Assembly: GCA_002269645.1 (NCBI GenBank) | Contig: NIVC01001526.1 | Span: 62,001 to 126,000, forward strand | Direction: 5' to 3' | Source of the DNA: Macrostomum lignano | Lineage: Eukaryota | Length of the DNA: 64,000 nt | Shown here: piece after piece, positions 1 to 64,000 of the stretch | Position numbering within the stretch: the first letter of the stretch is position 1 | Layout of the letters: every line of letters begins with the position of its first letter | Notes under the pieces: generated by a model | What the model saw: only the letters and a program-made list of their open reading frames with translations | The model's database searches: none | Told to the model about the DNA's origin: nothing | Program-made: the position numbers and the translations under genes

Positions 1-120
1 AAGGAGTGCATGTTGAAGGAACAGAAGGATTGCACGTTGAAGGAACAGAAGGAGTGCATGTTGAAGGAGCAGAAGGATTGCACGTTGAAGGAACAGAAGG
101 AGTGCATGTTGAAGGAACAG
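1..120 (+). repeat. 24-bp coding tandem repeat (HVEGTEG[L/V])n
   Basis: Unit gaaggagtgcatgttgaaggaaca, about 5 copies visible, in frame with the YR ORF. Confidence 0.9.
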
Positions 121-2876
121 TAGTGCTAGAAGTCCCAGATAATCCAGCTCAGTCTGGCCAGCAACCACAGGATTTCGGCCATCAAGGCCTTAAGACCATC
201 AGAAGTTGGCCTCAATGTCATGCGCGCAATGTAGACTTAGACGCTGATACACCTGACAACATCTGGCCACGGGTAGAGTGTCCTGTTAAGAGTGATAAAG
301 TTGTCCTGCAACCAAGGCTGTCGGAAGAATCCAACGAAATAATTCAGATTGTTATTGACGACGAAGACGACGATGATTTGGAAAAGTCTACTAAAAGTGA
401 AAAGACTCCTTTTCGTGCACTGGAGAATCTTGGCGTTAGCATTTCCAGTAACAAACCTCGAAAAGGTATTCAATATGTTTGCCATCTTGATAGCAGTCAT
501 TTGATTACGGAGTCAAGGATTAAGCAGCACTTTGATCGAAATCATCAGAACTACGAGTTATACGGCTCCTTTGACGAAATCAAAAAAGAATTAATCAAAT
601 TCAACAATGAACGTTTCGGTTTACCGTCTAAAGAGTCAACGACCAAAAAGTCCACCTCGGCAGAAAGAGCAGGCAATGACTATTGGTGCCATCTAGACCC
701 AACTCATCTAATTAAACAGTCGAGGTTTGCCGACCACTTTAAACATTTTCATAAAGACAAACTTCAGTCCGAAGGACGCAAGAGCTTGATAATGGCGACC
801 AAAAAATTTACCAAAGATCGTCTCAATGCTGAAAGAAAGAAAGAGACAAGCAAAATGCATCTGACGAAAGGTGTAGAGAATCCAAAAGATGACGCTGATG
901 CAGCCGAAGAAAACTGCAGTTCTGATATAATTTGTCCGAAGTGTGACCTTCCTCAAAAAAGCAGTCTTTTCAGCCATTTAACCCACTGGCACGAAATGAG
1001 CGTAGAAGAGGCAAAGGAATCCATTAAAGACATCAAGACGGCGAATGTATCCAACTATGTCCTTCAAAGTTGGAAGTCAAAATCTAGCACCTCTCATTGC
1101 TCTCAATATACGCCAGATGACGAAAAAGACAATTTAGTTCCATCGTTAGAAGATTTCGAAGATTTCCTGAAAAATTTTCCCGGAGGAAGGCTTGCCCAAT
1201 CGACGCGGGCACAAGCACGCAGAGCTATTTCAAAAATTATGTCTATTACCGGAGTTTCTAGTCTGGTCGATATTATTCGCGAGAAGCACCGTTCTAGGAT
1301 TAACGAGTTTTTAACTAGCAAGTCTCAATCTTGCTCCGATGGAACGAAGACATATGTTGAAGGTCTAAAACGTTTTGGAGTGTACCTGAAGAGCTCGTTT
1401 TCTAAATTCGTTTCAACGGCTCAGTTGACCAAAGATCTCGAATCTTTCCTTTTCATCTGTAAGGGTTATGGAAAGTCCCGATTACAGGACAAGAAACTTG
1501 CCGAGTCACGTCGTCGATATGCGCTGGACAAAAGTAGACTGACCGTAAGCGAGCTCAAAACTGTCCTTGATGTTGTCGATTTCTTCTTCGCAGCCGCCGA
1601 ATCTAAGCCTACAGGATCTCGCGAACAAATGATATTTATTGGTCTGTATTTTCTTTTTGGCAAAGGAAACTTTCACCGCGCCGATGCAGTCTCGAATGCC
1701 AAAATGGAACAATTTTTCGAATGGAAAGGCCAACTGGATATTGATCCGCAAGCAATGTTTGAAATCCTAAATCATAAGACGGACAAATTAGGTGTTATTC
1801 AAGTTTCAGTCATCGATATTAAGGAAATTTTATTGGAGTATGGAAATAATCGTGTTGCAAACGGAGCGGTCGCAGCTGATTACTTTTTTGATTATGGTCA
1901 GCTTCAGAACATTGGACTGCATTCTTTTTCAACCTATTTGCGCAAATCTCGAGAAACGTTTCCGATCCTAAATGATTTGAAAACAGTCAACGTCCGTACT
2001 TATCGTCACTTTTTTACGACTAAAGGTGGTGAACTTCTAAGCGAAGAAGAGCAGGATCTTATGCACAGGAGAATGTTGCACTCAAAAGCAACAGCTAAGC
2101 AAAGCTATTTAGCAACGACTGTCTTAATTGCTAAAAAAGGGGAGGAGGTCGCCCGGAACCTGTATGATCTAGCGATTTCGCAGCAAGCGAGCGACGCGCA
2201 GCAGGCAAAGGAGGCGAAGAAGGCGAAGAAACGAGGTCCTGGCGGTCAGCAGGCGAGCGACGCGCAGCAGGCAAAGGAGGCGAAGAAGGCGAAGAAACGA
2301 GGTCCTGGCGGTCAGCAGGCGAGCGACGCGCAGCAGGCAAAGGAGGCGAAGAAGGCGAAGAAACGAGGTCCTGGCGGTCAGCAGGCGAAGAAACGAGGTC
2401 CTGGCGGTCAGCAGTCAAGCGATGCGCAGCAGGCGAAGAAACGAGGTCCTGGCGGTCAGCAGTCAAGCGATGCGCAGCAGGCGAAGAAACGAGGTCCTGG
2501 CAGTCAGCAGTCGAGCGATGCGCAGCAGGCGAAGAAACGAGGTCCTGGCAGTCAGCAGTCGAGCGATGCGCAGCAGGCGAAGAAGGCGAAGAAACGAGGT
2601 CCTGGTGGTCAGCAGTCGAGCGATGCGCAGCAGGCGAAGAAGGCGAAGAAACGAGGTCCTGGTGGTCAGCAGTCGAGCGATGCGCAGCAGGCGAAGAAGA
2701 CGAAGAAACGAGGTCCTGGCGGTCAGCAGTCGAGCGATGCGCAGCAGGCGAGCGTCGCGCAGCAGGCGAGCGACGCGCAGCAGTCCGAATCTGTAAATCA
2801 GCACAGTCCTAAGCACAACTCGCAAAGAAAATCTAAAACTATAGCTTTTAGTCTATTATCTGAACTAGCGGGATAG
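6..2876 (+). CDS. Intronless zinc-finger plus tyrosine recombinase (Crypton-like YR) protein, 5'-truncated by the window edge
   Basis: 956-aa ORF, open at the window start (the 'start' is a GTG inside a repeat). Three C/H clusters: CHLDSSHL..HFDRNH, CHLDPTHL..HFKHFH, CPKC..HLTHWH. YR catalytic order R-K-(H)xxR-H-Y seen as FHRADAVSN, NHKTD, RTYRHFFTT, MLHSKATAKQSY. Confidence 0.75.
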   Translation: MHVEGTEGLHVEGTEGVHVEGAEGLHVEGTEGVHVEGTVVLEVPDNPAQSGQQPQDFGHQGLKTIRSWPQCHARNVDLDADTPDNIWPRVECPVKSDKVVLQPRLSEESNEIIQIVIDDEDDDDLEKSTKSEKTPFRALENLGVSISSNKPRKGIQYVCHLDSSHLITESRIKQHFDRNHQNYELYGSFDEIKKELIKFNNERFGLPSKESTTKKSTSAERAGNDYWCHLDPTHLIKQSRFADHFKHFHKDKLQSEGRKSLIMATKKFTKDRLNAERKKETSKMHLTKGVENPKDDADAAEENCSSDIICPKCDLPQKSSLFSHLTHWHEMSVEEAKESIKDIKTANVSNYVLQSWKSKSSTSHCSQYTPDDEKDNLVPSLEDFEDFLKNFPGGRLAQSTRAQARRAISKIMSITGVSSLVDIIREKHRSRINEFLTSKSQSCSDGTKTYVEGLKRFGVYLKSSFSKFVSTAQLTKDLESFLFICKGYGKSRLQDKKLAESRRRYALDKSRLTVSELKTVLDVVDFFFAAAESKPTGSREQMIFIGLYFLFGKGNFHRADAVSNAKMEQFFEWKGQLDIDPQAMFEILNHKTDKLGVIQVSVIDIKEILLEYGNNRVANGAVAADYFFDYGQLQNIGLHSFSTYLRKSRETFPILNDLKTVNVRTYRHFFTTKGGELLSEEEQDLMHRRMLHSKATAKQSYLATTVLIAKKGEEVARNLYDLAISQQASDAQQAKEAKKAKKRGPGGQQASDAQQAKEAKKAKKRGPGGQQASDAQQAKEAKKAKKRGPGGQQAKKRGPGGQQSSDAQQAKKRGPGGQQSSDAQQAKKRGPGSQQSSDAQQAKKRGPGSQQSSDAQQAKKAKKRGPGGQQSSDAQQAKKAKKRGPGGQQSSDAQQAKKTKKRGPGGQQSSDAQQASVAQQASDAQQSESVNQHSPKHNSQRKSKTIAFSLLSELAG
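2182..2785 (+). repeat. Coding tandem repeat at the YR C-terminus (QQ[A/S]SDAQQAK..KKRGPG[G/S])n
   Basis: Variable-length units, all multiples of 3, so the ORF stays open. Confidence 0.9.
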
Positions 2877-2964
2877 TAATAAATCTGAGGAAATCATACT
2901 AAATACTATGAATCACGCGACTAGAGTTCAAGCAGAATCTTGCTCAAGTCACATAGGGTTGACT

Positions 2965-4252
2965 TGCCACCCTTTAAATGCTTAAAACTTGTCATTTTTG
3001 TCGCTAATTTTAAGCGCTGATCCGGGTCTATTGTATTACATGTGTCGCTACCTTTGAATGCTTAACCATTGTCATTTTTGTCCCTAATTTTAAGCGCTGA
3101 TCCGGGTCTATTGTATTACATGTGTCGCTACCTTTGAATGCTTAACCATTGTCATTTTTGTCGCTAATTTTAAGCGTTGATCCGGGTCTATTGTATTATA
3201 TGTGTCGCTACCTTTGAATGCTTAACCATTGTCATTTTTGTCCCTAATTTTAAGCGTTGATCCGGGTCTATTGTATTATATGTGTCGCTACCTTTGAATG
3301 CTTAACCATTGTCATTTTTGTCCCTAATTTTAAGCGCTGATCCGGGTCTATTGTATTATATGTGTCGCTACCTTTGAATGCTTAACCATTGTCATTTTTG
3401 TCGCTAATTTTAAGCGTTGATCCGGGTCTATTGTATTATATGTGTCGCTACCTTTGAATGCTTAACCATTGTCATTTTTGTCCCTAATTTTAAGCGCTGA
3501 TCCGGGTCTATTGTATTATATGTGTCGCTACCTTTGAATGCTTAACCATTGTCATTTTTGTCGCTAATTTTAAGCGTTGATCCGGGTCTATTGTATTATA
3601 TGTGTCGCTACCTTTGAATGCTTAACCATTGTCATTTTTGTCCCTAATTTTAAGCGCTGATCCGGGTCTATTGTATTACATGTGTCGCTACCTTTGAATG
3701 CTTAACCATTGTCATTTTTGTCGCTAATTTTAAGCGTTGATCCGGGTCTATTGTATTATATGTGTCGCTACCTTTGAATGCTTAACCATTGTCATTTTTG
3801 TCCCTAATTTTAAGCGTTGATCCGGGTCTATTGTATTATATGTGTCGCTACCTTTGAATGCTTAACCATTGTCATTTTTGTCCCTAATTTTAAGCGCTGA
3901 TCCGGGTCTATTGTATTATATGTGTCGCTACCTTTGAATGCTTAACCATTGTCATTTTTGTCGCTAATTTTAAGCGTTGATCCGGGTCTATTGTATTATA
4001 TGTGTCGCTACCTTTGAATGCTTAACCATTGTCATTTTTGTCCCTAATTTTAAGCGCTGATCCGGGTCTATTGTATTATATGTGTCGCTACCTTTGAATG
4101 CTTAACCATTGTCATTTTTGTCGCTAATTTTAAGCGTTGATCCGGGTCTATTGTATTATATGTGTCGCTACCTTTGAATGCTTAACCATTGTCATTTTTG
4201 TCCCTAATTTTAAGCGCTGATCCGGGTCTATTGTATTACATGTGTCGCTACA
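2965..4252. repeat. 80-bp satellite, about 16 copies
   Basis: gtcatttttg recurs at 2991, 3071, 3151 and onward; tcgcta/tcccta variants. Confidence 0.95.
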
Positions 4253-4894
4253 TTTATATTACGTTTTAATAATTCGAAAGTCTCAGGCAAACTTCCTGTG
4301 TCGCCAATTCCTATTATAATTCAAGATTCAAATTATTAATATTTGAAACAGAACAAAATTTTTGTGGAAATTTAAATTTTTAGCTAAATAATAAAATATT
4401 TGAAAGATCCCTGCACGGCATATATATATTTGCGCTTTAACGTTTATACCGACTTAAGGAAGACTTAAGGAAAAAGTTGAAATATTACTGAACCAAAAAT
4501 TTATGAGTTAAATAATAGTATTTAAACAAAGTTTGGGATACTAAAAAGTGAGGTTCGAAAAATAGTTTCTAACAGTATAAAATATTTATATTGTATAATT
4601 TAAAAATATCTTAAATATACGCTATCCACTTTATCTATAATGTTACTAATTAATTACTCGAATTTTCTTTCCTGCATGCTAATTGCATCCATGATGTCTT
4701 TCTAATAGTCTTTAAATTTAAATGCTCTACTAGCCTCAATTAATCACTTAAAAATGTGACGATTGCACTTGCACATCTAACACGACTGACAATTGCACAT
4801 AGTGCCAAAAATGACATTATTTACTCTTGCATTTCTTGCATTAACTTCTTAGTAGATCCAAAAAGCACTTTACTAGCTACTACTTGCATTGCAC

Positions 4895-6635
4895 TAAAAT
4901 CTGACGGTTGCACATTGTACCAAAAATGACAGAAGATCTAATCCTCTATCTACACTACATGTTGTTGTTCCTTGGCTATTTCAAATGTAAGTTCTGATTT
5001 CCGTTGGTTTTACTTGCAGTAGCGTCAACTACTTTTCTGGTAGTGTTCGCTGTGTAAAAATGACTGCTGCACAAGCTGTAAAATATGACGATTGCACATT
5101 GTGCCAAAAATGACAGAAGACAGTATTTCATTTACACTATATTATAGTTCCTCCCTTTTTATAGGCTATTTCAAATGTAAGTTCTGATGTCCGTTGGTTT
5201 TACTTGCAGTAGCGTCAACTACTTTTCTGGTAGTGCTCGCTGTGTAAAAATGACTGCTGCACAAGCTGTAAAATATGACGATTGCACATTGTGCCAAAAA
5301 TGACAGAAGACAGTATTTCATTTACACTATATTATAGTTCCTCCTTTTTATAGGCTATTTCAAATGTAAGTTCTGATGTCCGTTGGTTTTACTTGCAGTA
5401 GCGTCAACTACTTTTCTGGTAGTGCTCGCTGTGTAAAAATGACTGCTGCACAAGCTGTAAAATATGACGATTGCACATTGTGCCAAAAATGACAGAAGAC
5501 AGTATTTCATTTACACTATATTATAGTTCCTCCTTTTTATAGGCTATTTCAAATGTAAGTTCTGATGTCCGTTGGTTTTACTTGCAGTAGCGTTTAACTA
5601 CTTTTCTGGTAGTGCTCGCTGTGTAAAAATGACTGCTGCACAAGCTGTAAAATATGACTATTGCACATTGTGCCAAATATGACAGAAGACAGTATTTCAT
5701 TTACACTATATTATAGTTCCTCCTTTTTATAGGCTATTTCAAATGTAAGTTCTGATGTCCGTTGGTTTTACTTGCAGTAGCGTTTAACTACTTTTCTGGT
5801 AGTGCTCGCTGTGTAAACATGACTGCTGCACAAGCTGTAAAATATGACGATTGCACATTGTGCCAAAAATGACAGAAGACAGTATTTCATTTACACTATA
5901 TTATAGTTCCTCCTTTTTATAGGCTATTTCAAATGTAAGTTCTGATGTCCGTTGGTTTTACTTGCAGTAGCGTCAACTACTTTTCTGGTAGTGCTCGCTG
6001 TGTAAAAATGACTGCTGCACAAGCTGTAAAATATGACTATTGCACATTGTGCCAAAAATGACAGAAGACAGTATTTCATTTACACTATATTATAGTTCCT
6101 CCTTTTTATAGGCTATTTCAAATGTAAGTTCTGATGTCCGTTGGTTTTACTTGCAGTAGCGTTTAACTACTTTTCTGGTAGTGCTCGCTGTGTAAACATG
6201 ACTGCTGCACAAGCTGTAAAATATGACTATTGCACATTGTGCCAAAAATGACAGAAGACAGTATTTCATTTACACTATATTATAGTTCCTCCTTTTTATA
6301 GGCTATTTCAAATGTAAGTTCTGATGTCCGTTGGTTTTACTTGCAGTAGCGTCAACTACTTTTCTGGTAGTGCTCGCTGTGTAAAAATGACTGCTGCACA
6401 AGCTGTAAAATATGACTATTGCACATTGTGCCAAAAATGACAGAAGACAGTATTTCATTTACACTATATTATAGTTCCTCCTTTTTATAGGCTATTTCAA
6501 ATGTAAGTTCTGATGTCCGTTGGTTTTACTTGCAGTAGCGTTTAACTACTTTTCTGGTAGTGCTCGCTGTGTAAAAAATGACTGCTGCACAAGCTGTAAA
6601 ATATGACTATTGCACATTGTGCCAAAAATGACAGA
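4895..6635. repeat. 189-191-bp satellite, about 9 copies
   Basis: ataggctattt recurs at 5161, 5350, 5539 and onward; gtcaac/gtttaac variants. Confidence 0.95.
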
Positions 6636-7217
6636 CGGTGTATTACGTATTATAGACTTACTTTGGAATTTTCATTTTAGATTATAAAATGATTTAGTAT
6701 ATTGTGATGTATATGAATAAACCATCTATGTTTGCAACATACAGCTATTTGCATGTTCAACAAAATTTAAAATTTAAATGCTGCAACTCACTTTCTACTT
6801 TCCCTTCCACACAATCTACTTAATTGATTTTTAGAGTTTCTTTAGTAGCTATACTAATTCTATTTTAGACTAAATTAATATGAATATAAGATCTCTGTTT
6901 TCTTATTACATGGTAAAGTTTATTGTATAAATTGCTAAGTATTTACAGTCGTTAATTTTAGTCTAACAGTATTTATCAGCACTGCACAAATGTGCAGTTG
7001 TGCGCCAATACAGGCTTAAAGGATCGTACACTACGGAATACTGTATATACAGTATATATTGTCAGAGAGGCTGGAAGTTTTACAAAAATCGAGCAATTTG
7101 GAAGTGTCATGATTTGTCATTTTTGCAAAGTCTGTGTCATGGCCAAAACTTTGCGCGTTTCCATTGGGATACACAGCGGTCATTTTTTGTTAGATGTGCC
7201 ATGTCATTTTTTTTAAT

Positions 7218-8393
7218 TCTCGTCATAAACGTGCCCCACGCTGACCTCTGCCTCAAGGACTTGAGAGACAGCGGCGGGCTCCACGTCCTATCTGACGGCG
7301 AACCCAGCACTCTCAACCTCTTTCAGCGCTACAAGGTCACCATCCCCTCTAGGGATGCTGCCAATGACCACTGGAATTTCCAGGAGGTCCATTGCTACAC
7401 GGACGGATCCATCAAAGACGGTCGCGCCGGCTTTGGGGTCTGCATCATCATCAACGGCCGCGTAATTGCCACGCATGCCCAGCACACTGGTAGACTCTCC
7501 ACAGTCTTCCAGAACGAAGTCCTTGCCATCAGCTCTTGCGCTGCAGAGCTGAACGCCTAGTTTACGAGAGGAAAGACTATTGTCATCCACTCCGACAGCC
7601 AAGCGGCCTTACAGGCCCTTTGCCACACCACAACGAACTCCCGGACAGTCGCCGACTGCGCCCGGCAGCTCAACCTCCTGGCCAGAAGCAATACTGTCAG
7701 GCTGAAGTGGATCCCAGGGCACGCAGGGTTTCCGGGGAACGAGCTGGCAGACACCCTCGCCAAGAGGGGCGGCTCTGGCTCTTTCTTCGGCCCTGCCCCC
7801 CTGGTCCCTATGCCCTTGACAGTCATCAATCGTCAGATCGACGACTGGGCTGACTCCCTCCACAGGGACAGATGGGCGGGCACCCAAAACTGCCGGCAAT
7901 CTCGTGCCGCGGTTCCTTGCCCGTCTCACAGGCTCAGAAGCATCCTTCTGAACCAGAATCGGAAGGATATTCGAGCCCTTTTCATGACCCTTACCGGCCA
8001 TGGCTACCTCGCCAGGCACTGCTTCCTCCGAGGCGACCTCGAGAGCGAAATTTGCCCCTTTTGCGAGTGCGACAATGAAGATGCTCAGCACTTTGTCTGT
8101 CACTGCCCTTTCTTTAACAGAGACCGGCTACGCTACCTCGGGCCGAACCCGTCCATTGACGAGGTCTGCCAGCCCGACAGCATCCCACGGCTCATCCAGT
8201 TCCTTCGGGCGACTAGACGAGCCAGTTTCTTCCCAACGGAAGATCACGCTGCAGGACGGACCGGCGGACCACCCTGACCGGCCCCACGCCTCTGCCTGTC
8301 TGCGGGCCTTCAGGGGCTAGCGGAATGGGCGACCCTCGCCTCCCCGCTGTGTCTATGGACCACCCTGCAGCTAAGTCAAGTAAGTAAGTCAAG
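7218..8393 (+). mobile_element. 5'-truncated non-LTR retrotransposon carrying RNase H (I/Loa/R1-type LINE), one in-frame stop
   Basis: YTDGS..E..SDSQAAL..WIPGHAG..GNELADTLAK RNase H motifs; TAG at 7558-7560; C-terminal CPFC..EDAQHFVCHCP knuckle; 3' tail ctaagtcaagtaagtaagtcaag. Confidence 0.9.
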
Positions 8394-9884
8394 GTCTTCT
8401 CGAAGCCATGCCTTTTGAAACACTTTGGGAATGTTGCGGATTAATATAAAGCACTTCTGTCTGTGACAGAAAGTTCTAAACTTACAGAAGACACAAGCAT
8501 ACATCTATGTATAAAATCTTTCACTCTGGTCTTTCCGACTGGAATGGGAATGCAGGGTCTGAGCAGAAAGAATGTGTCTATTTCGGCCCCTCCGACTAAA
8601 ACGGAGAGTGACAAATATCTTCACCGTCTTGAAGAGGTTAATGTAGATTTGTATTGAAGCCGAAAAGCAAGAAAATGCAAATAGAAGCAGACGGTTCTTA
8701 CAATTGGTTCGAATCCGCATTTCGATTACATGTACTAATAAAGTATGCAGAATGAGGTCTATTTGTGCCATTTCCTGGATCCAATAGGCATAAATGTAGA
8801 TTTTTTATGATTCTGTGTTGTTCTGTCAAGTTGAGTCTGTTCTGCTATTCACGACGCTGTTGCCCATTGTAGTTTCGCATAGCGCCAAGTGAGGATTCAC
8901 CACAGACAGCCCGATGGCTTTGCACACATTTGCCTTTTGCCTCTTGGCAATAGATATTTGCCAGTCAGCGGACTGCCGTGCGTTAACACGCATAGGCTGA
9001 CTAAATTAAGTACAGTCAACTGTTAAACAGGAAAAACTAAAGTCATTTTTAAGCAGCTGAAACGCGCTGCAAAATGAAACTTTGAAATAATGACGCGTTT
9101 ATATTTATTTTGTTTTTTTTTTAAATGTTGATTAATAGCCGGCAGAAGCTACAAAAGGGAAACAAATATACATACACATATATATATAATATATATAGCA
9201 TGTTTCTGAAGGCAACAAATGCTTTTGTTCGCATTTTGACAACAGAAGGTTAAAATTGTGCGCAGAACTATACTACAAATAGGTAATACTCATAGTAGTA
9301 CAGTATAACTCAACCCGAAAATATTTTTTTAGAAATCACAAGATTTTTTACTTGTAAAACAGCATGCTAGAGTTACGTCACCGTGCGGTTTGTGCATAAT
9401 AATTTGAATTAAAATTTGCTAATGAGATCGCATTAATCAGATGTTCGGTAAAAGAAACGCAGCTCGATTTCATGCCTCCATTCTATTTGGTGAGATCAGG
9501 ATTATCACAGAATATCAAACGGGCCTTGAACAACTTAAGTCAAATACTAATAAATCGATAGTAAAAACAGCAGTAAAAATATAAAAGTCCAACAACAGCG
9601 CGCGTTAGTTAATCAAAAGCAATCTTAAAGTAAGATTGGCAATAGACTGAAAACTAAAGACTATAGGAGTAGATTTTAGCTATGGCGAAATTTGGAATAA
9701 AAAAAACAATAAAATTTGCAAAGATGGACAGCAAAGTAAGGATCAAGTGATTCACGTGGATTTAGCCACAAATTCTGTATTCTATATAGATGGGCCACTC
9801 CAGCATTTTAAGGTTAAGACCATAGACTGTAGCTTCGGCTGCTCTCAAGCATTAGCAGCAGCACCGAGTGTCTGTGGCCCTACA

Positions 9885-10145
9885 TGCCTAACACCTGGCC
9901 GACCCGGCCGGATGGCGAGAGGTCTGGCCAAGGTAAGTCGCAAAAACGCCGAACAAAAAATACAGACGTAGTACTAATTAGATGACGAGACATTTAGCCT
10001 TATTATTACTGTTATAGTTACTTCTGCCGTTTACCTAGAATTTCGTAAATTTTTGCTTTAGGGGTTCTCTCGTAAGTCTCGTAGGCATTTTTGGTCAAAA
10101 AGTAAGTCGCACAGTCGGGTGAAATTTCGAAGTTGGGCATGTACT
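9885..10145 (+). repeat. Dispersed repeat, CpG-intact copy (second copy at about 25585-25850)
   Basis: Shared blocks gtagtactaattagatg, ttttgctttaggg, gcatttttggtcaaaaagtaagt. Confidence 0.75.
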
Positions 10146-10728
10146 TCGTAAATTTGCGGGCCTTAATCGCACGGGCTTTCGGGGCCTTAAAGACGGTCTC
10201 TAAATGAAATTACCAAATCCTGGAGTGACACATCTAGGTACATAGAATCTGTGAATTTAGCCATCTCATATAAGTAGAATGAAATACCGGTACATTCGAC
10301 ACTGGTTATATTGCTAATCCATATATCACTGTTTATGATTAAAACACTCGAAAGTTAGCCAGACAGTACTGTCACGACGCGGCACAGGAGTTAAGCAAAG
10401 ACTCATTGGCGATTCGTGCAGAATGATAAGCTCTTAGGGGCCCCACTCAAATAAAAGACTTCTGACTATGCAAAAGGTTGCACAAATTTCGGCGATGTTA
10501 ACTGAAGGACGTTGTTTCTTTCTACGTTGCTAAGCGAATTAAGGAAAAGGTTAGCTGGTGCCGAGCATAGGTCAGCAATCTACAGTAGGTGCTGTTTGGG
10601 AAAAAATAGATCGATCTAGCTAAAAAATGAAACCGAACGGATAAGAAACAAAATAATCTGTATTAAAATCAAATCAGACGCATTTTAGTCAGCAAAATAA
10701 TTCTATAATGGATGGGCTTTTCAGCTTT

Positions 10729-22302
<11,574 letters not shown>

Positions 22303-23344
22303 ACGCCTCAGCAAGATAAGAGCCGAAGACTGAATTAAGAGAATCAACAACAATAGAAATGGTTTACCAGATATGTATACTGCACGAGCCTAGGTACCAA
22401 AATGTTTCGTTTGAATGCAAAGCGATTTACAAAACTAACGAGTTTGAGTCAGCTGAGTACAAATGCTCTTAGCTGCCAGAATGGTAAATACGAACACACT
22501 GATTTATAAGGACTTAGCAACAACTCAGAAGTTGATTCAATGTTAAATGATAAACTAGTTTGGACCAGATTTCGATTTGGGGCTAACAATTTCTGCGCTG
22601 TATGTTATCTTATTTTTAAAGTACAGACTGATAATAATTTGTGTATTTTAACATTGAAGTTAGTATTTAATAACTTTTATATTTTTTATAAGTAAATTTG
22701 ATGAAATCTTACAATTTAGAAAATGAAAATTTAAAATAAAAAAAGGTGTGCAGCGTGTGTCGCGCGGGCGGACGACGACGAAGATATAATATTAAGTCGT
22801 CATATCATGGATGATCGCAGACACGCTATAGGGCCTATTCCTAAGATATACGCCTTAAGAATAGTTAGGAATATAGCTTGGGCAATTATTTCCCAATATT
22901 GCAATATAGTTGCAGTTTGCCTAATATAAATGTTCAGCTATGTAGTATAAGTTAACCAATTAAATTAAAATTTTAATGGAGGTAAGGAACTGCCTCTAGT
23001 CTTAGTCTAGGCCCCTATTTAAAGTATATTTTTTATAAAAAAATTTAACTGTTAAAGTATAACCCATGCACTTTCTTGTGTAGCTAGGCCTATAAAAAGA
23101 TTGTAGTAATTTTTGTTGTTGTTATAAACATGAGAGTCTTAGGCCCATTAGGGCCACCTAGGGGTCTATATTTTTAATAACAGTCTCCTTGACCTTGCCT
23201 AGGTAGTTTTACCCTTTTCTAGAAGTCCTATGATAGTGATTGGCACTCATATAGTATTCTTTATGTGAAAACCATGCCTATGTTATCATGACTACAACTA
23301 CAAGTAGGCCTATAGCAAAATCATATACTTGGATTCATAATAAC

Positions 23345-24430
23345 TAGTGTTCTGCCATAAGGAGGGTCTATGTACCATAGCGGTAGCCATAAGCAAAACG
23401 ATGGCTTATTTCAATTCTCCATATTCCATAGCTGTAAGGACCCCAATATTATCATATTTCCATTGTTCCCATAGCTATAGCCATAGTTTTAACAAAAAAG
23501 TCTAGAAAACAAAATATTTTGAATCAAGAAGATAACCTAGTGCTTAAACAACTGCAAATTAAGTTAGAAAATAAAAGAAACACTTGATTGCCTTAGTAAG
23601 ATTATATTTCATCTTTTTTCAAAGCAACAAAACTTAATAGTTACTAAAAGTACTAATGCTAAACTTTTTCACATTAATAAAAAGTAGAGTTTGCTAGCGT
23701 TTTATTGTACTTTTTAAAGTATATTTTAAAAGTTTCTCAGTTGATAAGGTAGTAGTGACCGGACGAATAGCCTTTTTGCTATTTTGTCTGGTTAAATTGT
23801 TAACACAAGTATCTTATTTGTTTTGTGATGAATATTCTAGATTTTTAAGACCTTTTCTCGTTTACTGATTAATATTTTCTTATATACTAGAGTATAAGCA
23901 AAACAGTGTATTCAATTTGGCATAATTTGGTGTATAAGACACATACTAGTATAACAATATAATAATCAAGATATGAGTAAAGTCTTTGAAGTCTAAGAAT
24001 ATTTACCCTTGTGGTTTTTATGAACTAGATATTTTAGCATTATCAATTTAACCGGACAAATAACAAAATGTTTATTTGTCCGGTATTAACCGGATGAATA
24101 GGAAAGCATGGTTAGGATCCAATAACCAGACAAATAACCACATCACTATTCGTCTGGTCACCAGACAAATAACAATTGCCAGTTGATAATACAGTTGACC
24201 AAAAATATCTTTGTTTTACTCTACCTGTTTATAATATTTTTTCATTTTTTAATATTAATAATTATGGCTATGGGAATCTACAGAATGTGACAACAACTAC
24301 CATATTTTTGTAATTGTAGCCTTAAGAGCAGCAAGCTACCATAGGCATATCTATAGCTACCATAGGCACCTTTTTTACCATATTTGCCGTAGGATCCCAT
24401 AGCCATAGTTATGGCTATGGTAGAACATTA
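23345..24430. mobile_element. Decayed TIR element containing a second TIR element (23755-24161)
   Basis: Outer tagtgttctgccata / tatggtagaacatta; inner gtgaccggacgaatag / ctattcgtctggtcac. Confidence 0.4.
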
Positions 24431-25584
24431 ATAATAACATAAGCATAGTTTTTGCTACTTTTAGGGTTATAAATCATTGCCTATGAGCTTTTCTAACAAT
24501 CACTTGCACAATTTGGATTAACATCTATATTCACTTCCATAATTTAAGAAGATATTCTATCTTCCACATTCTACATCCACTTCTATATTTTAGTGTATGC
24601 TGGATCATAGAGCCTAGAATAGATCTATGAATTGACCATAAAAAATAAAGTAACTTATAATTATATAAAGGGCTCTCTAGTTCTATATTTCTACAATTGT
24701 AATACATTTAAATGTATGTATGTATGTATGTATGTATGCCAAAACTAAAAAAAAGTATTTGTTATCATATATATTTTCTATAATACTTTTGTAAATGTAA
24801 TGTTTGTTTAAATCTACATGTAAATTTAGTATACATACAAACTAACAAACAAATATTAGAGATTTAATATATTTAGATAAAAGCAGTTTTGGTAGAAGAG
24901 AGAATAACCTTGCACATTGTGGTTCTTTAAGAAAGAAAGCCAGTATCAAATAGTAAGAGTTTCAAGTATGCATTATTGAAGATTGTTTTCTAAGTTGATT
25001 TATTTTTTTAAGTGAAGTGAAATAGATATAAGCATATGTAGTATATACTACTAAAGAAGCAAAAGTAGTGTTAGAAGACAAAATAGATCCTAGCAGTGCA
25101 TGTAGAATGAGGCTATGACCCTTTGATCTTGATAATGCCTAGGATTGGAAATATATGCAATACATATACTAGTAGACCAATATACTGCTAAGGCCAGAAT
25201 AATAGAATGCTACCAGAATAGTAAGAACATTACCTATATACTAATGATAGAATAATTATCAGACCAAATACTTAGACTTATGCTTATAAAATATCACAAA
25301 CAAATACTCAGATTTATTGATACTTAGAAATACAGCAGGTAAGTAGAAAAATATGGCATAGTATGATATATGACAAAAAATGGTGCAATTTGTTGCAAGA
25401 CAAAAACTTTCAATGAGACAATATTTTTGCTAATAGAAAATTAACACATACTTTCTATTTATTTCACCTTTTTGTTTGCCAGTGTATTGATGTCTTTTTA
25501 ATTAAAATATGTCAACATTGCATTTTCTATGAAACAGATTCATCTACAAGTTTTACTAGTATTTTCAAGCAGAACATATGTGTG

Positions 25585-25850
25585 CAACTGCTAGCTGACC
25601 TGGCTGATCTGGCCACTAAATTATGGTGGACCAGGGGTAAGTTGCAAAAATTCCAACCCAAAGAATAAGGATGTAGTACTAATTAGATGCTGAGGCATTT
25701 AGGCCTGATAAGACAGTCATAGTTACTTTAGCAGTTTACCCAAAATTGCGTTAATTTTGCTTTAGGGTTTCTTTCACAGGTAAGTTGCATTTTTGGTCAA
25801 AAAGTAAGTTGCATGGCCAATGTAAATCAGGGGGTTGCGCATGTATGAAG
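25585..25850 (+). repeat. Dispersed repeat, CpG-decayed copy of 9885-10145
   Basis: Same blocks with gtcgc>gttgc (twice) and gacgtag>gatgtag. Confidence 0.75.
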
Positions 25851-26613
25851 CAGAAAATACTGTTTTTTGTAAAAGAACTATTTTGTAAAATTTTGTAAAA
25901 GAACTATTTTTTAAAAAGTTCTGGTATATGGCACAAGTAGACTTATTTGATAGAATTTATTCTGGTGCATAGGGCAATCAAACTTTTTTGATAGGATTTA
26001 TTCTGGTTGCACAGTGCAATCAAACTTTTTCGATAGGATTTGTTCTAGCATAGATATGCCATGATCCTAACTATAGGATTATGACATTGAGGAGTATGTC
26101 ATTTGAGAACATTGTTTGCTCTTTAAATATCCTAAGGACAAAAAAAATTAGGGGTAATACTCATTCTGATGTAGATTGCCAACTGCTAGCACTATATGGT
26201 AGAATTGCTAGACAGCCTTATCTGATTCTTGATCTAAAATAGACTTCGACAAATCAAAGTTGCTATCCTAGTATGTCAAGCTTATAACTTATCAAGTTTT
26301 AAATGCAACAATAGGCCACATAGTGTAATATTCTTTTCTAGAAAGCAAGTACTTTGCTAGCCATTAGAAAATATCATTGGTAGCTTAATGCTGCTGCTAG
26401 ATTCTTATAATTCTTGATGAGATAGCATTTGTAAATGGCAAATGGTATATCATTTGTGAATATATTTGCTTCTATTGAATAGATTCAATGAATTGTAGAA
26501 TAGGTATTAAAATATGTAGCATAAAAGTAGACTAGAATGGTAGGCAGAATAGCCAACAAAATTTAGTGATATAGTAAAGATTTTTTTCTTTGTTTTATGG
26601 GTACATGCTTGGG

Positions 26614-26767
26614 TGCAACCTAGGGATTCACCTGGCCATTTCTATTGGTAATACACATATGTAAGTTGCTATTGGATGGAATAGTAGTCACGTGACTGCT
26701 CTTAGCCAATAGCAACTTACATGTGTATGTTGCCAATAGAAATAGCCAAGTGATTCCCTAGGTTGCA
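26614..26767. repeat. 154-bp imperfect palindrome centred on GTCACGTGAC
   Basis: tgcaacctagggattcac..gtaagttgctattgg pairs with ccaatagcaacttac..gtgattccctaggttgca. Confidence 0.85.
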
Positions 26768-27361
26768 CATGTATGTATGGGTAAGTCATAAAACTAGAAT
26801 AAGTTGCATGATGACCAATGTAATATTGAGGTTGTACATGTACAGTTGCAGTCATATTAAGAAGTTTAGGCTCTGTGAAATTCTTTGCATAATATTGCAT
26901 GCATATGCAATCTTTGGAATTACACTAGCCATGTGAATTGTTTTTGGATAAATTTGAAAACTAAGTTGCATTTTTAGTAAAAGCTAGAGTATTGTAACAA
27001 TGGTCTTCAATTGGTCATAAAAATTTTAGAATTTTTAAACAGACACTACCACAATTTGACACTAGACACAAACAGTCTACCACAATTTATGCTGGCTTGG
27101 TTGGGCAGCACTTGCATATACAATAATGCAAATAATGCATATAAAATATAGATGTACTTTAGGAAGAATATATTCTAACCTTTTTGTATATAATCATTAA
27201 GGTAAAAAATGTTTTTAAAATTAATGTTTTTCCTTCTATAAAAAGTGTGCTTATTTTATAGTAAATTTGGTCTCTGTCAGGCTTCAGTCAGTCGCCCAGC
27301 TGGCAACTAACAGAACGAATTTTACTTGTATTATAAACACTTCTCTCATGCTTAAATAACT

Positions 27362-30156
27362 ATGAAGCGACCCATTGAAGACGAAGAATCTAGCTGTGCT
27401 AGTGCTGAGCCTACAGAATCCAAGCAGGCCAAGCTGGCCTCAGACTCGAACAATGATGCTGCAGTTGCAGCCACTGGCAATACTAGAAACTGTACTATCA
27501 ATAGGCGGCGTGGAGATGTGAAGAAAGCCATTTTAATGCTGATGTATTCCGGATCTGGATACTATGGTATGCAGCGCAATACTGGCTTTGATACTATTGA
27601 GGGCGCACTGTTTGATAGCTTGCTGGCTGGCGGTCACATTACCGAGGAGGAGTATTTATCGCCTGGTAAACTACAATTCCAACGGGCATCTAAGACCGAC
27701 AAAGGCGTGTCCGCGCTTGCTCAGGTTTGTTTGTTTTAGGCACAGATATCAGAATAACTGGAATTGTCACTCGCACTTCAAGTTGTGAAAAAATCAAAGC
27801 GCCTACTCTCTCTTTTTCAGTATATCTGTGCAGTGTCACTTAAATTCATGTGCAGCTAAAATTTTCTTCCTCTTGTTTTCGTTCTCAGGAGCATACTGCA
27901 TATGAGGTTAAGAATAAACAGCAAGCATATGATATAACTCGATGTACAAAAGTAAACGCAAGACGGACAAAACTCAGCCTAGGGGACAAGCCCTATCTAG
28001 CTTAGCCAATGAGAGAGCAGTAAGGAGAGAGGTCCAAGTTAGACGGACAAAACTCAGCCTAGGGGGCAGGCCCGATCTAGCTTAGCCAATGAGAGAGCAG
28101 TAAGGAGAGAGGTCCAAGTCAGACGGACAAAACTCAGCCTAGGGGGCAGGCCCAATCTAGCTTAGCCAATGAGAGAACAGTAAGAAGAGAGGTCAAAGTC
28201 AGACGGACAAAACTCAGCCTAGGGGACAAGCCCTATCTAGCTTAGCCAATGAGAGAGCAGTAAGGAGAGAGGTCCAAGTCAGACGGACAAAACTCAGCCT
28301 AGGGGGCAGGCCCAATCTAGCTCAGCCAATGAGAGAGCTGTAAGGAGAGAGGTCCAAGTCAGACGGACAAAACTCAGCCTAGGGGGCAGGCCCAATCTAG
28401 CTCAGCCAATGAGAGAGCAGTAAGAAGAGAGGTCAAAGTCAGACGGACAAAACTCAGCCTAGGGGACAAGCCCTATCTAGCTTAGCCAATGAGAGAGCAG
28501 TAAGGAGAGAGGTCCAAGTCAGACGGACAAAACTCAGCCTAGGGGGCAGGCCCAATCTAGCTCAGCCAATGAGTGAGCAGTAAGGAGAGAGGGTCAAAGT
28601 CAGACGGACAAAACTCAGCCTAGGGGGCAGGCCCAATCTAGCTCAGCCAATGAGTGAGCAGTAAGAAGAGAGGTCCAAGTCAGACGGACAAAACTCAGCC
28701 TAGGGGGCAGGCCCAATCTAGCTTAGCCAATGAGAGAACAGTAAGAAGAGAGGTCAAAGTCAGACGGACAAAACTCAGCCTAGGGGACAAGCCCTATCTA
28801 GCTTAGCCAATGAGAGAGCAGTAAGGAGAGAGGTCCAAGTCAGACGGACAAAACTCAGCCTAGGGGGGCAGGCCCAATCTAGCTCAGCCAATGAGTGAGC
28901 AGTAAGGAGAGAGGGTCAAAGTCAGACGGACAAAACTCAGCCTAGGGGGGCAGGCCCAATCTAGCTCAGCCAATGAGTGAGCAGTAAGAAGAGAGGTCCA
29001 AGTCAGACGGACAAAACTCAGCCTAGGGGGCAGGCCCAATCTAGCTCAGCCAATGAGTGAGCAGTAAGGAGAGAGGTCCAAGTCAGACTGAAAAAACTCA
29101 GTCTAGGGGGCAGGCCCGATCTACCTTAGCCAATGAGAGAGCAGTAAGGAGAGAGGTCAAAGTCAGACGCAAGCGAGCAAGAGGAAAACCCAACTGTGTA
29201 TCGGCCTGGCGCGCCACCCATTCTCTTGCTCGCCATGCATACGCACTTTTTCGCTACAAAAAAAGTATATTAGCGCATTGTTTGCAATTTACATCTTTAG
29301 TTATTCTACTAGTAATATGTGGTTTTGTATTGTTTACGAATTTGAGTACCAATTTTCGCGACTTATTATATATTCCTTTGCCTTATTTGCTCTAATCGTT
29401 TACCTGCTTATTAAAATCTGTCCCGACTCCCAGGTGGTGTCTATGAAGCTCAACTTAAGCGACGCAGACTCCTTAAAAGCCGACGTGAACAGTCGCCTGC
29501 CAACGCAAATTCGCCTATTAGACGTATTTCGAACCACAAAGAATTTCAATTGCAAGGCTAGAGTTAATCATAGGGAATACGCGTACATCTGCCCAAGCTA
29601 TGCATTCGCCTCAAAGAGCCGGCCAATCGACATAACTTATCGCATCGACTCGACACAACTGGAACTGCTGCGCTCCTGTCTGTCGCGCTACAAAGGCACA
29701 AAGAACTATTATAACTTCACGTCCGGTAGGCCCCCCGGAGACGCCTCCTGCAATCGGTACATTATCGATTTCACTGTTGGGGAGCCGTTCGAGTATCGCG
29801 ACGCCGAATTTGTTGAACTGAGAGTTCGCGGCCAGAGCTTTATGCTGCATCAGATACGGAAAATGGTCGGCCTAGCCATTGCTATTGTTAAAGGCTACTG
29901 CCGGCTGGAAGCTATGGATGCCGTTTTCACCTATAAGTATGCTGCTATGTGTATCTTAAACCTGTCTGTCTGTGTCTGTCTGTCTCTCGCTGTCTGTCTG
30001 TCTGTCTGCCTGCCTCAGCCTTAGGTCTATCTGCTGTCTGTCTGTCTGTCTGTCTGTGTATCTGTCTGTGTGTATGTCTGTCTGCCTGTCTTTCTGCCTG
30101 CCTGTCTGTCTGCCTGTCTGTCTGTCTGTCTGTCTGTATGTCTGTCTGTGTCTGTA

Positions 30157-30187
<31 letters not shown>

Positions 30188-30846
30188 ATCTGTGTCTGTA
30201 TGTCTGTCTGTGTGTCTATCTGTCTGTCTGTCTGTATCTGTGTCTATATGTCTGTCTGTCTGTTAATGTGTCTGTGTGTCTGTCTCTGTTATTGCGTGTC
30301 TATTTTTTATCTCCTCTCATCTCTGACCTCCTCTCGTCTCTCTTCTATTCCCTCTCCTTTGCTGTCACTTGCCAACTGCCGAGCCCTGACTTAAATCTAG
30401 CAGCGTCTCCATTTTGTATCAATACCAAATTTCAGGCGTATGGACGTGCCTAAAGCTCCTGGATTGGGCCTGCTGCTCAATAAAATTAATTACGGCGCCT
30501 ACAACGAAAAGTACGCAGCCGAATTGGGCTACTCAACTGTCGATTGGGATCGGTTTGAAGCCGAGCGGTGAGTACTGACTTTTGTTGTGTAGAAAACAAA
30601 TGGTCCTCGGGCTGAAACAGACAGCCAGACAGCCACACAGACAGACAGAGACAGGGAGAGAAACAGACAGACAGATAGACAGACAGGCAGGCAGACAGAC
30701 AGGCAGGCAGGCAGGCAGGCAGACACACAGACAGACAGGCAGACAGACAGACAGACAGGCAGATGGACAGACAGACAGGCAGGCAGGCAAGCAGGCAGGC
30801 AAGCAGGCAGGCAGGCAGGCAGGCAGACAGAGACAGGCAGACAGGC

Positions 30847-30887
<41 letters not shown>

Positions 30888-31386
30888 GGCAGGCAGACAG
30901 ACAGACAGAGACAGACACTAAAAAGGACAGGCAGACAGAGACAGACACTAAAACGAACAGACAGATAGAATAACGATACTACACTCCATAAGTGTTTATA
31001 GATTATCGTCTGTTTGTGAAAGTCTATACATTTTAGTTACTTAATAAGTAGTATATATTCAAAGAAGGCAAATTTCGTGTGTCCAATACAGTCCCTAACA
31101 TGCCAGTCCCCTGTCCTACATGACCAATCAATGCAGAAGCGAATTCAAGTCCAGTCACATTCTGCCAGAAATTTATCGCGGCGAAACCGACAATCGAAGC
31201 ATGCTAGAGTGGCTGAGGACGCTCACTATGCATTCGTACGACTTTGATCGACAGGATGGACCTCCGACGGTTTTTAAGCAGCAGCAGCAGCAGTCTGAGC
31301 AGCCTAAACAGTTTGAGAAAGATTCTCAATCCGAGGCTGCATCGTCTGAGCCCAACAGTGCTGGCGCTTTGAATACTGGCTCCTAA
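27362..31386 (+). CDS. PUS1: tRNA pseudouridine synthase 1 (TruA family), 4 exons
   Basis: Exons 27362-27724, 29434-29936, 30436-30567, 31137-31386, in phase with GT-AG. Motifs [17 protein letters not shown] (catalytic Asp), [37 protein letters not shown]. Confidence 0.95.
27955..29175. repeat. 80-bp intronic minisatellite, about 15 copies
   Basis: agacggacaaaactcagcctaggg recurs at 27961, 28041, 28121 and onward; PUS1 intron 1. Confidence 0.95.
29960..30292 (+). repeat. (TCTG)n-based microsatellite, PUS1 intron 2
   Basis: Direct reading. Confidence 0.95.
30615..30966 (+). repeat. (AGAC/AGGC)n microsatellite, PUS1 intron 3
   Basis: Direct reading; reverse complement of the intron 2 repeat type. 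Confidence 0.95.
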
Positions 31387-31871
31387 AACTCTGTTTATTG
31401 TGCCTAAGTAGCAACCTATCTTGTGTTTGTGTTTTTATGACTTAGTAATGAAAGCATTTTAATTTTGAAAAAAAGTACTTTAAATGAGAATATAGAAGTG
31501 CCTAATGTACTTTTGAATTGTGGGAGAGGATTTTCATTGTCAATGTCAGGGGTCGGTGAACCTTTTTTATGTTAAGGAGGAGATTAATAATCTAGCTTGA
31601 GAAAAAAGGAGATAATTAGAGTGAAAAGGGAACAAAGCTGAGAAGAGATACAAACCTTGATCAGGTCAGGATCAGATAGAGAGGCTTCGAGCTCCGCAGT
31701 TGGCGGACCCCTGTTCCGTGAATTTGACTATACCTACTGTAATTGAAGTTTGTGCGTGTTGAAACTAATTGCTTTGCGGCTTGGTTGTTGAGAATCTTTT
31801 CAAAGGCACAAACTCTTTAGTTACTCTGGTATCTGTGGTGTTGTGTTATTAACGAATTCGGGTACCAATTC

Positions 31872-31885
31872 AGACAGACTGACAA

Positions 31886-31919
<34 letters not shown>

Positions 31920-32099
31920 AGGCAGGCAGGCAGGCAGATAGATAGATAGACAGACAGACACAGACAGACAGACAGACAGACAGCGACAGACAGACAGATA
32001 GACAGACAGACAGACACAGACAGACAGACAGACAGCGACAGATAGACAGACAGACAGACAGACACGGACAAACAGACAGCGTCAGATAGACAGACAGCC

Positions 32100-32130
<31 letters not shown>

Positions 32131-32169
32131 TAGACAGACAGATAGACAGATAGACAGACAGACAGCGAC

Positions 32170-32214
<45 letters not shown>

Positions 32215-32600
32215 GCGACAGATAGACAGACAGACAGACAGACAGTGACAGATAGAAAGACTGACAGACAGAGAGATAGAGAGACACTAAAACGGACAGA
32301 CAGAGACAGACAGACACTAAAACAGACAGACACCAAAACGGACGGACGGACAGACAGACACTAAAACAGACCGACAGATAGACAGACACTAAAACAGACC
32401 GACAGATAGACAGACACTAAAACAGACCGACAGATAGACAGACACTAAAACAGATCGACAGATAGACAGACACTAAAACAGACAGACAGACACTAAAACG
32501 GACGGACGGACAGACAGACACTAAAACAGACCGACAGATAGACAGACACTAAAACAGACCGACAGATAGACAGACACTAGAACGGGCAGACATACAGACA
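31872..32600 (+). repeat. (AGAC/AGAT)n microsatellite grading into longer acactaaaacag units
   Basis: Direct reading. Confidence 0.95.
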
Positions 32601-32865
32601 CTGTGGGGGCTCGCTTTGCAAACCCTACTGTAATTGAAATTCGTGCGTTTTAAAACAAATTGCTTTGCGGCTTGGTTATTGAGAATTATTTAATAAAAAA
32701 GTAACAATCTGATTATTGCGACTCTTTTAGTCTTAATTAATTTAATTGGTTTTGACTCAAAGCTTAGATAAACATAGGCTTAATCCTTATGAGGCTCCCG
32801 AATATCCCGTCATGCCTGTTGGTAGACGATAAATCCATTGAATACTCGTACTTAAGTGGGAAATG

Positions 32866-32943
32866 GGTGCAGAGTTGCTTAGTGTAACGCGTTTGATTTA
32901 CGCGTCAAAGTACCCCCGGAGTTCGATTCCGTATTCACGGCCA
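32866..32943 (+). pseudogene. Degenerate tRNA-like sequence (tRNA pseudogene or SINE head)
   Basis: A-box-like tgcttagtg, tttga/tcaaa arm, B-box ggagttcgattcc, ends ggcca; acceptor stem does not pair well. Confidence 0.3.
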
Positions 32944-33404
32944 CATTAATTTGGGCCCCGTGTACAACAATTACCAAAGTCCTGTAACTTTGTTTCAAAA
33001 TGGCATTGCTTGTTCCTTCCAGATGCTGTCTGAACTGCTGCTAGATCCAGTTTATTGGCTAGTGCACTATATAGTTCAGTGTGCGCTTAACAATTTGCTG
33101 CAGTACATTGTGTTCCTGGCGATTGACGGCATTTTTAAAGTTTTACTGCAACACGAAGCGTAAGTTTCTTAGAGATTTTGATGAAGTCTATTATTGAAGA
33201 ATTGCCTTACGATGGTCCATGAGAATCGCCTCAAACAGTCCTTGAGAGTCGCCTTGTAAGGGATCCTTAAAAGTTGTTTGGAGACGGTCCTCGAAAATTT
33301 CTTTAAAAGCTCATTAGAATTTGTTTGGAAGCGTTACCGAGAAACTTCCTACAGTCTTTAAGAATCGCTCTTTAACGGTCCTTAATTCACCTTGAGTGGT
33401 GAAT

Positions 33405-34290
33405 CAACGGTCCTTGAGAGTAGATCTAAACATAAACAGTCCTTGAGAGTCGCCTCAAACGGTACTCGAGAATAGCCTCAAACGGCTCTTGAGAATAGCC
33501 TCAAACGGTTCTTGAGAATAGCCTTACTTGAGAATAGCCTTAAGGAGTCCTTGAGAATCTCCTTAAGGAGTCCTTGAGAATCGCCTCAAACGGTCCTTGA
33601 GAATCGCCTCAAACGGTCCTTAAGAATCGCCTCAAACGGTCCTTTGAGAATAGCCTCAAACGGTTCTTGAGAATCGCCTCAAACGGTCCTGAGAGTCGCC
33701 TCAAACGGTTCTTGAGAATCGCCTCAAACGGTCCTTAAGAATCGCCTCAAACGGTCCTTTGAGAATAGCCTTAAACGGTTCTTGAGAATAGCCTCAAACG
33801 GTTCTTGAGAATAGTCTTAAACGGTTCTTGAGAATAGCCTCAAACAGTTCTTGAGAATCGCCTTAAGAAGTCCTTGAGAATCTCCTTAAGGAGTCCTTGA
33901 GAATCGCCTCAAACGGTCCTTGAGAATCGCCTCAAACGGTCCTTGAGAATCGCCTCAAACGGTCCTTAAGAATCGCCTCAAACGGTCCTGAGAGTCGCCT
34001 CAAACGGTTCTTGAGAATCGCCTCAAACGGTCCTTAAGAATCGCCTCAAACGGTTCTTGAGAATAGCCTCAAACGGTTCTTGAGAATAGCCTTAAACGGT
34101 TCTTGAGAATAGCCTCAAACAGTTCTTGAGAATCGCCTTAAGAAGTCCTTGAGAATCTCCTTAAGGAGTCCTTGAGAATCGCCTCAAACGGTCCTTGAGA
34201 ATCGCCCCAAACGGTCCTTGCGAGTCGCCTCAAACGGTCCTTGAGAGTCGCCTCAAACGGTTCTTGAGAATTGCTCTTTAACGGTCCTTG
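33405..34290. repeat. 23-bp minisatellite upstream of the USP gene
   Basis: Unit ttgagaatcgcctcaaacggtcc. Confidence 0.95.
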
Positions 34291-34525
34291 ATTCAACTTG
34301 AATAGTCTTCTAGTATCGTGTATTGTCTTTAACGGTTCACGAGAATCGATTTAATCGGTAATTGAAAATCGCCTTAACGGTTCTAAAAATTATCCCAATA
34401 AATACCAAGAAAGTCTAACCGGTCTCAAAATTAATTTTTTCAGTCTGCTCCAAAGCCGAACATGGCACTACTTTCTAGCCGAAGGCGGCCTATTAGCCCT
34501 AGTCGCGGGTTCGATTCGCTACACA

Positions 34526-37500
34526 ATGTCGCTAAGTCCATTGCTACTCTGGCTATTATCAGTCTGTAATTTACTGTACGGCCTGCTCAGGATTTGGTTC
34601 GGTCAATCGGATATTGTCTCTGTAGTGCGGCGCGTTCTAAGCGCCCTAGGCACCACCTGTCTGTTTCTGTACGGACAGTGGCACCATTGGTGGCGCCAGC
34701 AGCCGCCGCACCCGGATCTCCAGGTGGACCAACCGGTGTGGCAGAACCGGCCAGCTCAGTCTGGCGCCTGCGTTGCTACACCTCGATTTGGTTCTAATAA
34801 TAGATTGACTGCTACAAATGCTACTGCTAGTACTAATCAGGTGTTGGCATGGCAACCGGCGCCAGCTGATACGGGCAGCGTCATTGGCAACCTGTGCATG
34901 AGGCTAGTTGGTCGGCAACAGCAGCAGCAACAACATGATCAGCATGAACTGCTGTGGCATCGAGACAGACCAATAGGCTTTGTTAATCTTGGCAGCAGCA
35001 ATTCCTGCTTTATGAATGCCTGCCTGCAAATTCTGTTTAGCAGCGAACGATTCCTCGCCGCTCTCCGTTCGTGCGGACGGAATCGCTCGGCCTCGCCAAG
35101 TCACGAAGCCGTGCTGGACGCTTTGCAAACTCTGGCTGACCGGTGAGGGGCCTTGGTGAAATTTTAGAGTTCGCACCTGTTGCGTTTTGTAGATTTCATG
35201 ATGATGCGATCCCAGATACTGTCTTAGCCTTAGTGATTTAAATTCTAAATTCCTGAAGATCTCGTGTTGTAATCTCCGTGATTCTAATGCTACACCCTGA
35301 GAGATCCCAGCATTACACCCTGAGAGATCCCAGCATTACACCCTGAGAAATCTCAACATTACAACCTGAGAGATCCCAGCATTACACCCTGAGAGATCTC
35401 AACATTACACCCTGAGATATCCTGACATTACACCCTGAGAGATCTCAACATTACACCCTGAGATATCCCGACTTTACACCCTGAGAGATCTCAACATTAC
35501 ACCCTGAGAGATCCCAGCATTACACCCTGAGAGATCTCAACATTACACACTGAGAGATCCCAACATTACACCCTGAGAGATCCCAGCATTACACCCTGAG
35601 AGATCCCAACATTACACTCTGGGAGATCCAGCATGACACCCTTGGAGATCAGCATTACACCCTGAGAGATCTCAACATTACACTCTGGGAGATCCCAGCA
35701 TGACACCCGGAGCTTACAAGAGTAGCCAATTATCTCTCCGCTATATTTTTCACCGCTTGCCCAGGCGGCATCGACTCCAGCAGCAGAGTCGCATCGGCGG
35801 CGGTGGCGGTGGCACGGACAACAACCGCCTGGACCTGCTAGATACTCAACAGCTTCGCCGTTCTCTAGCCCAGATTTGCCCCCTGATTCAGCCGCTGGGC
35901 CTACCACAACAGCAGCAGGACGCGGCGGAGTTCTTTGATCTATTATTAGACGTTCTGTTCGAAGCCAGCAGGAGCGGCAGTAGCGGCAGCGGTTATGGAC
36001 TGTCAGACGCCGCCCTGTGGACGTCGTCGTTAGAGCGGCTAAGTCGAGCCTATCCTGATCTGGATCTGATGCGCTCCGCCGATTCCCGGTTGAGATTGTT
36101 GGACTCCGCTAAGCTGGAGGTTACCTACGCGCATCAGCCGGCTTCCATTCAGGCCGGATTAGAGAATCGAGCCTGCTCAGCTTCCCTGCTCAGACTGGCT
36201 AATCTGCACTGGTTGCACAGGCGCTTAGGCGAATGTCGGAGTCCCTTGGCGGCTCTGATTGAAGGTCAAATGATTGATTTGACGCTGTGCGAATCTTGCC
36301 ATCGATTGAGAGCCGCTTGCAACGAATTGCGCGCTCTGCTGGTGCCGCTGCCGATGGCCACGCAGGTCGGGGGAATAGATGTTGAGGTGAGTACCGGCCT
36401 GGCACTATGAATCTCAGATCATTTGTCCTGAATCTTCAATTCTTTATCCTGAATCTCCAATCATTTGTACTGAATCTTTAATTCTTTATCCTAAATCTCA
36501 AATCATTTGTACTGAATCTCCAATCATTTATCCTAAATCTCAAATCATTTGTACTGAATCTCCAATCATTTGTACTGAATCTCCAATCATTTGTCCTGAA
36601 TCTTCAATGCTTTATCCTAAATCTCCAATCATTTGTACTGAATCTCCAATCATTTATGCTGAATCTCCAATCATTTATCCTGAATCTCCAATCATTTATC
36701 CTGAATCTCCAATCATTTATCCTGAATCTCCAATCCCTTATCCTGAATCTCCAATCATTTATCCTGAATCTCCAATATCATTTATGCTGAATCTCCAATC
36801 ATTTATGCTGAATCTCCAATCATTTATGCTGAATCTCCAATCATTTGTACTGAATCTCCAATCATTTATGCTAAATCTCCAATCATTTGTACTGAATCTC
36901 CAATCATCATTTATGCTAAATCTCCAATCATTTGTACTGAATCTCCAATCATTTATGCTAAATCTCCAATCATTTGTACTGAATCTCCAATCATCATTTA
37001 TGCTAAATCTCCAATCATTTGTACTGAATCTCCAATCATTTATCCTGAATCTCCAATCATTTGTACTGAATCTCAAATCATTTGTACTGAATCTTCAATG
37101 CTTTATCCTAAATCTCAAATCATTTGTACTGAATCTCCAATCATTTGTACTGAATCTCCAATCATTTGTACTGAATCTCCAATCATTTGTCCTGAATCTT
37201 CAATGCTTTATCCTAAATCTCAAATCATTTGTCCTGAATCTTCAATGCTTTATCCTAAATCTCAAATCATTTGTACTGAATCTCCAATCATTTATCCTAA
37301 ATCTCCAATCATTTGTACTGAATCTCCAATCATTTGTCCTGAATCTTCAATGCTTTATCCTAAATCTCAAATCATTTGTCCTGAATCTTCAATGCTTTAT
37401 CCTAAATCTCCAATCATTTGTACTGAATCTCCAATCATTTATGCTGAATCTCCAATCATTTATCCTGAATCTCCAATCATTTATCCTGAATCTCCAAACA

Positions 37501-39360
37501 TGTATCCTGAATCTCCAATTTTTTATTCTGACACTTAGCCCTTTATCCTGAATGTCGAAGCCTTTATCCTTAAATCTCAGATTTGTGTCGCGACTAAACT
37601 TAACCGCTGCCATGAATAATTCTGGGTCTGGATCTCACCTAGAGTAATTATATGCACTTTTGCAGCCCGTAAGCCTGTCCGACTGCCTGTCCCGCTGCGT
37701 TGGCCAATTAGAAAGCCTCGGCGGTCTCAAATGCAATTTCTGCGCCGCGTCAGATGACTCGCCATTGGACGGTAGACACGGCTATCGCCAGGTGCACCCG
37801 TCGCAGCAGCACCATCTACAGCGTCGGATGACGTCCACGCCGGTGGCTGCCGGCGGTTTGCTCAGCCCCTTCCACCCGGCCACGCCAATACAGCGCGGCC
37901 AGCTGTATCAGAAATGTCAGCTGTTTGGCCGCCTGCCACGGCTGCTCACGCTGCAGCTGATGCGGTCTGTCCCTGCTGGCGGCGGCAACTCGCATTTGAG
38001 CTTGGCTAAGAATGAGCGCCAGGTCTGTGCCTTGAGGGATCTGTGGTGGCAACCTACTGAAGGATCTGTGGGGAGGGGGTGGCAACCTACTGAAGGATCT
38101 GTGAGGAGTGGGTGGCAACCTACTGAAGGATCTGTGGGGAGGGGGTGGCAACCTACTGAAGGATCTGTGAGGAGTGGGTGGCAACCTACTGAAGGATCTG
38201 TGAGGAGGGGGTGGCAACCTACTGAAGGATCTGTGAGGAGGGGGTGGCAACCTACTGAAGGATCTGTGAGGAGGGGGTGGCAACCTACTGAAGGATCTGT
38301 GGGGAGGGGTGGCAACCTACTGAAGGATCTGTGGGGAGGGGTGGCAACCTACTGAAGGATCTGTGAGGAGGGGGTGGCAACCTACTGAAGGATCTGTGAG
38401 GAGGGGGTGGCAACCTACTGAAGGATCTGTGAGGAGGGGGTGGCAACCTACTGAAGGATCTGTAGGGAGGGGTGGCAACCTACTGAAGGATCTGTAGGGA
38501 GGGGTGGCAACCTACTGAAGGATCTGTAGGGAGGGGTAGCAACCTACTGAAGGATCTGTGGGGAGGGGTAGCAACCTACTGAAGGATCTGTGAGGAGGGG
38601 GTGGCAACCTACTGAAGGATCTGTGAGGAGGGGGTGGCAACCTACTGAAGGATCTGTAGGGAGGGGTGGCAACCTACTGAAGGATCTGTAGGGAGGGGTG
38701 GCAACCTACTGAAGGATCTGTAGGGAGGGGTGGCAACCTACTGAAGGATCTGTAGGGAGGGGTAGCAACCTACTGAAGGATCTGTGGGGAGGGGTAGCAA
38801 CCTACTGAAGGATCTGTGGGGAGGGTGGCAACCTACTGAAGGATCTGTAGGGGGGGTGGCAACCTACTGAAGGATCTGTGAGGTGGCAACCTACTGAAGG
38901 ATCTGTGGGGAGGGTGGCAACCTACTGAAGGATCTGTGAGGTGGCAACCTTCTAAAGGATTTGATGTAACTGATGATATACAATCCAGCACATTCCTATG
39001 TGGCATACCTATGGTCCTATCAGCTGCATATAAACTAATTTAATATTCGACCTCTGCCATCAGGTGAGAATTCCAATCCGTCTCGACTGCTCAATGCTAC
39101 TGCTAAGCGAGCATTCCGCAGCGGACGATGACGCAGGTGCTGGCAGTTCCACAGGCCATCTGTACAGACTGATCGGTGTGCTGCTTCACCACGGCAGTGG
39201 CAGCGCAACAAGCGGGCACTACACGGCCCTGTGCCGCTGCAGCGACCGCTGGTATCACTGCGACGATCAAAGCGTGACCGATTGCGACAATATTGAACGA
39301 ATATTAGCTAGCCCAACTGTAGCCTCAACTGCCTACTTGATTATTTACGAGCTTGAGTAG
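34526..39360 (+). CDS. Ubiquitin-specific protease (peptidase C19) with hydrophobic N-terminus, USP30-like architecture, 4 exons
   Basis: Exons 34526-35142, 35765-36386, 37666-38022, 39064-39360, in phase. Cys box GFVNLGSSNSCFMNACLQ, QQDAAEF, CESC/CNFC zinc pairs, KNERQ|VRIPIRLD, His box HHG..SGHY, WYHCDD. Confidence 0.88.
35285..35705. repeat. 23-bp minisatellite, USP intron 1
   Basis: Unit attacaccctgagagatcccagc. Confidence 0.95.
36408..37565. repeat. 21-bp minisatellite, USP intron 2
   Basis: Unit tgaatctccaatcatttatcc. Confidence 0.95.
38036..38955. repeat. 33-bp minisatellite, USP intron 3
   Basis: Unit ggcaacctactgaaggatctgtgaggagggggt. Confidence 0.95.
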
Positions 39361-39554
39361 TGTGGTTTGAGTAAGCTTGTCGAAAGTCTGCGTCTATGCA
39401 TTCTGAGCAGAATGGTCTGTTAAAACTAATTAGCATATCTAAAAACCCATTTACTAATAACTATCTAAGTTCCTTAAAAATACCTTGCCTTAAGTGCAGT
39501 ATTCTTGTCTGAGAATATTTACCTGAAGACCGTCATTGCTTGTGGATCGCTCCC

Positions 39555-40165
39555 AAGTACATTATTTCTTCATGATAATTATCCCCTAAGTACATAATTC
39601 CTACATGACAACTGCCCCCTCCCCAAGTACATTATCCCTATATGAGAACTACCCCAAAGTACATTATCCCTATATGAGAACTACCCCAGAGTACATTATC
39701 CCTATATGAGAACTACCCCAAAGTACATTATCCCTAGATGAGAACTACCCCAGAGTACATTATCCCTATATGAGAACTACCCCAGAGTACATTATCCCTA
39801 TATGAGAACTACCCCAAAGTACATTATCCCTACATGAGAACTACCCCAGAGTACATTATCCCTGTATGATAACTACCCCAAGGTACATTATCCCTATATG
39901 AGAACTACCCCAGAGTACATTATCCCTATATGAGAACTACCCCAAAGTACATTATCCCTATATGAGAACTACCCCAAAGTACATTATCCCTATATGAGAA
40001 CTACCCCAAAGTACATTATCCCTATATGAGAACTACCCCCAAGTATATTATTCCTCCATGAGTACTACCCCCAAATACATTACCCCTACATGAGAACCCC
40101 CAAGTACATTATTCCTACATGAGAAATACCCCCAAATACATTATCCCTACATGAGAACTACCCCC
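39555..40165. repeat. 32-bp minisatellite downstream of the USP gene
   Basis: gtacattatccctatatgagaactacccc recurs at 39627, 39659, 39691 and onward. Confidence 0.95.
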
Positions 40166-40759
40166 TCAAGCACATCTTTCTACAAAATCGTATCCAATGA
40201 CCTTATTAAAGACCATAATTCGCGAAGCTTAAGTCAACCCTCTGACTCACTTTCAATAACTTTCGTTTTTTGAAAAGAAAAAAAATACATTGCTATGTAC
40301 TTGAGCCTGTGTGTTTTAGTTTGGTGCTTCGTCTGCGTAATTTCTGTCACATTTATGTAGCTTAACATACATGTACGTAACTGTTAAACATGCAAGCGTA
40401 ACATTATTTGCTTTGTTATTTTGTGAATGCTTCATGTTGTAAATCGATGGTAAGCCAGCATTATTATTGTTATTTTTATTATTTCTTAAATTCTGCATGA
40501 AAATCTATTGCGAGTGGTGTTGTTACTCTGTTTACTGCAAAAGACAGAATGTCCAAAATGGGCTGTTAATTTTAGCCACAACTGCTTGAATAGCTGGTCT
40601 GTTTAAATGGTAAAACTGCAAAGCAATTGGACATTCTGAGCAAAACTTATGGCAGATCGAAACCACCTTTGATATCACACACTTCAAAGGATGTTTTTAT
40701 ATTGGACGATGCATTTGCGTCATATTCACAGCTGTGGCGTTCAAGATTTGGCTCAAATT

Positions 40760-41040
40760 GTTGTTGTTGTTAAATAGGGTGGAAGCCGGGAGCTACCCGC
40801 GCGCGGATCAGTCCTGGGAGGGGCTCTGCCGCTGAGGGGCACTTCCAGGGGCATATAGCCCGAGATACCCCAAGATTGGACCCTGACGTCTGGGCCAGGG
40901 GGAGCTGCCAACCCAAGCCTTATGGACTAAGACACCGCCAACCCAAAAGTGGAATTAGGGACGGTGCTAGGACCGAGTCCACCCAAGCCACCACCCAGCG
41001 GACAAATCCCGGGAGTGCGCGAAAAAAGAATTGGAAAAAT
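40760..41040 (-). mobile_element. Probable retroposon 3' end with (AAC)n tail
   Basis: GC-rich island in AT-rich DNA ending in ttgttgttgtt on the plus strand. Confidence 0.35.
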
Positions 41041-42884
41041 GTTTGGGTCACTACACAGATACTAGAATAACTAAATGGGCCACTCTGCAAATTTGCATGT
41101 AAGCTACTTTCTGTTCAGTAGTAAGTCAAACCGAAGCATTTTAATTCATTTTTAAAGCCACGGCTCATTTATTAGCTCTTACCCCCCTCGCTTAAACCCT
41201 TCAACCGCGCCTTTCCACACTACCCCCTGCCCCGCCCCAATTTTTATTGCCTTTCTCGGAATTCCAGCCTAAAGCGGCCATGTACATTTCAGTGGACTGG
41301 CCAATGTACATTATTGCTAAACCAATTAGCAAGCCGTTTACGCCTGCAAGCTTTGGGCTTCTAAACCTATCAGTCGTTTCAGCCGCCTTTATTTTATAAA
41401 ATAGCTATAGTATTCTTCTTTGCTACTGAACTGAAAGTAGAAAGCAGTTTTACTAAGTACCTATGCCTGAGTGGCCCATCTAGTTATTTTAGTATCTGTT
41501 ATTATTTTAGTATTTTAGTATCTGTGGGTCACTACTGAAAAGCGGTCCGAGAGCGGGGAGACCCGAAGTTTACGGAAATCAATGGCTTAATTTTGGAGTG
41601 AGTCTGGAAGGCTTGTTTCCGAGGGCAAGTCTCCTATCAGGCCACCAGAAAACCTATAGGGCTGCAAGCCCAAGGGTATCGCCTATCTAGCTCTATATTG
41701 GAGGCCAGGCCAAGGGGTCGGGAAGGCACATGGAGCAAGAGGACCCGGACTCAGCCGGTATCCCCGATTCGGGACGAACATCAACCCCAGGACTCCATCC
41801 ACTGTCAGGATGAGAGCCAAGACGCAATGGCAGGGAGACAACCAGAGGAGCCAGCAGATGGACCGGGCAGCGAGGGCAGAGCTCATAACTCCAGAATTTT
41901 GGAGCGGCATTCAAAGGCCTTACATTAATAAAAGCACAAAGATAGGATAAAACACTAAGAATAATTTGGCTCAAATTACAGCTCATTTTTGGACATTCTG
42001 ATGGTTTACAGTAAATTTGTGCAACATCCATCGTACTTGGCATTTTTGTTGCTAAATTGAAACGGAAACTTTGTCAGCAGTAGTAGCACTAATCAGTGTT
42101 GCTTGCTTTTTTGCATTTTTTAGTTAATCGCTAATGATGTAGTAATATTTTTATTGCGGGTTTAGTTTTGCCTAGACAATAAATATGACGCCAGGCCGAA
42201 AGTTATGGCAGCTATATGTAACTTTTTTTAGACTGGCAAATCAATATTTATTAATAATAATAATAACTTCATTTATTTTTCTATGCCAAGCTGTAGAATA
42301 TAATGAATTATTTAATATTTTATTTAGCTTGTTTAACTTTCTCTTCTGGATGCTGCTTTTCATATTTTATTCGTCCTGACGTTTGTTTTGGATGTCAATT
42401 GCTAAAATAAATGCTCGATATGGGACTTGGCGAGTCAACATTTTGAAAAAAAGCCCAATATTTAAATTTGACAAACTTGTAAACTTAACTTCATATACCG
42501 CAGCTATCTGCATATTGACTTTATACTCGTAGTTACTAAAAAAATTTCATATCTTCCTGATGGCTTCTAAACGCTTTTTTCAAATAAGTTTGATGCAGCA
42601 AGTCCTTTTATTGTCAGCAACGGCGGACGCGTGTTCAGTCCCGTGATTTCAGTTCCCAAGAATGCGTTCTACGAATTTGTGGAATGTTAAACCGTTTCTC
42701 CATGGACATATTAGACTTGGGTTATTTGGATATTTTATTGCGTACATACTACTACAATTAAGTAGCACGATTTGAGATTTCAAGTGAGTTCACGCTGTAT
42801 AAGTACGTTAAATTTTTGGATTAGCCTAATTACTTTTTATCGGTCGTTAGTTTAAGCCTTTTTATTTGCATGAACTCACACATT

Positions 42885-43390
42885 TCCAGATCCTCATGCA
42901 GTTACTGAGTCAGCCTTTCAAAGCCTCAGCTACTGAGTCAGCCTCCCAGATAAGTTGCTGGGCCAGTCTCCCAGATCCTCAGTTGCTGAGCCACCAGCCT
43001 CCCAGATCCTCAGTTGTTGGGCCAGCCTCCCAGATCCTCAGTTGCTGGGCCAGCCTCCCAGATCCTCAGTTGCTGGGCCAGCCTCCCAGATCCTCAGTTG
43101 CTGGGCCAGCCTCCCAGATCATCAGTCTGAGTCAGCCTCCCAGATCCTCAGTTGCTGGGCTGCCAGCTTTCCAGATCCTCAGTTGCTGGGCCAGCCTCCC
43201 AGATCCTCAGTTGCTGGGCCAGCCTCCCAGATCTTCAGTTGCTGGGCCAGCCTCCCAGATCCTCAGTCTGAGTCAGCCTCCCAGATCCTCAGTTGCTGGG
43301 CCAGCCTCCCAGATCTTCAGTTGCTGGGCCAGCCTCCCAGATCCTCAGTCTGAGTCAGCCTCCCAGATCCTCAGTTGCGGGGCCAGTGCC
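42885..43390. repeat. 28-bp minisatellite, array 1 of 3
   Basis: Unit cagatcctcagttgctgggccagcctcc. Confidence 0.95.
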
Positions 43391-44284
43391 AGGGCCATCC
43401 TCTCGGGTCTTTATTTACACTGACTTTATTGCAATATTTTGTTCTATCTGAATTTTTAATAACAGCCCGACAATCCATATCAGATATGATCATATGGAAA
43501 GGAATGTATGTAAATTTTATTTTGTCGAAGAAAACTTTGAATTACTTTAGATTTGAGCCAAGTTTCACGAGAAGCCCTCAATATAGCCGTCAAAGCTGGT
43601 ATCGGTAAATAAAATATGCTAATTTTATGCTAATTTCATTTCTAAATATTGCCCCGTATGCCGCTCTCAGCAGTGCAACTTCCTGTGGCACCTTAATTCC
43701 TTCTGCTTTAATTTGACACTTGGCAAGCCTACCTGGTTGAGATATGGCCGTATTTTACAGCAAATACTCCACACAGAATATTCATTTCCTTTTTAGTCGA
43801 AATTCCGCATTGGGTATATTATGTGCTACGCTAAAAAATGGATGACGAATCGCTGGAGAGTTTGCGCTGACATTTCCTTTCTTTCTCGTCGATAAGTGTT
43901 TATTAGTCACGCCTAGGGCTGTTCGGGCGCGTCCTCAATATGAAGCTGCAATTAGCCTTCAACGAGAGGTGTCGCCCATCTTTCAGGCGTTGGTTGAGAA
44001 CCTCTGTCAGGTGTCAACAGTAAATTGGAATAGTTTTGGAGGTTCTTGATGCGAGCTGGTTTTCCACAAGTAGGTTGCTTGTGAGTAACTGCGCATTAGG
44101 CCTTGGCAGTTCTCTAACAGTGACGACAGGCCTGTGCTGGTAAAGGCAAAGGCATCGGGCTAAGGCAAAAATAAGCAGAACTTTGCCGCTTGTTCCACGC
44201 ACCTTGCTGCTGTTGCAGACCCTCACTGAGGATACTAGCTTTTTATATAGCTGGTCTGATAGTTTCTATCCTGACTATATGATC

Positions 44285-44905
44285 CTTATTACCCTGAGTC
44301 TCTGATCCCTATCATCCCGAATCTCTGATCCCTATCACCCCGAATCTCTGATCCCTATCATCCCGAATCTCTGATCCCTATCACCCTGAATCTCTGATCC
44401 CTATCATCCCAAATCTCTGATCCCTATCACCCTGAATCTCTGATCCATATCATCCCGAATCTCTGATCCCTATCACCCTGAATCTCTGATCCCTATCATC
44501 CCGAATCTCTGATCCCTATCACCCTGAATCTCTGATCCCTATCATCCCGAATCTCTGATCCCTATCACCCTGAATCTCTGATCCCTATCACCCTGAATCT
44601 CTTATCCATATCATCCCGAATCTCTGATCCCTATCACCCTGAATCTCTGATCCCTATCATCCCGAATCTCTGATCCCTATCATCCCGAATCTCGGATCCC
44701 TATCACCCTGAATCTCTGATCCCTATCACCCTGAATCTCTGATCCCTATCACCCTGAATCTCTGATCCCTATCACCCTGAATCTCTGATCCCTATCACCC
44801 TGAATCTCTGATCCCTATCACCCTGAATCTCTGATCCCTATCACCATGAATTTCTGATCCCTATCACCCTGAATCTCTGATCCCTATCACCCTGAATCCC
44901 TATCA
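44285..44905. repeat. 23-bp minisatellite
   Basis: Unit ctgaatctctgatccctatcacc. Confidence 0.95.
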
Positions 44906-45504
44906 TCCTATGTCATGTTCTTACTAAATACTACATTGTACATGTCCAAGATGTACATGGAGAGCAGGCACCATTTATGTGTACTCAGCAAATACTGGCT
45001 TGAAGAGTGACCCGTTTATCGGCTCTGGAAAAGCAAATCTCTCTCCCCAAGGCTTGGCTGGGCTTCAACCTTGAGTTATACTGCTATCGTGTTCCTTGCT
45101 CAAACGGCATTGGTTATAGCTTTGCTTAAGTCTTAGCTGAGAGTCGAATTAAGATTTCGGATGAGGCTTCTTTGAAGAGCAAAGTTTCCTGGGGAACCAA
45201 GCCGTATGCTCATTTGAGGCCGCGGAGAGACGTTTTTGCTCTGGTCTGCGATTCTTGCGCCCATATTGCAAATTATAGTTGCCAAGAGGGCCATAAGGGG
45301 AGAGAGAAGTATAACTGTATGGATTAAGACGCTGTATCCTCACTGTACCAAAGAAAACATTCATTTGATATGCTGGTGCAGTACTTGTTTCTACAATCTC
45401 AAAATATTATTATACATTTTACTGCCATATTTAAAGTATATATTCTAAATTAATATATATTTTTGCATCACTTCTGTACGTTTTCTTAAGTACGAGGTAG
45501 TTAC

Positions 45505-45905
45505 CTGAGCCAACCTCACCCTCCCATATCCTCAGTTGCTGGGCCAGCCTCCCAGATCCTCAGTTGCTGGGCCAGCCTCCCAGATCCTCAGTTGCTGGGC
45601 CAGCCTCCCAGATCCTCAGTTGCTGGGCCAGCCTCCCAGAGTGTCAGTTGCTGGGCCAGCCTCCCAGATCCTCAGTTGCTGGGCCAGCCTCCCAGAGTGT
45701 CAGTTGCTGGGCCAGCCTCCCAGATCCTCAGTTGCTGGGCCAGCCTCCCAGAGTGTCAGTTGCTGGGCCAACCTCCCAGAGTGCCAGTTGCTGGACCAGC
45801 CTTCCAGATCCTCAGTTGCTGGGCCAGCCTCACAGATCCTCAGTTGCTGGGCCAGCCTCACAGATCCTCAGTTGCTGGGCCAGCCTCACAGATCCTCATT
45901 TGCTG
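45505..45905. repeat. 28-bp minisatellite, array 2 of 3
   Basis: Same unit as 42885-43390, with an agagtgtcag variant. Confidence 0.95.
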
Positions 45906-46804
45906 GAGCAACGCCACTTTTCTATTCAATATATCTTAGAAAGCGTTGTTCCAGAGGAATTCCTTAAAGTAAAGCTTAGACCATGTTATCTCGGTCGTAT
46001 GATTCATCAGGTATTAGAAGTTATATCTCTCCTAGTCGCCATCCGCTAAGATTGTTGCTAAGACCTTGGCACGGCATCAAATCCGATATGACCGCCTGTT
46101 CCGCATCTGATGCCACAGCTGGAGAGAGAAGAGTTAGAATTACAAGCGCGCAGCTTGTTTGAGTTCGTGTTTGACCTAAAAATTGGAATTTGAGCGCAGC
46201 AGATTAACTCAGAGCTGGCCTGCAGCGGCTGTAGGTAGAGGGAGGAGATTCAGTAAGGCCTACGTGAAAATTCGCTTCATGTTCAAGGTTCAAGGCTGAG
46301 GCGAGCTAGGTGGGGGGGGGAGGGTAAAGCTTATCTGCATTTTATGCACGTTAAGCAATCAAAGACTGCTCCATCCTTGCAAATTTTAGTTCCAACGTCT
46401 CAATACCATAGGCTGTTTGCAAACAGGCCCTTAGGCTTGATTTTAGCTCAGTCTTCAGTGTGAGAGTGAGCAAATTCACAAATTCACACATTGGCTCCAT
46501 GCAAAGTAAGGCGATTTCTTAAAATCTTAAAAGGTATTTCTTAAAAAAAGTCGATGAAGTGTGATCGCTTGAGGGTAGGGCAATCCTGAGGCATGCGAGG
46601 AAGCAGCTCCCCTTGAGGCGATCACTATGTGATACACTTGTAAGTGTCATTTTTTTACACATTACTTTTGTCACTTGACAATACCATGAGTTTTTCTAAC
46701 CTGTACCTTGTAATCCACCTGCTAGTCTTATGCGTTTAAGCTGTTATGAGAATTTTGACGTTTTTATGTGTTTATCCTGATTAAGTGGCTTAAAGAACCG
46801 TAAC

Positions 46805-47110
46805 CCTCCCAGGTCCTCAGTTGCTGGACCAGCCTCCCAGAATGTCAGTTGCTGGGCCGGCCTCCCAGATCCTCAACTGCTGGGCCAGCCTCCCAGATCC
46901 TCAGCTGCTGGGCCAGCCTCCCAGATTGTCAGTTGCTAGGCCGGCTTCCCAGATCCTCAGTTGCTGGGCCAGCCTCCCAGAATGTCAGTTGCTAGGCCGG
47001 CCTCCCAGATCCTCAGCTGCTGGGCCAGCCTCCCAGAGTGTCAGTTCCTGGGCCAGCCTCTCGGATCCTCAGCATTTGGGCCAGCCTTCCAGATCTTTAG
47101 TTGCTGGGTG
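46805..47110. repeat. 28-bp minisatellite, array 3 of 3 (more diverged)
   Basis: Same unit and orientation. Confidence 0.9.
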
Positions 47111-48614
47111 AAGATCTAGAATTTTTTGGAAGGTCAGCTGACCTTTACCCCCGTCCCCCAGGATGAGCCATTGGATAGCCTTGTTAATTTTCTCAGTGAA
47201 TCACCTTGAGACATTACGCTCGTAGTTTACTTTAACAAAAGTTGAAAAACTGTTTTTAGCAGCCGTTTATTCACATCATCAAGCGTTATAGTAACAGTTT
47301 AGAGTGGACCCGGGTGGTTGTCGCTATGTTCATGTATGCCCGTTCTAAGAAGCTTCGCATGATAAAGTATAAGAATCTACGATGCAGAAGTTATCTTTTC
47401 TTACCTTCATTGAGTCTTGCACAAATACGCAATGATGCACATTATAATTGTATTTTTATCCATTACTGCAGCTCAAGCTCTCTCGCTCACTCAAGGGAGT
47501 CTGGAGGGTTGGGCGTTGAGAGCCTTGGCAACCGAAAACTAGAATTGCAGGTAAGGCTGGGTTGTGTGCGTATTAGCGCCTGCCATCTTTTCAACAGTAA
47601 ATAGGAGAGTTTACAGTCTTACCTTGTGAGTGTTTGAGACTCGTAGACTTGTTGTTGTCCTGCGCCGCGCATTCTCGTGGCTTAAGTTGGTTGGACTTGA
47701 ATAATGTGCAATTTAGAGAGTCGAAAGGCATATTAGTTTGGTCTGGTCTGTGAGGCTGTTTACATTATCAATTCTTGCGAAGCTAATAATCAGGCAATGG
47801 AGACTTTTTCCAACGATTTTTAATTGCTTCAGTCCGTGATTCTTTTATCTTTAGTGCTACTGTACACACAGCTTTGCTTGTCAGTCAATTAGGAATTCGA
47901 AGTACTGTTTAAAAGTGATTTAGCTATAGCGCTGAAAATTTCAACATCCTTGATCATTTAACTTGACCTCATTAATTGGGGGAGGGAGGGATTGACAAGA
48001 AAGTGTCATTAGAGTTTCACTCTTCATCCTAATTGGGCAGCATTGTAGCAGTATCAAGTTTTTTCATGCGACAGTCTTCTATAGTCGTAAGATTTTCGAC
48101 AACGGCTTTCCGACCGAGCAGCCCCTTATTCATGACTTAATCCAGAGTGGCAGAAGTTAACTGCTCCTAAGCTCACACTGACTGCAAAAAGCTATCGTGT
48201 GACGTGTTGCATTTGCATGTGCAATTACGAGATGCATGGCCAAGGACAACTTGAAATCACTTAATTATTGTGAGACTCCCATCCTGAGGGATTAAGTTGT
48301 CCTTGTGCATGGCTAGTGAGGATTTACCACAGACAGTCCCGGCGCTTCGTGCCCGTCCCCCGCTAACTCTTCTCACTGAGTCAATGGGCTTTCGGCCATA
48401 GACAGCTGGACAACTAAGATGGGATGCTACACTCAAAAATCTCAAAACATTATATTTTTTGTTTATTTCTTCTTCGCTTAATTGTCGGTCTGCAGTCGGT
48501 AGCATTTCATAAAAAATAGTTTAAATTTGACTTGAGTGCACCTCGGACAGTACACGTACCTTTTATTTGCAATGCGGATGTCCTGAAATGTAGCTTAGAA
48601 AAGTTAAGAAACAA

Positions 48615-49598
48615 TATAGGATTTTTCGTTTGATTTCATAAAATAGCCATTTGATTTCGTCCATAGAAGTTGGCAGCGCGGCCATAGAGTCTATGGCAAT
48701 AAAGTACACTGTTTTCCAATTGAATTCATAACTTTGCCACTTCATTTCGACATACCCAGTAGAAAGGCAACAGAAAAGTCGATGCGCTTGTCCAGTACAG
48801 AAAGAACTGTTAAAAGCAGAAAGCTGTGTATTTAAGTCACATGAGGAAGTAGACAGTTGCAACAGTGAAATCAGTTATGTCCGCCAAAGTTAATGCTCGT
48901 TCGCTGCAACAAGCTACAAATTTCACATTATCTGCTGCTCATTGATGCACAGGGGCAGAAACCGCATCACATGTCGTTCCCAGGCAAGGCACTTCGCGGC
49001 GGAAATTTCCTCTAGTGCAACGTAGCCGCAGCGGAAAAGCACCATGAGTCTCCACTGCGTTAGGTTGATGCCATCAGGCGGATAGCTAAGTTCCTGTTGA
49101 AGCTCAGGTGTTGCTAGCTGGCGTTTAAGCGAAGCCTTGAGACAACTGTGTGCCTGCTCCGCGGCGTTAGGAAATGGAGTACACGTCACTATGGAGTACA
49201 CTGTCTGTTTGTTGATGTTGAGCCATCGCGCTATGTCCGTCACTTTCTCACCCCTGTTCATTGCTTCAATGACAAGATGCCTTCTGTCGTTTCCAATGGA
49301 CGCGTATGCAGCCATTTTTAGGCACACAAGGAAGGTGACTGTTGCCCAAGAAGAGGACACGTTCATTAGGCTTTTCATTTCTATGAGAGGTTTGGCCATA
49401 GATATTCACCCACTGATATCCCAGCCCCCTCTGGCAGTGTTTGAGCCACTCCGCGCGCCAAGTCGAAATGAAGTGGAAAAGTTATGAATTCAATCGGACA
49501 ACAGTGCACTTTATTGCCATAGACTCTATGGCCGCGCTGCCAACTTCTATGGACGAAATCAAATGACAATTTTATGAAATCAAACGAAAAAACCTATA
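48615..49598 (-). mobile_element. Internally deleted IS630/Tc1/mariner-superfamily transposon
   Basis: TIRs of about 135 bp (ataggatttttcgtttgatttcat..catttcgac / gtcgaaatg..atgaaatcaaacgaaaaaacctat) in TA context. Residual ORF joins an HTH (RRHLVIEAMNRGEKVTDIARWLNINKQTVYSIV) to a C-terminus (PFPNAAEQAHSCLK..CLAWERH). Confidence 0.8.
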
Positions 49599-50583
49599 TT
49601 AGGAGCAATTATAACACGCGTTCTGCTTGTATTTTTGCTGGCTGAGAAGCTTTTAGTAAAATTTAGCCTGCAAGATAGTCTGCTTTATTTTTACTGACCG
49701 ATGACAACACGCGTCACTAAACTGATTTTAATTAGAAGTAGCCAATGCTAGTATAGTATAATGCTAGCATAGTATTATACTATACTAGCGAGGATAATGT
49801 ACGAAATATAAGTAACTAAATTTGATCAAATAAGCATATGATAGACACTTGTACATAAAGATAAGCGTTGTCGCATTTAAAAGAATTTACAGAAAAATAG
49901 GCCACTGTGGTGAGAGACGAATTACCAGTATAGAAAGTAGAGTACATTAGGCTATAGCATTGAGTTTACGGTCGGCAATGACCCTTTATATAAACTTTGC
50001 TGGTCGCCAAGTCAGGTAGAAACTGATCCCAATTAAATAATTTGAGTACGAGTATACAGAAACAGATCTACAGATGTCACTTATCACAGAATCGCTCTGC
50101 TTGTTATCAGTTAGATAGCATTTTAGTTGTGACACCAGCGAGATACTAAGAAAAGTTACAACTATTTACATTTTCACAGCCCTGATCAGAGTTAGCAGAG
50201 TTTTTGGTTGTTTCGAAAAGAAACTTGCTTTTGCTAAACTTTAAACAAGCTGGAAAAATTGGACGGAAGTTTTCTTCGGGGTGACAAATCGGGTGATCAA
50301 GAGGTTGTAGAGAGACAAAAAATTGAACAAACTAAGCGAAACCAACCGGAATGCAAGCGAAATCAGAACTAAAAGCAGCAAAACAGCAGCAATAAGCACA
50401 AACAGTAAGCGGATATTCCATTTGCGCAAATCTATTCTAAACTGTTTACGTGTTATCGTTTAAAATTAGGATTGCTTATTTAAGTTAAATTTGATTACTT
50501 TTGAATACAGGCAAGTTAATATATCTTATAGCAGTTGGAGACACTTGATCATGGTCAATTGGCTTGATGCTAGCCAAGCCAGG

Positions 50584-51291
50584 TTAGAAAACGGTCTTGG
50601 ATCGGCTCATCGTACCCTCGCCTTGCTTGCTGGGCACGCCCGTTCTTGTGTAGAACGTGTCATTAATAAGACGCGTCCGACCAAACGGCGGCTTCTTGAT
50701 GTCCTCGATCTTGATCACGTCGCCCAGCTTCCAGCCGTACTCCCAGGAGGACACGATGGGGAACTGGAACTTGTCCTCCGGAGCCTTGTCTGTGCGCTGC
50801 TTCAGGTACTGTCTCCTGTTGGGTTGTTAATTGGTCAGTAAGGTCTGATAACAGGTAAATCTTCGTGCCTCTACGGGGTCTTACCTGCCCTTTCCTTCAC
50901 GGCTGAATCCTTCGTAAAGCAGCTGCTTAGTCTTCGGCGAAATCGGCCGCATCTCCACGCACAGCTCTTGACTGTCGCCCTGCAGTCGGTCGATAGCGTC
51001 CAGGACCTCTTGGTTCTCGTCTCGCTTGGGCTTCAAATGCTTCTGCGACTTGAACTTGTCCACCTGTTCGCGCAGCTCCTCTGTCATGGTTGGCGCCATC
51101 TCGAGCTTCTTTCTGAACACCTCCATCTGGCGGCTCTTGTGCTCGACAGGCTGGCCGCCTTGCTCAGCGGCCAATCGTTCCCGTTCGGCTTTCTTCTTCA
51201 TGTACCAGTGCAGCTGGCTGTCCGTCTCTTTAGTGTAGCGCTCCTCCAGGCTCTTCTGAGCCGCAATGTCCGCTGGATAGTTCCTGGACAT
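50584..51291 (-). CDS. SPMIP1: Sperm/ciliary microtubule inner protein, SPMIP1 (ATP6V1FNB)-like, 2 exons
   Basis: Exons 51291-50885 and 50815-50584, 69-bp GT-AG intron. MSR..EERYTKE N-terminus and MRPISPKTKQLLYEGFSREGKGRRQYLKQR..PEDKFQFPIVSSWEYGW..DTFYTRTG resemble the family signature as recalled. Confidence 0.7.
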
Positions 51292-51974
51292 TTTCGTGCC
51301 AACTTTTTACTGATTTGAAAATTTTCTTGGCTCTCTGCAGGTTGTTGCTCGCGCTCTCCGGAGACGCTTTAATGCCGGCCTGCTGCTCCAGGTTCTCCGG
51401 AGTTTTTTACAGGTAAACGAAGGGACGGGCGCGAGCAGCCTTCTCACCCAGTTGTTGCAACAGCCAATCGGCATCTCTGCAGTGCACGAAGAGTCCCGTT
51501 TGCTTTTCGTATCGCTCTTCTTTTTCTGTTTCGCTATCGTTGCATTTGCTGACGAATGAAAACTTGCTGCAGCTTTTTTTTTACCTTGACAACCGGACCG
51601 TCCTCCTCTGAGTCTGTCGTTATATCGCTGCTCAGTCGCTCTACTCTCTGTCTGTTCGAGAATTTTTTTAAAGTGTTCTTTGGGTGTGCCGTAGGGCGAC
51701 AATTAAAATAGAGGCAGAGAGCCAGAAAGAGAGTCTCTTATCATCGCATTTTATCGCCGTCTCTAGTTTTCCAGACTGTTTCTCTATTTTGCTCTTGTCT
51801 GCGCGTGTCTGTTAGTTTTGAAAGCGCTGTGGGGACTTGGGTTGAGCTTTCGAACATTGAAGAACTCGATTCCAAGTAGTATAATATCACTCGCCTACTT
51901 CAAGTAGTTGAACATGCGAGTACAAAGTAGAAAGTTACACAATACGAGCTGCAAAGTATTACGATTTAAAAAAT

Positions 51975-52495
51975 GGCTTGTGAATTCTCTCGGCAGTGAC
52001 CTGTCTCGGTAGTGACCTGTCTCGTCAGTGACCTGTCTCGGCAGTGACCTGTCTCGGCAGTTGACCTATCTCGGTAGTGACCTGTCTCGGTAGTGACCTG
52101 TCTCGGCAGTGACCTGTCTCGGCAGTGACCTGTCTCGGCATTGACCTGTCTCGGTAGTGACCTGTCTCGGCAGTTGACCTATCTCGGTAGTGACCTGTCT
52201 CGGCATTGACCTGTCTCGGCAGTGACCTGTCTCAGCATTGACCTGTCTCGGCAGTGACCAGTCTCGGCATTGACCTGTCTCGGCAGTGACCTGTCTCGGC
52301 ATTGACCTGTCTCGGTAGTGACCTGTCTCGTCAGTGACGTGTCTCGGCAGTGACCTGTCTCGGCAGTGACCTGTCTCAGCAGTGACCTGTCTCGGCATTG
52401 ACCTGTCTCGGTAGTGACCTGTCTCGTCAGTGACGTGTCTCGGTCTCGGCAGTGACCTGTCTCGGCAGTAAACAGCCTCGGCAGTGAACTGTCTC
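51975..52495. repeat. 16-bp minisatellite
   Basis: Unit gtgacctgtctcggca. Confidence 0.95.
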
Positions 52496-53084
52496 GACAC
52501 TGATCATTTGCCGACTAATCTTTCCTTTATTTATTTCTCTTTATATATTCCTTTAATTCCTTTATTAGGAGCGAAACAAAAATTTTATCCAAAAAGTTTT
52601 TTCAAATCAACGTCGACCCCCCCTCCCACTTTAAATCCGTGTTTCTCCTGCTGCAGTAAAAAATGTCAAATGTTTACCTTTCCAAGTTTTCGCCAATGTT
52701 TGTTGGTTTAAATAACGAAATTTAGTGAAGAGGCCGAAAGAAGCGTTTACTCGCGGAATCCGACAGCTGTTCCAGTTGACATTTATATGGTACCTAATAT
52801 ACTATGCACCCTCTACCTGTAAGGGTTGGTTTTGATTGTATCGAATTCCCAATACCCTTTCTGCTATTTTTAGTTTTTTACCTTTTCCTACAAAAATTTC
52901 ATAAACATTTATACTCACGGCTTATAAAAGCATCTGCCTATTGATAAATCTGACTGGTCGACGTGACCTTTGAAAGATATTCTAAAGGACACGGGAGGTC
53001 CAAAGACCAAAACCTGGAGCAGCAATTACTCCCCAAAACAGGGGCTTACGCAGGAATTCTAATTGTAGAGGGTCGCAACTCTGA

Positions 53085-55780
53085 AGGGGCGCCAATATAA
53101 TTTGGTGTCTTGGTTGGCGCCCCTGTCTCTTGGTTGGCGCCCCTGCCTCTTAGTTGACGCCCCTGCCTCTTAGTTGACGCCCCTGTCTATTGGTTGGCGC
53201 CCTGCCTCTTGGTTGGCGCCCCTGCCTCTTAGTTGACGCCCCTGTCTATTGGTTGGCGCCCTGCCTCTTAGTTGGCGCCCCTGTCTATTGGTTGGCGCCC
53301 TGCCTCTTGGTTGGCGCCCCTGCCTCTTAGTTGACGCCCCTGTCTATTGGTTGGCGCCCTGCCTCTTAGTTGGCGCCCCTGTCTATTGGTTGGCGCCCTG
53401 CCTCTTGGTTGGCGCCCCTGCCTCTTGGTTGGCGCCCCTGCCTCTTAGTTGACGCCCCTGTCTATTGGTTGGCGCCCTGCCTCTTAGTTGGCGCCCCTGT
53501 CTATTGGTTGGCGCCCTGCCTCTTGGTTGGCGCCCCTGCCTCTTAGTTGACGCCCCTGTCTATTGGTTGGCGCCCTGCCTCTTAGTTGGCGCCCCTGTCT
53601 ATTGGTTGGCGCCCTGCCTCTTAGTTGGCGCCCCTGTCTATTGGTTGGCGCCCTGCCTCTTGGTTGGCGCCCTGCCTCTTGGTTGGCGCCCCTGCCTCTT
53701 AGTTGACGCCCCTGTCTATTGGTTGGCGCCCTGCCTCTTAGTTGGCGCCCCTGTCTATTGGTTGGCGCCCTGCCTCTTGGTTGGCGCCCCTGCCTCTTAG
53801 TTGACGCCCCTGTCTATTGGTTGGCGCCCTGCCTCTTAGTTGGCGCCCCTGTCTATTGGTTGGCGCCCTGCCTCTTGGTTGGCGCCCCTGCCTCTTGGTT
53901 GGCGCCCCTGCCTCTTAGTTGACGCCCCTGTCTATTGGTTGGTGCCCCTGTCTATTGGTGGGAGCCCCTGTCTCTTGGTGGGTGCCCCTGTCTATTGGTG
54001 GGTGCCCCTGTCTATTGGTTGGCGCCCTGTCTCTTAGTTGGCGCCCCTGTCTATTGGTTGGCGCCCTGCCTCTTGGTTGGCGCCCCTGCCTCTTAGTTGA
54101 CGCCCCTGTCTATTGGTTGGCGCCCTGCCTCTTAGTTGGCGCCCCTGTCTATTGGTTGGCGCCCTGCCTCTTAGTTGGCGCCCCTGTCTATTGGTTGGCG
54201 CCCTGCCTCTTGGTTGGCGCCCCTGCCTCTTGGTTGGCGCCCCTGCCTCTTAGTTGACGCCCCTGTCTATTGGTTGGCGCCCCTGCCTCTTAGTTGACGC
54301 CCCTGTCTATTGGTTGGCGCCCTGCCTCTTAGTTGGCGCCCCTGTCTATTGGTTGGCGCCCTGCCTCTTGGTTGGCGCCCCTGCCTCTTAGTTGACGCCC
54401 CTGTCTATTGGTTGGCGCCCTGCCTCTTAGTTGGCGCCCCTGTCTATTGGTTGGCGCCCTGCCTCTTAGTTGGCGCCCCTGTCTATTGGTTGGCGCCCTG
54501 CCTCTTGGTTGGCGCCCCTGCCTCTTGGTTGGCGCCCCTGCCTCTTAGTTGACGCCCCTGTCTATTGGTTGGCGCCCTGCCTCTTAGTTGGCGCCCCTGT
54601 CTATTGGTTGGCGCCCTGCCTCTTGGTTGGCGCCCCTGCCTCTTAGTTGACGCCCCTGTCTATTGGTTGGCGCCCTGCCTCTTAGTTGGCGCCCCTGTCT
54701 ATTGGTTGGCGCCCTGCCTCTTGGTTGGCGCCCCTGCCTCTTGGTTGGCGCCCCTGCCTCTTAGTTGACGCCCCTGTCTATTGGTGGGTGCCCCTGTCTA
54801 TTGGTGGGTGCCCCTGTCTCTTGGTGGGAGCCCCTGTCTATTGGTTGGCGCCCTGCCTCTTAGTTGGCGCCCCTGTCTATCGGTGGGTGCCCCTGTCTAT
54901 TGGTGGGAGCCCCTGTCTATTGGTGGGTGCCCCTGTCTATTGGTGGGTGCCCCTGTCTATTGGTGGGAGCCCCTGTCTATTGGTGGGTGCCCCTGTCTAT
55001 TGGTGGGTGCCCCTTGTCTCTTGGTGGGTGCCCCTGTCTATTGGTGGGTGCCCCTGTCTATTGGTGGGTGCCCCTGTCTCTTGGTGGGTGCCCCTGTCTA
55101 TTGGTGGGTGCCCCTGTCTATTGGTGGGTGCCCCTGTCTCTTGGTGGGTGCCCCTGTCTATTGGTGGGTGCCCCTGTCTATTGGTAGGTGCCCCTGTCTA
55201 TTGGTGGGTGCCCCTGTCTATTGGTGGGTGCCCCTGTCTATTGGTGGGTGCCCCTGTCTCTTGGTTGGCGCCCCTGCCTCTTGGTTGGCGCCCCTGTCTA
55301 TTGGTGGGTGCCCCTGTCTATTGGTGGGTGCCCCTGTCTATTGGTGGGTGCCCCTGTCTATTGGTGGGTGCCCCTGCCTCTTGGTTGGCGCCCCTGCCTA
55401 TTGGTGGGTGCCCCTGTCTCTTGGTTGGCGCCCCTGCCTCTTGGTTGGCGCCCCTGTCTATTGGTGGGTGCCCCTGTCTATTGGTGGGTGCCCCTGTCTA
55501 TTGGTGGGTGCCCCTGTCTATTGGTGGGTGCCCCTGTCTCTTGGTTGGCGCCCCTGCCTCTTGGTTGGCGCCCCTGTCTATTGGTGGGTGCCCCTGTCTA
55601 TTGGTGGGTGCCCCTGTCTATTGGTGGTGCCCCCGTCTATTGGTGGGTGCCCCTGTCTATTGGTGGTGCCCCCGTCTATTGGTGGGTGCCCCTGTCTATT
55701 GGTAGGTGCCCCTGTCTATTGGTGGGTGCCCCTGTCTATTGGTAGGTGCCCCTGTCTATTGGCGGGTGCCCCTGTCTCCT
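53085..55780. repeat. 19-20-bp minisatellite, about 2.7 kb
   Basis: Units ctcttggttggcgcccctgc and ctattggtgggtgcccctgt. Confidence 0.97.
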
Positions 55781-57668
55781 GGTCTCCTTTCAGACAGGCT
55801 GATTACAGGTCTTCAGTTTATACAAAATACATCTTACCTCCATTCCCTGCTTCCTTCTACACTGTCGTTTCAAAAATTTATCAACTTCTATTTTTAGAAA
55901 AAATCCAACTAAAATTAAAATAGGTCGTACTGCTTACTACTGATAAACACTTGTATGCATTTCAGAGCGGCACAAGACCCATAGTTGATTATTATTGTAA
56001 CTTACTCTGTCGCAAGCGGATTATGTTTTTCAATGATTCAAGTATTAAATCCATTTAACTAAATGGAAATATTTTACTCAAATAGCTAAGGCTCTGTTTC
56101 TATTCTCTTTCTAACTAATGATGACAAGAGACTGCAGCTTTGTAGATGTGAAAATAGCCCTTACAAACAGACAGGCGACCTTACGGCCGGATTAAAATGC
56201 AACATCCGTGTTGCGGTGGGGTACAATCACGATTTCCGCACATGCAGACAGCGGGTTGTCAGGCCATGCAGCCTTTCTGACCCTTTTTGACATTCGCTCG
56301 GCTCCATTGTACGAAGAATGCCCGAAACGTCAGTCATTGAAAGTTCCGGCTGCAGACGCTAGAATTCAACAACAAATTGCACGGTGCATTCCCTGCGCAC
56401 GATCTGGCATTTGTGCAGGGCGAGCCCGAGCCCAACAACTATTTCAGGCAGCAACACGGGCGGCTGGCTTTTTTTGCACGGGTCCTGCGCTGCGTGTTAC
56501 ACATTTAGATAATTTGAATGCTCGACAAAGTTATCTATTGCCATCTTTTACTAGCATATAGTTAGGCTAAAGTTTAGCGCATAAAAAACTAAAACGAAGC
56601 AATTACTAAAGATTGACAGCTCCGGATAGTGAAGAAGACGTTTTCGGAGCCAGAAGCAGGGGGGGGAGAATTTAAGCATGGGGATATTTGTGCCGCAGCG
56701 AGTTGAACCTTGAAATCCCAAGCAGCCTTTAAAACGGTTTATTTGATAGAAAATGCTGAAAATTACATCTACGTAGTAGCTAAATGCAAGCGAACAGTCC
56801 GTCTGTCTGTTTATTTATCTATATTTAAATATGCACGCATCCTATGCAACCTAAGTGTATTTTTCTCGAGCATAATTCAAAGTACAAAGTAGTTAAAGGA
56901 AACATTTTAAAGGATTTGTTCAGGGACCAGCTGGAACTGGATTAGCTATAGTTAAAAATCCTTTCTAGACTTTCTCCTGTGAAAGCCATTCTGCATACTC
57001 GTGGCATGGTTGCGTCTAGTGCTCCATCTTTTAGGATTTTTTACATAAGCTGCTGGACAACGAGAGCGCACTGTTAGCAGCTTCCTTCCTTCCCCCTCTC
57101 TTAGATTAGCAAGCAGTTTATAGGCTACTATGGTAGATGGAGACAATTTTCAGAAGTGACCCAACTGCTGAGAGGCTGCGCTTCTTTCTCCCTTCTGCCC
57201 CTCCGTGCACCGGGGAAGCCAACAGCATTGATTGGATCTGGTGCGCCACAGCACTCATCCCCTCTCTCTCTCGTGCTCGTAAATCTCCAACACAGAGTGG
57301 TGACCATATACTATATAGCCAGGCTGAAGTTTACACTGTCCCGAAAAAAAATTGTGTTTAATCCGTTGCCATGCCGACAAAATGAACGCACAGAGCGCCT
57401 TTATACAGTTGCAGCCGAGCGCGACTAGAAATTATCAGGTAAACAAAAACTTTGTTGCTGTTCAGCTATTTTTATTCATTCTGTTTCCCCTCTCTAACTG
57501 CGATGGTAATACAAACATAATGCTACTTTTGTCTGCCATTGCTGTCGTTTCATCGTTAATAAACAAGAAATCAAGGAAAATGCAAATTGAGATTTTGATG
57601 CATTACTGCCCATTCCGCCGACTCCCTTGAGCAGGCACACAAGCGCGCGGATACGTACGCAGTCATAC

Positions 57669-58392
57669 CAAGGACGACTTAAGTAGAAGGACAGGAAACC
57701 TCGTTTCTTGGAAAAATTTTGAAGACCGGCTTTTCCGAAAAAATACACCAAGGAGATAGGAAGTTTTCATTTTTTTCAGCATTAAAATTGTTATTGCTTT
57801 TGATTGGAGGCAGATCCAGTGTTCATCTTTTAATATGTTGTGCCTTTTTATTGCTCTATCGATACGAGCTATTCATAAAGCTTTTTGTACAAAGAATTAG
57901 GATTCAGGATTAGGATTAGGAATTAGGATTGCAATTTTTTTATTCTACGTACATTTCCTGTACCTAACAATCATAAAACGCATGGCACAGCTCCAATCTT
58001 TGGTTCTATGAATCTATTTTATCATCTCTGTTGCAGTCAGCTAAGAATGACAAAAAAGACTCATAAAACCAAAAAGCTGAGCCGTTCTATTTTGATGGCT
58101 TTTAGGCACAAGACACGTGCAAATGTACGTAAAATAAAAATTAACATACGCTCGTAGAATCCTAATTGTTTGAACAAAAAGCTTTATATATATCGATAGA
58201 GCAATAAAAAAGGCACAAAATATTAAAAGATGAACACTGGATCTGCCTCCAATCAAAAGCAATAACAATTTTTGTGCTGAAAAAATTAAAACTTCCTATC
58301 TCCGTAGTGTACCAGTATTTTATCGGAAAAGCCGGCCTTCAAAAAATTTCCAAGAAACAAGGTTTCACGTCCTTCTACTGAAGTCGTCCTTG
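57669..58392. mobile_element. Foldback/MITE, about 720 bp, almost no spacer
   Basis: aaggacgacttaagtagaaggac / gtccttctactgaagtcgtcctt; internal ttgattggaggcagatccagtgttcatctttt / aaaagatgaacactggatctgcctccaatcaa. Confidence 0.85.
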
Positions 58393-59026
58393 AGTCCTAC
58401 GCACAGGCACACACTCACACAGGAGTGTACAGCGGCCCTAACTCTATTTATCATTAGACATGTACTTTTCACTGTGCCTTGGGGGTTGGCCTTCAAAGCC
58501 GTTAATTGCACGAGCCATTTTTTGCTTGACACATTTTTATGCTTATTTTTAAGTATACGAGTATACAAGTAGAAATGGTACTTTGCTGAAAAATGTTAAC
58601 GTTGCCTTCTCATCCCGTGTCCAGACAGTCGTTTAAAGCAACTGCTGGCAACCAATCAACTTTCAGCTCCGCAGTCTCCGCGCTTCACTGGGGACGAGAT
58701 TCCCCCCCCAACCACCACCCCACGCCTGGCCACAGCCAATCAGAATCTAGCTAGACTTAAGCCAGCATTGATTTTCTTTACCTGACTCTCTATCTTTTCA
58801 TCTGCTAGACTGCTAATGTACTTTTCAAGATCTGTGTTTTCCTATTCAAAATCGGCTTCAAATGCCTCTGGAAGCAGATCGGCTGCTTCAAATTTTGGGG
58901 GACCGAGATTTCTGCAGCCAATATCAATGGGCTACTATGTGAGTTGGCTCAGTGAGTAACTAGTGTAGGGATGATATTGCGCAATGCGTTATATTCATTC
59001 ACCCATCCGTCCATCCAGTTTACATG

Positions 59027-59272
<246 letters not shown>

Positions 59273-61437
59273 TCCCTGCCTTTTCATAACCATATTGGCA
59301 CTGAGGTGCTTTAGCCAGCCTAACAACCAGTTGCTATACCCAAAACTGACACACGCTAAGCCTGAAGAGACCACCCTCTGCCTCTGCCTCACTCTCAATG
59401 GCATAACAGCGAAGCGTATTTATTATTTGCTGAGCACCGCAGTTTAGAATGCCACAGGTATTTCTGAATAAAGTTAGCTACCGTGTATTCTGCATACTAA
59501 ACAAAAATTAGCACTAAATTCTTTTGTTTCATTGTGCCTTTACAATAAAATATTGAGCGGTCATTCTGGCTTTCTCTGTTTCTCACAAAAGCCAGTGTGT
59601 GTGTGTGTGTGTGTGTGTGAATGTGCACGAGGCATTTATTGAGACAAGCGTGTATAAAGTGACCCGTGCTATTAGGACCAAAAAAGTGTTGGGCCAGGCC
59701 CAACAAGTGCGTCCCAACACACCAAAAAATGAAAGCCTTAGAAATGAAAAAATATTCATTGGAACCGTCTTTCAATTCTCTTTTCAAAAATCAAGGTCAT
59801 TTTTTCATATTTTAAATCAAACACGAGCTATGTAATGATTTGTAGTGTCCCAAGAGGGTAAAAAATTATGCGAAAATTTTCTTTTGACCCAACATAACTA
59901 TTGGGTCACAATAGGAATTCACGCTCTTTTACAACGTTTCTTACAATTATAGTGGAAGTTCTAGTAAAAATAACAAAGTATGTACACCACAGAGCTGCTA
60001 ATCGACGCTCTAAGGATCCAATGGTATTTGACAGCGTATTTTCTGAATTTCGGATATAAAAAATAATTCTATAAAGATTCAAAATCCTATTTTCATATAT
60101 GAAATGTGTTAGCAAGACAAAGAAAAACTTTGCTTTCCCCCAACAAGTATCGTTGATTTTATTATATAGTAGTTAAAGTACGTTATTCCACGTTACTAAA
60201 AGAAAGCGTGTTCTCTAAGGCCTGAGTTTGTGGTTAGCTATACGCTCGTATTGCGAGCATATTTGCAAAATATTCCATAGAGTCATTATTTGGTATAGTG
60301 ATTTGACGTACTGAGAAACAATGAGACTTAGATCACTGCATGGACTGCTAGCTCATTTTAGCCTGTCACTGTAAGGTCAAAGGCGATTTGTTGGCCATAA
60401 ACTAACTAGCGCACGAGTACTCTTAACAGAACCAGATTGTCGCGTTAGTCTATTACCCTCCAACATAGTATCTTAGACCACTTAAAGTTGTACAGCCCTC
60501 TCTGGAAAACAGTTCTTTCTCATTCGATCGTAAAGATAAAACCCGTGTGCATATATTCAGAAGTATATGTACAGAACAAGCGTGTACAAGACCCAAGAAA
60601 TTCCTTCCCCCCGGGCCAATTGTGTACATTCCTATCCAGGCGGAGGGGAAGCGCGCGGAGGAGAGGCGGGCGCAAGGGGGGTGGAGTTTCACCTTAACAC
60701 TGAGGCGGAGGCCTACGGAGGAGGTAGAGCTAAGATTGGAGCCTACGAGAGGCATACAAAGGGGTCGTACTATAAAGCTGTCGTAGCATAAGTTTGATCG
60801 TACGTCGGAACTTCTACACTGCGGACATATGAGCTAAGAACGATCTTATCTTACAATGGCTTTATAGAACGGGCCCGAAATCTTAATAGAATGGTAGAAG
60901 TTCGCTTTGGCAAACAGCATCCTGCATATGGTAAAAGAATGTAGTTCATTTACGAGGCCTGCCCTACACAGGCGAAATGTGCCCAAGGCACAAGAGTTCC
61001 ATGACCTCTTTCCATGGAAACTTGGCTATACGAGCGTAGGAACCATTACAAATATGTAAGTTGAATTTAAAGATCCTTTTTAGGATTCATAAACTTAACT
61101 TAACTAAACTTAACTAATCAAGCTTAAAATGTATTTTTACAATTCCAGATATATGTACATGTAAATTTGCTCAGCCATAGTTTTCTTCTATCAAGCGAAT
61201 TGCCTTTATTGTCAAGTAAGTCATATTATATGTGGATATTTTTGTGCATGGTAAACATTTAGAAGCAGCCCACTACGAGAAGCAAAATAGTTGTTTATTG
61301 AATGAAATTGACATCGGTTTCGCAAGTAGCATTTTGGGCACATCCAAATCGCTGCAGCGCCACAGCCATGCGCGGAGCCAAAAACAATACTTATTGAGCG
61401 CTTGGCCAATTTTAAATTATTCTATTCGGACTATGGG

Positions 61438-61624
61438 CCGTATGCAGAAAGCTTAGTCCAGACTAGCTAGTCCGGACTTGGGTAGTTCAGTCTATAGTCT
61501 ATGGTCTAGCTACCCTAGTTCTGCTTTAGTAGACCGGTCTAACTTTGCGTTTCTGCATACCAAATCCAAGTCCAGACTAGTTTTTCAAGACCGGACTACC
61601 CTAGACAGAGCTTTCTGCATACGG
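61438..61624. mobile_element. Small MITE
   Basis: TIR ccgtatgcagaaagct / agctttctgcatacgg with internal tagtcc(a/g)gac repeats. Confidence 0.6.
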
Positions 61625-62054
61625 TACAATATGAAAAATGAGAATGTTCTAGACCGCGAAGAGCTTATTGCAAAGACAAACAGAGTAAAGCCAGCAGCAA
61701 AAATGCTCTCTATGGAAGATTTGGTTGGGAAGATGGCAAAAAAAGAATCTCAGAAACTTGCACATCCCATAACTGGAACTGAATCGGAATGTGTTATGCT
61801 TTCTAGAGGCTTTTTGGAACAAACAAGTCTGCAGACAGCTAGAGTGAGAGAGTGAATTTGTGCAGGGCTATTGGGACAGTGAGATGTAAAGTTCATCTGA
61901 ATGACTAAATAGACGGCACTGTTGGGACAAACTATACGCTCTCATTTTAGTTACACACCATAATTTCATTTGCAATGAAGCATTTATTAGGACATCGACA
62001 TAGATTTCTGTTTTCCTTTTTCCTTTGTACGCACAGGTTCAGCCGCTAAGTGGC

Positions 62055-62895
62055 ATGCCTAAAAGAGAAGACCTACATCAACAATTAACAGCGAGCATTC
62101 CGATATCGCGGACGCATTAGCCACATCTTGTTTACTAGCTGCTCAGGAGCAGCAACAGACACTTTTCATGCAGACAGGCTGCAGCCAGTCTATTGATGAT
62201 TTGTCTTGTGGAGCTAAAGACAACTCGTCCGGCAAAGGATTAAAGAGAAAGAGGCGATCTGTTCTGGGTGAGCATTATCTGCTGTGGAAGTAACCAGAGT
62301 ATTTGTGTTGCCCGGTAGAGCACAATTCGAAATCAATGTAACAATCTCAGAGGCATTGTTGGGACACAAACTACGCCTAGCAAACACAGCCTAGCCTAGC
62401 TCAAGTGTGGTAATTTGCGGGGGCATTTATTGGGACATCATTGCAGCTTGGCACTTTAAAATCAATGTAGCAATCTCAGAGGCATTGTTGGGACACAATC
62501 TACGCCTAGCAAACACAGCCCAGCCAAGCTCAAGTGTGGTAATTTGCGGGGCATTTATTGGGACATCATTGCAGCTGGGCTTATTTTTCAGCCTATTTTA
62601 TGTCGCACTTATTGGGACAGTACTGATTCTAGTCGCGACTCCTTCTGACTTTTTGAAACAGACCCAGCATTAGTTGAACACATTCTATTAAAGAGTTCTC
62701 GATTAGACCATTAATTATTACTAAATCAAACCTATCTTAATTTCTTTTCTTCGCAGCTTCTAAAGTCAGCAACGCTAGCGACATGCCTAAAAGAGAAGAC
62801 CTACATCAACAATTAACAGCGAGCATTCCGATATCGCGGACGCATTAGCCACATCTTGTTTACTAGCTGCTCAGGAGCAGCAACAGACACTTCCC
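62055..62895 (+). repeat. Local duplication of about 110 bp (62055-62165 and 62782-62892), plus a tandem duplication of about 125 bp at 62330-62580
   Basis: catgcctaaaagagaagacctacatc..gcagcaacagacactt occurs twice. Confidence 0.85.
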
Positions 62896-63160
62896 ACGCA
62901 GGCAGGCTGCAGCCAGTCCTTTGATTCGTCCTGTGGAGCTTGTTTTTTAAAGTTTCAGAATCGTGAAGTCAGTTAACTGCTGTGTGCCTCAACAATGTGT
63001 TACTCAGTGGACGCAATTTTTTTGCAACCTGTCTCTAATTTGAACCTGTGCAATGAACTCTGTAGAGCTCTAGAGTGTGGTTTCTACACAGTAGTGATTT
63101 ATATAGCATGTGTGGAGAGTTCAAACTTCGCTTGATGAATATGGTGTTAGTGTAATTTTC

Positions 63161-63548
63161 GGGACAGCCCTATCCACACTGGCTATGATGGAATTGTTGG
63201 GACAGCCCTATCCACACTGGCTATGATGGAATTGTTGGGACAGCCCTATCCACACTGGCTATGATGGAATTGTTGGGACAGCCCTATCCACACTGGCTAT
63301 GATGGAATTGTTGGGACAGCCCTATCCACACTGGCTATGATGGAATTGTTGGGACAGCCCTATCCACACTGGCTATGATGGAATTGTTGGGACAGCCCTA
63401 TCCACACTGGCTATGATGGAATTGTTGGGACAGCCCTATCCACACTGGCTATGATGGAATTGTTGGGACAGCCCTATCCACACTGGCTATGATGGAATTG
63501 TTGGGACAGCCCTATCCACACTGGCTATGATGGAATTGTTGGGACAGC
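63161..63548. repeat. 38-bp minisatellite, about 10 identical copies
   Basis: Unit gggacagccctatccacactggctatgatggaattgtt. Confidence 0.97.
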
Positions 63549-64000
63549 CGCACTCTTGTGTTATAGTGTGATTCTTTCCATTCCTATTAGGTTAGTATTT
63601 AGCGGGTCCAAATAGCTGACACGGATTTCATGTGCCGAATCTTTTTGAGTAATTTTAGATGTTACTGTCATAATAAAAAAGTACATGTTCATGAACAGTG
63701 GAGTTTCGCTACAGAATTATTTTTGTGGTGGTGGCACTAAAACTGGCTACAATAATTCGTGTCATAAAAAATCTATTTGAGATGTGTCAATGTCTTTCGG
63801 TTTTTGATAACCTGAATATCCTTAACGTTTACCCTGCTCTCTTCTATATTCTATGATTGCTGATATTATCTGCTGAATAAATTTGAAGCGCTGATAATAT
63901 TGCGTCAAGTAGCATTCAGCAGGACAACAATTAGTTTTTTTACCCTTTTACACAAATTAGACAATACAGCTCGTAAATGTACAGTCTGTTGTGAGTTTAA

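Follow-up and report, generated by a model that had tools for sequence, protein, structure and literature searches.

Among the described systems closest to the locus analysed here, Cryptons are reported to lack terminal inverted repeats and animal Cryptons to lack terminal repeats of any kind, according to the available part of PMC3212892, which also gives 6-8 bp as the typical spacing of tyrosine recombinase (YR) sites. CryptonF-1_cRei is an active Crypton, and it was in an alga that Crypton activity was first observed (accessible text of PMC9977147). Some CryptonV families target microsatellites (PMC8869645, PMC5753468, both in excerpt), while nimavirus YRs are encoded in genomes that run to hundreds of kb, their targets being telomere repeats or rDNA (available sections of PMC10871703). 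A circular intermediate has been shown for Starships (10.64898/2026.09.21.753150, in the portion available). The movement of eukaryotic YR-only transposons has nevertheless mostly been inferred so far, the Starship circles coming from a 2026 preprint. We analysed 64,000 nucleotides of Macrostomum lignano DNA (contig NIVC01001526.1, positions 62,001 to 126,000; hereafter the window), at the left edge of which a long ORF is probably the sole gene of a young, dispersed 10.5-kb YR transposon, likely excised as a circle and entering C-rich targets in a strand-ordered manner.

The recombinase reading frame and its predicted fold

The original prediction of an uninterrupted ORF was borne out: the frame is free of stops from position 3 to 2876 of the window (+ strand, 957 codons, open at the window start), and reaches 1143 codons from stop to stop once extended upstream. 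The predicted protein of 1110 aa would start about 457 nt upstream of the window, at a splice-leader junction (C1526:61544). Both ORF ends are low-complexity repeats, namely an N-terminal 24-bp coding repeat of HVEGTEG units, the end of which occupies positions 1-120 (+), and basic C-terminal AKKRGPGGQQ units (2181-2783, +), whose copy number is unequal between the two full copies of the element. The C-terminus, made of this repeat, gave no Pfam match, including to GCR1_C, the CryptonF domain. As for the ORF being AT-rich, this holds relative to five host coding stretches (48-61% GC), two of which have a GC3 of 0.56 and 0.60 vs 0.40 in the ORF core; it does not hold relative to the window, with 42% GC in the core, a window mean of 43% and 60% in the repetitive tail.

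Three C2H2-like clusters had been announced, and only the third is a canonical C2H2 zinc finger (930-992, +), kept in 8/8 close relatives checked and modelled as a hairpin plus helix. The first two have the pattern C-x5-H-x9-H-x3-H (CHHH) and are putative zinc fingers at 474-545 and 681-752 (both +); one CHHH finger is present in six of the eight close relatives checked, the query not counted, and zf-U11-48K (Pfam) is a weak match for the first. They are followed by a helical core-binding (SAM-like) domain, placed from structure-model matches at 1134-1530 (+, limits approximate), and by a YR catalytic domain at 1531-2180 (+), delimited from structure models and conserved catalytic columns. Within the latter, the motifs HRADAV, HKT, RTYRH and MLHS..Y do occur in the order previously given, and carry R (nt 1677), K (1776), R (2004), H (2079) and Y (2106). 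These five catalytic residues thus stood, while the HxxR His that completes the set is replaced by Arg in the query (1995). Conservation was evaluated on the rows with a residue at each column: R 40/44, K 42/42, R 43/43, H 39/39 and Y 39/39; at the HxxR position, His was found in 0/43 rows and T, S or N in most relatives.

Structure models agreed with this assignment, and the integrase fold proposed as a check was indeed found. The query model (pLDDT 88.8) matched XerA in Foldseek (E 3.8e-4) and XerH in VIA (Z 12.7, rmsd 5.1, 290 aligned). With a second, control model built from 15 close relatives alone, the top 25 rows of 48,161 chains were all of YR/topoisomerase-IB fold (best Z 10.9, rmsd 13.5, 250 aligned), topoisomerase IB scoring as high as YRs. 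Model residues 1-130 resembled integrase core-binding domains (3nrw, Z 7.0, rmsd 2.9, 93 aligned; 2oxo, Z 6.6, rmsd 2.7, 88 aligned), and the core-binding plus catalytic domain fold was recovered by the two independent models. By sequence, the query alone gave no YR match in Pfam or among PDB sequences, and no YR was retrieved from PDB by profiles restricted to close relatives; the XerA sequence match (E 2.8e-14) was obtained with a profile that includes distant integrase-like rows. A word-index protein search returned 0 of 5193 candidates with the query (lengths 322-1028 only) and 3 matches of 7998 with A3. In Pfam, DUF3504 matched neither the query nor 43 relatives at E 0.01, and no DUF3435 match was obtained. 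The ORF product is accordingly a predicted tyrosine recombinase with conserved catalytic R, K, R, H and Y.

In both of two probable RNA runs, from two studies, contigs cover the ORF, end at its 5' end and bear, over 15-16 bases, the published spliced leader of M. lignano; the leader junction was read from one contig per run. The RNA nature of both runs is a guess, none of the runs that contain the sequence being recorded as RNA in the run index. In the assembly, the splice junction reads CATG in both full copies vs a CCAG acceptor in four derivatives, and DNA contigs break at the full-copy junction. The element mRNA may be trans-spliced, the AUG of the spliced leader then starting the 1110-aa protein.

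Boundaries, copies and empty sites

The whole element covers 10,505 bp (G000:C1526:58733-69237). Its left part had been expected upstream of the window and it does start there, 3268 nt before position 1; positions 1-7237 (+) form the in-window part, delimited by its junctions and by the sequence in common with C359:190871-181488 amid unrelated flanks. Similarity between the two stops at the same base on both sides, and they differ by 5 substitutions in about 7.5 kb. Only two such full copies were found, plus six gene-less derivatives with the same ends; duplication of host loci was rejected as an origin of the full copies, whose flanks are unrelated over the approximately 100 kb examined. The bounded copies (9.4-10.5 kb) contain one long ORF and tandem arrays, including in the window an 80-bp array of 16 copies (2971-4255) and a 190-bp array of 8.8 copies (4974-6635), the units of both carrying the end motif AAATGAC. 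An ORF scan of the 9.4-kb copy revealed no second gene (RT, RNase H, DDE transposase, cargo, capsid, packaging or viral core), in line with the Crypton-like element first proposed, a YR being the sole gene of a dispersed DNA element. An internal junction copy of the DIRS kind was considered and rejected, the arm described below being present only at the two ends.

The insertion target is a 5'-truncated LINE fragment (7238-8391, +), the first 30 or so bases of which lie to the left of the element. It is flanked by a 61-bp LINE target duplication (right copy 8392-8452, +; left copy C1526:58640-58700), and is 99.1-99.2% identical to four of the six sister copies examined, the other two being at 97.7% and 94-95%. 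It carries an RNase H frame at 7561-8277 (Pfam RNase_H, 38 bits, above cut-off). The statement that no RNase H is linked downstream thus failed literally and stood in substance: this frame was rejected as a gene of the element, since it belongs to the LINE that the element entered.

Empty sites with a single core were found for all six insertions tested (C1526, C359, C1368, C464, C854 and C1410, leaving C1170 and C4195). For C1526, 110 exact LINE copies were recovered (control 1). The C359 site is empty in C4139, at 99.87% identity over 1.5 kb on each side, and in C528 at 92%; that of C1368 in C581, with a left flank at 99.8%. Among seven C464 paralogues, two were exact, three had one change and two were unreadable with the probe, while the C854 site was exact in four of seven paralogues. 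At C1410, a 1144-base skip was seen in 4/4 runs, in repetitive flanks. At a further locus, C1310, a right end was recognised, and the 19 kb examined there contained no left one. The proposed search for copies and empty sites showed that the element is dispersed and sharply bounded, that its empty sites exist, and that it is present or absent between near-identical loci; with the integrase fold also found, neither of the two conditions named beforehand as refuting the first reading held. The element must be young, given full copies 5 substitutions apart and a host LINE copy about 1% from its sisters. Being young, intact and probably transcribed, it is likely to be active.

Ends, spacers and proposed mode of integration

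The left end reads CCCC, TATA and then a 14-bp arm, GGCACGTTTATGAC (C1526:58741-58754), of which an inverted copy forms the right arm (7222-7235, -). A CCCC direct repeat, single in the empty site, lies at the right end (7234-7237, +), where it overlaps a target-derived 6-bp spacer, CCACGC (7236-7241, +). In 764 Mb, 17 occurrences of the arm 14-mer were counted, against 3 for the control; 16 of the 17 make up eight inward-facing pairs, and the inverted arms are found in 8/8 two-ended copies. If the ends were joined, two 14-bp arms in inverted orientation would enclose a 6-bp spacer, in a loxP- or dif-like arrangement. In seven of the eight copies, the left spacer is the element-borne CCTATA and the right one is target sequence, with 1-3 bases in common; in the eighth, both spacers consist of the 6 bp of the target, and the reciprocal product was seen in 0/8. 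For 7/7 CCTATA on the left, a two-sided binomial test gives 0.016, on a small sample (n=8). In the exception, C464, the left spacer is swapped for exactly the target's 6 bp; because these 6 bp between arm edges are precisely duplicated, the register of the staggered cut is fixed. Direct repeats matching the target measure 3-5 bp in seven copies (4-5 bp in six of the eight) and 8 bp in C464. The eight targets are C-rich spots in LINE and other repeats, and none (0/8) has microsatellite flanks.

From the element limits, copies, derivatives, empty sites, arms and spacer pattern, all of them observed, we infer the following course of events. The recombinase would bind the arms, its zinc fingers possibly contacting the iterated AAATGAC motif, and would join the ends into a circle with the junction arm + CCTATA + arm. 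No such end-to-end junction appeared among the joints listed from contigs of four DNA-type runs, contigs being prone to drop rare forms. At integration, a first exchange, between top strands, would take place at the left border of the 6-bp spacer and need only 1-3 matching bases (C, CC or CCT). A second exchange at the right edge would tolerate mismatch, or might often be replaced by replication or repair. The top-strand sequence would normally be the one fixed, so that CCTATA stays attached to the left end as the element moves, and the 6 bp of the target come to lie on the right. With an intact, very young and probably transcribed element whose ends are known to the base, and with eight insertions, empty alleles and one informative odd junction, the positions of the cuts, the homology requirement and the order of strand exchange can be tested directly.

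A second YR family of the genome (family B, 27% identity, five loci) has a similar layout and its own arms. In its main subfamily, the left spacer is CCATAC in 4/4 copies, one of them with a single change. In the C73 copy of family B, the right junction is imprecise and includes about 17-19 additional bases that repeat the end of the element. C740/C2731 has a different left spacer, the empty-site comparison there being with a 93% homeologue. More generally, we regard it as possible, and propose tentatively, that an active animal transposon group related to nimavirus integrases uses a lox/dif-like joined-end site and a strand-biased exchange on 1-3 bp of homology.

The same junctions can be read more simply, with both exchanges within the CCCC microhomology, TATA as part of the left end, and neither heteroduplex nor strand bias. 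Cryptons and Starships are described with this model in the available parts of PMC3212892, PMC9977147 and 10.64898/2026.09.21.753150; it accommodates the 4-5 bp repeats and explains the 7/8 spacer pattern with no extra assumption. We nevertheless consider it rather unlikely, since C1368 has only CCT in common with its target, the left spacer of C464 equals exactly the target's 6 bp, and the arms are symmetric about a 6-bp spacer, as is typical of YR sites in the accessible text of PMC3212892. It is improbable that the copies arose by segmental duplication, through a host or DDE transposase or from assembly error, the YR-like ORF being a passenger or a catalytically dead DNA-binding protein. 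The existence of only two full copies, the missing HxxR His with an enzyme activity that is predicted only, and the high topoisomerase IB scores would be in line with it. Several observations speak against it: the ends are precise to the base in eight unrelated contexts, the arms are asymmetric and, unlike in DDE elements, no uniform target duplication is present; the core-binding domain is of integrase type, and the catalytic residues are kept in divergent families that each have arms of their own. In addition, contigs from public runs cover the element and cross its junctions.

Kinship and comparison with known systems

The link with nimaviruses came from one distant match that clusters at 90% with an endogenous-nimavirus "tyrosine recombinase"; the close-relative profile reached this protein at E 5e-7, pairwise identity being 22-27% over 115-147 residues only. 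A virus-derived element had been suggested: distant enzyme kinship with nimavirus integrases supports this, and the absence of any other gene in the element does not. A further reading, in which a nimavirus- or polinton-like DNA virus supplied the integrase and the element is its non-autonomous remnant or satellite, is highly improbable. In its favour are this profile match, the C2H2 + SAM-like + YR architecture found on both sides (PMC10871703, in part) and the first rank of viral YR-like proteins in a BFVD search. Against it, the bounded copies contain a single long ORF and tandem arrays, and a catalytic-domain tree separates the flatworm-type clade (support 0.99) from the nimavirus clade (1.0). 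This tree (40/73 rows kept, no outgroup) has a weak backbone and was used for the separateness of clades only.

We conclude that the element is a Crypton-type YR DNA transposon and not a virus, whose YR belongs, by sequence comparison, to a group that includes nimavirus integrases. Small animal transposons are thus linked to integrases of large crustacean viruses. The element is a candidate one-protein integration system; if the strand-biased exchange tentatively proposed above is real, it would provide an integrase of low specificity that consists of one protein and has defined att ends, in a flatworm amenable to transgenesis. No description of this family was found in the literature searched, Repbase Reports and subscription journals lying outside it. 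Of the Repbase groups, CryptonV is presumably the likeliest home of this YR type, and its entries may already cover it.

Like the Cryptons described by Kojima and Jurka (2011, PMC3212892; CryptonF, S, A and I), as far as the available text goes, the element has a YR as sole gene and no RT, and it resembles them, including CryptonF-1_cRei (PMC9977147, in excerpt), in its short target-matching direct repeat, clean empty sites and non-autonomous derivatives. It differs from them by its 14-bp inverted arms and N-terminal zinc fingers, and the part of PMC3212892 available reports no such defined att-like ends for animal Cryptons. It also differs from CryptonA and CryptonI, the query having no DUF3504-type YR, and from CryptonF, having no C-terminal GCR1_C. 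On the other strand, the family B core reads TATGG, like the reported terminus of most CryptonS elements (PMC3212892, in part), which is a resemblance only. CryptonV (Kapitonov and Jurka, 2012, cited in PMC8869645 and PMC5753468), compared through the descriptions given in these excerpts, is likewise an animal YR-only DNA transposon, and differs in that the targets seen here are not microsatellites. The telomere- and 28S-targeting YRs of nimaviruses (PMC10871703, available sections) have the same C2H2 + SAM-like + YR architecture; they also have the HKT lysine motif, the lack of the HxxR His and an H-x6-8-Y tail. With Starships (PMC10104507, 10.64898/2026.09.21.753150, both in part), the element has in common YR-driven movement, a short direct repeat, a terminal inverted repeat and footprint-free empty sites, but it has no DUF3435 captain or cargo, measures 10 kb and resides in an animal host. 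It differs from DIRS/Ngaro YR retrotransposons, having no RT or RNase H inside and its arm only at the two ends.

In its mode of action, the proposed integration is best compared with CTnDOT/IntDOT and SE elements (PMC2034462, PMC9345347, as far as available), where homology is short at one edge of the overlap and the rest is non-homologous. The element has no Xis, second recombinase or conjugation genes, and the comparison concerns how these systems work, not their kinship. In the accessible accounts, the top-strand exchange by IntDOT comes first and involves 2 bp of homology, that of the bottom strands proceeding without any (PMC2034462), and in SE elements the 6 bp are always found at the same end (PMC9345347).

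Recombinase frame, relatives and predicted fold

The frame at window positions 3-2876 was predicted to be single and uninterrupted, and it is indeed stop-free over 957 codons, extending to 1143 codons from stop to stop with its upstream part. Its layout begins with a 24-bp repeat at the N-terminus and continues with two CHHH-type metal clusters (C-x5-H-x9-H-x3-H) and one C2H2 finger; a helical and a catalytic domain follow, and the C-terminus is a tail of basic repeats. The three metal clusters of the original prediction are thus present, but only one is C2H2, and the supposed AT-richness must be qualified: core GC content (42%) is lower than in the host coding stretches measured, but close to the window mean.

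The query protein alone matched no tyrosine recombinase (YR) in Pfam, PDB or a word-index protein search. A profile built from four own-genome sequences and searched against 1.84 billion sequences retrieved 69 representatives at E <= 0.001. Eight relatives, aligned pairwise, were 25-33% identical to the query. The catalytic residues R, K, R, H and Y hardly vary among the relatives; at the histidine position of HxxR, the query has R, and most relatives have T, S or N. The Pfam Phage_integrase cut-off was passed by 4 of the 43 profile matches scanned, all four distant, and close-relative profiles did not reach the YRs of PDB by sequence.

As to the integrase fold, an AlphaFold model from 51 alignment rows (pLDDT 88.8) matched XerA in Foldseek (E 3.8e-4), as well as XerH (Z 12.7, rmsd 5.1, 290 aligned) and IntI4 (Z 12.2, rmsd 5.2, 272 aligned) in VIA. 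Because that alignment contained integrase-like rows, a control model (pLDDT 88.2) was folded with the alignment restricted to 15 close relatives. XerA and XerD came out on top in Foldseek, yet with E > 0.001; in a wide structure search, the best 25 rows were all YR or topoisomerase-IB-fold proteins, and integrase core-binding domains were matched separately.

Two runs guessed as RNA, from two studies, span the frame and end at its 5' end, while two other runs continue past it. The guessed-RNA contigs carry there 15-16 foreign bases matching the M. lignano spliced leader, described as 35 nt long with an ATG at its end (PMC8629364; PMC5173321). With this ATG, which lies in frame, the predicted protein of the window copy has 1110 aa; annotated products begin one codon later. 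At the leader junction, four derivatives have a CCAG acceptor, while the assembly reads CATG in both full copies (L065:6875-6877, L024:9541-9546) and DNA contigs break there; the assembly may here have incorporated the leader's end. One contig of run X16, from a derivative-type copy, has 255 foreign bases attached to the same acceptor (L065:6874); these may be a host exon that was spliced to a non-autonomous copy.

Limits, copies and empty sites

The element (family A) occupies C1526:58733-69237, ending at window position 7237; its left part lies outside the window, which starts at 62,001, as had been anticipated. We consider it very probably a YR-driven DNA transposon. A second genome copy, identical over a 360-aa query, lies at C359:190871-181488: similarity between the two stops at identical bases on both sides, the flanks are unrelated, and 5 substitutions separate them in about 7.5 kb, tandem arrays excluded. 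The left end reads CCCC, TATA, then the 14-bp arm GGCACGTTTATGAC; the right end reads inverted arm, then CC. Genome-wide, there are 17 occurrences of the arm (control 3): eight pairs that face inward, and a single unpaired right end. Six of the eight pairs delimit gene-less derivatives of 1.1-7.9 kb, with 85-95% identity to the full element. The derivative at C4195:32513-40386 (L119) carries 3.6 kb of inserted sequence with many simple repeats and no clear gene.

As proposed, the genome was searched for copies and empty sites, and the latter were located for all six insertions tested (C1170 and C4195 left out). The window element splits a 5'-truncated LINE which has its own 61-bp target duplication and differs by about 1% from its sister copies. 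Across the site, 110 LINE copies are uninterrupted, with a single CCCC; the insertion is therefore younger than this LINE copy, and the RNase H downstream is part of the target LINE, which rules it out as an element gene. For C359, an empty locus matches both flanks at 99.87% identity; a homeologue (92%) lacks the insertion too. Empty sites were likewise located for C464, C1368, C854 and C1410, the last with repetitive flanks.

Elsewhere in the window, Pfam identified host exons of a 6-phosphofructo-2-kinase (16674-17255, minus strand), a tRNA pseudouridine synthase (29137-30024, plus strand) and, below cut-off, a ubiquitin hydrolase (35637-36410, plus strand). Near 12743-13228 there is another LINE 3' fragment.

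Junction anatomy and mode of insertion

Joined, the ends would form arm, 6-bp spacer CCTATA and inverted arm; arms of 11-13 bp and spacers of 6-8 bp are described as typical of YR sites (PMC3212892). In seven of the eight copies, CCTATA lies on the left and the target's own 6 bp on the right, with 2-3 leading bases in common; CCTATA was the right spacer in none of the eight. If both strands were exchanged and mismatches segregated randomly, reciprocal products would be equally frequent, from which this one-way placement (7/7) departs (p = 0.016). In C464, the target's 6 bp flank both sides, sharing 1 base with CCTATA, and the target joins the left arm exactly at the spacer's right edge, which points to cuts staggered by 6 bp.

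The main rival, the published Crypton/Starship model, places the crossover inside CCCC; it is simpler and accounts for six of the eight copies equally well. On balance we lean, by analogy, toward insertion by ordered, strand-biased exchange, in which homology would be required at the spacer's left edge alone and the first-exchanged strand would usually be the one fixed. Ordered exchange with homology at one edge was demonstrated for IntDOT (PMC2034462), and SE elements offer a precedent for fixing of the first-exchanged strand, with their 6 bp (PMC9345347). Among the joints listed for contigs of four sequencing runs, none was a circle junction; for Starship circles, 36 junction reads reportedly took about 8,000-fold raw coverage (10.64898/2026.09.21.753150).

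Sister families and comparison with known elements

A second family, B, encodes a YR of 750 aa (27% identity to the query), annotated as hypothetical proteins only. Six left and five right ends were found at five loci (C73:807670-816092 (L067), C217, C33, C903 and C740/C2731), with an intact frame in four copies; the C73 copy measures 8.4 kb and contains a 451-bp internal array. Family B has its own inverted arms, and the left spacer of its four main copies is CCATAC, with CCATCC in one of them. Compared with the empty allele C23 (L154), the C73 right junction (L141) is imprecise, with some 17-19 extra bases copying pieces of the element end; such templated filler suggests that the host repaired the second junction.

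Near the ends of each of the two intact families, a family-specific motif recurs more often than in shuffled sequence: within the terminal 300 bp, family A has 5 and 3 copies (reached by 0/2000 shuffles), and family B has 6 left (0/2000) and 2 right copies (37/2000). These motifs are candidate zinc-finger sites. The internal tandem arrays at window positions 2971-4255 and 4974-6635 have units containing the end motif AAATGAC, in opposite orientations.

Further, broken YR families exist in the genome. One occupies three loci with common flanks (C1377 (L006:2077-2550), C247 and C3130); directly downstream of its recombinase lies a PWWP frame (Pfam PWWP 42 bits, above cut-off), which may represent a chromatin-reading fusion. 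Another, divergent family, broken or spliced, shows the query's finger and motif layout in at least eight places (C2334, C1205, C1950, C38, C46, C4188, C349 and C321; L122, L125-L131). In the literature searched, Repbase not being covered, we found no description of the element's own family (A).

The element had been proposed to be Crypton-like or virus-derived. No viral genes were found inside it, and the viral kinship is distant: one distant match, found in one cluster with a protein named as a nimavirus tyrosine recombinase, shares the catalytic motifs, the missing HxxR histidine included, with the query group (E 5e-7 against the close-relative profile), but sits in a clade apart from the flatworm-type YRs in a tree of 40 rows, unrooted and with a weak backbone. 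The Crypton-like layout stands, although the element fails the domain tests of CryptonA/I/F, Starship and DIRS. It indeed resembles Cryptons in having a YR as its sole gene, a short target-matching repeat and gene-less derivatives, but differs from them in its inverted repeats, of which the Crypton description has none.
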